Shown one piece after another: positions 1-64,000 of a stretch of DNA of 64,000 nt. Source of the DNA: an uncultured delta proteobacterium. Its GTDB lineage: Bacteria; Desulfobacterota; Zymogenia; Zymogenales; Zymogenaceae. The translations under genes and the position numbers were made by a program. The stretch lies in the NCBI GenBank assembly GCA_963735595.1, contig CAVTLK010000005.1, forward strand, positions 736,001 to 800,000, read 5' to 3'. Each line of letters starts with the position of its first letter. The stretch's first letter is position 1. The notes beneath the pieces are model-generated. The model saw nothing but the letters and a program-made list of their open reading frames with translations, did not search any database and was not told the origin of the DNA.

Positions 1-2
1 CC

Positions 3-1433
3 ATTACCATCTCGGTATGCGTAATCGCCATAGTCTCTGCGGCAGCCGGTATTTCTCCCGTTTACGCCTGGACCGAGCAGGGCTATCTTAAGGGTACGGG
101 GGATTCGTCTTCCTTCACGATTACAAGCCCCGGTCCAACGACCGATTTCACGGTTTTCTACCCGAAGGGATCGGTTGATTTCTGGGTCAGTACTGTTGAT
201 CAGTCGGGTACCGTCAGCAGATACGACCTGGACAATTGGGACTCGATTCGGTTAACCGGCGCGGGTCTCTTCACGGTTACCGTCTATTCGAGGAGCGGTG
301 CGGGCAACTGGACCGTCGAGTTAGATCTTGCTACCTCCCCGCCGGTGTCCTCACCTACCGACGCCGTTCCTGTGCCACCTTCCACCCCGCTTTCCAGCAA
401 TCCTTCGCCCAAATCCGGTGAGGTTACCATCAACGGCAGGCTTGCGGGACCGGGGGATACCCATGTCTTTCGGATCCCGACCGAATCGAGCTATGTCGAA
501 GTGGCTTTCTATTATCCGAAAGAGACCATGTCTCTCTCGGTCAGGGTGGTGGCCGATGATAAACGGACGGTGCTTGGTCAGTATGACCTTGATAAAGGTG
601 AAATAATCGAGCTCTATGGCGGGGGCAATTTCTATCTAACCGTCTACTCCACGAGGGGTTCGGGAGGATTTATGGCGAGGTTCAATCCTGCGGGGTCTCC
701 TATCCCCCAAACCTATATTATTGCCGAGGGCGATCTTAAAGGAGGAACTGATAAACAAGAGTTTCCATTTGATGCTAAGACCGATGGGATCAGCATTTAT
801 TTCGACAGCCCGGCAAGAAGTGCGGATATCTGGGTAAAAGTAATTGCTGAAGATGGGAAGAGGATTCTGGGTGATTTCGATCTGAAGAACGAAAAGATCA
901 TTGACCTGAACAAGAAAGGAAAATATCTGATAACCGTCTACTCGCGGAGTGGTGCCGGTTCGTTCACCGCTTTCTATTTCGGCGGCCCGCCAGCCGAGAC
1001 CGTAGCACTCGGCACAAGCCCGTCCGAAGGAGAAAGCCCGGCGGTGCCCCTGGCGCCGAAGTTCCCACCCTTCCCTGACAAAGCAAAGCTTCCTTACGGT
1101 ACGAGTCTTGAAACGGGTTATCTTTCCGGTCCCGGCGAATTCAGAACGTTCATTATCAACGCTAAAATCGATTATGTTGAAGTTACCTTTAGCTATCCGA
1201 AGGGGACGGCTGATTTTTGGGTCAGGGTCATTGGCGAAGACGGCATCGAGGTTTTAGGTGACTTCGACCTTGATAACGGAGAAATCATTCAGCTTATGGG
1301 TGCGGGGACTTTCTACCTGAAGGTCTATTCAAAGGAAGGTGCGGGCAATTGGAGCGCCGTCTACCGTGAGGGAACCGGTGATCCCTATAGTGCTCCTAAC
1401 GGGATTTCCAACCGCCCCCGGTATAGTTACTAA
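3..1433 (+). CDS. Secreted protein with four tandem ~90-aa beta-rich domains (PPC-like) and Pro/Ser-rich linkers; 5' end outside the window
   Basis: The frame of ORF 345..1433 is open back to position 3 (ITISVCVIAIVSAAAGISPVYA-WTEQGYLKG..., signal-peptide-like). The motif G.L.G.GD..F.I...YPKG..DFWV...DLD....L.G.G.F...VYS..G.G recurs four times. Confidence 0.75.
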   Translation: MTISVCVIAIVSAAAGISPVYAWTEQGYLKGTGDSSSFTITSPGPTTDFTVFYPKGSVDFWVSTVDQSGTVSRYDLDNWDSIRLTGAGLFTVTVYSRSGAGNWTVELDLATSPPVSSPTDAVPVPPSTPLSSNPSPKSGEVTINGRLAGPGDTHVFRIPTESSYVEVAFYYPKETMSLSVRVVADDKRTVLGQYDLDKGEIIELYGGGNFYLTVYSTRGSGGFMARFNPAGSPIPQTYIIAEGDLKGGTDKQEFPFDAKTDGISIYFDSPARSADIWVKVIAEDGKRILGDFDLKNEKIIDLNKKGKYLITVYSRSGAGSFTAFYFGGPPAETVALGTSPSEGESPAVPLAPKFPPFPDKAKLPYGTSLETGYLSGPGEFRTFIINAKIDYVEVTFSYPKGTADFWVRVIGEDGIEVLGDFDLDNGEIIQLMGAGTFYLKVYSKEGAGNWSAVYREGTGDPYSAPNGISNRPRYSY

Positions 1434-1570
1434 ACATATCGATAGCTTTTCATCCCGAACTTTATGCAATCGTTGCTATATCACCCCCTAAGCTGGTTTC
1501 TTGTGCTGGTCGTTAAATTTCGCTGGGCAGGGGCGGGCCTGCCTGTCGAATGCCCTACGTTACGGTGAAA

Positions 1571-1710
1571 GTGATAAGAGTAGCGGGCGGCTGGAGGAGA
1601 TAGTAGATCTCCCTCAAAATAGGAACACACAATAACAACTGAGTTTATTTCCAGGACGATAAGAATGATCTAACGGCATTGTATAGTCGTTGGTAGAGCT
1701 GCTTATTATT
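1571..1710 (+). ncRNA. Candidate structured ncRNA or leader, family unassigned
   Basis: Closing stem tgataa..agtagc (1572-1584) / gctgcttatta (1698-1708); internal hairpins ggagat/atctcc and ctaacggc/gtcgttgg; immediately followed by an intrinsic terminator. Confidence 0.3.
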
Positions 1711-1711
1711 T

Positions 1712-1743
1712 GGGCGGAGGAAATACTTACTCCGCCCCTTTTT
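1712..1743 (+). terminator. Rho-independent terminator
   Basis: gggcggag-N10-ctccgccc followed by ctttttt-like T run. Confidence 0.75.
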
Positions 1744-2006
1744 ATGTTTCTTCCGGCCACACCCTCCCTTTTTGTCGATATTCGCAATTCATATTATTCA
1801 TCTCAACATGCTTCGCGTGACATAATCATTACCAGATATGAAGGGCAGTCGGCCCAAGATTACGTGCACCTCTCCTGATTTCCGCAGATACGTGAAGGAA
1901 AAGAGGGGATGGGCGTTGGAGGTCACGATAATCGTGGGTTATAAAGCCTGGGAGAAGGGGATTATTTCCCTTCTCCCGGGCCAATAGAAATGAGGAGGAG
2001 GGGCCC

Positions 2007-2348
2007 ATGCCGGCGTTACTTGATCGATCCATGATTGATATCGCATCCCATATCATTGATTTTCTTGGAGATAACATGGTATTTCAGCGACATACCGAAA
2101 GTGCATGGGAAGAATTAGGGCCGGCCGTTAAAGTATACCTACAGCCTCGGGACTCCTTATATCAAAGGTCTTTTCGGGGGAATGAAAACTCAATTGATTT
2201 TACCGGATTTGCGGCGGTAGCTGCTGATATTCGAAAAGGTGATCGAATAACAATCAACGATGAGTACTTTATTGTTGACCTCCTTGAGAATCGGGACACG
2301 CACCTTGAATTCCGCCTCAGGCAAACCGATGAAATCCGGGACACATAA
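2007..2348 (+). CDS. Phage head-closure/head-tail adaptor-like protein
   Basis: 113 aa with strong RBS (gaggaggag); C-terminal 'DIRKGDRITINDEYFIVD...HLEFRL' pattern typical of head-closure beta-barrels; first gene of the virion module. Confidence 0.6.
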   Translation: MPALLDRSMIDIASHIIDFLGDNMVFQRHTESAWEELGPAVKVYLQPRDSLYQRSFRGNENSIDFTGFAAVAADIRKGDRITINDEYFIVDLLENRDTHLEFRLRQTDEIRDT

Positions 2349-2386
2349 TCGACCTTAAGGTATGATGTTTATGTGGGGTTCCAGAA

Positions 2387-2836
2387 ATGCTGGTTTTTGG
2401 AAGCGAAATCCAGGAGCTGATATACGGAATATTGACCGGAGACGCTGTCCTCTTAACGTATCTGGGAGGGGACGAGATCGATAGACGGATTAGTCTCTCG
2501 TTGAGTGATTCAAACGTGCGGAAAATAAGCACGACTAAACCGGCTTATATCGTGGTAGAGACGATGCCTGCCCCCGCGCCGGTCCTCCTTGGTTCCGCAA
2601 TTGAAGAAAGGACGGAGCGGTATTGCCTGCACATATTCACCAAGCCCGAGGCCCGGGATCTGAGGGCGGCAATTGAGGGTAGGCTTCGAGGGCTGTTACA
2701 TAGGAAGAGCTTCCTTACGGCCAGGCTTATTGTTTATAACGTCTTCGAGGGTGTAAGAGAGGGTGTGATTACCGGGGCAGGCCTCTTTGACTATAGGTAT
2801 GGAATATCTTTTCAGTTCTTGCCGAAGGGCGATTAA
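2387..2836 (+). CDS. Phage tail terminator/completion protein-like
   Basis: 149 aa 'IQELIYGILTGDAVL...PAYIVVE...YCLHIF...AAIEGRLRGLLH' pattern; directly upstream of the tail tube gene. Confidence 0.6.
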   Translation: MLVFGSEIQELIYGILTGDAVLLTYLGGDEIDRRISLSLSDSNVRKISTTKPAYIVVETMPAPAPVLLGSAIEERTERYCLHIFTKPEARDLRAAIEGRLRGLLHRKSFLTARLIVYNVFEGVREGVITGAGLFDYRYGISFQFLPKGD

Positions 2837-2860
2837 GGAATATGAAAAAGGAATAACCGT

Positions 2861-3628
2861 ATGGGAACGGAAAAACTCGATCGGTCCGCAGTAGGTACAA
2901 TTGAAATCAACGGCGGTTCCGGTTGGCAAGTCCTTGGGATCATCAGAGAAGAAACCGTACGCGTTAACGGGGAAGAGATCACCCATTTTGACGCTTCTGA
3001 ACATCCGCGAGGTGTTGATAAAACGGTCTTTGGTAACGTTGATGTGGAAATCGAGTTCACGTGGGAGGAGATCGCTGATATCAGCTTATGGATTATAGTA
3101 TTACACGGCGGGAGTCTAACTGCAACGACAGCTGGTATTCAAACGGTAGTGAATGAAGACTTGGTAATGATGGGGATAGACTGGATTACGCTTGCTCATG
3201 CAGCCGATTTTGCCTTTGATAGCTCAGTGAACGTTAGTAACCGGGAGGGTAGCGTTACTTATATCGAGGGGGAGGATTACTACCTGGACCGTAAAGGCGG
3301 GCATCTTAAACGGATCTCAAGTGGGTTAATCGGTGAGGGCCAGACGGTAGGTGTTGATTATACGTATAAAACCTATTCCGGCAAGTGCTTCAGGATCTTC
3401 GAAAATCCAGCGCCTACCGTTTCTACCTTTCGTCTCACTAAGCACTTGCTTAACGGAGATAATCTCCGGATAACCCATAGCAGGGTCAACTTCTCTTCTA
3501 CGACCGAACTCCCTCTGAAACCCGGGGAAGGTGGTTCGTGGGCGGGTGTGACAAGTAGAATCAGATTCCTAAAAGATATTGGTGGAGTTTACGGCGCATA
3601 CGGGCGTTGGGAAATCTACACGCCATAG
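2861..3628 (+). CDS. Siphovirus-type major tail (tube) protein
   Basis: 255 aa; N-terminal GW..LG hairpin and the insertion 'TYIEGEDYYLDRKGG.L...G.IGEGQTVGVDYTY' seen in tail tubes; synteny. Confidence 0.7.
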   Translation: MGTEKLDRSAVGTIEINGGSGWQVLGIIREETVRVNGEEITHFDASEHPRGVDKTVFGNVDVEIEFTWEEIADISLWIIVLHGGSLTATTAGIQTVVNEDLVMMGIDWITLAHAADFAFDSSVNVSNREGSVTYIEGEDYYLDRKGGHLKRISSGLIGEGQTVGVDYTYKTYSGKCFRIFENPAPTVSTFRLTKHLLNGDNLRITHSRVNFSSTTELPLKPGEGGSWAGVTSRIRFLKDIGGVYGAYGRWEIYTP

Positions 3629-3778
3629 CATATCCATTTTTCTAATTCATAGATTAAACTGCTATTAGCCTGCTATGTCATACTCTTATAAAAATAAGGA
3701 CATAGAGTCCAGGTATCACATGTGCAATGTGAACGTATTGATGACTTGCTACGATATCTGGGTGAGGAAGGAAGGTGA

Positions 3779-4171
3779 GTGGTGAGCTGTATTATTGGCG
3801 CAATAACTCTTGATAGTACCCCTCTTTGGGTTGACAGGAACCGACATAACGACTTAAGCGCTGAAACTGCTATAGCAATTGATGGTGCTGAAATTGTCCA
3901 ATCTCATAGCCGGGGAGAACATTACCCCATCACGCTTCAGTCTACCAAAGAGACGGGCTGGCTCAAGGGATCGACCGTGACATCTTTGAGGGCGTTATCT
4001 GCCGTTGCAAACGCCTACTATACACTGACGCTGAATTCAGGTTCATATACTGTACGTTTCAGGAATGAACAATCTGGCGGGGCGATACAGGTTGAAACGT
4101 TATTCCCGCATTCGAATCCGGGAGATGCGGATTGGTGGATCGGCACCATTTACCTAATGCGTACTGGATAG
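3779..4171 (+). CDS. Virion structural protein (distal-tail-like)
   Basis: 130 aa 'ITLD...LWVD...AIDGAEIVQ...YPITL...GWL...YTVRFR...W.GTIYLM', a pattern of the small protein that normally follows the tape measure gene in some siphophages. Confidence 0.6.
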   Translation: MVSCIIGAITLDSTPLWVDRNRHNDLSAETAIAIDGAEIVQSHSRGEHYPITLQSTKETGWLKGSTVTSLRALSAVANAYYTLTLNSGSYTVRFRNEQSGGAIQVETLFPHSNPGDADWWIGTIYLMRTG

Positions 4172-4180
4172 GAGATATAG

Positions 4181-5650
4181 ATGAGTGCAGTCACAGGTCT
4201 TTTCAAATCATCGGTCGTGTCGGATGAAACCACTAACGGCGGGGTGCTTTCGAATAATGCCGTCGTGGACAACACCGCTGAAAACGTATTCCCACACGTC
4301 AACGAAGCGGACCGAACGGCGGGAATTACGAGATACCGGGACGTCTTGGTCAAGAAACTTTCCGGGACCCTGACGAACGCCAAGTTTATGATCGACCGCC
4401 TTTCGACTGCCGGAGATTATATCGTTATCACCCGTGCCGGTGATAGCCACACACAACTGACGGCTGATGACCTCGGATGGAATACCACCGTTACGTGGAC
4501 GCTTGCAACCCGCACAATCGTCTTGGGCGCGGCACGGGCGGAAGTTACACCGGGGACGCTCCTATTATTCACGACCGCTGCCGGGGCCTTCCGGGGCATT
4601 GCAACAGTGGCGACATGGACAAATACCACTACCATGACAATCTCCACTATGATACGCGGTTCCAATCCGGCTACTACAGACATAGTCTATACCTGGTACA
4701 CCGGATCGGGCGACCTCCATACGGCTCTCACCGGGGGGGTAGATACAACGGTTGTCGCAGATTTTGAGGTTACGGCCTGTATCCTGCCGGGTCAGTATGT
4801 TGCCCTCATAGACTGGGACGCCGCAACTCCACCGACGATTGAATACTGCCTTGTTACAGTAACTGCATGGGCCGGGACGGAGGGGACGCTCACCATCTCG
4901 CCCGCCTGCGTCTCAAATCACGCGGTCAAGACTCAGGGGACGGTAACCGGGACCGAAGATGAGAACTTCGACCTCGACGGGCTCACGCTGGTAATCAAGG
5001 TCAACGGGGGGGATTCCCAGACCGTTACATTCTCATCTGACGGAATGACGGCGGCCCAGGTTGCCACGGCGATAAATAGCGGAACGACCGGATGTACGGC
5101 GGCGGCCTCCGGCACAAAGGTCGAGATCGTGACCGACGACTACTATGCCGAAAACTCGATACAGGTACTTTCCGATTCAACAGGAGATACGGAGCTTGGC
5201 CTTGATAACTCCGTACATAACGGGACGACGGGTACGGTAGTTGCCGGGGTGTTGGAACTCGGGACTATCGCGGCCTCTCATAGTACCCCGGTAAAGACCT
5301 CGCCACTCGGGACGTTCACGGACAATATCGTCAACTACGACCTCGGGGCCTGCTACGATACCATTACCGTGACCTTCTCATCGGCAACGGCCTTCACGGT
5401 CGCGGGGGCGGCAGAGGGGTCTTTGGGAGCCGGGACGATAAGCACCGTCTTTAAACCGGCGCACTGGGGCTCGTACTACTTTGAGATCCCGACATCATGC
5501 TGGGGCGGGACGTGGGCCAACGGGGATACGCTGGTATTCATCACCTATCCCTCGGCAGAGGCGATCTGGATGAAAGAGGTCGTGCCAGCTTCTACGGCGG
5601 CTTACTCGGGGAATAAGTGTAGCTTCACTCTCGATGCGGAAACGGCCTGA
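4181..5650 (+). CDS. Virion tail-tip structural protein
   Basis: 489 aa Thr/Gly-rich; N-terminus 'LFKS..VSD...NGG....VD....NVFPHV...DR.AG.TRYR' and C-terminal 'AIWMKEVVPA.T.A..N' typical of phage tail-tip proteins. Confidence 0.6.
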   Translation: MSAVTGLFKSSVVSDETTNGGVLSNNAVVDNTAENVFPHVNEADRTAGITRYRDVLVKKLSGTLTNAKFMIDRLSTAGDYIVITRAGDSHTQLTADDLGWNTTVTWTLATRTIVLGAARAEVTPGTLLLFTTAAGAFRGIATVATWTNTTTMTISTMIRGSNPATTDIVYTWYTGSGDLHTALTGGVDTTVVADFEVTACILPGQYVALIDWDAATPPTIEYCLVTVTAWAGTEGTLTISPACVSNHAVKTQGTVTGTEDENFDLDGLTLVIKVNGGDSQTVTFSSDGMTAAQVATAINSGTTGCTAAASGTKVEIVTDDYYAENSIQVLSDSTGDTELGLDNSVHNGTTGTVVAGVLELGTIAASHSTPVKTSPLGTFTDNIVNYDLGACYDTITVTFSSATAFTVAGAAEGSLGAGTISTVFKPAHWGSYYFEIPTSCWGGTWANGDTLVFITYPSAEAIWMKEVVPASTAAYSGNKCSFTLDAETA

Positions 5651-6152
5651 TGCCCGACGACGTAATCTACATGACCCCACTCCCCGAGAATGAGGGGGTG
5701 ATACTACATGGAACCACTCGCGGCGCTTACGGGTGAGATCTATATGGACAAGAAAATCATATTAACCGGAGGCGGCACCGGTGACGAGGAAGCAGATATC
5801 ACATGGACGTATATGGGGGAGGGTGCTTTTTGGGGCGGTCTTTTCGCATCACCCTTATGGAATTCTACTCCTGGCGATTTTTCAAGTGCTACGTCATCGC
5901 ATCCAGTCGTGTATTATTCGGGATGGAAATATATAAGATTCATAGCATATACCGGGACTCTATGAATAACCACTGGCAAATAGTTCTGGAGATTCGGTTT
6001 ATACGTTTTCATTCAAGAGCAGTAACGATTTCGGTTCAGTGGGCGACACTATATCTCTTGGGCCATCCGGCGCATTTCTGTTGGGATATTATGACCCGAG
6101 TACTGCCGGGTGTTCGGGAGGGCTCGGATACAGATGGTATTTAGGTAAATAA
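5650..6152 (+). CDS. Small virion-associated protein, frameshifted
   Basis: ATG overlaps the upstream stop; MPDDVIYMTPLPENEGVI.. joins ORF 5708 via a 1-nt indel (gtgatactacatg); a further frame ends ...GLGYRWYLGK* with a TAATG overlap into 6152. Confidence 0.45.
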
Positions 6153-9100
6153 TGGGCTTTTTTGTAAAAGAGTATTTCAATCTACCTGACGGATATTTTC
6201 AGGAAAGTATCAATACTGCAGTGGCGGGCAGCGGCTCCGTCTATCAGGACGGGACATACGGATATATCCAGACATCGGCGAATGCCGATGCGGCCATTAT
6301 CGTATCTGACGAATCCCTTTCCGCTGCCGAGTTTTTCAATAAGGCCATTACGTTTTCACTATCCTATCAACTGACCTCACTGCCGGACGGAGACTCCCTG
6401 AGTCTGATGCAAGATAGTAAACAGCGCTACACAAGCCGGAGATCGATACGCTCGGTAATTACCAGTTACTATTGCAGACTGACCCGGACGGGAGCGACGT
6501 ATTACGAACGGTGGTACTACTACGACGCATCGGCGACCCTGCGCACGTATGACGGCGCGCACGAATGCGTGGACGACGACGACGACCAATAACGTCAGAA
6601 CGATTAACCTTTCGACAACTTATACTCTGACAATAACATGGAATCCCGTAACGCCGCACGTTTACGTTTCGCACATGACGGCGCAGAATCGGCGGTATCA
6701 AATGCTATAAGATTCGAGAATAACCCGTGGTGGTGGTTTATCGGTGATGATGAGACGGCAAACAATTATGGGGTATTGCGATTAGATCATATCTACGTCA
6801 CGGATATCAGCACCCGCAACCGCTTCACCATCCGCAACAGCCTCACGAAAGCCTACAAGAAATCACCGATCCTGACGATCATCAATAACCTGACGACGCG
6901 GCACAGGGATTCGTTCACCCTCAAGAACTCTATCCTCGACCATGAGCCATACCGTAATAACTTCACCGCCCTCAATAACATCGGCGTCGAGGGGCAACTT
7001 ATCTATCTCGACGGATCGTGGCAGACGGTAAACATCAAGGGTAAGCAGCTTTCCAATCGGGCCACGGTGGCGATCGACGGCGCGGACGTATCCAGCAAGG
7101 TCACGGATTGGTCTATCGACTATGACGACCAGACGCTATGTAAGACCGTTTCCGTAACCGTGAAAGATCGGGCATACGCGCAGTCTATCCAGACCAGGAA
7201 GTATTCAGATTCAGACTTCGATACCGCCCGGATAGAGATCATAGGATGTAGACGGGTATTCCCTCGGTGAGTTCCTGATCGAGAACAAATCCGAGAACGC
7301 CGCGCACAAATCTTATTCCTGCACCCTCTCGGGCAGGTCCATGACTGCCTTACTGGATATCCCGTTTTCCGAAAGACTCCAGACGCTTTATGACGAGGCC
7401 ACGAGCAAATCGGCGGTAGTCGGCGACCTCGCCGGGATAAGAGCCTGACCGTACAGTGGGGGATCCCCGACTCCGTACTTCCTATCGGGGCGCTGGCCTG
7501 TGACGACGAACCCCCTATTTCTGTCATCAAGAAGATCGTCGAGGCCGGGGGGGGACTGGTCTATACCGACCGATCCGATAACCTCGTATGCGCCTACAAG
7601 GACTATGAGACTGCCGGAAAGTCCCCGGTGATGTCCATTTCCTCCGGCGATATCGTGTCCATCTCTCAATCCCGGATGGTCCCGAACGGAGAAAATCAGG
7701 TCACGGTAGAGGGGTTCATAGACACCTCGATTACCGACGGGTGGGCACAGATCAGCATAGAAGCATCGAAGTACAAACTCAAATCCAACGGCTTTGACTC
7801 CGGTACAGTAACCGCGACCTGCCGGAACGAGGACCAGACGATACCCGATGTGGAGTTGCAGACCGACGAAGAACAGACCCCCGCGACCAACGACCACTAC
7901 GAAATATCCGTTACTTACATGATTGATAAGGACGCGGGCGGTGTCGTCTCGATCGTCAAGCAGTCAGACTCGTCCCTTGTCGCCGGTCCCTATGAAGTCA
8001 TCGACGCCCGTACGATCCGCGTTGGAACCGCGATGGCTGACACGACCTACCTTGTCACCTACTACGGGGGCAACACCGTCACCTTTTCGGTAGACGCTAA
8101 CGCCGATATCTCACCTACTGAAGTATTGGTCAAGAACGGGCGGGCCGAGGCGACGCTGCGGGCCTCATCGGGGGGAGGGGGGTACGCCGTTGTTTCCGCT
8201 GATTACCTCGACGCCCAGACCGCCCAGCTCACCGTCACGATAGCAGATCCACGGGTGGGGCAGGTGGACGTGAGCGCCGATCCTTCCTCTATATCAATCG
8301 GCGAGACCTCGACGGTCAAGATACAGGTGCTTGATTCCGACGGATACCCCGCCGACAACGGGTTGTATGTCGATATCTCGGTAATCGGACACGGACAGCT
8401 CATAGACTACGCCGGGGTGGTCACTCCGACAACGGCAACCACCACGACCGAATCCATCACCGACGGGGGGATTGAAAACGGGCAGTATAACCCGATCTAT
8501 CCCGTATCGGAAATCGAGGTATCCACGCAATACCAGATCAGCGCCTTGACCTCGATCTATCGGTATGAGAATGGCCTGCCGTATACTGATGTCAACTATG
8601 CGTCGGGGGCGACGGTGGACGGGAATACGATCACACTGGCAACGCCCCTGCCGAGTTCGGTTACGCCGATTCAGGTAACCTATGACTGTACCGGGATAGC
8701 GACATCGACGTTTTCCTATCCATCCTACCGGGAGATCCCGAAAACCTCCATCCAAAACCTCATCGTTGCGCAATGCGGGGGTGAGGTCGGGTCTACGTTC
8801 ATCACCATCGAAAGCCCGTATGGTGGGACGGGTGGGGGCGGTGGAGCGGGCGGTGGCGGGCCAATCAGTCCTCATTGGGTATATATAGATATCAAGGCAT
8901 CATCCGGCGGCAAATTCATACGGTAATGTCATACGGAACGGCAAAAGTGGTTTGGGCCCATCGACTAGAAGGCTCATCATATCGAATGACGCAAGCCAGG
9001 CTTCGATACGAGCGAGGCGGTGTGGGAAGACAAGACGGGCATGGGAAGCTTCCAGTGGTATGTTAACGAGGAACGTGCCAGTAGATATAGCATCTTGACA

Positions 9101-9505
9101 TTGAAGGTACATGGACTTGCGCGAGCTTCCGACAACAGGTTCCGACACTACGAACACGGACAACACAGGGAAGACCTACGTCTCGGGGTCGAGGATAGTC
9201 AAGAACGGGAACGACCATAGTGTTGTGATAGAACACGCCTACGTACTCTATCGCATGGGGAGAAGAGTACCGAGACGGGATACACCAATGTCAACGGCAT
9301 CCTGACGTTCTCAAAGGGACAGCCGGGCGTAACGGGGGTCGTGACACTGACTCATCCAGAATACGAAACTACCACGGCCTCGATCACCATACCGGGGAGC
9401 ATTACCAATTCAAATGTGACAAACGATGATTCCGATACAGGCGTCACGAAATGGTCCCCGATACAGGTAAAGGTCAAGATACCCTACTACTGGGAGAGTG
9501 TATGA
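6152..9505 (+). CDS. Large tail-tip hub/host-binding protein with Ig-like (Big-type) domains; split by several frameshifts
   Basis: ORFs 6152, 6638 and 7628 are linked by plausible alternative frames (TNAWTTTTTNNVRTINLSTTY; DVDGYSLGEFLIEN; QWGIPDSVLP...PISVIKKIVEAGGGLVYTDR hub motif). Ig-like 'VSADPSSISIGETSTVKIQVLDSDGYP'. Last frame ends KIPYYWESV* with an ATGA overlap at 9502. Confidence 0.55.
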
Positions 9506-9825
9506 TAAGCGTATCCTGCCACTACGGGGACGGTTCAAGACCGCTGGACGCGGTGACGGACAGCCTCATTATCACCGAGGCTGACGCGGTCAACCGGGGA
9601 TATGCGGAGCTCAACAAGGCATGGAAGATCGTCGATTCCTACACCGTCTCGATGCCGTATCCGGCAAACGGGTATCTCCTCGAAGTGGGAAAGCATATCA
9701 AGGTCACGTGTCCAGAAGTGGGACTTGTCAACCAGGTCTTATACATCCAGGGCGTATCGCTTTCCGGGAATGATAAAGGCACGAAGATCACGCTGACCCT
9801 CGAAAAGTACGAGGCGTTTGAATGA
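9502..9825 (+). CDS. Small baseplate-hub-like virion protein
   Basis: 107 aa 'AVTDSLIITEADAVNRGYAEL...LLEVGKHIKV...IQGVSL...ITLTLEKY'; translationally coupled on both sides. Confidence 0.5.
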   Translation: MISVSCHYGDGSRPLDAVTDSLIITEADAVNRGYAELNKAWKIVDSYTVSMPYPANGYLLEVGKHIKVTCPEVGLVNQVLYIQGVSLSGNDKGTKITLTLEKYEAFE

Positions 9826-10094
9826 GCCTGAAAACATACATTGCCCGAGCAGCGCGGGCCGCCCAGGTCAATAACTATGCCACGGGCAAGGTCATCTCGG
9901 TAGACAGTGATGGGCGGCATTTGGTGGAACTCACCAGCGGGCGACGGATCATGGTCTACTCGGCATCGGGTGTCAACTATACCACTGGTGACTATGTATC
10001 AATCAGGTATCTCTCCGGGGATAAGAGACAGGCGGAGATCGCGGGGAAAACTACAAAGATCGGAGCAACGACAACAAGGATGGTGTACCGATGA
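9822..10094 (+). CDS. OB-fold spike/tip-like phage protein
   Basis: 90 aa 'TGKVISVD.DG.HLVEL..G...V......GDYVSI' OB-fold pattern; ATGA coupling. Confidence 0.5.
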   Translation: MSLKTYIARAARAAQVNNYATGKVISVDSDGRHLVELTSGRRIMVYSASGVNYTTGDYVSIRYLSGDKRQAEIAGKTTKIGATTTRMVYR

Positions 10095-10306
10095 CAGACG
10101 GAAACGGGATAACGGCGGCAGAATTTAGGGGCAAGATGCTTGAACGGACAGAGGACATACTGCGGCGCATCACCGACCTCGAAAAAAAGGTTGATTGTCA
10201 CGTCGTCGATCTCGCCATGCTCAAAGTCAAGGCGGGGATGTGGGGATTTCTGGCCGGGGCAGTCCCCTCTCTTGCGGCCCTGCTCGTAATGATATTCAAG
10301 GATTAG
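10091..10306 (+). CDS. Holin-like protein (coiled coil plus C-terminal TM)
   Basis: 71 aa; heptad region then GMWGFLAGAVPSLAALLVMIF; immediately upstream of the endolysin. Confidence 0.55.
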   Translation: MTDGNGITAAEFRGKMLERTEDILRRITDLEKKVDCHVVDLAMLKVKAGMWGFLAGAVPSLAALLVMIFKD

Positions 10307-10308
10307 CC

Positions 10309-10755
10309 ATGAAGATGCGAGATGAAGATTGGCAGCTGGTTAAATATTTCGAGGCACAGGAATTTTCCCCGAGTCCCCACATGATGGAGCAGTCGATTGT
10401 TTTTCTGATCGATACGATACGCGACCTCTATTGCTCACCAATCAATATCACGTCGGCGTGGAGTCCGGGGACCGGGCACTCGGCAACATCACAACACTAC
10501 GTCGGCAAAGCCGTTGACTTCTGGATCGAAGGGATACCATTCAAAGATGCCGTGGGCCTGATGGAGGATTTTTTGAGCGCACCGCCTCGCGGGATAGGTG
10601 AATGGGATAAGGTAGGGCTCGGGATATACCCTCATTGGCTGCACCCGGGATTCCATCTTGATACCCGGGGAGCGATGGCCCGCTGGGGCGCAGTAACACG
10701 GATGGGAAAGCAGGTTTATGTATCATGGGATAACGCAAACAAGGCGGTAGTATGA
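10309..10755 (+). CDS. Peptidase M15A-type Zn endolysin
   Basis: Motifs SQHYVGKAVDF and GLGIY...FHLDTRG; start taken at MKMRDEDW. Confidence 0.8.
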   Translation: MKMRDEDWQLVKYFEAQEFSPSPHMMEQSIVFLIDTIRDLYCSPINITSAWSPGTGHSATSQHYVGKAVDFWIEGIPFKDAVGLMEDFLSAPPRGIGEWDKVGLGIYPHWLHPGFHLDTRGAMARWGAVTRMGKQVYVSWDNANKAVV

Positions 10756-10946
10756 AGATTTGGGAGGCTATCGGAGGGCGCAAGTTCCTGGCACTCACGC
10801 TGGCGTGTATAGTGTACGTCTGGACGGGTCGATTTGATTTCAACCTCGCGCTCATCTTTGCCGCGTATATGGGTGCAAACGTTTTGACTAAGTTAGTTAA
10901 TGGGAAGAAGGAGAAAGAGGTTGAGGTTAAATATGATACTCACTAA
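10752..10946 (+). CDS. Holin (2 TM, charged C-terminal tail)
   Basis: 64 aa 'GGRKFLALTLA...IFAAYMGANVLTK..KKEKEVE'. Confidence 0.65.
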   Translation: MKIWEAIGGRKFLALTLACIVYVWTGRFDFNLALIFAAYMGANVLTKLVNGKKEKEVEVKYDTH

Positions 10947-11166
10947 AAAGAGGATCCTCTTTGTTAGCATTATCATAGCCCTTTGGGCGCTAATAATGCT
11001 CTGGGGCATTCACAGGTACCGGGAAGACGCACTGACGGAAAAGCAGGTTTCCACCCGGAGCCTTCAGGCTCAGGAACGGGTAACACGAGAGTATATTCCC
11101 ACGAAATTGAAGGAAAAGGACTCTGATGAACTAACAAGGATAGGGGTAAACCTATGGGGAGAATAA
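10933..11166 (+). CDS. i-spanin-like type II membrane protein
   Basis: 77 aa; basic N-terminus, single TM, helical periplasmic tail; within the lysis cassette. Confidence 0.5.
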   Translation: MILTKKRILFVSIIIALWALIMLWGIHRYREDALTEKQVSTRSLQAQERVTREYIPTKLKEKDSDELTRIGVNLWGE

Positions 11167-11585
11167 ACAAACTTACTTATTCTATGTCTGGAATGGCTGT
11201 AATATTGAGTAGCCTGATCTGCCTGTTAGTGATAGCAGGTGGATGTTCCACCGCGTCATGGATAATTCATCACAACGGCTCAGGCGATGATCTTCTTATT
11301 AACGAGGCCGACGTGGATGCAATGATTACTGAATTGTCGCTGGTACAGCCAGTAGACTCGGAAACCATACTCCATAACGAAACCACGGATCGATATGAGC
11401 TCACGCCGGATGCCTACAGGAAAGCGATAAGGGACGGGATTATCAGGAGGATTCAGGATAGTAAGATCAGCGCATTTCTTGAGAGCTACCGTCGCGAGAG
11501 TTTTGCCGACGCCCTAAGGAAAGATATGGGCACGGTCGGGACTATTATCCTGTTCCTCGGGATCCTCGGCGGCCTGTTCTATTAA
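11154..11585 (+). CDS. Spanin-like lipoprotein with C-terminal TM
   Basis: Hydrophobic stretch ending LVIAGG-C (lipobox-like) and C-terminal TVGTIILFLGILGGLFY. Confidence 0.5.
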   Translation: MGRINKLTYSMSGMAVILSSLICLLVIAGGCSTASWIIHHNGSGDDLLINEADVDAMITELSLVQPVDSETILHNETTDRYELTPDAYRKAIRDGIIRRIQDSKISAFLESYRRESFADALRKDMGTVGTIILFLGILGGLFY

Positions 11586-11611
11586 AAAGGCGCGGTAACA
11601 ACCGCGCCGTT
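11584..11611. terminator. Terminator hairpin between convergent genes
   Basis: aaaaa-ggcgcggt-aaca-accgcgcc; T-tract on the minus strand. Confidence 0.75.
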
Positions 11612-11642
11612 GAATTATTGTATAGTGGCCGTCAAAAGGTAA

Positions 11643-12366
11643 TCAATCACTTACCATGAGCGTCAGCTTTTCGATGATCGGTGGGTCCTCCGTATCGATT
11701 ACCTGAACCATCTCTTTATACATTCGCCTCTTCATCTCGGCAAATATACCGCGTTTCTTCTGATAGGTTCCCGCTAAGGCCATCGCCTCGGCAATCAGCG
11801 TCTCTTGGTTTTCACAGGCCTTGACAATGACATGATGCGCCTCGAGCTCCGCCGCGCCATAGCGCTTGCCGGAAAGGAGCATTTCGTTGAATTTATACTC
11901 AGGGATGGCCTTCCTGCTGAAGGCGACCATCCCCGGCAAAAACGGGATGCCGATATCGATCTCGGGAAAAAAGAAAAAGCCTCTATCGGCGCGCATGAAG
12001 CGAAAATCGCAGGCGCATGACAGGATCGCCCCGTTGGCTACCGCATGGCCGTTGATTGCAGCGATCACCGGCATCGGGTAGGTTAAGAGCCTCTTGAATA
12101 CCCCGTTGATCCCGTACAGGAACTCCTTGATCTGTTTCGTCTCGTTTTTTCCCATTCGCTCCGTCAACCAGGTAAGGTCGATGCCCTGAGACCAGTTCTT
12201 TGGATCACTGCTGGTGATAACGACCGACGAAAGCTCCTTATCTTTTTCGATGGCGTCCAACGCGGTGGACATATCGGCAACGAAGACGGCGTTGTGGCGG
12301 TTTTCCCCGTTAGTCATCGTGACGACGGCGACGGTCCCTTGTTTCTTCCATTCTACGACAGACATC
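11643..12366 (-). CDS. Enoyl-CoA hydratase/isomerase (crotonase) family
   Basis: WSQGIDL, PVIAAINGHAVANG, CDFRFM, PEIDIG motifs; start MSVVEW after RBS gaggagga. Confidence 0.9.
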
Positions 12367-12431
12367 GATTCCTCCTCGGGTATTCGGGTTGGAGTATAGT
12401 ATGAGGTATTGTGTGTCTTCTGTAATGTGTA

Positions 12432-12460
12432 AGTATAGATAAGTGATTCGTTTGTGTCAA
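12432..12460 (-). promoter_or_regulatory. Sigma70-type promoter for the crotonase gene
   Basis: TTGACA-N17-TATACT on the minus strand. Confidence 0.6.
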
Positions 12461-12675
12461 GGCAAATGAAGGTATGAGATGGTCGTTTCGGATAAGTGGG
12501 AAGCGATGAATTCAATTAAGTTCCTTTAATATGAATACATTTTGTATATGAGACTATTGCAGAACGTCGAGAAGGGGTGTATATACGTTAGTACCGTAAG
12601 GATTTTGTCTGTCCTGACCGCGCGTTTTTTATATCGAGCCCCTTCATGAGGGGCGTTTTAGCGTGAGGCGATTTC

Positions 12676-13590
12676 ATGCTTAGGAAGTATAACGTAGTCG
12701 GCGGCAAATTGGCGGAGACGCAGGAGAATGACGCCCTCCTATTTATCTACATCAATCCCGATGAGAGCGAAAAGAAGCACCTTATTGATGATCTTAAGCT
12801 CGACGAGCATACCCTCGGTTCTGCACTGGACCCTGATGAACTGGCCCGCCTCGAATTCGAGCCCAGGCATACCGCCATCATTTTCAAGCGGCCCGAGCCC
12901 TATAGCCATAAGGACGAGTTCCTATTCAGAATCGCCTCCACCGGCGCCTATCTCTTCAAAGATCGGCTCGTGATCGTGATATCGGAAGATGTTCCGCTGC
13001 TGGATGGAATGCAGCAGATAAGGATGGCGACGCCGGGGTATTTATTGCTTCGGCTCATCAACCGGTCGATAAACCATTTCCTCGGGCACGTCAAGGTTAT
13101 CTCTGCCATTTCGGACGAGTTGCAGGACAAGATCAATCGGGCCATGGAGAACCGGTACCTTATCAATCTCTTCTCGCTGCAGAAGAGCCTTGTCTACTAC
13201 CTCAACTTCATCAACTCCAACGGCGTGGTGCTGGAAAAACTCAAGCTCAACGCAAATAGGATCGGCTTTTCGAAGGAGGAGCTGGAGCTTCTGGACGACA
13301 CCCTCATCGAGAATAACCAGTGTTACCGGCAGGCGGAGATTTACTCCAACATTCTGGCAAGCCTGATGGATGCGCGGGCCTCCATCGTCTCCAATAACCT
13401 CAACGTCCTCATGAAGACGCTCACGCTCATTACGATCACGATCATGGTCCCGACTCTTGTAGTCAGCGCCTTTTCGATGAACGTGGTCATTCCTCTCGCG
13501 AAGCTTCCCTACGCCTTCTGGGTAATCCTCGGGCTGGCGGCAACGTCGGTCCTCAGCATTATCGTCATCTGGCGGAGGAAGGGTTTGTAG
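12676..13590 (+). CDS. corA: CorA-family Mg2+/Co2+ transporter
   Basis: 'SNNLNVLMKTLT...PTLVVSAFSMNV' (GMN-like signature as SMN) and two C-terminal TMs. Confidence 0.85.
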   Translation: MLRKYNVVGGKLAETQENDALLFIYINPDESEKKHLIDDLKLDEHTLGSALDPDELARLEFEPRHTAIIFKRPEPYSHKDEFLFRIASTGAYLFKDRLVIVISEDVPLLDGMQQIRMATPGYLLLRLINRSINHFLGHVKVISAISDELQDKINRAMENRYLINLFSLQKSLVYYLNFINSNGVVLEKLKLNANRIGFSKEELELLDDTLIENNQCYRQAEIYSNILASLMDARASIVSNNLNVLMKTLTLITITIMVPTLVVSAFSMNVVIPLAKLPYAFWVILGLAATSVLSIIVIWRRKGL

Positions 13591-13838
13591 GTAATAGGGC
13601 TATGGTGGCTGATTTTAGGGGAAACATAGAGACGGTCGGCGTATTCTGTAGTGATACATAAACGACCCTCTTCACTGGGCCCTTCCCCCAACTATTATCT
13701 TGACAAATTCCGCTGCCGGTCTAACAATATATCAGAAATCATACTTCCTCCGACACTGTCCGCTTTATCTACGATGCCGGTCTTTCGCGGGGAGGGGTTA
13801 CCCGGCGGCTTTTTACAGGCAACTCCGGAGGGCCTTCC

Positions 13839-14600
13839 ATGAAGAGGTTCTTTTATCATAGTATTTATCCCTTCTACATACCGATCTGGATACTGATAGT
13901 TGCCGTCTCAACGATCGTCATCGGGCCTATCATAATACTCATCCTGTTTATCCCTCATCTCGATCGGGGGGCGCGGTTTACGTACCGTTACCTTGCGCTC
14001 CTCTGGGCCCGGATCAACCTGACACTCTCCGGCGTTCGTGTAAATGTAATCGGCGCAGAAAAGGTGGATAGGGACAAGTCCTACATCGTCATGAGTAACC
14101 ACCAGAGTAATTTCGACGTCCTGGCGTTGGCCACCCGCCTCCCATTACAGTTACGCTGGGTGGCAAAGCGGGAGCTCATGAAGGTCCCTATCTTCGGATT
14201 CGCCATCAAAAAAATGGGAATGATCATCATCGATCGCAAGGACCCCGAGAAGGCCCACGAAAGCATGAAAGCCGCCGATGAAAAAATCAAGTCGGGCCTC
14301 TCGGTTATCATCTTGCCCGAGGGGACCAGAAGCAGAGACGGTAGACTCCTTGAGTTCAAAAAGGGCGGCTTTATTATGGCACTCTCGACAAGGACTCCAA
14401 TCCTGCCTGTCACTATCAACGGAAGCCGGTTCTGTCTTCCCAGGGGTGGGCTCTTCTCTCTGAGGCCCGGAAAGATCCAGTTGATCATCCACGATCTTGT
14501 TGAGGTGGCTGAGCTTACGATCGAGGACCGTGACGGCCTCCTTGAGCAGATCCGCGGTATTATTGAGGGCGAGCTGGACCTGTCATACGGGAAGATTTAG
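13839..14600 (+). CDS. plsC: 1-acyl-sn-glycerol-3-phosphate acyltransferase
   Basis: NHQSNFD and LPEGTRS motifs. Confidence 0.9.
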   Translation: MKRFFYHSIYPFYIPIWILIVAVSTIVIGPIIILILFIPHLDRGARFTYRYLALLWARINLTLSGVRVNVIGAEKVDRDKSYIVMSNHQSNFDVLALATRLPLQLRWVAKRELMKVPIFGFAIKKMGMIIIDRKDPEKAHESMKAADEKIKSGLSVIILPEGTRSRDGRLLEFKKGGFIMALSTRTPILPVTINGSRFCLPRGGLFSLRPGKIQLIIHDLVEVAELTIEDRDGLLEQIRGIIEGELDLSYGKI

Positions 14601-14644
14601 AAGCGGGGCGGCGCGGTGGCCGGCGTAGAAGCTGAGAAAAGGGA

Positions 14645-14678
14645 AACGCCCTGTCTCCTCTGGAGGTGACGGGGCGTT
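14645..14678. terminator. Hairpin between convergent genes
   Basis: aacgccctgtc / gacggggcgtt stem. Confidence 0.5.
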
Positions 14679-14741
14679 AGTTATTGTACAAGGCGCCATA
14701 TCCCGATTCCTTCCGATATGAAACGGCCCGAGAACGCGAAC

Positions 14742-16766
14742 CTACCCGATCCTCCGCCTGCCGAGCTTGCGCCACAGGGCGGCGGCAAACAGAAAGAATA
14801 AAAGGGAGAGCAGAAAGGCCTCGGCGAAAACCACAATGGTTCCCCAGCGGGGATCGTCAATAAGATACTTGGTGCGGTATCGTTCGGGAGTGAAGATACC
14901 GATCGTTGCGGAGAGGGCACGGACGTAGTCCGTGAGAAAGGAGGGCTGCCGCATGTCGCCGGGCCGGATCGTGTCGTAACGGATGACGTCTGAGGCCGGA
15001 TTCACCGGCAGTGGCGTGAGACCTACCGTCTCCTCCACCGAGATGGGGGTAAGCTCCGGGGGTATCTGGACAATCCCTACACGGAGGTTTAACAGCCCCG
15101 AGATGGCAACCACGAGGGCAAGCCACCCCAGGGTGTATACTGGCCGTTCCCCGAAGAGCGAAACCAGCCGGTAGAGCCATAGCCCGATGCGCACCAAAGG
15201 TGTTTCGAAGTTTTCCCTGCGCCGCATCTCCATCTGCCCGGCGAAGAAGTCGCCCGCTTCGTGGTACCGGTAGTTGCGCGTATAATTCTCCATGAGTTGG
15301 TTGTACAGCCGATAAACCTCCCAGTGGTTCTCCTCCTTGGGAGCGGCCCAGATCCTTACGCGTTTCAGGAGCGTGAGCCGGGCGGTGCGTCCTGGCGTGC
15401 CGAGGCGGTCCAGGAAACGGGTCCATCGGGCCACGGTAAGCAACAGGCCTCCGATCCCGAGGAATCGGAAGGGCCGTTGACTATACCGGAAAATCCTCCC
15501 CCGTTCCTGGAAAAGCTCGTCGTAGACCTTGACCCTCCCGGAGAAGAGTGACGAGTTATATCGCCTGCCGCACCACGAGATTCGGACAAAATTAATCCGC
15601 GTAACATCGGTAGAGAGGAAACGCGCACACGAGAGGTCAACGACGGCGAACGTAACGCGATCAGGATACTCGAAAGAGATATCCTGAAAATCCACGGGAG
15701 TGCCGTGATAAAAGGTCCTGCCGGAAAAGAGTATCCTTCCGCCCCCGGAGAACGTCGAGCCGGAGAAGGAGACGCCTGCAGGGCAATGGAACTGTGCGTC
15801 GGAAAAGTCTGCACCGCTGCCTCCCGAGAACCGCGCACGGGAAAAATTAACCGGGCCGTCGCCGATAAATTTCGCGTTAACGAAATTCGCTTTGCTCTTG
15901 CCGGTTAGCTGTGCCAGCGAGAAATTGGCGCCTCCGTTACAGGTAAACTCCGCCTTGTTGAAGTTGGCTCCGCCCCGGCCGGAGAAGTTGGTGGTTGAAA
16001 AATTCGCCTGTCCTTTTCCGAAGAATCTCGTGCTGGAAAAATTGGCCCCATCCCCCCCCGAAAACTGGATCAGGGAAAAGTTCGTACCCCCGTCTTTCGC
16101 GAAGCTCGCCCCGGCGAAGTTAGCCACCTTGCCGGTAAACTCAGCGAAGTGGAAATCCGCCGCCCCCTCACCGGAAAACTCGGCTAACTTGAAGTCCACG
16201 CCGCCGTCCGCCGCGAACTTAGCCCAGGTAAAATCGACAGATCCTCCCGAAAAGACCGTCCGGGAAAAATTTGTTGTGCTGTTCCCGGAAAACTTCGCCA
16301 TCCTGAAATTGGTTCCGCCCGCCCCCTCGAAGCGCGCCCCGCCGAAAGAGACCGTATTGTCACCCAGGAAGGAAGCTTCGATAAAGTTCGCTCCGGATTC
16401 TCCTCCAAAGGTTGCCCCGGAAAGATCGACCGGGCAATTGAATACCGCATCCGAGAAGACGGCATCGGTGAAGGCGAGAGAACCAGCCTCGTGTTTTAGC
16501 CGCGAAAAATCAAACAATCTTGGAAAGACGAAACCGCAGAAGAGATGATGTCCGGATTGGTAGAGCTTCATGAATTCCAGACGGAAGCGTTCGGCATCCT
16601 TATCTTCTCGCGTGTCATGAAAGATGCAGAGCCGCTTTGCCGCCGGGCCGGATTGCCTCTTGGCCGGGTGGGGACACGAGTAGGAAACGTGGGAATTATC
16701 CTTAAGGTTGAGATAGGTCGAAGAATAGTCACACATTGATCGTTCCTCGAAGCTGGTCGTGATCAT
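14742..16766 (-). CDS. Pentapeptide-like repeat protein with C-terminal membrane (channel-like) domain
   Basis: Many ~13-aa repeats (A/V)(N/D)FxxAxFxGxGG; N-terminal C..C..CIFH motif; 'YNQLMENY...AGDFFAGQMEMRR...SLFGERP' followed by TM helices. Confidence 0.75.
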   Translation of the reverse strand: MITTSFEERSMCDYSSTYLNLKDNSHVSYSCPHPAKRQSGPAAKRLCIFHDTREDKDAERFRLEFMKLYQSGHHLFCGFVFPRLFDFSRLKHEAGSLAFTDAVFSDAVFNCPVDLSGATFGGESGANFIEASFLGDNTVSFGGARFEGAGGTNFRMAKFSGNSTTNFSRTVFSGGSVDFTWAKFAADGGVDFKLAEFSGEGAADFHFAEFTGKVANFAGASFAKDGGTNFSLIQFSGGDGANFSSTRFFGKGQANFSTTNFSGRGGANFNKAEFTCNGGANFSLAQLTGKSKANFVNAKFIGDGPVNFSRARFSGGSGADFSDAQFHCPAGVSFSGSTFSGGGRILFSGRTFYHGTPVDFQDISFEYPDRVTFAVVDLSCARFLSTDVTRINFVRISWCGRRYNSSLFSGRVKVYDELFQERGRIFRYSQRPFRFLGIGGLLLTVARWTRFLDRLGTPGRTARLTLLKRVRIWAAPKEENHWEVYRLYNQLMENYTRNYRYHEAGDFFAGQMEMRRRENFETPLVRIGLWLYRLVSLFGERPVYTLGWLALVVAISGLLNLRVGIVQIPPELTPISVEETVGLTPLPVNPASDVIRYDTIRPGDMRQPSFLTDYVRALSATIGIFTPERYRTKYLIDDPRWGTIVVFAEAFLLSLLFFLFAAALWRKLGRRRIG

Positions 16767-16815
16767 TTATCACTATATCGTATTATCCATAAAAATAAAG
16801 AAAAAAAGAGTGTTT

Positions 16816-16983
16816 TGTCGCACATTTACCTCCTTCCATGTGGCTATTACCGCGGGTTGCCCATCTTCAACTCAGTTTGTACAGCCCTCGTGCGAGGATA
16901 TGTATAAATAGACAATCCCCGGGTCGGTTCGGGCTGGTAAGGTTTCGTGTGGTGGTAATGGAGAGGCGTGCGCGTGTGCGACA
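16816..16983. ncRNA. Candidate rod-shaped ncRNA (6S-like architecture)
   Basis: Nested long-range stems tgtcgcaca/tgtgcgaca, ctattaccgc/gtggtaatgg, cagccc/gggctg, with unpaired central strands. Confidence 0.3.
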
Positions 16984-17164
16984 TTATCGTACACGTGTTA
17001 CATAAAGGAGATATATGTGTGAAACAATACGTTCATTTTCAAATAGATTCCCGATAGTAACGTTTTATCTGGATATGGGCGCGCCGGAGTGATATAATAC
17101 TTACTATGGGAAAAGGGTGGCTTGCCGATTGAGGGCGGCCTGTTACGAGACAGGGGGCTACATA

Positions 17165-17347
17165 ATGACTTGGCATATACTTACGATACTCTGCGGCGTT
17201 TTATCAATCCTGGCCGCGTTGTTTCCCGAATCCTACGCCGATCTGGTGGGAGGGAACTTCCTCTCGCTTGTGGTCTTTCTTTCCGGGGCGGTAGTCGTTT
17301 TTGCGAGCCTGGCCCTTGGCAGCTTTCGGGATTTAACCGACGACTAA
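17165..17347 (+). CDS. Small 2-TM membrane protein
   Basis: 60 aa hydrophobic ORF with purine-rich RBS; hairpin gccgtc/gacggc downstream. Confidence 0.5.
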   Translation: MTWHILTILCGVLSILAALFPESYADLVGGNFLSLVVFLSGAVVVFASLALGSFRDLTDD

Positions 17348-17514
17348 ACGGTTCGTTCGGCGAAGATCAGACGTACCGCTTTGGCGTTTGGCGGGCGCGA
17401 GGCCGCCGGATTCCGACACCCGAGCCGTACGCGTACGAATACTAACTCTCAGGCCGTCACCGCAAGGAAGACGGCTTTATTGTTTCTTCCCCGGTGACCC
17501 GGCGCTGAGGCCCG

Positions 17515-18114
17515 TTATTGAGGCCTTTTCGTCAAAACGAATATCGCGTTGATAGCCAGGAGATTGGGGAAGAAACGCACCGGCTTCGCCTTTCCGAGAT
17601 ACCTGGCATCGATTACCTGTATTCGCTTTCGGCGACAAAAGGCAAAGAAATCCTTAATCGAGAGAAAGCGGACGTTAGGCGTATCGAACCAGTAGTGGGG
17701 GAGTGTCGATGTTACGGGGGTCCTCCCGCAGAAGAAGATCGCCGTGCGGGCGGTGATGTGGGCGAAATTCGGAAATCCCACGATCACGTATCTGCCGACT
17801 CTCAGGCATTCCTCTATCACAAAATCGATCTTTCGGGTCTCCTGCATGCTCTGATTGAGGATCACCCAGTCAAACGACATGTCGGGATACTCCGTCAGGC
17901 CGCTCTCGATATCCCCGTGAAACACCGAAAGCCCCCGCATGATGCAGCGGCTCACCGCGTCGTTGTCCAGTTCGATCCCCTGCGCGCGGACGTTCTTGGC
18001 GGTCTCCATGAGAGCGATGAGATCGCCCTCGCCGCATCCGAGGTCAAGCACCCGGGAACCGTTGCCGACGATATCGGCGATAACGCGATAATCAAGCCTG
18101 GCGGTATCAGTCAC
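17515..18114 (-). CDS. metW: Methionine biosynthesis protein MetW
   Basis: [33 protein letters not shown]; directly downstream of metX. Confidence 0.9.
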
Positions 18115-19266
18115 GACGCCTCTCCAGATTGTCAAGAAAATGGGTAATCAGGCCGGTCTGGGCGACGGTCTCGATCAGGAAGGCGTCGTGCCCGTAGGTC
18201 GAGTCAAGCTCACAATAGGTCGCATCTACATGCCCCCGTTTGAGCTCCCTGACGATATCCCGGGACTGATGGGAAGGGTAGAGCCAGTCGGACTTAAACG
18301 AGATGACCAGAAATCGCGTACCGCGCTTCCTGTCGGCCCGGATGAGCCTTCCGTCCGAAAGGTCGAAGTAGTCCATCGCCTTGGTGATGTAGAGATACGA
18401 ATTGGCGTCAAACCGCTTAACAAAGTTGTCACCCCGGTAGCGCAGATACCCCTCTACCTCAAAGTCATCGGCAAACGAGTAGCTGTATATCCCATTCTTG
18501 AGGCGGCGGGAGAACTTCTCCTCCATCGACGTATCGCTCATGAAGGTGATGTGGCCGATCATACGGGCGACGGCAAGTCCCCTGCCGGGCTGTCCATAGT
18601 CATAATAATTGCCCTGCCGCCAATCGGGATCGGCCATGATCGACTGGCGGATGACCTCGTCAAAGGCGATCTGCTGGGGAGAGTGCTTGAGGGCCGTCGC
18701 CACGGGAATCACCGCCCAAGTGCGTTCGGGAAACTCGGCCGCCCACTGGAGCGCCTGCATCCCTCCCATCGATCCACCGACGACCGCCAGGAGCTTCTCA
18801 ATGTCCAGGTGGTCGATGAGGAGCGCCTGGGCCCGCACCATATCCGATATGGTGATGATCGGAAAATCCAGCGCATAGGGTCTCCCGGTGGCAGGGTTAA
18901 TCGATGAGGGACCGGTGCTCCCCTTGCATCCGCCGATTACGTTGGAGCAGATGACGAAATATCTATTTGTGTCAAACGCCTTGCCCGGGCCGATCATGCC
19001 GTCCCACCAGCCCGGCTCTTTGTCTCCCTCATGATATCCGGCGGCATGGGCGTCGCCCGACAGGGCATGGAGGACCAGGATAGCGTTCGACCGCTCGCGG
19101 TTGAGCGTGCCGTATGTCTCGTAGGCCAGCGTGATGGGCCCCAGTTGCCTTCCGGATTCAAGGATGATCCCGTCCGGCGGATGAGCGAAGGGTTACGGAG
19201 TGGGTCTCTACGAGACCCACCCCCGTCGGTGGTATGTCTAGGCACAACCTGTTCCATGTCTTTCAT
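18107..19266 (-). CDS. metX: Homoserine O-acetyltransferase (5' part frameshifted)
   Basis: GGSMGGMQ nucleophile, [24 protein letters not shown]; two 1-nt insertions in short G/C runs near 19190 and 19222. Confidence 0.9.
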
Positions 19267-19279
19267 TCTTCCTTCTATA

Positions 19280-20215
19280 TCAGGAGGACGCCTCGGAAAA
19301 GAGCCACGTAGAAAGGTAACGCTCGCCGGTATCGGGAAGGAGAGCGACGATGACCTTGCCCGCGCCTTCTGTCCGCCCGGCGATCTCGAGGGCCGCCCAG
19401 AGCGCCGCCCCGCTGGAAATCCCGGCCAGGATTCCCTCCTGCTTGGCGAGGTTCCGTGCGGTAGTCCCCGCGTCTTCATTGGCGACAGTGATGATTTCGT
19501 CGATAACGCCCCGGTTAAGGATATCGGGGACGAATCCCGCCCCGATTCCCTGGATCTTGTGGGGGCCGGCCTTGCCGCCGGAAAGTATCGGCGAGTCCGC
19601 CGGTTCCACCGCGACTATCTTAACAGCGGGTTTGCGTTTCTTCAGTATTTCCCCGACCCCGGTGATCGTTCCGCCGGTGCCGATTCCCGAGATAAAATAG
19701 TCGACGGTTCCGTCCGTATCCGCCCAGATTTCCTCGGCGGTGGTTTTACGGTGGATCTCGGGGTTGGCCGGATTCTTAAACTGCTGCGGGACAAAGCTGT
19801 CTTTCATCTCTTGAGCCAGTTGCTCCGCCTTTTGGATAGCGCCGTTCATCCCATTGGCTCCCTCCGTCAGGACAAGCTCGGCCCCGAGGATCTTGAGAAG
19901 CTGCCGTCGTTCCACGCTCATCGTATCGGGCATCGTCAGGATAAGCCGATAACCCCGGGCGGCGCAGACGAAGGCAAGAGCGATGCCGGTGTTGCCGGAG
20001 GTCGGCTCGATGATGACGGTGCCCTTTGTGATGCGGCCGCTTCGCTCTGCCGAGTCGATCATAGACACTCCGATCCGATCCTTAACGCTCGACAGGGGAT
20101 TAAAGGATTCAATCTTGACCAGCACGGTCGCCTTGACGCCTGTCGCCATCCGGTTTATCCTGACCAGGGGAGTGTTGCCAATGGTTTTAGTAATATCTTC
20201 GAAAATTCTTGTCAT
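19280..20215 (-). CDS. cysK: Cysteine synthase A
   Basis: NPLSSVKDR (PLP Lys), [23 protein letters not shown]. Confidence 0.95.
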
Positions 20216-20292
20216 GTACCTACCTCGTACAATATCCCGGTGTATTGCGGGGGAAAACGGGCGATGTCTTCCGGCATCTTAAATGCCGGGAT

Positions 20293-21630
<1,338 letters not shown>

Positions 21631-21633
21631 TTA

Positions 21634-22419
21634 TCAGCCGATGCGTTCGGCCGCACAATAGACATTCATCCGTGCCCCCCTGGTGTGAGCGATGAGGGTG
21701 AGATTGGCCTCTCGGGCAAGTCTGACGGCCTGATTGGTTGGCGCCCCCGGAGAGACGATAACGGGTATACGGCACCGAAGGACTTTGCCGAGTATCTCCG
21801 ACGAGATCCTTCCGCTGGTCAAGAGAAAGCACTCCGAAAACGAGACGCCCCGTTTGAGGGCGGCGCCCACGACTTTATCCACGGCGTTGTGCCTGCCGAT
21901 ATCGTCGGCGGTAATCACGCTGCCTGACGTATCGGCCAGGGCGGCGCTGTGGACTCCGCCGGTCTTCTTGTGCTCCTCGGAGGCGGAAAGGAGGTTTTTC
22001 ATGAGATCGAGTATGACAGGAGCCTTCACGGTAAATCCCGGCGGCAGCTTCACGCGGTTGATGAGGTCAAGGCTCGTGGAGAATACGATCCCCCTGCCGC
22101 AGCCGGAGGTATAGATCCGTTTAAATGCAAGCTCCTCCCCAAGACCTTCGGCCGTGACCCGGACGTCGGCCTTCCAGAGCCGGTCATCAATCGCTATGGA
22201 CTGTACCGCGGATGCGTCCGGTATGAGGCCGGTGGTAAACAGGAAACCGAGTACCAGGTCTTCAAGGCCGGTCGGGCTTGCCAGGAGCGTGGCGACCTCC
22301 CTGCCGTTTATCTCGACGGTCAGGGGGATCTCCTCGGTAACCCAATCATCCCGCAGCTCGGTACCGTCTCGCGTGACATACGTTATCTCAAATGATTCCA
22401 TGGTACCTTCGTTAAACAT
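21634..22419 (-). CDS. fdhD: Formate dehydrogenase accessory sulfurtransferase
   Basis: SGCGRG, TGGVHSAAL, DIGRHNAVDK, SGRISSE. Confidence 0.9.
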   Translation of the reverse strand: MFNEGTMESFEITYVTRDGTELRDDWVTEEIPLTVEINGREVATLLASPTGLEDLVLGFLFTTGLIPDASAVQSIAIDDRLWKADVRVTAEGLGEELAFKRIYTSGCGRGIVFSTSLDLINRVKLPPGFTVKAPVILDLMKNLLSASEEHKKTGGVHSAALADTSGSVITADDIGRHNAVDKVVGAALKRGVSFSECFLLTSGRISSEILGKVLRCRIPVIVSPGAPTNQAVRLAREANLTLIAHTRGARMNVYCAAERIG

Positions 22420-23518
22420 CCTTTGTTTGGGGGAACGGATGAATGATTGTACAGTTGTCGTCTAAGACGCGCTGGATCATTCCCCCTCCGAGGACAACGT
22501 CGTCACGATAAAGGACGACGGCCTGCCCCGGGGTTATTGCCTCCTGTGGTTCGTCGAATATGACGGTCATCGTGTTTGTGCTATCGGTCATGATTCGGGC
22601 ATGCGCCTCCTTCCTGGTATATCTTATTTTTACGGTCGCGTGCTCCGGGATATCGTCGACGAGGGCGTTCACGCCCGAGCATACCAGCCCGCGTGCCTTG
22701 AGGTCGTCCTTTGTCCCCACGACGATCGTGTTGCTCCCGGGGTCTATTCTCGTTACATAGAGGGGCCTTTCGGCGGCTATCCCCAAACCCCCGCGTTGGC
22801 CGATCGTGTAATATGAAATACCCTTATGGGTGCCGATTACCCTGCCGCCGGTATCGATGATCGGCCCCGGCCTTATCTCCGGCGCGCGTGCGGCGACAAA
22901 CCGTCCGCAGTCACCATCCGGGACAAAACAGATGTCCTGGCTCTCGGCCTTTTCGGCCACCGGGAGGCCGGCCGTCTTGGCGATCGTGCGCACCTCGTCT
23001 TTTGTCAGGGACTGCAGCGGGAAAAGGATAGACCCGAGCGCGGCCCTCGAAATTCCGGCCAAGAAATAAGTCTGGTCCTTCTTCCGGTCTTTCGGCCGCG
23101 TTAGGAGATACGTCCCGTCCGTGTGCTTTATCCCGGCGTAGTGCCCCGTGGCCAGTCTCTCAAAGCCGAGGGTGAGGGCCCGGGACAACAGCGTATCGAA
23201 TTTCAGAAACCGGTTACAGTCGACACAGGGATTGGGGGTCCGTCCCGATCGATACTCGTTGACGAATTTATCGACGACCTTCGCTTCGAGTTCCCCGGCA
23301 AAATCAAGCACATAATGGGGTATAGAGAGCCTCTCGGCGACCCTCTTGGCATCCTGGACCGCGTCCGGCCCGCAGCAGCTGGCCCGGGTGGAGTCCGCAC
23401 TCTCGCTTACCCCGAGGCACATCGTTACTCCGGTCACGTCGTAACCGGCCCTCATCATGAGAAGCGCCGCAACCGACGAGTCTACCCCTCCGCTCATCGC
23501 TACAAGAACCCGATTCAT
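22412..23518 (-). CDS. mnmA: tRNA 2-thiouridylase MnmA
   Basis: AMSGGVDSS, TPNPCVDCN, ATGHY, KDQTYFL, ESQDICF, TPGQ. Confidence 0.95.
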   Translation of the reverse strand: MNRVLVAMSGGVDSSVAALLMMRAGYDVTGVTMCLGVSESADSTRASCCGPDAVQDAKRVAERLSIPHYVLDFAGELEAKVVDKFVNEYRSGRTPNPCVDCNRFLKFDTLLSRALTLGFERLATGHYAGIKHTDGTYLLTRPKDRKKDQTYFLAGISRAALGSILFPLQSLTKDEVRTIAKTAGLPVAEKAESQDICFVPDGDCGRFVAARAPEIRPGPIIDTGGRVIGTHKGISYYTIGQRGGLGIAAERPLYVTRIDPGSNTIVVGTKDDLKARGLVCSGVNALVDDIPEHATVKIRYTRKEAHARIMTDSTNTMTVIFDEPQEAITPGQAVVLYRDDVVLGGGMIQRVLDDNCTIIHPFPQTKDV

Positions 23519-23895
23519 GAAGTTTTCCGGTGCTCCCGATAATCGTCGACCGCCTTCTTGAGGGCATCGGCGGCCAGGACCGAGCAGTGCATCTTCTTGG
23601 CGGGTAAACCGTCGAGGGCCTCGGCGACGGCCTTGTTCGATATCTTAAGGGCGTCCTCGATTGTTTTCCCCTTGATCATCTCAGTGATCATGGAGCTGGT
23701 GGCGATGGCCGCGCCGCAGCCGAAGGTGCGGAATTTCACGTCGACGATCGTGTCGTCCTTCACCTTGATGAAGAGCTCCATGATATCGCCGCACATGGGG
23801 TTACCTTCCTTGCCTACGCCGTCGGCGTCGTCGATCACCCCGACGTTTCGGGGGTTTCTGAAATGGTCCATTACCTTATCGCTGTACGATTCCAT
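23515..23895 (-). CDS. nifU: Fe-S cluster scaffold NifU/IscU
   Basis: NPRNVG, GNPMCGD, FGCGAAIA, KMHCS. Confidence 0.95.
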   Translation of the reverse strand: MESYSDKVMDHFRNPRNVGVIDDADGVGKEGNPMCGDIMELFIKVKDDTIVDVKFRTFGCGAAIATSSMITEMIKGKTIEDALKISNKAVAEALDGLPAKKMHCSVLAADALKKAVDDYREHRKTS

Positions 23896-25063
23896 GGCTT
23901 GTCCTCTCCGTATAGAGCGGTGACATCATGCGCAGTCTCGATACGATCCCGGGAAGCACTTCTATAACGCGCGCCGCATCCTCATCCGTCGTCCACCGGC
24001 CCAGGGAAAATCTGATTGACCCGTGGGCGACCTCGTGGGAAAGCCCGGTTGCCAGAAGCACGTGGGAAGGCTCCAACGTCGATGACGTGCATGCCGACCC
24101 GCTGGAGGCGGCAATCCCTTCCATATCTAATGACAGGAGTATTGACTCTCCCTCTATGAAATGAAAAGAGATATTGACGTTGTTGGGGAGCCTCAGAGTG
24201 GGATGGCCGTTGAGCGACGTGTCCTCTATGGAGCCTATGATTTCCTTGATCAGTCTATTCCGAATGGCGGCCTCTCGGGACGATTCCTCGGCCATCGTCT
24301 CGCAGGCGATTTTGGCCGCGGCCGCAGTCCCGACGATTCCAGGGGTGTTATGGGTTCCGGCGCGCCGCCGCCTCTCCTGGTCGCCTCCCGAGAGGAGCGA
24401 AATGAGCTTGGTGCCCTTACGGACATAGAGAAAGCCGGCACCCTTTGGTCCGTAGAATTTGTGGGACGAACTGGATAACAGGTCGACACCCAGATCGTTA
24501 ACGTTCACGGGGATATGCCCGAAGCTCTGCACGGCGTCGGTATGAAAGGTGATCCCGTGTTCCCGGGCGATCTTTCCGATCTCCGTGATCGGCTGGATCG
24601 TCCCGATCTCGTTATTCGCGTGCATGATCGAGATCAGGATCGTCTTTTCGGTTATCGCCTTTTTCACGTCGTCGGGATCGACCACGCCGTAGCGGTCTAC
24701 GGGAAGATACGTAGTGCGAAACCCCTCCTTCTTGAGGGCGGCGGCCGTTTCCGAAACGCTGTGATGCTCGACCGATGACGTGATGATGTGATTGCCCTTG
24801 TCCCGTTTAGCGAAGGCGATTCCCTTCAACGCCGTGTTGTTTGCCTCCGTTGCCCCCGAGACGAAAACGATCTCATCGGGCGCGGCGCCGATGAGGCCGG
24901 AAACGGTCTCACGGGCGGCTTCGATGGCACGCTTTGTCTCCTGACCGAACGAGTGGACGCTCGAGGGATTCCCGAAATTATCGGTGAAAAAGGGAATCAT
25001 CGCGTCAACTACCCGGGGGTCGGTGGGTGTGGTTGCCGCATAGTCGAGATATATATGTTTCAT
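23876..25063 (-). CDS. nifS: Cysteine desulfurase NifS/IscS
   Basis: YLDYAATTP, GNPSS, HKFYGPKG, SSGSACTS. Confidence 0.95.
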   Translation of the reverse strand: MKHIYLDYAATTPTDPRVVDAMIPFFTDNFGNPSSVHSFGQETKRAIEAARETVSGLIGAAPDEIVFVSGATEANNTALKGIAFAKRDKGNHIITSSVEHHSVSETAAALKKEGFRTTYLPVDRYGVVDPDDVKKAITEKTILISIMHANNEIGTIQPITEIGKIAREHGITFHTDAVQSFGHIPVNVNDLGVDLLSSSSHKFYGPKGAGFLYVRKGTKLISLLSGGDQERRRRAGTHNTPGIVGTAAAAKIACETMAEESSREAAIRNRLIKEIIGSIEDTSLNGHPTLRLPNNVNISFHFIEGESILLSLDMEGIAASSGSACTSSTLEPSHVLLATGLSHEVAHGSIRFSLGRWTTDEDAARVIEVLPGIVSRLRMMSPLYTERTSHGIVQR

Positions 25064-25132
25064 AGGTGACCTCGTTAATGTCGGATCGTTAAGAGGGGTG
25101 ACGGTTTTTTGGAGGCATTACCGCCCTGCTCG

Positions 25133-25573
25133 TTATATGGTGTAGGTTATGGTCTTGCCGGATTTATCCCTTTTCATCTCGATGAGCCGGTCAAGGCTTA
25201 CTGAATCGAGCGCGTGAGTAATCGTATCGCCGAGTGATGCCCAGACGTCCCGGGTAACGCATCCATCGGCCCGCGAGCACCGGCCGCTGTTGCCGATACA
25301 ATCGACCAGAGAGGGCCTCCCCTCGATCGCCTCCACGATCTGCTCCACGGTGATCTGTTTGGGAGGCCGTGCAAGGGCGTATCCGCCGTGGGCTCCGCGG
25401 GTGGAATTGACAAGCCCCTTGGTCCTGAGCGGTATGACGATCAGCGAGAGGTACTTCTCGGATATCTCCTCCCGGTGGGCGATGTCCTTGAGCAGCACCG
25501 GGCCCTTGCCCCAGCTCTCGGCAAGCGCCAGCATCAAACGCACACCATACCTGACCCGTGTTGATAATCTCAT
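25133..25573 (-). CDS. Rrf2-family regulator (IscR/CymR-like, three Cys)
   Basis: MRLSTRVRYG..., STRGAHGGY, C-x6-C-x5-C. Confidence 0.9.
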   Translation of the reverse strand: MRLSTRVRYGVRLMLALAESWGKGPVLLKDIAHREEISEKYLSLIVIPLRTKGLVNSTRGAHGGYALARPPKQITVEQIVEAIEGRPSLVDCIGNSGRCSRADGCVTRDVWASLGDTITHALDSVSLDRLIEMKRDKSGKTITYTI

Positions 25574-25585
25574 AACCAACCTTAT

Positions 25586-25641
25586 TACTACCAATCCAAT
25601 AGATATAGTAGTATAATACTCGTAATGAAACCGAATGTCAA
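25586..25641 (-). promoter_or_regulatory. Sigma70 promoter plus downstream imperfect palindrome (probable Rrf2 operator)
   Basis: TTGACA(25641-36)-N17-TATTAT(25618-13); tactac...gtagta inverted repeat near the start site. Confidence 0.6.
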
Positions 25642-25687
25642 GGGAAATGACCCGACTTTTTTCGAAGGATTTAGTTCCATTTGATGT

Positions 25688-25716
25688 TTGACAATGGTAG
25701 GAAAGCATATTAAATT
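25688..25716 (+). promoter_or_regulatory. Divergent sigma70 promoter for the copper module
   Basis: TTGACA-N17-TAAATT. Confidence 0.5.
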
Positions 25717-25782
25717 AGTAGTAATTAGATTATCTGATTACGGCCCGGCGGAATTATCGTGAATTCCTGATCGGGGGCCGGT

Positions 25783-27273
25783 ATGGAGGGGTCAATGGCA
25801 TCGTTAACCAGGGAAATACGAGTAACCGGGATGCACTGCAAGAACTGCGAAAAGAGGGTTGCGGATACTCTTGGGGCTATGGACGGCGTCACCGCGGTAT
25901 CGGTCGGCTGGAAGACGGGCAGGGGGACGGTGACGTTTGATGATACTAAGGTAGGGCCGGGCCAGATCGTCGACAAGCTGGATTCGATCGGCTACCGTGC
26001 CGCCTTAATCGACAACGGACCCGAAGGCGCCGGCCCCGGCGCCCGACGCGTGTTTCCAAAGACCGCCGGTATTGTCTTTGCGGTAGTGGGTCTTGTCGTC
26101 GTTATGTATCTTATATTGAAACTATCCAGCATGGTGACGGTCCCCGACATCACCCCGACGATGGGGCTCGGGCTCCTGTTTGTTGTTGGCCTATTGACCG
26201 GCTTTCACTGCGTGGGGATGTGCGGAGGTTTCGTTGTCGGGTATACGACAAAGGCAACGGCACAAGGAGTAAGCCCCACCCTATCGCACCTCCAGTACGG
26301 CACCGGGAAACTCCTCTCTTACACCGTCATGGGGGCGGCCTTTGGTCTCCTGGGCTCATTCGTCACCTTTACGCCACTCATGCGCGGGGCGGTGGGAATT
26401 CTAGCGGGGATATTCCTGTTGATCTACGGCCTCTCGATGCTCGGGGTCTTCTCGTGGACGAAATCGATCAGGATCGCGTCACCCGCGTTCCTGGACCGAT
26501 TCGTTAACCGACAATCGACCAGGTCCAGGAGTCCCCTCGTAATCGGACTCTTGAACGGGTTGATGATTGCCTGCGGGCCGCTCCAGGCGATATATGTCAT
26601 GGCGGCCGGGACCGGCAGTGCCGTCGAAGGGGCAAAATCGCTCTTCGTCTTCGGGGCGGGCACACTTCCGGTCATGCTCGGGTTCGGAGTGGTGACCGGC
26701 GTTGTCTCGGGCCGTGCAACGAAAAAGATCCTCTTTGTCTCCGGTATCATCGTCATGATCCTGGGTGTCATCATGATCAACCGGGGGCTCGCCCTGTCGG
26801 GAACGGGTCTGGATGCCTCATCGCTGGCGGTTTCAGGGGCCGCATCGGAAGTCAAGGGGGCCGGCGTCGAGATGAAGGACGGGTACCAGATCATACGGAT
26901 GGACGTGACACGCTACGGATGGGAGCCGGATCGGTTTATCCTGAAAAAAGGCGTTCCGGTCAGGTGGATAATCACGGGAAAGGAGATCGACTCCTGCAAC
27001 AACGCGATTGTTGTCCCGGATCTTGGATTGAACTTTCCGGTGAAGTCCGGAGAGCAGGTCATCGAGTTCACGCCGACAAAGGAGGGGCCGATATCGTGGA
27101 GCTGTTGGATGGGGATGATCCCGGGAACCTTCCTGGTGAAGAACGAGGTCGATCTCTCGGATAAAGAGACCATTGATAAGGAGTTGAATAAATACTCCCC
27201 CCCGGCGGGCGGCTCGTGCCGAATGGGAGGACTTTCCGGGAGCGGGTGCTGCGGGGGCGGGATAAGGCGCTGA
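25783..27273 (+). CDS. HMA + TauE/DsbD_2-type membrane domain + cupredoxin-like domain protein
   Basis: GMHCKNC; HCVGMCGG; IACGPLQAIY; WSCWMGM; Cys/Gly-rich tail. Confidence 0.85.
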   Translation: MEGSMASLTREIRVTGMHCKNCEKRVADTLGAMDGVTAVSVGWKTGRGTVTFDDTKVGPGQIVDKLDSIGYRAALIDNGPEGAGPGARRVFPKTAGIVFAVVGLVVVMYLILKLSSMVTVPDITPTMGLGLLFVVGLLTGFHCVGMCGGFVVGYTTKATAQGVSPTLSHLQYGTGKLLSYTVMGAAFGLLGSFVTFTPLMRGAVGILAGIFLLIYGLSMLGVFSWTKSIRIASPAFLDRFVNRQSTRSRSPLVIGLLNGLMIACGPLQAIYVMAAGTGSAVEGAKSLFVFGAGTLPVMLGFGVVTGVVSGRATKKILFVSGIIVMILGVIMINRGLALSGTGLDASSLAVSGAASEVKGAGVEMKDGYQIIRMDVTRYGWEPDRFILKKGVPVRWIITGKEIDSCNNAIVVPDLGLNFPVKSGEQVIEFTPTKEGPISWSCWMGMIPGTFLVKNEVDLSDKETIDKELNKYSPPAGGSCRMGGLSGSGCCGGGIRR

Positions 27274-27311
27274 TTCATCGACCTTCCGTTGAATTGTAGA
27301 TAGGTGGTACT

Positions 27312-28103
27312 ATGAATGTGATCGTTGATATTATCAAGAAGCAAAAGGTTTCGATAGCCTTTACGGCGGTTGTCCTGTTTGTCGTTTCCTTCTCTTATTT
27401 TGTCTGGGGCACTCCCTATCCGGGGATGCTGTACGTCTATCGGGATATAACCGTGTATAGGGATATGCAGATCAAGGCGAACTACAAGGACGGGGCGCTC
27501 AAGGTTTTTGCCCTGGCCAATCCCGCCGCCCTCTCGGCCTATCGCGTCTCGGAGGGAGACTCCGTGCCGGGCGAAAACACGCTTGTCATCGGGGGCGCAG
27601 AGGCCGCCATGATGCGGCGAGAGGGTCTCTTCAAAAGACAGGGGGACACGATTACGGGTCTCTTTGGGATCGATCCCGTTATCGGCGGTGTGCTCAAGAG
27701 GACCTTCGGGCTCATGGATGATATGCATTTTGTCTCGAAGTCCGAATACGAGAAAATAGAGGGAGAACAGGACCGGCTCTTCATCGCAATTAAGGATAAC
27801 AAATCTCCAAAGCTCTTTTTTGTCCTCGCCGAGGGGGGAGATCCCCCGATAGCGCTCCCGTTTGCGGAAGGATCGCTTTCCGACTATTCCGTCCGGGAAA
27901 TAGGGGGGAAACGATACTACCCCGTCATACTCGGCGCCGACGAGGCTGCCATGATGAAGTTTGAGCGGCTCATCGCTCAATCGGGGGACACGTTGGACGG
28001 GTTCTTCGGAAACGATGTATTCATCGCCGGGGTGCTTAAGAAGACGAACACGATAATCGATATGGCACACATTAGTCCTCTGGCTCCGGCTGATATCAGA
28101 TAA
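27312..28103 (+). CDS. Membrane-anchored hypothetical protein with internal duplication
   Basis: N-terminal TM; two copies of 'G..EAAMM..E.L....GDT..G.FG.D..I.GVLK.T....D..H'. Confidence 0.7.
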   Translation: MNVIVDIIKKQKVSIAFTAVVLFVVSFSYFVWGTPYPGMLYVYRDITVYRDMQIKANYKDGALKVFALANPAALSAYRVSEGDSVPGENTLVIGGAEAAMMRREGLFKRQGDTITGLFGIDPVIGGVLKRTFGLMDDMHFVSKSEYEKIEGEQDRLFIAIKDNKSPKLFFVLAEGGDPPIALPFAEGSLSDYSVREIGGKRYYPVILGADEAAMMKFERLIAQSGDTLDGFFGNDVFIAGVLKKTNTIIDMAHISPLAPADIR

Positions 28104-28124
28104 AGACACGAGGAGATCGGGAAG

Positions 28125-30303
28125 ATGGAAAAGACGGTTCTCACCATAACGGGCATGACCTGCGCTAACTGCGTTGCCACCGTTACCAAGGCCCTCTCGA
28201 AGACCGAGGGGGTGAGCGAGGCCAGCGTCAACTTTGTGACGGAAAAGGCGACGGTCGCCTTCGATGAAACGAAGATCACGACCGATAGACTGATCTCTAT
28301 CGTTCAGGACAGGGGATACGGGGCGGCGCTTTATAACCCGGGGGCCGATCTGGCCGAACAAGAAGCGGCGCAAAGACATGAAATTGCCGAGATCAGGAAC
28401 CTCTTTCTGTTTAGCCTGCTTCTGGCGGTCCCGTCGTTTATCATCTCTATGGTCCTCATGTGGGCGGGAGTCATGATCCCCTACAAGGACTTTATCCTCT
28501 GGGTCCTGGCCACGCCGGTACAGTTTATCGTCGGCGCCCGATTCTACCGGGGGATGTGGGGAGCCCTCAAGAATAAGACCGCCAATATGGATACGCTGAT
28601 CGCCACCGGCACCAGCGCGGCCTACTTCTACAGCCTCTGGGTGCTGTTGTTCGATCCGCTGTCTCATCAGTATTTCGAGACGTCCACGATCCTCATTACG
28701 TTCGTCATCCTCGGTAAATACCTCGAGGCCGCCGCCAAGGGCAGGACGTCGGAGGCGATAAAGAAGCTGATGGAGCTCTCCCCGAAGATCGCCGCCGTCC
28801 TTCGGGACGGCACAGAGATCAAAATCCCCATTGAACAGGTCCGCGTGGGGGATCAGATCATCGTGCGGCCCGGCGAGTCCGTCCCCGTGGACGGTGCGAT
28901 CGTCTCCGGAGGAGTCGGCGGTCGACGAGAGCATGATTACCGGCGAGAGCATCCCGGTGGATAAGACGGTAGGGGATATCGTCATCGGGGGGACGATGAA
29001 CAGGAGCGGGTCCTTCACCTTTACCGCCGGTAAGGTCGGTGGTGACACGACGCTGGCCCGGATCATCCGGCTCATCGAAGACGCCCAGACCGCCAAGGCG
29101 CCGATCCAGCGATTCGCCGACGTGGTGTCGGCCTATTTTGTGCCGGCGGTCATTGGTGCTGCGATCCTGACGTTTCTGGTCTGGTATCTCGTGGTGGGCC
29201 GTGAGTTCTGCGTTTGCCCTTATGGCGGCCATCGCGGTGCTGGTCATCTCGTGCCCCTGCGCGCTGGGCCTTGCCACCCCCACCGCCATCATGGTCGGTA
29301 CCGGGCGGGGAGCCCGGGAGGGGATCCTCATCAAGGGGGGAGACGTCCTGGAGACCGTGCATAAATTGAAATATATCGTTTTCGACAAGACCGGCACGAT
29401 CACAACGGGCAAGCCCGCCGTTACCGATATTATCTCCCGTCGACTCCCTGTCGGACGGCCAGGTGCTGTCTCTTGCGGCCTCTCTCGAAGCACAATTCGG
29501 AACACCCGTTAGCCGAGCCGATCGTGGCGCTGGCAAAAGAGCGGGGGATGCAGGATCGATCGGCGTCACGGATTTTGCCGCGGTGGCCGGCGCGGGAGTT
29601 ACCGGGAAGATCAACGGGAAGACGTATCGGCTGGGCAACGTCAGGCTCATGGAGCAACAGCGCGTCAACCTGTCGCCGGTTTCCGAAAGGATCTCCGCAC
29701 TTGAGCGCGAGGGCAAAGACGGCCATGGTGCTGGCCGAGAGCGGCCGTGTGCAGGGGATCGTCGCGGTGGCAGATACCATAAAAGAAACCTCTCACGCCG
29801 CAGTGTCGACCCTCAGGAAGATGGGAATAGAGACCTACCTGATGACCGGCGACAATGAAGCGACCGCCAAAGCCATCGCCAAACAGGCTGGCATCAATCA
29901 CGTCTTTGCCGGGGTGTTGCCGGCCGACAAGGCCGCCTACGTGGCCGGGCTTCAGAAGAAAGGGACGGTGGCGATGGTCGGCGACGGGATCAACGACGCC
30001 CCGGCGCTGGCCCAGGCCGATATCGGGATTGCCATGCGCAGCGGCACCGACGTTGCAATGGAGGCCGGAAATATCGTGATTATGAAAAATGAGCTTGCCG
30101 ATATCCCGCGCTCTATCCGGCTTTCCCAGGCCACGATGTCCAAGATCAGGCAGAACATGTTCTGGGCGCTTATCTACAACACCATCGGCATCCCGATCGC
30201 GGCGCTGGGTCTGCTCAACCCGATCATCGCCGGCGGGGCGATGGCCATGAGTTCGGTGTCGGTGGTGACCAATTCGCTGCTATTGAAATTCAAAAAATTA
30301 TGA
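28125..30303 (+). CDS. copA: Cu+-exporting P1B ATPase (multiple frameshifts)
   Basis: [38 protein letters not shown] and YN..GIP..M..SS are spread over ORFs 28125, 28831, 29201, 29463 and 29473. Confidence 0.9.
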
Positions 30304-30758
30304 GGCGGGTTATGAAACGACGTGCTTTTTCGATAGTCGTGATACTGATCTCCCTTCTCTTTTCGGTTGCGGGCACGTCCCGGGCGGCCACAAAGACGGT
30401 AACGGCCGATGCGGCCGGCGCCGTAACCGTACCGGTTTCGGACGTTTCCACGACGGCACGCTACTACGAGTTCTCAGACGGCGCGACCACAATACGGTTT
30501 TTCGCGGTACTGGGCGCCGATAAAAAACCGCGTGTCGCCTTTGACGCCTGCGAGGTCTGCGGCGGGAAGCTCGGATATGAGCAGCGGGGGACCGATATCC
30601 AGTGCCGTGCGTGCGGGAGGGTCTTTCGGATCGACGATGTCGGGACAAAAAACCGCACCTCCGGCTGCTGGCCGTCGTATTTACCCCACAGCGTAAAAGG
30701 TGCGAACATCGTGATCAAGGCCGACGATCTTATCAGGGGAAAGGCCCTCTTCCGGTAG
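30300..30758 (+). CDS. DUF2318-like exported Cys-rich (Fe-S/metal) protein
   Basis: Signal peptide; AFDACEVC, QCRACG..F, GCWP. Confidence 0.8.
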   Translation: MRRVMKRRAFSIVVILISLLFSVAGTSRAATKTVTADAAGAVTVPVSDVSTTARYYEFSDGATTIRFFAVLGADKKPRVAFDACEVCGGKLGYEQRGTDIQCRACGRVFRIDDVGTKNRTSGCWPSYLPHSVKGANIVIKADDLIRGKALFR

Positions 30759-30951
30759 GGGCGTCCCGCCTTACCGTGACTCCGAGCTGCTTTTGCGCGG
30801 TCGGTGTTCGCCCGCGTCCGCTTTCGGATCGTGTAACGGCTGCCTCATTAATGGCTTGTCAAATAGTGGGGACATGCTACAATGCGGCTGTCGGCCTTCC
30901 ATTCAGATGCGCCGGAGGTTTTACGCCCGTAGTCTCCGAACGAGTCGGGTA

Positions 30952-32139
30952 ATGAATTCAATCCAGAGGGTCAAGGCAGCGATCCATTTTACGGGGCCCG
31001 ACCGCGTCCCGGTTTTTATACCGGGGCTTGCGGACGTGGCCCCGCTTGTGCCGCTTCCGCCGAAGAAATGGCGGCCGGGTTACGCCGAGGACGAAGAAGG
31101 GCTCTTCCCGTACATCGGCGATGACCTGTTCGTCCGGTTCGGGCTCTGGCGGTGGAAGCGGCCGAAATGGGCGAAGGCTCCCCGCTTCACAAACTGGATG
31201 TCGATATTCCGGGAGGAAATTGACGAGTGGGGCGTAATCTGGGGGCGGGACGGAAAGGCCGCCTCCATCGGCCATCCTATCAGGCCCGCCCTGGCGGACT
31301 GGTCCCGGTATGACGAGTACGTCGCCCGATACGATCCAGATCCGGCCGATCGGTCCCGCTATCGGTTTTTCGCCGCTGCCTCCAGGATACTTGCCCGGCG
31401 GCGCTATCGAATGGCGATCCTCGATAACCTCGGCCCGTTTTCGCTGGCCTCCAATATCCGGGGATTCAACGATTTTTTGATCGACCACAGGAAAAATCCG
31501 CAACAGCTCAGGCGGCTGCTTGGCCGTCTTACTCGTTATTACTGCGCGGCCATCGACGCGTGGGTGGCAAGCGGCGCCGCTCCCCACGGTTTTTTGATCT
31601 ACGATGACCTGGCCGACCAGCAGCGGCCCTTCATGAACCCCGCTCTCTTTGCCGAGTTCTACGAGCCGGTCTTCCAGCCCATCATCGAGCACGCTCACCG
31701 GCTTGGATGTGAAGTCCATCTTCACTCCTGCGGAAATATCGATTCGCTGATACCGTTACTTATCGAGTGGGGCCTGGATGCCCTCGAGCTCGACTCACCC
31801 CGCATGACCGGTTATCAGAACCTTGCCCCGTTCCGAGGCATGATCATGATGTGGGGGTGCGTTAATATCCAGACAATCTACCCCCGGGGCACACCGGAGG
31901 AATGCGAGCGCGAGGTGTGGCACATGGTCAGAAACCTCGGTACGAAGGAAGGCGGGTTTGGCGCCTATTTTTATCCCCAGCCGAACCACATCGGCGTGAG
32001 AAAGGATAATATACGGGCATTCAGTCGTGGATTGAAAGCCTACGGCGTTTATCGGAGTATCCCGGCGTCCTGGTGGGACGATCCATTGCCCGGGACCTGG
32101 GAAAGCGACGTGGTGCCTCCCCTGCCGGGACCGGTCTGA
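30952..32139 (+). CDS. Uroporphyrinogen decarboxylase/MtaA-CmuA family protein
   Basis: MNSIQRVKAAIHFTGPDRVP, DEWG, YDDLA, HLHSCG, GTPEE. Confidence 0.8.
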   Translation: MNSIQRVKAAIHFTGPDRVPVFIPGLADVAPLVPLPPKKWRPGYAEDEEGLFPYIGDDLFVRFGLWRWKRPKWAKAPRFTNWMSIFREEIDEWGVIWGRDGKAASIGHPIRPALADWSRYDEYVARYDPDPADRSRYRFFAAASRILARRRYRMAILDNLGPFSLASNIRGFNDFLIDHRKNPQQLRRLLGRLTRYYCAAIDAWVASGAAPHGFLIYDDLADQQRPFMNPALFAEFYEPVFQPIIEHAHRLGCEVHLHSCGNIDSLIPLLIEWGLDALELDSPRMTGYQNLAPFRGMIMMWGCVNIQTIYPRGTPEECEREVWHMVRNLGTKEGGFGAYFYPQPNHIGVRKDNIRAFSRGLKAYGVYRSIPASWWDDPLPGTWESDVVPPLPGPV

Positions 32140-32243
32140 GGGACGGCGGACAGCGCGATTATCGAACGGCCTCACAAACGCCCCAAACCGGATCAGGTAG
32201 TTACCCTATTGCGGCGGATTAGCGCCGTCACGGGGAGAATCGT

Positions 32244-33764
32244 ATGAAAAAGGCGCGTACCCAATCGGAGGCCCTCCTGCAGGCGGTGTTCGATTTTACC
32301 GGCGTTGCACTGGGTATGGCCGACCGAAACGGCCGATGGCTCAAGACAAGCGCGGCCTTTTCCCGGCTGCTCGGCTATACCCAAGAGGATCTTTCGGCCC
32401 TCACGGACCGTGATATTACCCACCCTGACGACCGTGAGCTTACCGAGAGATATATGGCCGAGATGGCCGAGGGCACACTCGATTCCTACCGTACCGAAAA
32501 ACGCTACGTTCATAAGAATGGGGATACGGTGTGGGCCGACGTCTCCCTCACCGCCGTTCGCGACGATGACGGCAGCCTGAGCGTCGTAGTCGGCGCGCTG
32601 GTAGATATTACGGAAAAGAAGCGGGTCCAGGAGCGGCTCCTGGCGTCCCAGAAGATGGAGGCCATCGGGATGTTGGCCGGCGGCATCGCCCATGACTTCA
32701 ATAACATCCTCGCGACCATTCTCGGGTATGCCTCCTTTCTAAAGGGTAAGGCAGCCAAGGACGACCTCTTTTTTGGGGGATTGGAGGCTATCGAGGATTC
32801 GGCGGAGCGCGCCGCCGGGCTTACCTCTCAGATACTGGACTATTCGCGCCACCCGAAGATGGAGATCGAGACCTTTTCCATTAACCGGGTTATCGCCGGT
32901 ATCAACAAACTGATACAGAAGACGTTTGATAAATCGATCACGATCGTGGTGGAACTGGACGAGGGCATCAGCAGCGTAAATGCAGATATGGCACAGATAA
33001 AGCAAATGGCGTTGAGCCTCTGCATAAACGCCCGGGACTCTATGCCGAAGGGCGGGGTGCTGACCATCAGGACGTTCATGCTCGACGCTCCCGATGATGG
33101 GATCCGATTGGGGGACGCAGTACCGCCGGGCCGATACGCATGTATGACGGTCTCAGACACGGGTACAGGAACGGACATGGAGGCCCGAAGGGGGATACTG
33201 CAGACCTCCTTTTCCAGAGAACCGGGCACGGAGATCGGGGGATCTGCACTGTCCGTCGTGTATGGAGTTGTAAAGAGACACGGCGGCTGGATAAACGCGA
33301 CCAGCCGGGTCGGCACCGGTACGGAGTTCACCTTTTTACTTCCCGCGTCGCACGAGAAGGGGGCCGCACCGATTGTGGAATCGGTGGCCGGTTTAGGAGG
33401 GACCGAAATGATCCTTGTTATCGATGACGAAATCCAGATAGTCCAGATGATCCACCGGTTGTTAACGGATGCCGGTTATCAGGTCCTCGATGCGTATTCC
33501 GGCGCCGACGGGATTCGGATCTTTAAGGAGAAGGTAAATGAGATCGACCTGGTTTTGCTGGACATCATGATGCCCGGGATGGGGGGCGAAGATGTAATGA
33601 AACAACTCCTCCGGCTACGACCGGACACCAAGGTCCTGTTGGTTAGCGGATTCAGCGAGCAGGAGCGGCACCAGGCCCTTATGAACATGGGAGCTTTGGG
33701 ATTCGTCGCAAAACCTTTCAACATACACGAGCTTCTCAGGGAGATTCGGAACATCCTTGGATAA
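32244..33764 (+). CDS. Cytoplasmic PAS hybrid histidine kinase/receiver
   Basis: PAS (THPDD, EKRY), H-box GGIAHDFNN, DTGTG, receiver DDE/LLDIMMP/KPF. Confidence 0.9.
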   Translation: MKKARTQSEALLQAVFDFTGVALGMADRNGRWLKTSAAFSRLLGYTQEDLSALTDRDITHPDDRELTERYMAEMAEGTLDSYRTEKRYVHKNGDTVWADVSLTAVRDDDGSLSVVVGALVDITEKKRVQERLLASQKMEAIGMLAGGIAHDFNNILATILGYASFLKGKAAKDDLFFGGLEAIEDSAERAAGLTSQILDYSRHPKMEIETFSINRVIAGINKLIQKTFDKSITIVVELDEGISSVNADMAQIKQMALSLCINARDSMPKGGVLTIRTFMLDAPDDGIRLGDAVPPGRYACMTVSDTGTGTDMEARRGILQTSFSREPGTEIGGSALSVVYGVVKRHGGWINATSRVGTGTEFTFLLPASHEKGAAPIVESVAGLGGTEMILVIDDEIQIVQMIHRLLTDAGYQVLDAYSGADGIRIFKEKVNEIDLVLLDIMMPGMGGEDVMKQLLRLRPDTKVLLVSGFSEQERHQALMNMGALGFVAKPFNIHELLREIRNILG

Positions 33765-33912
33765 GGGAATCATGGTTGCGGGAGGGTGGGCCGATCGAGG
33801 ACTGAACAGACATAACGGCGGGGGACGACCGATGCGCTCGTGCGCGTCGATGGGGCCGCTAAGGTATAGGGGGAAAGGCTGCGTATCGTTCGGTTCGGGC
33901 GGCATTTTTTTG

Positions 33913-33950
33913 TTGACATAACCGCTATACTTTGCTATATTGCCAAATAG
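33913..33950 (+). promoter_or_regulatory. ars promoter with overlapping ArsR-type palindrome
   Basis: TTGACA-N17-TATATT overlapped by tttg-ctatattgc-caaa; similar cttgg-N8-ccaag at 34421-34438 before the permease. Confidence 0.55.
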
Positions 33951-33984
33951 GAAAGCAATGCGGCACCCGGAGGAGACATCGTTA

Positions 33985-34335
33985 ATGGACCCCAAGACGC
34001 GGACATACTACGAGGCCAAGACGCGCATCTTCAAGGCGCTGGCTCACCCGACCAGGCTCTTTATCGTTGATGAACTGGGCCGTCGAGAGCGGTGTGTCCT
34101 CGAGTTAACCGAAATGATCGGCGCGGACATGTCCACCGTCAGCAAACACCTTTCCATCCTGAAGGGTGCCGGTATCATCGATGACGAAAAACGGGGGACG
34201 CAGGTTTTCTACACTTTGAAGACGCCGTGCGTGCTCAATTTCTTCTCGTGCGTTACGGACGTGCAACAATCCGTGATCGAGCAAGACAAGAGAGCACTTG
34301 GCGTGGCTAAGGGGGGAGGCCGTCACTCCCGGTGA
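33985..34335 (+). CDS. arsR: ArsR/SmtB-family repressor
   Basis: FKALAHPTRL, ERCVLEL, STVSKHLSIL, PCVLNFFSC. Confidence 0.88.
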   Translation: MDPKTRTYYEAKTRIFKALAHPTRLFIVDELGRRERCVLELTEMIGADMSTVSKHLSILKGAGIIDDEKRGTQVFYTLKTPCVLNFFSCVTDVQQSVIEQDKRALGVAKGGGRHSR

Positions 34336-34454
34336 TGAGAGGGTGTCTAAAAAAGTTTCGTGTTTGTTCGAGGCTGTTTTTCATTGTGGGAAAGCTTTTT
34401 TTTCTCAGCAATGGTGGCCGCTTGGGAAACTAGCCAAGTTTAAAGGGACTTCAA

Positions 34455-35756
34455 ATGAACTGGAAACAAGAATATAAGATCCTGCTCGGCATGATAGCCG
34501 TCTTTATCGGCTTTTACTTCCTGCCGATTGGTGCACCAAGGTTTGACAACGCGGTCTTCGAGGCGCTCGCGCTGGCCAAGTGGTACACGCGGGAGCACGT
34601 ACTGCTCTGCCTTATCCCGGCGTTTTTCATCGCCGGGGCCATCGCAGTGTTCGTGAGCCAAGATTCGGTCATGAAATACCTCGGCGCGGGCGCCAACAAG
34701 GTCCTGGCCTACGGGGTGGCCTCGGTCTCCGGCTCGGTATTGGCGGTCTGTTCCTGCACGGTGATGCCGCTCTTTGCCGGGATCTACCGGATGGGGGCGG
34801 GGCTGGGACCGGCCTCGGCCTTCCTCTACTCGGGGCCGGCCATCAACGTGCTGGCGATCATCCTCACGGCGCGCATCCTGGGTCTTGAGCTCGGCGTCGC
34901 CCGGGCGGTCGGCGCGATCGTATTTTCAATCGTCATCGGACTTTTCATGCACCTCTTTTTCAGGAAGGAAGAGGTCAGTCGCACCGCTGCCTTTACGGCT
35001 ATGCCTGCCTCCGAACCGAAGAGGACACTGTGGCAAAACGGCCTCTTCTTCTTCGTGCTGGTGGCAATCCTCATCTTCGCTACCTGGGCCAGCCCCGAGG
35101 GGGCGACGGGACTCTTCGCCCTTATCGCCTCGGTGAAGTGGATACTCGTTGGTCTATTCGCGGCGGGCCTGGGGGCTATCCTGGTTCTCTGGTTCGAGGT
35201 GAAATGGTATTGGATCGCCGCGGCCGCTGCGGCCGTCGCGGTGGCGGCATTAGCTGCACCGGGCTATCCGCTGATCCCGTTTATCGTCGGCGTTGCGGGT
35301 CTGTCTCTCATAACCGCTCTAAATAAAAAGGAAGCCAATACGTGGTTCTCCTCGACGTGGGACTTTGCCAAGCTGATACTGCCGCTGCTCCTATTGGGTG
35401 TGTTGGTCGCGGGATTCCTGCTCGGCCGCCCCGGACATGAAGGGATCATCCCCTCGGCATGGGTCGCGTGGGCCGTAGGGGGTAACTCGCTGTGGGCAAA
35501 CCTCTTTGCCTCGGTGGCGGGGGCCTTCATGTATTTTGCCACGCTCACGGAGGTGCCTATCCTCCAGGGGCTTATCGGGGCGGGAATGGGAAAGGGCCCC
35601 GCGCTGGCGCTGCTGCTGGCGGGCCCGGCGCTCTCGCTGCCCTCGATGCTGGTCATCAGGAGCGTCCTGGGGACGAAAAAAACCGTCGTATACGTGACGC
35701 TGGTGGTCGTCCTTTCGACGGTCGCGGGGATGCTATACGGTTGGATATTCGGGTAG
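34455..35756 (+). CDS. ArsP/DUF318-family permease
   Basis: AVCSCTVMP, GPAIN, MYFATLTEVP, GPALSLP. Confidence 0.85.
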   Translation: MNWKQEYKILLGMIAVFIGFYFLPIGAPRFDNAVFEALALAKWYTREHVLLCLIPAFFIAGAIAVFVSQDSVMKYLGAGANKVLAYGVASVSGSVLAVCSCTVMPLFAGIYRMGAGLGPASAFLYSGPAINVLAIILTARILGLELGVARAVGAIVFSIVIGLFMHLFFRKEEVSRTAAFTAMPASEPKRTLWQNGLFFFVLVAILIFATWASPEGATGLFALIASVKWILVGLFAAGLGAILVLWFEVKWYWIAAAAAAVAVAALAAPGYPLIPFIVGVAGLSLITALNKKEANTWFSSTWDFAKLILPLLLLGVLVAGFLLGRPGHEGIIPSAWVAWAVGGNSLWANLFASVAGAFMYFATLTEVPILQGLIGAGMGKGPALALLLAGPALSLPSMLVIRSVLGTKKTVVYVTLVVVLSTVAGMLYGWIFG

Positions 35757-35818
35757 TTTTTCAGAAACGTGACTACGATACGGTCAACATGGATCGTTCA
35801 GGATAAAAAGGAGAGGCA

Positions 35819-36052
35819 ATGAAAAAGATACAGATTCTCGGTATGGGATGCGCCAAATGCAACCGGCTGCAAGAAAACGCCGAGACGGCGGCGAAATCGC
35901 TCGGTATCGACTACGAGATCGAGAAGGTAAACGACATCGACAGGATCACGTCCTTCGGCGTTATGGTGACGCCGGCGCTGGCTGTCGATGGAGAGGTGAA
36001 GGCGGCCGGGAAGCTCCTGACGTCCGATGAGATAAAGGAATTGCTGAGATAA
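35819..36052 (+). CDS. MTH895/ArsE-family small thioredoxin-like protein
   Basis: ILGMGCAKC, GVMVTPALAVDG. Confidence 0.85.
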   Translation: MKKIQILGMGCAKCNRLQENAETAAKSLGIDYEIEKVNDIDRITSFGVMVTPALAVDGEVKAAGKLLTSDEIKELLR

Positions 36053-36130
36053 TTACCGGGAGACGGTATACCCTGCCGAATCGGCGGGATTCGGATTTGG
36101 ATTCATGCAGTCTTTATTGAGGAGTAGCAC

Positions 36131-36508
36131 ATGAGCTCGAAAGAAGGTTGTCAATGCGGTGAGGGTACAAGACTGATCTTCCCCTGCTCGGGATCGGCCG
36201 ATGTCGGGGCAATCGCCGACCGGGCCGGCCGAAAGCTGACCAGTGACGGTGTGGGTAAGATGTCGTGCCTGGCAGGCATCGGCGGCGGGGTCTCGGGCAT
36301 GATCGAATCGGCCAAGGGAGCATCCGGAATCCTCGCCATAGACGGGTGCCCCATCGACTGCGCGAAAAAGACGCTTGAGAAAGCCGGCATCAGCGGATTC
36401 CTCCACCTCAGGGTAACCGACCATGGATTAAAAAAGGGGGAGTCTCCGGTCACCGACGAGAATATTAAGGGTATCGCGGATAGGGGCGCGGCGCTGCTGG
36501 CGCCGTAG
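36131..36508 (+). CDS. DGC-domain putative zinc-binding protein
   Basis: PCSGSADVG, MSCLAGIGG, IDGCPIDC. Confidence 0.85.
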   Translation: MSSKEGCQCGEGTRLIFPCSGSADVGAIADRAGRKLTSDGVGKMSCLAGIGGGVSGMIESAKGASGILAIDGCPIDCAKKTLEKAGISGFLHLRVTDHGLKKGESPVTDENIKGIADRGAALLAP

Positions 36509-36528
36509 AGCAGGCAAGGAGATGATGA

Positions 36529-36984
36529 ATGAAAGTGGAATCCAGAAATAAAATAAACAGCCCCCACATTTTTCCAGTGACCAGAACTGTTCTATTCGTA
36601 TTGATCGTATTCATAGTGACAGGCTTATTGTCTGTCTCTGTAATACGGCACGGCGTGGTCTTAGACAATGGCATGCCAGGCGGTAACACCGCCCTCGCTG
36701 CAGACTCGTTTCCCGTCCTGATTGACCTGGGGGCCGACCGGTGCGTGCCCTGCAAGATGATGGCGCCGATTCTTGAGGAGCTCAAGAAGGAATACAAGGG
36801 AAAACTTGACGTCGTCTTTTACGATGTCTGGAAAGACCCCGCCCCCGCCGAGAAATACGGGATACGCGGGATACCGACGCAGATCTTCCTCGACGAAAAC
36901 GGAAAGGAGCTCTATCGTCACGCGGGCTATTTTTCGAAAGAACAAATCCTCAATAAATGGAAAGAACTCGGGTATGATTTCTAG
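36529..36984 (+). CDS. Membrane-anchored thioredoxin
   Basis: N-terminal TM; DLGADRCVPCKMM; IPTQIF. Confidence 0.85.
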   Translation: MKVESRNKINSPHIFPVTRTVLFVLIVFIVTGLLSVSVIRHGVVLDNGMPGGNTALAADSFPVLIDLGADRCVPCKMMAPILEELKKEYKGKLDVVFYDVWKDPAPAEKYGIRGIPTQIFLDENGKELYRHAGYFSKEQILNKWKELGYDF

Positions 36985-37038
36985 CATGAGCACTACACAC
37001 CCGCGCAGACCGGAGGGACCGCGCGATGAGGAGTCCCA

Positions 37039-37599
37039 TTGATGAAACCGAAGACAATAGTCACCATCATTCTGCTGCTGTTCGTCGCGGCCAGCGTTGT
37101 CTATCTCGTTCTCGGCGAGATCGGCGGCAAACGGGACGCTGAGCTCACACCGGCGGCCGGAACGCCCGACGAGCCTGCGGCAGGCGCTCCCGACTCGTCC
37201 GCACCTCCGGCAAAGACGCCGACGGCCGCGCTTCCCGCGGAAAAAGCCTCGCCGGATACGTATGTCAATGTCTACTACTTTCACGGAAACTACCGCTGCG
37301 TCACCTGCCGGACGATCGAGATGTACACCCGGGAGGCCATAAACGAGGGATTCCTCGCCGAGTTGGGCAACGGGAGCCTCCATATCCGTATCCTCAACAT
37401 GCAGGACCCGGAAAACGAGGCATACGTGAATGACTTTGGATTGGAGTACTACATCGTGGTACTCGAAAAAGTAGTTGACGGCAAACGGGCTGAATGGAAG
37501 AAGCTGGAGGGGGTATGGGACCTTCTCAATGACAAGGACGAGTTCAAGAAATACGTCGTGAGCGAAACACGGAACTACCTGAAGGGAATCGACCGATGA
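37039..37599 (+). CDS. ArsF-family periplasmic thioredoxin-like protein
   Basis: N-terminal TM; VYYFHGNYRCVTC..IE; WKKLEGVW. Confidence 0.75.
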   Translation: MMKPKTIVTIILLLFVAASVVYLVLGEIGGKRDAELTPAAGTPDEPAAGAPDSSAPPAKTPTAALPAEKASPDTYVNVYYFHGNYRCVTCRTIEMYTREAINEGFLAELGNGSLHIRILNMQDPENEAYVNDFGLEYYIVVLEKVVDGKRAEWKKLEGVWDLLNDKDEFKKYVVSETRNYLKGIDR

Positions 37600-38289
37600 C
37601 AGACCTTATCGTTGCCGTTGCCTCCGCGTTCTGGCTGGGGGTCCTCACCACCGTCAGCCCCTGCCCCCTGGCGACCAACATCGCCGCCGTATCCTACGTC
37701 GGAAGAAACGTCACAAGCTCCTGGAGAGTCTTTCTTTCCGGCCTTCTCTACACGCTGGGGAGAACCGCGGTCTATGTTATCATCGGCGTGATCCTGGTCA
37801 AGAGCCTGCTTGGCGGCCGTGAATCTATCCTTTTTTCTCCAAAATAACGTCAACAAGATTCTCGGACCCATCCTCATCGTCGTGGGGATGATCCTGGTCG
37901 GGTTGATCAATTTTAACGTCTCCGGCTTCGGCCAGAGCAAACGCCTTGAGCGATGGGTTGACGCACTGGGCTTGGGAGGGGCGTTCCTCCTGGGCGCAGT
38001 ATTCGCCCTCTCGTTCTGCCCGGTATCGGCGGCGCTCTTTTTCGGAAGCCTCATCCCGATTGCCCTCGCGTCGGGGTCCGGCCTTATAGTCCCATCCGCG
38101 TACGGGGTGGCGACCGGTCTCCCAGTGCTGGTCTTTGCGGTGCTGCTGGCCGCGGGCGTTAAGCAGATGAGCTCGATCTTCAATAGGGTCGCCCGGTACG
38201 AGCTCTGGATAAGGCGGCTGACCGGCGTGATCTTCATCCTCGTGGGGATCTATTATTGCCTGATATACATATTCCGGATATACGGGTAA
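37596..38289 (+). CDS. ArsG-family (CcdA-like) membrane protein, frameshifted near 37810
   Basis: SPCPLATNIAA in the first fragment; ALSFCPVSAALFF in the second. Confidence 0.8.
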
Positions 38290-38338
38290 AATAGTATATG
38301 GATAATTGTGCGGTTAGTCCCGGTAATAGGAGAACGGC

Positions 38339-39397
38339 ATGAAAAAGACTCAGACAGAGGAAAAGCGGCTATCGTTTGTCGATCGCTACCTGACGCTCTG
38401 GATATTCATCGCCATGGGCCTGGGCATAGCAATCGGCACCTTCTGGCCCCTGGTGACCGATTTCATCTCCGGGCTCCAGGTGGGAACGACATCCATACCC
38501 ATCGCGGTGGGTCTCATCCTGATGATGTACCCGCCGCTTGCCAAGGTTAAGTACGAGGAAATGGGCAGAATCTTTCAGCACAAGAAGCTCCTTGCCCTCT
38601 CGCTGGTGCAGAACTGGATCGTCGGGCCGCTGTTCATGTTCGGGCTGGCGATCCTGTTTCTTCACAACTATCCCCATTACATGATCGGCGTTATCCTGGT
38701 CGGGCTTGCCCGCTGCATCGCCATGGTTATCGTCTGGAACGAGCTGGCCGGGGGCGACCGGGAGCTGGCGGTGGGGCTGGTGGCGTTCAACGCCGTCTTC
38801 CAGGTGCTCTTTTATGCCGTCTTTATTTTCCTTTTCATCACGGTCGGGCTCAACCGGCTGGGGCTGGTGGAGGGGATCGATGCGCGCATCTCGTTTTGGG
38901 ACGCGGCCAAGACCGTCTTCGTCTACCTCGGGATACCGTTCGTCGCGGGCATCGTTACGAGGTTCTCACTCCTGAAGCTAAAGGGAAAGCGGTGGTACGA
39001 GGATATCTTCGCCCCGCGGATCGGCCCGATCACCCTTGTCGCCCTGCTGTTTACGATCGTCGTAATGTTTTCCCTCAAGGGCGCCTACATTATCCAGCGG
39101 CCCCTGGACGTTTTGATTATCGCCGTGCCGCTGGTCATTTATTTCCTGGTCATGTGGTTTGCGACGTTCTTTATAGCCAGGAAGATAGGCGCCAACTATG
39201 GACAGACAACGGCGGTCTCGTTCACGGCCGCCAGCAACGATTTCGAGCTGGCCATCGCGGTGGCGGTGGCGATCTTCGGGATATCGTCAAACGAGGCATT
39301 CGCGACGGTCATCGGGCCGCTCTTGGAGGTCCCGATCCTGATTGCACTGGTTAACGTGGCCTTCAAGCTCAGGAAACGTCTGTTCGCGGGGGCGTGA
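38339..39397 (+). CDS. acr3: ACR3-family arsenite efflux transporter
   Basis: [45 protein letters not shown]. Confidence 0.93.
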
Positions 39398-39453
39398 CCG
39401 GGACGGCGCGGTGCGGCCGTCCCCGGCCGGCGGGTTTCGGGTTATCGCCCGGA

Positions 39454-40209
39454 TTACGGGGTATTCGGGAGCTTCTCGACGCCGAGGATATTCCTATCCG
39501 TGTCGATGACAAAGCGGTAGGCAGTGCTCGCTACGGGGGTATACCGGACCTCCCAGCCCTCGTCATCACCGGCGCCGGTATATTCGAACGTTCCGGAAAG
39601 CTCGGTGTCGATGAGCTCGACGGTCCCGTCGCCATTTACATCCTCAAGGCGTATCTCGTGATCTCTGATCGGGTCCTTATCCCCGAATTGACTCCAGACC
39701 TCGTGAAACGCGTAGCCCGTCCCGTCGACATTATAGATGGTCGTGTCGCGTCCGCCCTTCAGGCTCACGAGGGTATGCCGGACGAGGAGAATCCCGCCGG
39801 TCAGCCAGCGGTTGAGGGTATAGAGGACCTCGGACGTACCGTCGCGGGCGATATCCACCGTCAGAAAGCTCACCTCATCGGACTGGTCGATCATGAGGGC
39901 CGGGGTCCATCGCGAGCCGTAGCCGAGGAGCCAGAGCTCCCCGGGGAGCGCTACGTGGGGCTGATTGTCGTCGATGAAGGCGACGATTGCCTCAGCGGCC
40001 CCCGGCCGGGTAAAAGAACCTTCGGCAATCGTCACCGAATCGGGATTGACCGCGAAGAAATCCCCCTCACCCTCGGTGCTCTTGACCGAGAGTAATATCT
40101 CGCGGATGGTATCGGCCGACAGTCCCTGCGGCGCGGCGAGACAATAGAGCGAAATAGATAGAACCGCAAGGCCGGCCAGGGCCGCGATCGCCGGGGACTT
40201 CTTCATCAT
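39454..40209 (-). CDS. Secreted hypothetical protein with FG-GAP/EF-like D-x-N-G-D-G motifs
   Basis: Signal peptide MMKKSPAIAALAG...; DIARDGTSE and DVNGDGTVE. Confidence 0.65.
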   Translation of the reverse strand: MMKKSPAIAALAGLAVLSISLYCLAAPQGLSADTIREILLSVKSTEGEGDFFAVNPDSVTIAEGSFTRPGAAEAIVAFIDDNQPHVALPGELWLLGYGSRWTPALMIDQSDEVSFLTVDIARDGTSEVLYTLNRWLTGGILLVRHTLVSLKGGRDTTIYNVDGTGYAFHEVWSQFGDKDPIRDHEIRLEDVNGDGTVELIDTELSGTFEYTGAGDDEGWEVRYTPVASTAYRFVIDTDRNILGVEKLPNTP

Positions 40210-40432
40210 CCTTCCTCCAGGAAACAAAGCTGTATTATTGATCTCGTCGGTCCGGGTCTGTACGGGCCGGTACGGTAGGGGGCATACGAGCACGGCCGCT
40301 TTCCGGCAGACCATATCCCTACATAGTATCATACCGCAGACGGTGCCGACCGTCAAAGCCTTTCCGGCCCGCCATTGAGCCAGCGGCGTCCCGACGCCCG
40401 ACGGCGCATACTGCCCACGGTATCCGCGGCGG

Positions 40433-41446
40433 CTACAGCAGGCGCTTCTGACCCTCGATCTTCTTGATCGGGGCGATATCCTGGGTTACCTCGAGGCACC
40501 CGAGATAGGCGCCCGCTGTGTCGCGGACGGGCAGATAGCGGATATATATGAGCTTTTCTCCCATGGGGATCCAAAACTCCGCCATGGGAAGCGTGCCGTC
40601 CCTGAAGCCGTCAAGTATCGCCTGAACCTTGTCCATGCTCTTTTGGGGGTGGCAGTTCTGAACCGTGCGGCCGATGACCGCCTTGGCGCGGGGGAAAATA
40701 CGGTCAGCGGCCTGGTTGAAATAGCGGACCGTGTTGTCCTTATCCACGAAGGTGATATCGACCGGCAGCGTATCGAGCAGCGCCGAAAGCTGTGCAACCG
40801 ACAATGCCCCCGTCGGGAAGGTGACAGCGCCGCCGGTTAACTCGGCGCCGGCGGGGGGTTGGGAAGTGCCCGCCGCAGGAGATACCGGCGTGAAGCAGCA
40901 GTATCCGAGCTCATCGAATTGCCGCCGTATCTCCGGCCATTCCTGTTCCGGTACGGCCCGAAGCGCGGCGGGAAACAGGATCGTGTTTTCCTTGTTGAAA
41001 TGGGAGGAAAGCAGGTCGGCAAGCGCCGAGGCCGTCTCGTAGAGCCGGTTGGCGAACTGCTCGAAAGGGGTTTCGTCCGGCTTTTCGATAAGAGGGGCAA
41101 GGCCCTTTTTCAGCTTACGGATTTCGTCGTGTTCGGCCCACATTACCTGAGTCGGCCCGGTTATCCCGTGCTTTTCCACGACCGGGAACAGGACGTTCTC
41201 TTCCCTCACGTAGTGGTTCTCGGATTCGATGAGATGATCGACCAGGTGGCGGATTTCCTCCGTATGGGGGGAGGCAAGCCGCTGGTCCCGGGAGCCCATA
41301 AGTGCGCCGGCTATCGTGACGAGACGCTCGGAAAAGTCGAGCATCAATTCGTGCTCTTTCATAAGGATGTGGATAGGGTGCCCCTCCGGCACGGGTATTG
41401 CCAGCTTCTTTTTTCCGACCTGATTATCGCTATGAACGTCGGTCAT
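40433..41446 (-). CDS. Hemerythrin + PAS protein (DUF438-like)
   Basis: GHPIHILMKEH, HYVREENVLFP, MWAEHD, KENTILFP, PVDITFVD, NCHP. Confidence 0.85.
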   Translation of the reverse strand: MTDVHSDNQVGKKKLAIPVPEGHPIHILMKEHELMLDFSERLVTIAGALMGSRDQRLASPHTEEIRHLVDHLIESENHYVREENVLFPVVEKHGITGPTQVMWAEHDEIRKLKKGLAPLIEKPDETPFEQFANRLYETASALADLLSSHFNKENTILFPAALRAVPEQEWPEIRRQFDELGYCCFTPVSPAAGTSQPPAGAELTGGAVTFPTGALSVAQLSALLDTLPVDITFVDKDNTVRYFNQAADRIFPRAKAVIGRTVQNCHPQKSMDKVQAILDGFRDGTLPMAEFWIPMGEKLIYIRYLPVRDTAGAYLGCLEVTQDIAPIKKIEGQKRLL

Positions 41447-41507
41447 GGTATCCTCCTTTGTTATCGCGGGCGCCGTATCCGGATACCGCATACGCCGCCC
41501 GTATCGG

Positions 41508-42239
41508 TTATCCCCCAATAAAGATCCGGCCCGCCCTGATTTTGCCCGCTACGGTTCTAAAGACCTTTTCGATGATTATTTTCCATTGTTCCGGAGAACG
41601 GGGCGGTCCCTCGTCCTGGAGGTTGACCAGGGCGTCGGCATCCCAGATGATGCGAAACTCTATCGTATCGATATCCCCGGCGCGATGGTGGCTGCCGATG
41701 ATGCGCGTGACATGCTCCATTGTTGCCTCGTCAATCGCAAGGCCCTCCATGATGCAGCGGGCGATCGGCGGGCCCAGCTCTTCCTGATACCGCGGCGCCG
41801 GTGATCCGTATATGCGCTCGGCCTCCTGTATCCCGATGTCGTGGAGAAGGGCGGCTGCGGTAACGACCAGCGGGTCTCCTCCCTCGATCTTTCGCAGCTG
41901 CTCGGCGTAGGTAGAGAACCGAGAGGGCGTGATTTATCCGCCTGGTGTCGTCGCCGAACTGGTCGAACATCGCCGCCATGAGCTCTCCCGGAAGGTGACC
42001 GGCGCGGCCCCGTCGGCCGTTTCGGGCGGACGCCCGAGGCATTCGGCGGCATGTCCGCACCACCCGGCGCAGCCAAGCCCCACCTTCGGGTTCTCGACTC
42101 GCCGTCCGCATCCGCACTTCCGGGAGACGTCGTCCTTGAAAAACTCCACCATGGCCCCGCAGGAAGGGCAGGCCACGGTGAAGATGTCGCCGGTCTTCCA
42201 GTATCTCATATCCTGTCCGGGGCAGTTACCGCGCGTCAT
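41508..42239 (-). CDS. HD-domain protein with N-terminal Cys-rich domain (frameshifted)
   Basis: CPGQD..CPSCG..EFFKDD..KC.CG..GCAGWC..A.EC; RRINHAL, AALLHDIG, IIGSHH and WDAD in successive frames. Confidence 0.75.
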
Positions 42240-42292
42240 ATCGTGGCTCCTTGTTATCGCAGTATCGGACCTGCCGTCACTGCGGGGCGGTT

Positions 42293-43090
42293 TTAAACTG
42301 CCCCGCGGGCGTGATAGTGTCCGTCGCTCGTTATCGGGTCCCGCTCGATAACCGGGTCGCCCGTTCGGGTTATAATTGTCCGCGTGACCGGGATACTCAT
42401 TCCGCTTTCGGCAACGGCCCGTTCGGCGATAACGAAAAGCCCGTTGCAGCAGGGGACTTCCATATGCGCCACGGTGATCGATGCGGGGCGGGCCTCCCGG
42501 ATGATATCGGACAGGCGTTCGATTGAAAACTCGACGTCGTCGAATTTTGGACAGCCCAGCGCCACGCATCGGTTTTTCAACAGCCGATCGTGAAGGGTGG
42601 GGCATGCCGCGGCGGCGCAATCGGCCAGGAGCAGAAGGTCCGCTCCGGCGAGATACGGCGCCGCCGGATTGAGCAGCCTGAGCTTGATCGGCCAGTGGGC
42701 AAGCTCCGAGGGTTGGTCTGCGGGGTGCGGCCCGGCGTCGTCCCGTTTATCGGCTTTTTTGAGCGTCATCTCGTGGCTGCCGGGGCAGCCGCAGGCAAGC
42801 GTTTGCGGGGGGGTATGGGCCGGGATCGGCGCTTTTGCGTGGCGGCCGTCTGCATGCGGGCCGGGCCGGCCGGCGGGTTCGTTAAAGGCGGCGGCCTCCC
42901 GCTCGACGACGGTAATCGCCCCGGCCGGGCAGTCGCCAATGCAGGCGCCCAGGCCGTCACAATAAACGTCGCTTACCAGGCGCGCCTTACCGTCGATCAG
43001 CTGCAGGGCCCCCTCCGCGCATGCCGTAACGCAATTTCCGCAGCCGTCGCAGCGTTCGGAATCGATCTCAATGATCTTTCTTATTGCCAT
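42293..43090 (-). CDS. 4Fe-4S dicluster protein
   Basis: CDGCGNCVTAC, CDGLGACIGDCP, GCPG, WPIKL, GCPKFDD, MEVPCC. Confidence 0.88.
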   Translation of the reverse strand: MAIRKIIEIDSERCDGCGNCVTACAEGALQLIDGKARLVSDVYCDGLGACIGDCPAGAITVVEREAAAFNEPAGRPGPHADGRHAKAPIPAHTPPQTLACGCPGSHEMTLKKADKRDDAGPHPADQPSELAHWPIKLRLLNPAAPYLAGADLLLLADCAAAACPTLHDRLLKNRCVALGCPKFDDVEFSIERLSDIIREARPASITVAHMEVPCCNGLFVIAERAVAESGMSIPVTRTIITRTGDPVIERDPITSDGHYHARGAV

Positions 43091-43508
43091 TATCGTCTCC
43101 AAAAACAAAGGTCGTATCTGAAATACGCGTATTGGTCAGGTAGCGCCTCATCTCTTCGTTGATTCTCCCGACCAGATCGCCGAATATACACTTTCCCTCC
43201 CCACAAAGGGGGGTCTCAAGGAGGCAGTCGTGCGGCAAGAATTTCCCCTCGATGGCCTCGTAGACGTCCATCAGGGGGGTCTGTTCGGCGCCGTTTGCCA
43301 GGACGAAACCGCCCTTCGGCCCCCGGGTGGATTGAACGAAACCCTGCCTGGCCAGTCTCCCGAGGACCTTTGCAAGGTGCGCCTCGGAGACGCGAAGGGT
43401 CGAGGCGATCTGCCCCGCGGAGAGCGGCCCTTGGCGATTACCGGCCAGTATCGCCATCGTATGTACGGCCAAAGAAGCGGCCTGGGAGATTTTGAGAAGG
43501 GTGGTCAT
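43068..43508 (-). CDS. Rrf2-family regulator
   Basis: SEAHLAKV, STRGPKGGF, C-x6-C-x4-C. Confidence 0.9.
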   Translation of the reverse strand: MTTLLKISQAASLAVHTMAILAGNRQGPLSAGQIASTLRVSEAHLAKVLGRLARQGFVQSTRGPKGGFVLANGAEQTPLMDVYEAIEGKFLPHDCLLETPLCGEGKCIFGDLVGRINEEMRRYLTNTRISDTTFVFGDDNGNKKDH

Positions 43509-43538
43509 CGATAATTCTCTTCATTCGGTCTATTTCGG

Positions 43539-43578
43539 TATTTAAGTAACATTATACTTAAATAGCATGGTCTGTCAA
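43539..43578 (-). promoter_or_regulatory. Consensus promoter with perfect 10-bp inverted-repeat operator
   Basis: TTGACA-N16-TATAAT on the minus strand; tatttaagta-N6-tacttaaata covers the -10 box. Confidence 0.7.
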
Positions 43579-43727
43579 GTCCTTTTTTAGGTATAATGAA
43601 AAAAGAGGGGGTATCTTAAGGCCAAGGGCGGGGGTGTTGATATTGAGGTGACGTGCGGGTCCCGTTCGGGGCAGGATAGGGGCGCGTTATCGGCCGGTTT
43701 TGCAGTGTCGTCGGGTAGGCGCTCGTT

Positions 43728-44894
43728 TTACCGCATGAGCCCACGTATCCCCCGGGTCAAGCCGTCGACCGTCAGTTCGTACATCGGGAAGACCTCCTGA
43801 ACCATCCCGATCGTGTCGGTACGGGGCCAGCTGTAGGCCGGGAGGGGATTGAGCCAGATCGTCTTCTTGAAGTGGTCGCGAATCCGGGCGAGCCACTCCA
43901 TACCCGGGACGTCATTATAGTAGAAATAGTGAATCGCCCCGTTTCGGTTTAATAGCTCGGAGGGCGCCATGTCGGCGTCTCCGACGATGATACATTTGTA
44001 TTCGGGGCCGAATTTCTTCAGAAAATCCCCGGTGGGAAAACCGGTCCGCCGCCGCATATCGGTATAGATGTCCTGATAGACGCAGTTGTGGAAATAGAAA
44101 TAGTGGAGGTTCCGGATCTGCGCCTTGGAGGCGGAAAAAAGGCGTGATACGAGCTCCACGTAAGGGTCCATGGAACCCCCGGCGTCCATCAGTAACAGCA
44201 CCTTGGCGGCGTTGGTAATGCTCTTGATGAAAACGAGGTCTATCTCGCCGCCGTCCCGCGCGGTCTTGTCAATCGTCTTTTCCAGCGAGAGTTCGTCTTC
44301 GGGCCCCTCGGGCAGGAGCGTCCTGAGCCGTGAGAGGGCCACGCGGATGTTGCGGGTGTCCAGGATGACGTCAGAATCGTAGTTCCTGAAGCGCCGCTCC
44401 TCGGCTATCTGGACGGCCCGCTTGTGCCGGGATTGCCCCTGGCCTATCCGTACCCCGGTGGGGTGGAAGCCGAAGGCCCCCTGCGTAGACCTGCCGCCCG
44501 TGCCGATCGCGCGGTTTCCCCCGGTATGCTCGTTATAATGCCCCTCCCGCCACTGCCGCTCGAAGTTTCGCCTGACCGTCTCCAGGTCGAGGGCCTCGAT
44601 GGCCGCCATCTCTTCGGGGGTCAGCGCCAGCGCCTCGACTTTCTTGAGTCCTTTGAGTATCTCGTCTATGATTTGATCGGGTGTTTGTATCCCCTTGAAG
44701 TAAGAGGCAAACGCAAGGTCATATTTATCGAACTGGGACTCGTCCTTGACGAGAATAGACCGGGCAACGGAATAAAAACGATCGAGGCTTACCGCGGTAA
44801 GGTTCTTCGATAGCGCCTCGTGCAGGGCGATCCACTCGTGGAGCGTTACCGGGACACCGTGGGCCTTGAGCTCAAAGAAAAAGTCGGTGAACAT
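43728..44894 (-). CDS. VWA-domain protein (CoxE-like)
   Basis: LLMDAGGSM MIDAS motif, YFHNCVY, VGDA.MAP.EL, WLNP. Confidence 0.85.
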   Translation of the reverse strand: MFTDFFFELKAHGVPVTLHEWIALHEALSKNLTAVSLDRFYSVARSILVKDESQFDKYDLAFASYFKGIQTPDQIIDEILKGLKKVEALALTPEEMAAIEALDLETVRRNFERQWREGHYNEHTGGNRAIGTGGRSTQGAFGFHPTGVRIGQGQSRHKRAVQIAEERRFRNYDSDVILDTRNIRVALSRLRTLLPEGPEDELSLEKTIDKTARDGGEIDLVFIKSITNAAKVLLLMDAGGSMDPYVELVSRLFSASKAQIRNLHYFYFHNCVYQDIYTDMRRRTGFPTGDFLKKFGPEYKCIIVGDADMAPSELLNRNGAIHYFYYNDVPGMEWLARIRDHFKKTIWLNPLPAYSWPRTDTIGMVQEVFPMYELTVDGLTRGIRGLMR

Positions 44895-44949
44895 GGATTA
44901 CCCGCCGTAGCCGGCGGCGCTTGCCCGTCGGTGCCGGCTTGCCCGCCGT

Positions 44950-45799
44950 CTATCGATACTGAGTGCGGTACTTGTCATAAATCTTCTGGTTTTCCTTCTG
45001 GTGATCGAGGACGGCATAGTCTTCCCGCTTTTTGAGCAGGGCGCCCAGGAAAGGCATCGTTTCTTCCAACCGTTCGGGGAGAGATCCCGCCAACGATGAG
45101 CGCGCGCACCCAGTCGACAAGCTCGGAGGTGGAAGGCTTTTTACGGAGTGAATCGAGCGTTCGTATCCAGTAGAACTTCTTAAGGACGGCCGCCAGCAGT
45201 TCTTCCTCAATGTCGGGATAATGAACCCGAATGATGTCGATCATCAGCGGCTCGTCGGGGAATTCTATGTAGTGAAAGACGCAGCGGCGAAGAAACGCGT
45301 CCGGCAGTTCCTTTTCTGCGTTTGACGTAATGATGACGATAGGCCGGTGCTTTGCAGTAATCGTTTCATCGGTCTCGGGGATATGGAAGGTCATCACATC
45401 CATCTCGTTGAGCAGATCGTTGGGGAATTCGAGGTCGGCCTTATCGATTTCGTCGATGAGCAGCACAACCTGCTCGTCGGAGGTAAAGGCCCTCCCGAGC
45501 TTGCCCAGCTTGATATATTTTTTAATATCGGAGACGTCGCCTTCGCCGAACCGGGCGTCGTTGAGACGCTGGACGGTATCGTAGACATAGAGGCCGTCGC
45601 GGGCCTTCGTGGTGGACTTGATGTTCCAGACGATCATCTCTTTTTTCAGGTTCTCGGCAACGGAGTGGGCCAGCAGGGTCTTGCCGGTCCCCGGCTCACC
45701 CTTTACAAGCAGCGGCCGGGAGAGTGCGATTGCGACATTTACCGAATCCATCAGGTCTGGCGATGCGATATATGTCCCGGTTCCGGAGTAGGCGTTCAT
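44950..45799 (-). CDS. MoxR-family AAA+ ATPase (3' frameshift near 45075)
   Basis: GEPGTGKT, LLIDEIDKAD, LPDAFLRR, KKPSTSEL; C-terminus PFLGALLKK in another frame. Confidence 0.9.
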
Positions 45800-46157
45800 G
45801 GGTACCGTCCTTTTAGATCAATACATATCATAAAATTATACCAGTCCATCGATTTTTGTTCAAGGAGAAAAAGGCCGCGCGAATCGTCATACGTTCAAAA
45901 ATATCTTGTAAATGTTCAAAGAAAAGGAATAGAATAGGCCAACATTTCGCGTGGCGCGGGTTGTGTCCCTGACAATTCATAAGCGAGACCTCGTGAGAAA
46001 CCGCCGGTCATATCATCCCGGCCGGGCACGAGTTCTTCTCATCATATACCCGAACGCATGATACCTGACACCGTGTGAAACCAAATGGAACGCTCCGAGA
46101 TCATCCGGACGTAAGACACCTATTCGGCCGATTGCGGCGGCAGAGGATTCTCTTATC

Positions 46158-46976
46158 ATGAGTCCCAACCAGGGTATATCGTTTGATACCGCCCGAGCCC
46201 TGCGGCACCTCGGCGTCAAACCGGGGGACAGGCTCCTTGTCCATTCGAGCCTGAGGCTCCTCGGCTGGATACACGGAGGGGCGAACGCCGTTATTGATGC
46301 GATCCTTTCGGCCGTCGGCGAATCGGGTACGGTCATGATGCCCGCCTTCACGTTCCCCCCCGTGGAGGTATTCGACCCGGTCCTCACCCCGACGACTATG
46401 GGGACGATCGCCGGGGCCTTCCTGAGGCGGCCCGATGTGGTCAGAAGCATCCATCCGACCCACTCGGTATCGGTCTGGGGGGCTCACAAGGACCGGCTTG
46501 CCGCCGGGCATGAGACCGCCACCGCCCTGGGTGTCGGCTCCCCCGTGCATCTTCTGCTCGAGGAAGGAGGGGATAGTATCCTCCTGGGTGTGGGCCACTG
46601 GGCCAACTCGGCGGTTCACGTGGCCGAGGCGATCGCGCGAGTCCCCTACCTGGACATCCCCTACAACGATCAATACGCCTGCCCGTTGACCGCCCGCCTT
46701 TCCGACGGCTCGCTCAGACAGTTTCCGCCGACGGAAAATCCGGGCTGCAGCATAAATTTCACGGCCGTGGAACAACCCCTCAAACGGCGGGGGCTGATCA
46801 CCTATCACCGACAGGGCGATGTCCTGGTTCAGCGGGTATCGGGGAGAGGGCTCCTGGAGCTGATACCGGAAATGCTCTCGATCGATCCCCTCTTTCTGCT
46901 CTGTTCATGGGATCTCTGCCCGTTTTGTCCGAACGTGAAACGATTATTTAACCATACTCAATACGGGGAGGTTTAG
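46158..46976 (+). CDS. AAC(3)/Antibiotic_NAT-family N-acetyltransferase
   Basis: LLVHSSL, GTVMMPAFT, RSIHPTHS, LLGVG..NSAVH.AE; C-terminal C-x4-CPFC. Confidence 0.88.
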   Translation: MSPNQGISFDTARALRHLGVKPGDRLLVHSSLRLLGWIHGGANAVIDAILSAVGESGTVMMPAFTFPPVEVFDPVLTPTTMGTIAGAFLRRPDVVRSIHPTHSVSVWGAHKDRLAAGHETATALGVGSPVHLLLEEGGDSILLGVGHWANSAVHVAEAIARVPYLDIPYNDQYACPLTARLSDGSLRQFPPTENPGCSINFTAVEQPLKRRGLITYHRQGDVLVQRVSGRGLLELIPEMLSIDPLFLLCSWDLCPFCPNVKRLFNHTQYGEV

Positions 46977-46981
46977 CAAAT

Positions 46982-47716
46982 ATGTGGGAGTCGTTTATTG
47001 TTGAGGTCCAGAAACAGATTAAGGAAACGGTCAATTCCGAGGGGCAGGCCATTAAAAAGGCGGCGGCCGTCCTGGTTGAGACCATAGAGATGGATGGGAT
47101 TATCCATACCTTCGGGAGCGGACATTCGGCGCTCGTTGCTCAGGAAATCTTCTGCAGGGCGGGCGGGATTGTCCCGGTTAACGCGATCCTCGACCCCTCG
47201 TTCATGGTTTCCTACGGCGCTATGCGCAGCACGAACATGGAACGGTTGCCCGGCGCCGCCTCCATATCGCTATCCGGCCACCAGATCAGGAGCGGCGACG
47301 CGGCCATTATTATATCCAACTCGGGCAAGAACCAGGCCCCGGTCGAGATGGCCCTCAGGTTCAAGGAACTCGGTGTAAAGATCATCGCCGTGACAAGCAT
47401 GGAACATTCAAGCGGCGTCACATCGAGCCACCCCTCGGGCAAGCGCCTGTTCGAGGTATCCGACGTCGTTATCGATAACCATGCGGCCATCGGCGACGCG
47501 GCCGTCAGTGTACCGGGGGTAAAGGCGCCGGTAGGTCCCACATCCACCATCATGGGATCGATCATCGTTCAGTCTATTATCGTCGAAGCCGTCGACATAC
47601 TCGCGAAAAAGGGGAAGGCGCCGGCGGTCTTCGTTTCGGTAAATATGGAGATGACCAACCTCGAAGAGCTCAGCAGGGAATATATGAAATACCGGGGGAG
47701 GATCAGGCACTTCTGA
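46982..47716 (+). CDS. SIS-domain sugar-phosphate isomerase-like protein
   Basis: FGSGHS, RAGG, ISNSGKN, SSHPSGKRL, IDN. Confidence 0.85.
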   Translation: MWESFIVEVQKQIKETVNSEGQAIKKAAAVLVETIEMDGIIHTFGSGHSALVAQEIFCRAGGIVPVNAILDPSFMVSYGAMRSTNMERLPGAASISLSGHQIRSGDAAIIISNSGKNQAPVEMALRFKELGVKIIAVTSMEHSSGVTSSHPSGKRLFEVSDVVIDNHAAIGDAAVSVPGVKAPVGPTSTIMGSIIVQSIIVEAVDILAKKGKAPAVFVSVNMEMTNLEELSREYMKYRGRIRHF

Positions 47717-48591
47717 TGACGCAAAGGATCCGCGACACCCATATCGCCCTGTCACTGGTCCCGATCCCGGACGATCCGGCCGGGCTTTCGACCCGCTTCG
47801 TACTCGGGGGATGGATCGACGATATCGTTACGTCCGACGGGTATACCTTTTGTCCCCATGAGTTTCCGAACGACCGTATCTACGGTTTCGGATACCCGGA
47901 CGAATTTATTACCCCCCTTTTCATCGGGGATCGGCCGGCGCTGGCCGATACCGCCCTTAAGATAGGCGTCGGGTTTATCAACCTGGTGAAAGCCGGTACC
48001 TATCACTTCTGCGATGAGCCGGGAGTCAGGGAGGTCCTCCCGTGGAAGATACAGAGGACCGGCGGCGGGCTGCGGCTTGTTCAGGAGGCCGCCGTTGCGG
48101 GGGTCGGCTACACGCTCAAAAAAGAGATCCGGCTCATGGGCGATCGACCGGGATTTACCGTTTCATGGGCGCTCACGAATTGTTGTGCCGACCGACCTAT
48201 CCAGACCCTCTGGTACTGGCACCCCTTTGTCGCCCCCGGGGGAATGGGCGCACGCTGCTTTGTGAAGCTGCCCGAAACCCTCGTGCCCGCCTACGAGTTC
48301 CTCAAGCCGCTTACCGCCGACCCCCGGGGTGGGCTCCGCCTGCCGGACGATTTTTCGGAGCTCCCCACGCAGCTTCTCGAATTCACCCCGGCCGATAACG
48401 GGCTGGTTAACCGGTTTGAGCTGGGCAATATCAATCACGACAAGAGGCTCGTGGTCGTCGGGGATTTCCCGCTCGGCTTTCTCAGAATCTGGTACGAGCG
48501 CCGGGTCTTTTCCGTAGAGCCGTTCTATCACCTCTCTCTGATGCCGGGAGAAACAAGGTCGTGGTCGATTACGGCCACTATTGTCAATTAA
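47716..48591 (+). CDS. Aldose-1-epimerase-like (galactose mutarotase fold) protein
   Basis: WYWHPF, C-terminal FSVEPF...L.PGE..W. Confidence 0.6.
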   Translation: MTQRIRDTHIALSLVPIPDDPAGLSTRFVLGGWIDDIVTSDGYTFCPHEFPNDRIYGFGYPDEFITPLFIGDRPALADTALKIGVGFINLVKAGTYHFCDEPGVREVLPWKIQRTGGGLRLVQEAAVAGVGYTLKKEIRLMGDRPGFTVSWALTNCCADRPIQTLWYWHPFVAPGGMGARCFVKLPETLVPAYEFLKPLTADPRGGLRLPDDFSELPTQLLEFTPADNGLVNRFELGNINHDKRLVVVGDFPLGFLRIWYERRVFSVEPFYHLSLMPGETRSWSITATIVN

Positions 48592-48611
48592 ACGTTTGTC
48601 AGGAGGACGGT

Positions 48612-49958
48612 ATGGCACAGGACGTCGTCAAGCGCCTCTCCAATAAGGAGGTGTTCTTTTATAACTGGGGGTCTATTTCGCTAAACTTCGTCGAGGGAGT
48701 CCTGTTTACCTGGATCATGTATTTCTATGCCCCTCCCCCCGATTCGGGAAGACCCGCATTTATTCCGATCATTGCGACGGGAGTGATCCTGACTATCGGA
48801 AGGGTCTTCGACGCGATCACCGACCCGCTGATCGGCCACCTCTCCGATAACACAAAAAGCCGCTGGGGACGGAGGAAGCCCTTCATAATTTTCGGGACAC
48901 CCTTCATGATCCTTTTCTTTCTCCTCCTCTGGCTCCCGCCGGTATCGGGCGTTTCCATGGTGAACGTGGTGTATCTTATGGTGATCTTTCTCTTTTACTT
49001 CCTATTTTATACGGTCATCGGCATCCCGTATGACGCGGTGCTGGCCGAGATCGCCCTTACCTCGGAAGACCGCGTCAAGCTTACTTCCTGGAAGTTGATC
49101 TATGCCATTATCGGTTTTCTGTTGGTGGCAATTATTGCGCCCGGCCTCTTCCAGAACCTGGGAGCCTTCAAGATGGCGCTGGTTACAGCGGCCGTGGGCC
49201 TGGTGACCATGTACCTCTGTCTGCCGGGGATCAAGGAACTGCCCGTGGAGTTTTCCCGGGCCGACGTGCAGATCGGCTTTTGGGACGCCTTTAAGGCCAC
49301 TTTCAAGAACGCGCAGTTTCTCTTCTTCGGCGTGGCCATCATCGCGCTTTACATGTGCTACGAGGTGCTCCTGGTGGTCATCCCCTATTTTGTCACAGTC
49401 ATCGTGGGCAAGGAGGAGGCATTCGTCATGTACTACCAGGCCGAGTTCATCCTCTGCATGGTGGCCTCAGTCCCACTCTGGATGTGGCTCTCCCACCGCT
49501 ACGGCAAGCGCCGCATGCTCCAGGTTGTATCGCTGCTTCTGGCAGTCATCTTTCCTATTAACTTCTTTGTTGGCGCCGTCCCCGGTATTCCGGTCATGAT
49601 CCAGGCCTTTATCTTTTTCCCGCTGGTTAGTATCCCGCTCGGCGGCTTTATGATACTGGTCTACGCCATGATGGGAGATATCGTTGATTACGACCAGATG
49701 CAGACAGGAAAACGACGCGAGGCGATGTACTACGGGGTTTTCGGTTTTTCCCGAAAACTCGGATTTGCGCTGTCTACGCTGATACTCCCGGTGCTCTTTA
49801 AGACCTTCGGGTATACCAGGGCCAATCCCCTGGGGATACGGCTCGTATGGGTCATGCTCGGCGTTTTCTCATTGATCGGATTTTTCGTCCTGCTGGGCTA
49901 TAAGCTCGGCGACAGTCCCGAAGAGACACGAAAGATCATGGGCATAAGGGAGCAGTAA
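48612..49958 (+). CDS. MFS/GPH-family sugar-glycoside symporter
   Basis: DAITDPLIGHLSD.T.SRWGRRKP; D.VDYD...TG.RREA.Y. Confidence 0.9.
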   Translation: MAQDVVKRLSNKEVFFYNWGSISLNFVEGVLFTWIMYFYAPPPDSGRPAFIPIIATGVILTIGRVFDAITDPLIGHLSDNTKSRWGRRKPFIIFGTPFMILFFLLLWLPPVSGVSMVNVVYLMVIFLFYFLFYTVIGIPYDAVLAEIALTSEDRVKLTSWKLIYAIIGFLLVAIIAPGLFQNLGAFKMALVTAAVGLVTMYLCLPGIKELPVEFSRADVQIGFWDAFKATFKNAQFLFFGVAIIALYMCYEVLLVVIPYFVTVIVGKEEAFVMYYQAEFILCMVASVPLWMWLSHRYGKRRMLQVVSLLLAVIFPINFFVGAVPGIPVMIQAFIFFPLVSIPLGGFMILVYAMMGDIVDYDQMQTGKRREAMYYGVFGFSRKLGFALSTLILPVLFKTFGYTRANPLGIRLVWVMLGVFSLIGFFVLLGYKLGDSPEETRKIMGIREQ

Positions 49959-50935
49959 TGGGCAGGGAGATCCTCATATCGATAGACGGCGGCGGTACGC
50001 ACACCACGGCGATCGCCGTTGACCGAACCGGCCGGATTATCGGCAAAGGGGCGGGCGGGCCGGCGAACCACGTACTGGCGCCCATCGAGGTGGTCAAGGC
50101 GTCGCTTCGGGACGCCATTACGGGGGCAGTCCGGACCGCAGCGATACTGCCATCGGACGTGGCCATTATCGCCGGGGATACCGCGGGCATCGGATATTTG
50201 CGGGAGGGCGCCGAGTACGTCGAGGGGCTCATCGCCGGGCTTTTCCCCGATATACCGGTCTACCTGGTCGGGGATATGGTGGCCGGTTTTTTCGGTGCGC
50301 TCTCCGGCGGCCGGGGGGTAGTGGCAACCGCCGGGACCGGCTCGTCGATCTATGGGCGGAACGAACAGGGCGAGGGGCTGCAATCGGGCGGATGGGGGCA
50401 TATCCTGGGTGACGAGGGCAGCGCGTACGACATCGTAGTCGCGGGGCTTCGGGCGGCAGCCCGCGCCTACGACGGGCGGGGGACGCCGACGACCTTGACC
50501 TGTGCCTTTCCGAAGCACTTCGGCCTGCCGGATATGATCGGCGTGGCGGTCACGATCTACGTCGATAAGACCATGACGCGCGACAGGATCGCCGAGGCCG
50601 CCCGCGTGGTTACCGAACAGGCCGATAAGGGAGACGCCGTGGCACGCGCTATCATGGAGGGGGCAGGGCGCGAGCTCGCCCTCGGAGTCGTTACGGTGGC
50701 CGGGAAGCTCGGGTTTACCGATGAACGGCTTGAGGTTTCCTGGTCGGGGAGCGTCTTTCTGGCCGGGGACGTCATTATCGCGCCCTTTTCGGAGGCGGTC
50801 CTGAAACAGTGCCCGGCGGCACAGATCACGCCGCCCGTCATGCCCGCGGTGGGCGGAGGGGTGAGGATCGCCTGCGAGAGGCTCGGATGGGATTATGAGC
50901 CGATGAAAGAGACGCTCGTTCGAGACCTCCGATGA
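49958..50935 (+). CDS. BadF/BadG-type N-acetylglucosamine kinase-like protein
   Basis: IDGGGTHT, AGTGS, GGWGHILGDEGSA. Confidence 0.88.
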   Translation: MGREILISIDGGGTHTTAIAVDRTGRIIGKGAGGPANHVLAPIEVVKASLRDAITGAVRTAAILPSDVAIIAGDTAGIGYLREGAEYVEGLIAGLFPDIPVYLVGDMVAGFFGALSGGRGVVATAGTGSSIYGRNEQGEGLQSGGWGHILGDEGSAYDIVVAGLRAAARAYDGRGTPTTLTCAFPKHFGLPDMIGVAVTIYVDKTMTRDRIAEAARVVTEQADKGDAVARAIMEGAGRELALGVVTVAGKLGFTDERLEVSWSGSVFLAGDVIIAPFSEAVLKQCPAAQITPPVMPAVGGGVRIACERLGWDYEPMKETLVRDLR

Positions 50936-52206
50936 CGGCGCGGTTTCGCGCGTCGGCGGCCGTGATCGACGTGACGCCGCCGATCGGCTTCCCCCTCGGC
51001 GGGTACATGCTTCGGACAGGCGTTTCGACCGGGACCCTCGATCCGATCCTCGCCCGCCTTCTCCTGCTGACCTCTGGCGATGATGCGCTGCTTCTGATAT
51101 CGCTGGACTGGGTACATATCGACGGCCGCTGGTCCCGGGGCGTCAGACGGTCTATCGAGACCGAGACGGGGATCAGCGGAGACAGGATTATTATCACGGC
51201 CACCCATACTCACTCGGGCCCGGCTGTTTTCAGGTCCTTCAACACCGTCGTGGATGGGGAACCCGCCTATCTTACCGGGGTCTCCGAAAGGATCGTCGAG
51301 AAGGCCGGAACGCTCATGGCGGCGGCACGGGACGTAACGGCGCTGTTCGGCTCGAGCAAAGTCACCGGGATCGGTGCACACCGGAATGACCCGGGACTTA
51401 CCGTCGATGACGAGCTTTCAGTACTGACACTGAGAGGGACCGATACTGCCGCCGTCGGCCGGGCAATCGCCTACGGCTGCCACCCGACTCTCCTGGGTCC
51501 GGACAATCTCCTCTTTTCCGCGGACTGGGTGGGGCGCGGGCTTGCCGCCCTCGATCGTCAGCGGGGGGGTGTATCGGTTTTTATCAACGGGGCGGCCGGC
51601 GACGTAAGCACCCGCTTCACCCGGGAGGGTAAGGGCGTGCAGGAGCTGGCAAAATACGCCGCGCTGTTTTCCGAGGCGGGGGTTCGGGCGGAAGCGGGTG
51701 CCGTTGCGCTCTCCGGAGCCGGGATCGAGGTAACAACGGCCGACGTCCCGGTGAGGTATCGGGAGCTTCCCGATCGGGACGAGGCCCAAAAAAGCCTCTC
51801 GGAAGCGGAAGAGGCAATCGCCGCGGCAGCGAGCGCGGGGGCGAGCCCCGGCGAGATCAGGCGGTTGGAGTCGGTCAGGGAAGGGGCGGTCGTTTCCCTC
51901 TTCTTTGCTCACAGGGGGGGATTGGACGCACTGTTCGGGGAGCGTACCATGACGGCGACGGTAACGCTTGTGCGGATAGGGGCGGTGCGAATGATATTTA
52001 TTCCCGGAGAGGTAATGAGCGAGAGCGCGATCAGCCTCAAGGCCGAGGCCGGGTACGGCCTTGTCGTCTGCGGTTATGCGAACGACTATTTCGGCTATCT
52101 GAGCGGCGGGGGCGGTGACTACGAATCGTCGATGACGCTGCTGTCGCCCGATTCCGTCGAGGGGATACTACGTGCCGCCCGGCGGCTCATCGCGGAGGGT
52201 ATGTGA
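50932..52206 (+). CDS. Neutral/alkaline ceramidase N-terminal-domain amidohydrolase
   Basis: DVTPP.G.PLGGY, ATHTHSGP, GCHPT, SADW, GAAGDV, PGE, GYANDY.GY. Confidence 0.8.
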   Translation: MTARFRASAAVIDVTPPIGFPLGGYMLRTGVSTGTLDPILARLLLLTSGDDALLLISLDWVHIDGRWSRGVRRSIETETGISGDRIIITATHTHSGPAVFRSFNTVVDGEPAYLTGVSERIVEKAGTLMAAARDVTALFGSSKVTGIGAHRNDPGLTVDDELSVLTLRGTDTAAVGRAIAYGCHPTLLGPDNLLFSADWVGRGLAALDRQRGGVSVFINGAAGDVSTRFTREGKGVQELAKYAALFSEAGVRAEAGAVALSGAGIEVTTADVPVRYRELPDRDEAQKSLSEAEEAIAAAASAGASPGEIRRLESVREGAVVSLFFAHRGGLDALFGERTMTATVTLVRIGAVRMIFIPGEVMSESAISLKAEAGYGLVVCGYANDYFGYLSGGGGDYESSMTLLSPDSVEGILRAARRLIAEGM

Positions 52207-53348
52207 ACGATCTGGTAATTACAAACGCCCGGGTAATCCTCCCCGATACCGTGACCGAGGCCGACGACGTCCTGATCTCCGGAGGCGTAATCGCCGCGAT
52301 CGGCCCGGGGTTGGCGCGGGGGCGGGCAGACATGTTGGACGCGGAAGACGCCTATCTCTGTCCGGGCCTGGTGGATATCCATATCCACGGGGCGGCCGGC
52401 GTTATGTGTGACCGGGCCGGGGTGCGGGAGCTTGGCGCGATGTCAATGGTCCTGGCGCGTCTCGGAACGACCTCGTTTCTCCCAACAATAGCCTCCTCCG
52501 AGAAGGATATGACATTAGGAGTGCTTGCGGCAATTCGGGAAGCTTCCGCAGCCGTCGAGGGCGCCCGCATTTTAGGCGCTCACATGGAAGGACCCTATCT
52601 CAATCCGGTCCGGGCCGGCGCTCAGCGGCCGGATACCCTGCGCACCTATTCGGAGGGCGACCTCTCCGACTATCTCGATGCGGCGGGGGGGACGCTCTCC
52701 ATCATGGGCCTTGCCCCCGAGATGCCGGGGGCAACCGACCTGATCGATGATCTCGTTGGCGCGGGGCTCGTCCCGGGGGCGGTGCATACCGACGCCACAT
52801 ACGACGAGGCCGTCGGCGCGTTCAAACGGGGGCTGAGGCTGGCGTGCCACACCTTTAACGCCATGCGCCCGGTGCATCACCGGGAACCGGGGATTGCAGT
52901 TGCGGCGCTGCTGGCGTCCGACGTATTCTGTGAGTTCATCGCCGACGGTTTTCACCTGGCGTTGCCCATGATCGAGCTTGCCTACCGGGTAAAGGGCCCC
53001 GAACGAATGATCATCGTATCGGATGCGGTTGCGCCGGGCGTACCGGAAGGTGATTACGATTTCTTCGGAACGAAAACCCGCGTGGAGGCCGGCAGGGTCT
53101 TTTTCCCCGAGAACGGCGTCCTGGCGGGAAGCGCCAGCCCCCTCTTGGCGGGCGCCAGGAATCTCCACGCACGCGCAGCGATCCCGCTCGCCCACATCAT
53201 CCGTGCGGCCTCTCTTAACCCTGCAACCCTCATCTGCCGCGACAAAGAGGTAGGGAGCATTGCCGTGGGGAAACGCGCCGACCTCTTGTTTTTAAATAAG
53301 AGTTTGGATATACTGAGGGTGTGGATCGGGGGCAGGGAAATCACGTAA
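52203..53348 (+). CDS. nagA: N-acetylglucosamine-6-phosphate deacetylase
   Basis: PGLVDIHIHG, GAHMEGPY, LAPE, HTFNAM, IADGFH, LAGS, NPA. Confidence 0.9.
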   Translation: MNDLVITNARVILPDTVTEADDVLISGGVIAAIGPGLARGRADMLDAEDAYLCPGLVDIHIHGAAGVMCDRAGVRELGAMSMVLARLGTTSFLPTIASSEKDMTLGVLAAIREASAAVEGARILGAHMEGPYLNPVRAGAQRPDTLRTYSEGDLSDYLDAAGGTLSIMGLAPEMPGATDLIDDLVGAGLVPGAVHTDATYDEAVGAFKRGLRLACHTFNAMRPVHHREPGIAVAALLASDVFCEFIADGFHLALPMIELAYRVKGPERMIIVSDAVAPGVPEGDYDFFGTKTRVEAGRVFFPENGVLAGSASPLLAGARNLHARAAIPLAHIIRAASLNPATLICRDKEVGSIAVGKRADLLFLNKSLDILRVWIGGREIT

Positions 53349-53498
53349 GGTGGCCGAGGCGCTTCTCTCCATCGGGACAGCCGTCATTTTCCGCCTCGGT
53401 AGGCGCATCAAATGCGAGACGAGCGTTTCGTGAAATGAAGACACGCCCGTCTCACGGTCGCCCGTTTCCCGGGCTCTGGGGTAACGGAGCCTTAATAT

Positions 53499-53533
53499 GA
53501 TCTGACAGGGGATCTGACAGCGGTCCGACAGGG
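53499..53533 (+). repeat. Three ~12-bp tandem repeats upstream of the ferredoxin RBS
   Basis: gatctgacaggg / gatctgacagc / ggtccgacaggg. Confidence 0.6.
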
Positions 53534-53543
53534 AGGATATCAA

Positions 53544-53738
53544 ATGGCCAAAAAACCGTACGTGGATCAGGACGTGTGCACCGGGTGCGAGACCTGCATC
53601 GACGTCTGCCCGGGAGTTTTCCGGCTTACCGACGATATGGTGGCCGAGGTATTCAATCCTACGGGGGCGACTGCAGAAGAGATCCAGGAAGCGATCGAAT
53701 CCTGCCCGGTGGAATGTATCAGCTGGGTTGAGGGGTAA
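53544..53738 (+). CDS. Ferredoxin (single 4Fe-4S type)
   Basis: CTGCETCIDVCP...SCPVECI; RBS ggagg. Confidence 0.92.
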   Translation: MAKKPYVDQDVCTGCETCIDVCPGVFRLTDDMVAEVFNPTGATAEEIQEAIESCPVECISWVEG

Positions 53739-53774
53739 AAAACGCCCCGCACGTCTCTTTCGTGCGGGGCGTTT
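53737..53774. terminator. Bidirectional terminator
   Basis: Perfect 14-bp stem aaacgccccgcacg / cgtgcggggcgttt. Confidence 0.8.
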
Positions 53775-53809
53775 GGACACTATTCCCGTATGAAACGGCC
53801 TCCGGCCGC

Positions 53810-54969
53810 TTAGTACCTGATCTCGAGGTCGGACGTCGGGTATGCAAGGCACGAGTGGATGTAGTTGAACCACCGGTCGGCCTCCCGCACGGTAACGCGA
53901 TCGGGCATATAGGCCGTACCCGTGACCACCTTCGTCCGACAGAGGCTGCATTCGCCGCTCCGGCACTGGCTGGGGATGACCAGCCCCGCCCGCTCGATGG
54001 CGACGATGATAGGCTCGGAAGCCCTCGCCTTGATGGTCTGCTTCCCGTTGACGCTGATAGAAAAGACCGCGTCAGGCTTGACAGACGCGGGCCATCCCGG
54101 TTCCCTGGTGACGTCGGTCGGCGGACCCGAAGATTCTTTCTTGATCCTCCGGCCCGGCACGCCCAGCTTGATAAGCTCCGGTTCCACGAACCGGTACATC
54201 AGCTCGGGCCCGCAGAGATAGAAGGTCTTTCCCTTTACATCCCCCACGCACTTTTTTATCACGTCGCCGGTAATGAATCCGGTCGTTCCCTTATAGCCGG
54301 GTCCCGGCTCCGAAACCACGAGTTCACAGCGGATATTCTTATGCCGATCGGTGATGCCCGCAAGCTCCTCTCCGAAGATCACATCGTCGGTAGTCCTCGT
54401 CCCGTAGATGAGCCGGATGTTCATGTCCAGCGAGCGCTCCGTCACCTCCCGGATGATGCTCCGAAAGGGCGTGACGCCTGACCCCCCGGCGATGAACACG
54501 AGGTCTTTACCGTCGGTCAGTGGCTCATGATAAAAGAACCCGGCGGGCCCGGAGATCTGGAACTCGTCTCCGGCCTTGACCGTGTCGATCAGGTAGGACG
54601 AGACGAAGCCCGGATCCATTCTTCTGACCGTCAGCTCATAAAAGCCCCGCTGGTGGGGGGGGAGGATATCGAGAAGGCCCGGCCGGTCTTTACGTTTCCG
54701 ATGGTGACTTCCCAGTTGACGTACTGCCCCGCACGAAAGGGGGGAAGGTAGCCGTCAACGGGGGACAGGCGGAAGGTCTTAGCGGAGGCGGTCTCTCCAA
54801 AGATATCCGCTACCCTGACCGCGATTTTTTTGGGGTGGAGCAGCTTGACGTAGCTTTCCGCGAAATCCTTAGGGATGGATAAATCGCCGAAGACGTGTTT
54901 GAGCGTCTCACGCTCGGCAACGGCCTCCCCGAATCCCTCGACATGCCCCATGAATTCTTTTATATCCAT
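53810..54969 (-). CDS. FNR-type FAD/NAD-binding oxidoreductase with C-terminal 2Fe-2S domain (frameshift near 54650)
   Basis: PFRAGQY, RAFSISS, AGGSGVTP, YLCGP, CRSGECSLC..SC. Confidence 0.88.
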
Positions 54970-54979
54970 CGTCTTCTCC

Positions 54980-56482
54980 TTACAAAAGCATTTTAAGGGC
55001 ACGCCCTCCGGCGATTGACCCTGACATGATCGAGGGCTGGTAACCGCCTCCGGGGATTGTCCATGCGGAGGCAAAAAAGAGGCCTTTGATGGGAGTATTA
55101 TGCCTGAGCCTCAGCAGGCCGGAGTCGGAGAGGTATTGGTCGAAGCCGTATATCGCCCCGCCGATGTTCCCGGTGTAGCGCATGTTGGTGATGGGGGTGG
55201 AGACTTCGACGACCTCCATGTGCTCGCGGAGGCCCGGGTGGAATTTCTCCGCGATATCGAGCGCCGCGTCCGCAAACCGGTTCTTGGCGTCCACGTACCG
55301 GTCGGGGGGCACGAGATACCAGGGCCGTGCGTAGGAGGCAAGAAGGATATTGCCCAGGGTCGTCCCCGGGGGGGAGACGTCGGGATCGGTCATGTTATAA
55401 AAGGTCAGGAATATCCCCTCGGGAGGATCCAGGGTAAAGGCCTTCTCCCAAATCGGGTCGGCGTTCGCGGAAAAGTTGAGGTAGTTCTCGTGGACCTTGC
55501 CGCCGACCGCCTCCGGCGGGCAATCGAGCCCGAAAAATACATTGACCAGCGAAAAGCCCGGGATTCGGCTGTTGAGGTCGCGCATGTATTCCCGCGGGAC
55601 GGCGTCGATACCCACGAGGTTGATCATGGCCGCAAGCGGGTTGGCGTTGGAGATCACCGTGGTCGCCGTGATCTCTTCGTCCTCGTCGGTGATGACGCCG
55701 GTGACCTTGCCGCCGCCCGTGGTGATCTTCCTGGCCCCACAGTTGAACCGCACCTCTCCGCCGTTTTCGGTAAGAGACTCGATGAAGGCGTTGGAGAGGG
55801 CCTGGCAGCGCCCCCTGATGTGGTTGGGCGGCGTATCCAGGAAGGACTCCCACGCGGCCGACATCAGGTGGAACGGAACCTTGGAGGGGGGGAGGCCCAG
55901 GTATCCCCAGTAGGGTGAGAGCACGGTCTTGAGGTCCTGGTCGGTGATAAAGGCGTCCAGGACCTCCTGGTAGGTTTTCATGCCGTACTTGACGAACGTG
56001 GGCAGTGAGGCGGGGTCAAGATCGGTGCCGCGCATCGACGCGGCCTTGATGACCGCCGCGAAGTCGCTCATCATGGTCCTGGAGGCCTCGAAGAACCGAT
56101 CGATCCCCTCGGCCTGTTTCGGGAAGTGTCCGATCAGATACTCCATGATCTTATCCCTGCCGGCGGGGATGGTCATGTCTATGTTTTTGTCGGCAATTCG
56201 GAAAAGGTCGGTCATGGGGAGAAACGTAAGCTTTCCGGCGACGCCCAGGTAATCGAGGTAATTATAGAGGCTGCCGCGGGCGTCGGGCGGGCCGATTGCC
56301 GAGAGGTCGTGCAGGGAGACGTCAAACTCGAACCGCCCCCGACAGAACGTCGTCGCATAGCCGCCCGGGATATTGTGGCGCTCCAGGAGGAGAACGGACC
56401 TTCCGTTCTTGGCCAGGTATGCCGCAGCCGACATACCCCCCAGCCCCGCCCCGATGACCACCGCGTCATAGTGTTTGGCCAT
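54980..56482 (-). CDS. Phytoene desaturase/retinol saturase-like FAD oxidoreductase
   Basis: IGAGLGG, ERHNIPGGYATTF.RG.FEFD, STPIT..RYT....GAIYG. Confidence 0.85.
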   Translation of the reverse strand: MAKHYDAVVIGAGLGGMSAAAYLAKNGRSVLLLERHNIPGGYATTFCRGRFEFDVSLHDLSAIGPPDARGSLYNYLDYLGVAGKLTFLPMTDLFRIADKNIDMTIPAGRDKIMEYLIGHFPKQAEGIDRFFEASRTMMSDFAAVIKAASMRGTDLDPASLPTFVKYGMKTYQEVLDAFITDQDLKTVLSPYWGYLGLPPSKVPFHLMSAAWESFLDTPPNHIRGRCQALSNAFIESLTENGGEVRFNCGARKITTGGGKVTGVITDEDEEITATTVISNANPLAAMINLVGIDAVPREYMRDLNSRIPGFSLVNVFFGLDCPPEAVGGKVHENYLNFSANADPIWEKAFTLDPPEGIFLTFYNMTDPDVSPPGTTLGNILLASYARPWYLVPPDRYVDAKNRFADAALDIAEKFHPGLREHMEVVEVSTPITNMRYTGNIGGAIYGFDQYLSDSGLLRLRHNTPIKGLFFASAWTIPGGGYQPSIMSGSIAGGRALKMLL

Positions 56483-56593
56483 CTAAAGACTCCTTTGGTT
56501 ATGATGTTAAATGATTTCGTATCGCCGTGGATGCGTATCATATATAAGGCAGGCAACGGGCCGCGGTCCACGGTCGTTCACACAAGACGAGAA

Positions 56594-56618
56594 GACTAAA
56601 TTATTCAGTCGAATAATT
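56594..56618. promoter_or_regulatory. Palindromic operator-like site
   Basis: aattattc-agtc-gaataatt overlapping gactaaa-tta-ttcagtc, upstream of the desaturase-like gene. Confidence 0.45.
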
Positions 56619-56786
56619 CATTCCTTGCTATCAACGAAAACTACCCACTCTCCCGATAGTCAAACGCGGCCGGCACAACGGACGGCATCGCGGCCGTCGG
56701 CACCTGATTATGCTCATACCCGGGATTCTCGTTGACAGTCCTACGGCATATCGGGCGCCCGGTCCAGAAACACGGGCGCCGAAATA

Positions 56787-58793
56787 TCAAATCGTTAGCG
56801 CTTCCTCGAACCCTTCCCGCACCGCATCGGTTATTTTGCGGGGGGCCTTGGCGTCGCCGATGGTGATGACCGAAATCCCGTCCTTTTGGACGGAGGAGGC
56901 GAGCTCGTTGACCGAACGCGCGCCCACGGCGATTATCACGGTGTCTGCCGGTATGGCCTGTTTGCCCTTGCCGGTTTCAACGACCACGGCGTCGTCGGTG
57001 ATTTCCAGGAGCCTGGTGCCGGGCATGAGTTTTACCCCCATCAGCTTCAGGCTCTTCATGAGGGACCAGCGGGAGGTCTTGCTGACGTTATCGGCGATGC
57101 GATCCACCATGTCGATAACGACGACCTCTCTTCCCGGCTTGTGGAGGAGCCCCATAGCGAGGAGGGGGTCCTCGGCGTTGTGGTACATGAGAAACGTGAA
57201 GGCCTCGGGGTCGGGGACGCCCATCGCCGTGAGGTAGTGGGCGGTCTCACACCCGGTGGCGCTGCCGCCGACGATCACCACGCGCTTACCGATATCGGCA
57301 ATTTTATCGGACAATACGTTCCACGCGCTTACGACGTGGGGCTTATCGATCCCCGGGACCTTGATGTCTATGGGGCGCGCCCCGGTGGCCACCACCAGGT
57401 AGTCGGGCCGTTGTTCCTTGACGATTGTTTCGGTGAGGGCGAGCCCCGCCTTGATCGTGACGCCGAAGTGCTCCATCCGGCCTTTCATGGAGTCGATGAT
57501 CTTCTGGAGCTCGTGTTTTCCCGGGGGGACCTTGGCCAGGTTGACCTGTCCGCCGAGGCTGGTATCTTTCTCGTAGAGAGTAACGTCGTGCCCCCGTGCG
57601 GCGGCGGTCAGGGCAAACTCCATCCCGCCGGGACCACCGCCCGCCACAATGACCTTCTTCTTGTTCCTGGCTGGCGTAATCCTGACTTCATTCTCCCGGC
57701 CGACGGTCGGGTTCAGGACACAGTGGACGGCTTTCCCGTAAAAAATCGAATCGAAGCAGCCCTGGTTGCAGGCAATACACGAGACGATCTCATCAAGTCG
57801 TCCTTCCCTGACCTTGTTGGGCAGGTCCGGATCGGCGATCAACGGCCGTCCCCAGCAGATCATGTCGGCCGATCCGGCCCTGAGCACCTTTTCGGCCAGG
57901 GCAGGGTCGCCCAGGCGGTTGGAGGCAAAGACCGGCACGGTAACCTTTTCCTTTATCCCGCGGGCAAGGTAGACATAGACGCCCGCCGGGACGTTGGTGG
58001 TCAGCTGGGGTACGTTGGTCTCGTGCCAGCCGCCGGTCACGTTGACGGCGTCCACGCCGGACTTTTGTGCCGCCGCCGCAAATGCCGCCGATTCCTTGTT
58101 CGTATGGCCTCCATCCATAAAGTCGTTTCCGGCGATACGAATCCCGACGGCGGTATCCGGCCCGACGGCCTCGCGCACGGCGCCGATGACCTCGATTCCA
58201 AAGCGCATCCTATTTTCTATAGGGCCGCCGTATTCGTCCGTCCGCCGGTTGGTGACCGGGGACAGGAACTGGCTGATCAGGTAGCCCGTGCAGGCGATAA
58301 TCTCGATATAGTCAAAGCCCGCCTCTTTGGCCCGCCGTGCCGCCGAGGCAAACGCCGCCTTGACCGTCTCTATGTCGTCCTTGGTCATGGCGCGGGGCGT
58401 TTCCTTGGTCAGCCGGCTGGGGATGGCCGAGGGCCCGATGGAGGTCATGCCGGAGAAGGTGGAGTAGGCGTATCGGCCCATGTGAAACAACTGGGTGCCG
58501 ATGGCGGCGTCGGTGGTTTTACGCATCTCGTCGACAAACACGCGCAGCGGTTCGACGAACCGGTCCTCGAAGAGCCCGGGCATAAAGGGGGCGCTTCCGA
58601 CCCGGTCCACTGCCAGCGGCCCGACGACCATGAGCCCCGCACCGCCGCGGCCGCGCTCGCGGTAGAACGAACAATAGCGCTCGTTGAAGGAATAGTCGTC
58701 CGTCATGAAGAGGCCCATTGCGGGCATGACGATCCTGTTCTTGACGCGGGTCTTATTGATGGTAATCGGCTCAAAGAGCTTGATGAAGTCCAT
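56787..58793 (-). CDS. fadH: NADH:flavin oxidoreductase (OYE + 4Fe-4S + FAD), 2,4-dienoyl-CoA reductase-like
   Basis: KNRIVMPAM, GYLISQFLSP.TN.RTDEYGG, GGWHE, CIACNQGC..C..NP, GGGPGG. Confidence 0.8.
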   Translation of the reverse strand: MDFIKLFEPITINKTRVKNRIVMPAMGLFMTDDYSFNERYCSFYRERGRGGAGLMVVGPLAVDRVGSAPFMPGLFEDRFVEPLRVFVDEMRKTTDAAIGTQLFHMGRYAYSTFSGMTSIGPSAIPSRLTKETPRAMTKDDIETVKAAFASAARRAKEAGFDYIEIIACTGYLISQFLSPVTNRRTDEYGGPIENRMRFGIEVIGAVREAVGPDTAVGIRIAGNDFMDGGHTNKESAAFAAAAQKSGVDAVNVTGGWHETNVPQLTTNVPAGVYVYLARGIKEKVTVPVFASNRLGDPALAEKVLRAGSADMICWGRPLIADPDLPNKVREGRLDEIVSCIACNQGCFDSIFYGKAVHCVLNPTVGRENEVRITPARNKKKVIVAGGGPGGMEFALTAAARGHDVTLYEKDTSLGGQVNLAKVPPGKHELQKIIDSMKGRMEHFGVTIKAGLALTETIVKEQRPDYLVVATGARPIDIKVPGIDKPHVVSAWNVLSDKIADIGKRVVIVGGSATGCETAHYLTAMGVPDPEAFTFLMYHNAEDPLLAMGLLHKPGREVVVIDMVDRIADNVSKTSRWSLMKSLKLMGVKLMPGTRLLEITDDAVVVETGKGKQAIPADTVIIAVGARSVNELASSVQKDGISVITIGDAKAPRKITDAVREGFEEALTI

Positions 58794-58882
58794 AGGTATC
58801 TCTTTTTCTCCGTCTCCCGGTTTTGGGGTCGGTAATAGTCTACGGTCCCGGTCACGGGGCGGCGCCGGCCGGCGCCGCATCG

Positions 58883-59362
58883 CTACGGTTTCGGGAACGG
58901 GCTGGGGATCCCCTCCGGCATCTTCCTGATCTGCCAGGTCCCGTTGACGATCGAGACCACCTCGCCGGATGCGTCCTTGATTTCAAGGGACAGCGCGAAG
59001 TCAGCCTTGCCCTTTTCGCCGGCTTCATTCTGGATGCGGTCGGCCTCTTCTTTGGTGATGGCGACCTCCAGCGTCACGTCGGTCAGCGCCGGACGCCTGA
59101 AGCGTATGCTGACCTCCTTGACTATCGGCACATACTTCTCCGTGTCGAAGCTCGCGCCGTGGATGACGCCGCCGGATATCTCGCCGATCGAAAACAACGA
59201 CCCGGCGTACATCATGCCGATGTGGTTGGCGTTTCCCTCCAGCGGCATCCTAATTTTCACGTAGCGCTCGCTCATGTCGACAATCGTAAGCCCCGTCCGC
59301 TTTATGGCCGGGATGCCGTTCTGGCAGTAGTCGGCGATGACTTTATATTGTTTCTCGATCAT
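58883..59362 (-). CDS. Hotdog-fold thioesterase (YiiD C-terminal/PaaI-like)
   Basis: PLEGNANHIGMMYAGSLF, IRFRRPA. Confidence 0.8.
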   Translation of the reverse strand: MIEKQYKVIADYCQNGIPAIKRTGLTIVDMSERYVKIRMPLEGNANHIGMMYAGSLFSIGEISGGVIHGASFDTEKYVPIVKEVSIRFRRPALTDVTLEVAITKEEADRIQNEAGEKGKADFALSLEIKDASGEVVSIVNGTWQIRKMPEGIPSPFPKP

Positions 59363-59399
59363 ACATTCCTCCCTTTTCGTGGATGAAACGGCGCGGCGC

Positions 59400-60209
59400 C
59401 TATTTCCGCTTCCATTGGGGGTCCCGCTTATTGATAAGGGCCTGGACCCCCTCCTTGAAGTCGTCTGTGCGCAGCAGCATGCTCTGCATGCCGACCTCCA
59501 TGTCCAAATGAGTCATGAGGTCCACCCCCTCGCCCCGCTTGATAACCCGTTTGGCCGCGCCGACGGCAAGGGGTGCCATCTTGATGATGTCGCGGGCCAT
59601 GTTATCGGCCTCCTCCATGAGGCGGTCCGGGGGGTAGATGTAGTTGACGATTCCCCAGTCGAGCGCCTGCTGCGCGGAGTACATCCGCCCGGTCATGAGG
59701 ATCTCCATCGCCCGGGACTGGCCGACGATGCGGGCCAGCCGCGCCGTGCCGCCGAGATCGGGGATGAGGCCGAACTTGAGCTCCTGCATCCCCCACTGGC
59801 AGTCATCGCTCATCAGCCGGATGTCGCAGATCAGCGAGAACTCGAGGCCCAGGCCGTAGACCCGGCTGTGCATGGCGCAGATGATGGGGATCTCGATGGT
59901 CTCCAGCCGGTTAAGGAAGTACTGGAACCGGTGAATATCGGCGCGGATCGGTGCGCCGCCGGCCGCCGAATCGGGCATGAACCGGCCGACCAGGGCGCCC
60001 AGCGAGTTGAAATCGACGCCGGCCGAGAAGAGCTTCCCCTCGCCCTTGAGGATGATCACGCGGATCTCGGGATCGACGATCAGATCCTCGACCATCTGCG
60101 ATATCTGTCCGAGCATCTCAAAGGAGATGGCGTTTCTCTTGTCCGGCCGGTTGAGGGTTATATAGAAGATGTTTCCCTTCTTTTCTCCGAGGACCGTTTG
60201 TTCAGTCAT
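59400..60209 (-). CDS. Enoyl-CoA hydratase/isomerase
   Basis: LNRPDKRNA, FSAGVD, GLGLE, ELKFGLIPDLGG. Confidence 0.9.
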   Translation of the reverse strand: MTEQTVLGEKKGNIFYITLNRPDKRNAISFEMLGQISQMVEDLIVDPEIRVIILKGEGKLFSAGVDFNSLGALVGRFMPDSAAGGAPIRADIHRFQYFLNRLETIEIPIICAMHSRVYGLGLEFSLICDIRLMSDDCQWGMQELKFGLIPDLGGTARLARIVGQSRAMEILMTGRMYSAQQALDWGIVNYIYPPDRLMEEADNMARDIIKMAPLAVGAAKRVIKRGEGVDLMTHLDMEVGMQSMLLRTDDFKEGVQALINKRDPQWKRK

Positions 60210-60256
60210 ATCATCCTCCCGTCCGCCCCGGTTTCTATTCCCTGGGCCGATCCCCG

Positions 60257-61249
60257 TTATGCGGACAGCTTCTTCTTGGTTTTTTCGAGCTGCTCGACGG
60301 CCTCCTTGGCCATACGATCCAACAGTTCCTTGACGGTGGGGATATCCTTGATAAAGCCGATAGACTGGCCCACCATGAGCGGGGCATAGTCCACGTCCCC
60401 GGTCTTCCATGACTGGTTGATGCGGTCGCCGGCCATGAGGGGGATGAGCTCCTCGAGGCCGCCGCCCCGGGCTTCTATGGCCAGGATGTCGGCAATGTTC
60501 TTGCTCTTGAGGGCGCGTCCCTGCAGGCCGATGGACTTTCCGAAGAGGGTCGTGTCGTTTTCCTGTCGATCAATCAATTCCTGCTTGATCTTATCGTGGC
60601 AGTCGCAGTCCTTGGTGGCGATGAAACGCGAGGCCATCATCACGCCCTCGGCCCCGAGGGTAAGGGCGGCCGCCACGGACCTGCCGTCGGAAATGCCGCC
60701 CACGGTGACTACCGGGATCTTGACCATTTCGGTGATCCGGGGGGTCAGCACCATGGTGGTGACGTCGTCGTTGAGGGGGTGGCCGCCTTCCTCGATGCCG
60801 GCGGCGAAGATGCCGTCGTACCCGGCCTTTTCGGCGTGGACGGCGTGCCTGACCGCGCCGACCTTGTGGAACATCTTGACGCCGGCCTTCTTGAGCATAT
60901 CGACGGCCTCCGGCCCGATGCCCTTGTCGAGGGGGCTGCCGGAAACCTCGATGCCGGCGACCTTCTCCTCGGCGCACACCTTGACGTACATCTTGTGGTG
61001 CTCCGAGGATATACGCACGGAGGGGAGGATCGTTATGCCGACGAAAAAGGGTTTATCGGTCAGTTTTTTCGTTTCCCTGATCGCGTTTCTGAAGTCATCC
61101 TCGGAGTTCCAGTTACCCGCGGTAATATTCCCGATACCGCCGGCGTTGCTGATGGCGGCGCAGAGCTTGGGGGTGCACAGCCACATCATCGCCCCGCAGA
61201 TGATGGGGTACTTGACGCCGAACATTTCGGTGATCTTGGTCTTGAACAT
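60257..61249 (-). CDS. Nitronate monooxygenase/FabK-like flavoenzyme
   Basis: YPIICGAM, ISNAGGIG, GIEEGGHP, GGISDGR, MASRF. Confidence 0.88.
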   Translation of the reverse strand: MFKTKITEMFGVKYPIICGAMMWLCTPKLCAAISNAGGIGNITAGNWNSEDDFRNAIRETKKLTDKPFFVGITILPSVRISSEHHKMYVKVCAEEKVAGIEVSGSPLDKGIGPEAVDMLKKAGVKMFHKVGAVRHAVHAEKAGYDGIFAAGIEEGGHPLNDDVTTMVLTPRITEMVKIPVVTVGGISDGRSVAAALTLGAEGVMMASRFIATKDCDCHDKIKQELIDRQENDTTLFGKSIGLQGRALKSKNIADILAIEARGGGLEELIPLMAGDRINQSWKTGDVDYAPLMVGQSIGFIKDIPTVKELLDRMAKEAVEQLEKTKKKLSA

Positions 61250-61348
61250 GAGTTCCTCCTACTCCTAATGGGGGTTTTGCCGGATATTGTGGTCTGTCTG
61301 TTAGGTTCCTTTTTGTCGCGCCAGCCGGGTGCCGGAGGCGGTAACTAT

Positions 61349-61405
61349 CTTAAAGTATAACTTTAAGCTTTATGACTTTATAGCAGACCCATGCTGCCGT
61401 GTCAA
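61349..61405 (-). promoter_or_regulatory. Promoter and downstream palindromic operator of the acyl-CoA operon
   Basis: TTGACA-N17-TATAAA on the minus strand; cttaaagt-ata-actttaag perfect 8-bp inverted repeat at 61349-61367. Confidence 0.65.
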
Positions 61406-61614
61406 TAGTTTTCGGCGGTTTGGAAGCTTTTTCCTGGGGTGACCGTCAGGAATTTGAGATCGGATACCGATCGAAATTCGCACGCGGGAAGTGAGGATTT
61501 GGTCTCTTTCCCTTGACCGGGCGGGCGTATCGGATCGGCACGGGGCTATCGGCTCGCTTACGGGGGTCCAATCGCCGGAAAGCCCGGCGACCCTGACACG
61601 GAGTCGGGCAGTTA

Positions 61615-61643
61615 TAAAAAAGCGGGGGGCATGCCCCCCGCTT
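61615..61643 (-). terminator. Rho-independent terminator of the MFS gene
   Basis: aagcgggggg-catg-ccccccgctt followed by a T run on the minus strand. Confidence 0.8.
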
Positions 61644-61662
61644 CGCTTAACGTATGGCCCCG

Positions 61663-62937
61663 TTATTCCTTTTCGAGGGCATGATCTCCGACCTTTTCTA
61701 CGTCGGCCGGGTAGTGGCGGGAGCCGAAAAAGAACAGGGCGCCCCCGACAAAACCGCCAAGAGACATAATCATCAGCGCGCTCCGGAGACCTTCGGCGCC
61801 CCCGCCTAACGAATCCGAGATCACCCCTACCAACATCGGGGCCCAGCCGCCGCCCAGGACATACATGACGAAGACCGCCATGCCCCAGGCCATGCTTTTG
61901 AGCCCTGCCTTCACGACGTCCTGCGTGATGGACGCCAGGGCCGGCAGTGCAGACATTGTGAAGAAGCACCAGACGAGCGCAAGCCCGAACCCGACGCCGG
62001 CCACGTTCAACAAAAGGGCGACGATGATGAAGAGGGCCGCCGCGGCGTCGGCCAGGGCCGCCCATAGCATCCTTCCGCGGGGGCTTTTCTTCTGCCAGAA
62101 GTCGGCCAGGAGACCTCCGAGGGGAGCGCCGAAAACCGCCATGAGGCTGATGATCCCCAGCAGCATCCCGGCCTTATCCTCGGCAATGCTCCGCGACCGC
62201 ATAAAATAGGCCGAGAGCCAGGTAAGAAGCGAGAAGGCCATGACGTTGTGCATGACGTGCCCGAGGTAAAGCCACCTGAGGGTTGGGATACGGAAGAGGG
62301 CGGCGGCCGAGGAGAAGAAGCCGAGCCGGTTTCCGGCCGCGTCCACTTCGTCGGCCGTTTTGTAGTCCCTCAGGAAGAACGCCGCCACGCCGAGGATGAT
62401 CCCCGGCACGGCAAACACGAAAAACGGGGTCTGCCAGCCATACTTCTTGGAGAGGACCCCGCCGAGGACGACTCCGAGCACCGCCCCGAGGCCGGAGAAG
62501 AGAGAAAAGATGCCTAAAACTGCGGCCCTCGACCGGCTCGGATAGGACGCAGACACCATAGCGGTGCCGCCGGCGGTGAAGCCGGCCTCACCCACGCCGA
62601 CAATTGCGCGGGGGACGACTACGCCCAGGAAGCTTCTTCCCAGGCCGGTCAGGTAGGTGAAGACGCTCCAAATGACGGCCATAAGCGCTACCGCCTTTCT
62701 CCTGCTCCAGCGGTCGGCGAGATAGGCTACCGGAAACGAGAAGAGGGCAATACCCAGCAGGAAGATCGTCTGGACGGCCCCCGCCTGGAAGTCGTTGAGC
62801 CCCAGATCGATGCGCATTGGTTCGAGTACCGCCGACAGGACCTGTCGGTCCATGAAATTGACCAGGTACAACAGAGACATAACTACCAGCACCATATGGG
62901 CGCCGATCCCCCCTGCCGCATACTCTTTTTCCTTCAT
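61663..62937 (-). CDS. Spinster-like MFS transporter
   Basis: LLYLVNFMDRQVLS, LADRWSRR, RAIVGVGEA, GWQTPF. Confidence 0.85.
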   Translation of the reverse strand: MKEKEYAAGGIGAHMVLVVMSLLYLVNFMDRQVLSAVLEPMRIDLGLNDFQAGAVQTIFLLGIALFSFPVAYLADRWSRRKAVALMAVIWSVFTYLTGLGRSFLGVVVPRAIVGVGEAGFTAGGTAMVSASYPSRSRAAVLGIFSLFSGLGAVLGVVLGGVLSKKYGWQTPFFVFAVPGIILGVAAFFLRDYKTADEVDAAGNRLGFFSSAAALFRIPTLRWLYLGHVMHNVMAFSLLTWLSAYFMRSRSIAEDKAGMLLGIISLMAVFGAPLGGLLADFWQKKSPRGRMLWAALADAAAALFIIVALLLNVAGVGFGLALVWCFFTMSALPALASITQDVVKAGLKSMAWGMAVFVMYVLGGGWAPMLVGVISDSLGGGAEGLRSALMIMSLGGFVGGALFFFGSRHYPADVEKVGDHALEKE

Positions 62938-63159
62938 ACCTGCACCTCTATATAAATGGAATTAGATAATCTGTACTATAATAAGTTACTTATCGAAACT
63001 TAACTATACGGTCGGGAGGGCCGTTTTTCAAGTTAAAAGTTGTGACGACGGCCAAGTTGCGCTATAGTATCTAACACATATGAATAGTCGCCTTTGATCT
63101 CCCGGCCACCGGTATCCGCCGGCCGATCAAAGGCCGGAAACTTCCGAAAGGATAACGAT

Positions 63160-64000
63160 ATGGATAGTTCCCGTAGTAAGAGCCTCGCCATAGTTTTCGT
63201 TTTGTTCCTTGCGGTATCCTGCGCCGGCCTGCCGGTCTCTCAGACGCCTACGACGCCCCCGCTCTGGTCCACCCCCGTCTTCGAACGGCTCCTGGCCGCC
63301 GTCGACGGGGCCGAGGGGCCGCCCTTTGATGCCATCAGGCAGATACTCGACGAACGGATAGTCCGCGCGCCCGTGTTTCCCCCCGCGACCGAAAAGATCC
63401 GGTCCGACGAGCTCTTCCTGCTCTCGCCCCGCAACACGGCGATCCGGCACTCCGCCTGGGACAGGACGTTTGCCTGGAACTGGGCCGAAGGCGGGAGCAG
63501 CTACATCCTGCACGCCTATTCGAAGGACGATGAGGTCTTCAGCCGGCGGATGGGGGACGCCCGCCACGCGTTCGTGTCCGAGCATGACGCACCATTTGTC
63601 CCCGGGGTCGTCTATTCGTGGGACGTGTCTCTGTGCGTCGAGCGGTGTAACCTGCACCTTTCGTCACGGGCGGCGCTTCGGCCGACGTTCCTAATCCTTT
63701 CGGCGGCACAAATCGTGGCGATTGAAAACAACCTCTCGGCGGTGGCCGCGTGGTGTGAGGGGGCGGGGATCGCCCGATCCGAGGAAGGGATTGCCCTTTC
63801 CGCGCTCACGCTGGAGTCGGGGCGTCTCCTGCTGGAAGAACAACTGCTGCTCGTAAAAGAGCTGAAAAAACGGCCGAACTCGGTGCTGCTGCACCTGATC
63901 TACTCGGGGGCGCTCTCTGCGATGAACTCACCATACGGCGCCCGGGATGAATACGAGAAGGCCCGGAAGCTGTACGAAAAGGAAGCGGGAACGCCGCTAC
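63160..64000 (+). CDS. Lipoprotein of unknown function, runs off the window
   Basis: Open frame from MDSSRSKSLAIVFVLFLAVS-C (lipobox) to the window end; missing from the ORF track because it has no stop in the window. Confidence 0.65.
   Translation, partial: MDSSRSKSLAIVFVLFLAVSCAGLPVSQTPTTPPLWSTPVFERLLAAVDGAEGPPFDAIRQILDERIVRAPVFPPATEKIRSDELFLLSPRNTAIRHSAWDRTFAWNWAEGGSSYILHAYSKDDEVFSRRMGDARHAFVSEHDAPFVPGVVYSWDVSLCVERCNLHLSSRAALRPTFLILSAAQIVAIENNLSAVAAWCEGAGIARSEEGIALSALTLESGRLLLEEQLLLVKELKKRPNSVLLHLIYSGALSAMNSPYGARDEYEKARKLYEKEAGTPL

Follow-up and report, generated by a model that had tools for sequence, protein, structure and literature searches.

Organization of the tail and lysis block

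The window, by which we mean the whole 64,000-nucleotide stretch analysed (C5:736001-800000), belongs to genome G000 of Ca. Zymogenaceae, a family of uncultured anaerobic bacteria. As the sequence-only reading had reported, positions 2007-11585 carry tail and lysis genes in one co-directional run, and the features below are on the plus strand unless stated otherwise. At the window edge starts a secreted repeat protein gene (1..1433, longest ORF 345-1433; 485 aa in G001), which sits between the head unit and the tail unit, has paralogs on contig C2 and is probably a host insertion. It is followed by the promoter-like motif of the neck/tube unit (1788..1826; TTCATA direct repeat, 18 bp, -10-like hexamer) and, in the 5' leader, by a long hairpin (1946..1981; z -4.35) present also in G001-G003.

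The first gene of the run encodes a 113-aa head-closure (stopper)-like protein (2007..2348), for which the closure identity is, besides position, an Atlas lead (PF05354 cluster, 0.93). The next product (149 aa, 2387..2836) was confirmed as a tail terminator by its predicted structure: the AF2 model has a pLDDT of 90 and its best Foldseek matches are tail terminators, headed by the monocin cap and including that of RcGTA (6tba, TM 0.65). The major tail (tube) protein (255 aa, 2861..3628) matches phrog_807 (E 3e-17). A 151-bp gap (3629..3778) then holds a second motif copy at 3646-3684; related prophages have chaperones and a tape measure here. Beyond it lie the gene of a distal-tail-position protein of about 130 aa (3779..4171; phrog_4408, of unknown function, E 1e-19), whose homologue comes after the tape measure in the G007 prophage, that of a 489-aa tip protein with a variable central insert (4181..5650; phrog_6128), a small hypervariable tip gene (5650..6144; 183 aa in G001) and the hub/tip gene of about 1090 codons (6152..9505; phrog_6079). 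A hub C-terminal-like protein of about 108 aa (9502..9825; phrog_177 baseplate hub, E 5e-6) and a 90-aa tip protein with a weak profile match and a putative OB-fold (9822..10094) complete the tip.

The lysis genes encode a holin-like protein with one hydrophobic helix seen by hydropathy (10091..10306), which has a homologue in the G007 prophage, an M15 peptidase endolysin with intact histidine motifs (10309..10755; phrog_894 and Peptidase M15) and a second holin-like membrane protein (10752..10946; phrog_1322, E 0.002). Two spanin-like genes (10933..11585), recognized by hydropathy, are conserved; the 77-aa product has an N-terminal helix and the 143-aa product a lipobox-like Cys and a C-terminal helix. 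Among the gene labels given earlier, tube, hub, endolysin and terminator have thus held, whereas the holin and spanin labels are putative, being drawn from hydrophobic segments, and closure depends on the Atlas lead. The run had also been read as a single unit with terminators at both ends. It is probably not one unit, because of the second promoter-like motif, and neither end bears out a terminator: the hairpin that separates the block from the convergent enoyl-CoA hydratase gene (11589..11608, no strand assigned) has a U-run on the minus strand only, and that at the 5' end is weak (z -1.3). An Rfam search of 1400-12000 gave no match, and a sigma-70 and terminator scan gave fewer sites than in shuffles.

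Frameshifts in the hub and small tip genes

Clean retention of the tip genes had been claimed too, which is not what the G000 assembly contains. The ORFs at 6152, 6638, 7628, 9020, 9111 and 9341 are pieces of one hub gene, and in G000, G002 and G003 both this gene and its small tip neighbour contain frameshifts. The hub gene is intact in G001, G006, G007 and G008, and in G001 every block gene is intact. Inferred hub frameshifts number 9 in G000 and 21 in G003 versus 0-2 in each host gene there; no shift is common to both genomes and neither hub has in-frame stops. The G000 copy of the essential gene gltX is likewise spread over three frames, and the hub frameshift of that genome is probably an assembly error. 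The hub ends are hypervariable and the core is conserved. An AF2 model of the 1091-aa hub built from 3 sequences reached a pLDDT of 38, and its meaningless Foldseek hits were discarded. Among sequencing runs no RNA run was listed with this sequence, and six DNA runs had only small shares of it; the four examined were relatives' contigs, which do not bear on the frameshifts.

The frameshift counts, the failure to find a tape measure and the raised dN/dS of the neck genes (0.25-0.37, G000 versus G003) could mean that the tail is being lost in this genus. What is made would then be DNA-filled heads, bare or with a neck stub, serving as decoys or for DNA release, and the tip genes would have been decaying since tape-measure loss. 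This is quite unlikely in view of the intact genes of G001, the dN/dS of the hub core (0.15-0.23; 0.15 versus G003), the lack of in-frame stops or shared shifts, the state of gltX and the recurrence of a promoter-like site before the tip genes in several lineages.

Head, packaging and control modules upstream

The reported lack of capsid, terminase, portal and repressor genes proved to be a window-edge effect, as the contig carries all four upstream of the window. A head unit of scaffold, capsid and adaptor-like genes (C5:732808-735644) is 0.4-3.1 kb before the window, an XRE/HTH switch (repressor/HTH pair; C5:728812-729821) 6-7 kb before it, and a packaging unit of terminase and portal (C5:710633-713897) 22-25 kb before it. 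The proposed search for orphan modules elsewhere in the genome thus recovered capsid, terminase and portal but no tape measure.

A PDB search with the capsid profile gave 4 sequences at E<=1, which were Mu gpT-domain capsids, none named RcGTA. The portal is SPP1-like by a profile match under Pfam's cut-off, and lambda-type portal PF05136 and GpA terminase PF05876 were found in 0 of the 5 genomes searched. TerL has intact ATPase motifs in 7 genomes and intact nuclease motifs in 8. The gene before TerL, a putative TerS with no family match for that identity, encodes a protein whose N-part is disordered and in which about 50 aa are conserved; no HTH is present in 6 of 6 cases, and the start of the gene overlaps with another gene that does encode an HTH. 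The control elements found were the phage-type XRE/HTH pair and the common motif. The claim that no integrase is present was upheld: tyrosine recombinases of G000 occur only on C1, C2 and at C5:909 kb, none near the block, and the genome has no resolvase-family gene. No conserved replication genes linked to the modules were seen. A primase-helicase with iteron-like repeats (C4:294-297 kb) might have been a run-off replication module of the Bartonella type, an idea that we rejected because the gene is patchy (2/9 relatives) and its motif score (19.3) lies in the control range.

These modules bear on one proposal of the sequence-only reading, that of an adhesin/toxin particle made of the tip and lacking a head, or of a cassette for lysis and release alone. 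The tip does have its own motif site and hypervariable ends, and the tail unit has moved from the head unit in G004, G007 and G008. The head, adaptor-like, stopper-like, portal and terminase genes nevertheless have the same motif and lower or equal dN/dS, and such a product is very unlikely.

A shared promoter-like motif

Judged by sequence, four units may stand behind one common promoter-like motif, although the score of the fourth site lies within control noise. Using a matrix trained without G000 and G003, on a set that included same-genus homologues, three module promoters ranked 1st-3rd genome-wide, the neck/tube site being first; the fourth ranked 16th. The strict pattern gave 32 matches in 10 genomes versus 1 in the reversed control. 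In the two true prophages of the family (G007:C16 and G006:C18) no motif match above threshold was found.

Distribution, position and selection

The capsid gene was found in 8 of the 9 other Ca. Zymogenaceae genomes and in 0 of 31 genomes of other families, the portal gene likewise in 8 of the 9 but in none of 291 genomes from elsewhere in the phylum, and both HTH paralogs (HTH84 and HTH76) in 8 of 9; all four genes keep conserved positions in 8 of the 9. The tube gene is present in 7 of 9, one of these being a prophage copy. G005 lacks the capsid, tube, portal and HTH genes and also the gltX ortholog that flanks the packaging unit. That unit adjoins gltX in 6/6 relatives where both are readable, XRE-HTH84 adjoins the same LCP gene in 9/9 genomes having it, and the head unit adjoins a nitroreductase gene. 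The modules are single copy with the same flanking genes across four genera, and they have been rearranged independently of one another, the tail unit lying apart from the head unit in the three genomes named above. Searches of viral contigs gave 37 pattern matches with the tube alignment, none confirmed, and nothing with a single capsid query.

Comparison of G000 with G001 gave dN/dS ratios, rough because several dS values exceed 1, of 0.04 (capsid), 0.11 (portal), 0.15 (TerL), 0.16 (tube), 0.17 (terminator) and 0.16 (M15); ten host control genes gave 0.03-0.19. Most element genes fall at 0.04-0.25 (capsid 0.03-0.04), with weaker constraint on spanin-77 (0.46) and the small tip gene (0.36). 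Between G000 and G003 the dS of tip and lysis genes is 0.4-1.0 versus 0.1-0.3 for head and packaging genes, which suggests allele swapping. In trees of the packaging, head and tail proteins the genus clades are those seen with gltX.

The check in relatives that had been proposed therefore came out as conserved positions and host-like ratios. Synteny, single copy, dN/dS, host-congruent trees and the shared motif argue that the element is domesticated and not randomly decaying, as had been suggested, and the option of a split gene transfer agent (GTA) fits them. An ordinary cryptic prophage in chance decay might have been supposed from the frameshifts of the G000 assembly and from the true prophages with the same tip module in the family. 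The conserved flanks, the single copies, the trees and the lack of a nearby integrase make this extremely unlikely, and dN/dS already largely refutes it.

Search for a tape measure, and a tape-measure-like family in sister genera

No tape measure or chaperone gene is present in the 151-bp gap between tube and tip of G000, and none of the test runs found either of them elsewhere in that genome, in agreement with the sequence-only reading. The runs included six-frame searches in addition to gene calls, as gene calling missed some low-GC genes. The outcome was equally negative for G000-G003 and for the G006 element. When proteins were ranked by composition to find an orphan tape measure, only recognisable host proteins came up, and an 82-114-aa ORF after the tube gene (G004, G008 and L199), considered as a chaperone, matches no phage chaperone and has nothing corresponding in G000. 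The two true prophages with the same tip (G007:C16 and G006:C18) keep tape measures of 275 aa and about 900-1000 aa. By gene order, the tape-measure and chaperone genes appear to have been lost between tube and tip, with a fresh promoter in their place.

In three other genera, tape-measure-like genes occur dispersed and in multiple copies, most of them preceded by the motif and by TPR genes. This family is helical and fast-diverging (240-590 aa) with conserved N- and C-terminal motifs, and has 6 database matches. Matches per genome are 2 in G004, 4 in G007, 6 in G008, 5 in G009 and 1 in G005, and one G004 gene directly precedes the tip operon. The match to tape-measure families is significant in 1 of the 10 members scanned (E 4e-14) and weak in two more. 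No member was found in G000, G003 or G006; weak G001 and G002 matches (E 0.2) were to an unrelated membrane protein.

This family raises the possibility of a headed killing or protein-delivery particle, PBSX-like, in which the tape-measure-like proteins would be interchangeable tail-lumen cargo harming neighbours' membranes, the TPR gene would give immunity or act as a chaperone, and packed DNA would be incidental. Its copy number and divergence, the motif and TPR gene before most copies, the one strong tape-measure match, the gene before the G004 tip operon and the allele swapping suggested by dS are all consistent with such a particle. Yet G000, G003 and G006 keep all modules under selection with no family member found, no toxin domain was seen and the significant match is confined to one member; we consider this reading unlikely, though worth keeping in view.

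A candidate gene transfer agent

The reading we prefer, with a probability of roughly 0.55, is that the block supplies neck, tube, tip and lysis functions of a domesticated phage whose parts the family keeps at several chromosomal sites, and that it likely builds a GTA-like particle, known here from its genes. The phage-derived head, portal, terminase, tail and lysis genes, with no integrase or replication genes linked, are inherited vertically at several loci under purifying selection; a multi-locus layout and a TerS without a DNA-binding domain are among the GTA traits described in part of PMC11841831. Relief of the XRE repressor would allow HTH84 and HTH76 to activate the promoters with the motif. 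The intact TerL, working with a TerS that has no DNA-binding head, would then give headful filling of a small capsid with host DNA through the SPP1-type portal, and holin, M15 endolysin and spanins would release the particle by lysis. As no tape measure was found, the tail in the G000 genus may be a short stub or of uncontrolled length; in other genera tape-measure-like proteins may be supplied from the dispersed genes. Because the lambda initiator complex includes the tape measure (sections of PMC8718954) and the RcGTA tape measure probably holds DNA in the head (sections of PMC7296036), a working tail in G000 is unexplained. Against the GTA-like reading also stand the hub and small tip frameshifts, far denser than in host genes of G000 and G003, and the absence of capsid, tube, portal and HTH genes from G005.

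More tentatively, and with the odds against it, we suggest a transfer particle of independent origin, present across the family, in which the tape measure has become uncoupled from the tail operon. The G000 lineage would build a ruler-less stub tail from long-tail parts, and its sisters would draw on tape-measure-like proteins that are interchangeable, co-regulated and encoded at dispersed sites, each with a TPR partner, for tail length, entry specificity or as delivered effectors.

What is new here is the tail, with the tape measure gone between tube and tip and dispersed tape-measure-like genes in other genera. The tail bears on the phage-assembly rule that non-contractile tails assemble around a tape measure, a rule made testable by tube, terminator and hub genes under selection with no tape measure and by the multicopy library of the sister genera. 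The element is also a family-wide GTA candidate in Desulfobacterota, with the capsid, portal and promoter motif as markers, the motif finding further members. Few independent origins of GTAs are known, and their resemblance to scattered prophage debris makes them hard to recognize (part of PMC11841831). Our literature searches found no paper on a gene transfer agent in Zymogenia and, by title or abstract start, no matching case for GTAs, Desulfobacterota and tape measure; in the class description (bioRxiv 10.1101/2021.03.22.436540), supplements aside, the word "phage" occurs 0 times.

Comparison with known systems

RcGTA, like the element, has phage genes for structure, packaging and lysis that are split and come with no replication genes; its TerS lacks a DNA-binding domain (part of PMC11841831), as may the putative TerS here. 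It also resembles the element in its siphophage-type stopper, terminator, tube and distal tail (part of PMC7296036), its terminator matching our model at TM 0.65. The ancestries differ, given the Mu gpT-domain matches of the capsid profile and the SPP1-like portal, and so does the switch, here a phage-type XRE/HTH pair. The RcGTA tail contains a trimer of the tape measure and five hexamers of the tube protein, whereas no tape measure was found in this element. A capsid homologous to g5 and a tape measure between tube and distal tail genes, by which the RcGTA family is recognized, were not found.

Dd1 of Desulfovibrio desulfuricans, from the same phylum, is short-tailed. It is reported as a GTA whose putative TerS lacks a DNA-binding domain (part of PMC11841831), as may that of the present element. 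The portal described here was found in none of the 291 phylum genomes outside the family. PBSX of Bacillus subtilis, a fixed defective phage under an Xre repressor, packs host DNA and is set free by lysis; its genes form a single cluster, and it has a contractile tail and a tape measure. Unlike PBSX, the element is split, with no sheath gene seen and no tape measure found in this genus. F-type tailocins and monocins share the non-contractile tube, tip and lysis cassette; to our knowledge tailocins lack genes for head and packaging but retain a tape measure, whereas this element has head and packaging genes and no clustered tape measure or chaperones were found. The temperate siphophages G007:C16 and G006:C18 have their own terminase, head genes and tape measure and gave no motif match, whereas the modules of this element are not contiguous with integrase or replication genes and are not patchy among kin. 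The two siphophages nonetheless share its tip-lysis gene order, with G007 prophage proteins 30-52% identical.

Results

Tail, head and packaging genes

All genes at window positions 2007 to 11585 lie on the plus strand, and PHROGs matches identified the gene at 2861-3628 (+) as encoding a major tail protein (E 3e-17) and also named two pieces of the hub (a tip gene) and the endolysin, which bears out the co-directional run of tail and lysis genes of the sequence-only reading. The 149-aa gene at 2387 (+) has a predicted fold (pLDDT 90) that structurally matches tail terminators; the closure, holin and spanin identities are leads only. Short ORFs between 6152 and 9505 belong to the single hub gene, which runs uninterrupted for 1078-1091 codons in four relatives (G001, G006, G007 and G008). 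A long 5′ leader (1827-2006), kept across the genus, contains a 16-pair hairpin (1946-1981) immediately ahead of the ribosome-binding site that has no Rfam match. A gene for a membrane protein with pentapeptide repeats (14742-16766) is conserved in the genus, and an extra fibre-like gene (780 aa) lies within the tip operons of G008 (L039:11409-13398) and contig L200 (L200:17767-20109).

The same reading had called the cassette head-less and had seen no repressor, terminase or portal, all of which lie upstream in this genome (G000; 3.63 Mb, five contigs, 93% complete). The head unit (C5:732808-735644), just upstream of the window (C5:736001-800000), comprises scaffold-like and decoration-like genes, a capsid gene matching Phage_capsid_4 (E 5e-16) and a 68-aa gene that, from its position, we take to be adaptor-like. 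A secreted repeat protein gene (window 345-1433) separates head from tail units; it has the same place in G001-G003 and G006, and paralogs on contig C2. An XRE repressor and a divergent 84-aa HTH gene lie 6-7 kb upstream of the window (C5:728812-729821). The packaging unit, 22-25 kb upstream and adjoining gltX (C5:710633-713897), encodes a 76-aa HTH protein paralogous to the 84-aa protein (41% identical), a TerS-like protein, TerL (E 4e-46), a 66-aa protein and an SPP1-like portal. What we take to be the TerL ATPase motifs are retained in all seven genomes with that part assembled, and the presumed nuclease residues in eight. A particle resembling a gene transfer agent (GTA) is predicted as the most likely product of the element, with a probability of roughly 55%. 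A particle made of the tip only, as the sequence-only reading proposed among its options, is very improbable beside these head and packaging units.

The 66-aa gene between TerL and portal (L045:16388-16588) is conserved in 8/8 carriers, and a gene similar by eye is found in the early region of a G007 prophage. In G007 (L174:7758-8783) and G009 (L176:3138-4173), the surroundings of the XRE locus hold a 158-aa HExxH protein, presumably ImmA/IrrE-like, and a 108-aa gene preceded by the motif described below; the gene at that position in G000 we take to be DUF262-type. The absence of an integrase was upheld, as the four tyrosine-recombinase matches in G000 are all away from the element and no resolvase-family gene was found there. 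Elsewhere in G000 (L106; C4:294481-296726), iteron-like repeats accompany what we assume to be a zinc-finger primase piece, an AAA helicase and an HTH gene; this locus is patchily distributed among kin and is likely a satellite remnant.

Shared motif and tape-measure-like family

Each of four units (packaging, head, neck and tip) is preceded by a promoter-like motif in which a TTCATA direct repeat is followed after 18 bp by a -10-like hexamer. A matrix built from 13 sites, with G000 and G003 excluded and same-genus homologs included, ranked the four G000 sites first, second, third and 16th genome-wide; the third scored 21.7 and the fourth 16.1, and because the reversed control peaked at 19.6 the third is marginal and the fourth within noise. 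A strict pattern gave 32 matches in 10 genomes versus one in controls: 20 are module promoters (a partly circular count), five lie behind TPR genes or ahead of tape-measure-like genes, two stand before the 108-aa gene by the XRE locus and five have no evident link. The HTH proteins may bind this motif.

Through the motif we found a family of helical proteins of 240-590 aa, whose N-terminal helix is hydrophobic and whose ends are conserved; most are encoded behind the motif and a TPR gene (L169:1302-2294, L170:9961-10890, L171:8804-9838, L173:2359-3087, L195:661-2394 and others). Matches number two in G004, one in G005, four in G007, six in G008 and five in G009, with none in G000, G003 or G006; a database search with this multicopy family returned only six. 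A 577-aa member matches tape-measure families (to E 4e-14), and nine further members gave two weak matches (E 0.03 and 0.09) and seven without match. In G004 the tip operon opens with one of the copies. We infer that these proteins serve as rulers or cargo. A killing or protein-delivery particle, to which a cargo role would be suited, is a possible but distinctly less likely product.

Search for a tape measure

The same tip-lysis module is found in two true prophages of the family, and a motif search of both gave no match. In that of G007 (C16), the distal-tail gene is preceded by two chaperone-like genes and a tape-measure gene (275 aa); the tape measure of that in G006 (C18) is about 900-1000 aa. 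The element's tube-to-tip gap is 151 bp in G000, 148 in G003, 632 in G001, 12 in G002, 540 in G008 and 500 in G004. Host genes occupy it in G006 and contig L202, and contigs L199 and L200 likewise have no tape measure there (the L200 proteins are those of G008). A motif copy ahead of the tip genes is the usual arrangement. Searches of G000 for an orphan tape measure with PF10145, TIGR02675 and the prophage protein were negative, as were comparisons of its six frames with five tape-measure and two chaperone sequences (best E 0.13) and searches with the dispersed-family profiles (best E 0.39). The lack of a tape measure stands, in the sense of "not found" for a fast-evolving protein in genomes 89-93% complete. 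In other genera a small ORF (82-114 aa; L039:4449-4793, L199:2403-2651 and G004:C287) with a conserved C-terminal stretch lies behind the tube gene; it did not match the chaperones.

Frameshifts, distribution and selection

Frameshift-aware alignment gave nine hub shifts in G000, 21 in G003 and five in G002, some possibly artefacts at diverged ends. Their density is far above that of host genes, which a tail in early decay would explain, though we consider that unlikely. No identical change occurs at an identical codon between genomes, the G000 and G003 hubs have zero stops, dN/dS of the hub core is 0.15-0.23, and gltX (C5:709-710 kb) is likewise split in G000; together these point to probable consensus errors in a strain-variable region, with the high shift density standing against that view. 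The gltX split and a frameshifted tyrosine recombinase gene (C2:414456-414930) point to indel errors of the G000 assembly.

Of the nine other family genomes, eight have the capsid, the portal and both HTH genes; outside the family, capsid was found in 0/31 genomes and portal in 0/291. Only G005 (88% complete) has none of these genes. It is also without the gltX ortholog next to which the packaging unit would lie, and it has one tape-measure-like/TPR pair, whose motif is weak, so the element's stretch may be missing from the assembly. We found the tip-lysis unit in G000-G004 and G006-G008; in G009 (88% complete, 550 contigs), searches for its terminator, tube and spanin were negative. Synteny held in part: gene order and flanks are identical within the genus, whereas in other genera units are separated or host genes interposed. 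In phylogenies built from the packaging, head and tail proteins, the genus clades are those of the gltX tree; deeper forks are weak.

Between G000 and G001, dN/dS is 0.04 for capsid, 0.11 for portal, 0.16 for M15 and 0.14-0.17 for TerL, neck, tube and tip, against 0.03-0.19 for ten host genes, with dS >1 for many genes; spanin-77 (0.46) and a small tip gene (0.36) are higher. Most element genes thus fall in the host range, and chance decay is the least probable explanation. Between G000 and G003, dS of the tip and lysis genes (window 3779-11166) is several-fold above that of head and packaging genes, suggesting possible allele exchange.

Discussion

The predicted GTA-like particle would pack host DNA by a headful mechanism, bear a siphophage-type neck and tip, and be released through holin, endolysin and spanins. 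We found no published description of the element in the literature searched. F-type tailocin identity and membership of the family of RcGTA, the Rhodobacter capsulatus agent, were both rejected. RcGTA has a tape measure (PMC7296036), whereas none was found in G000. A tape measure is also part of the lambda tail initiator, yet the tube protein of SPP1 polymerises by itself (PMC8718954). Known GTA traits include genes spread over several loci and a TerS that lacks a DNA-binding domain (PMC11841831).
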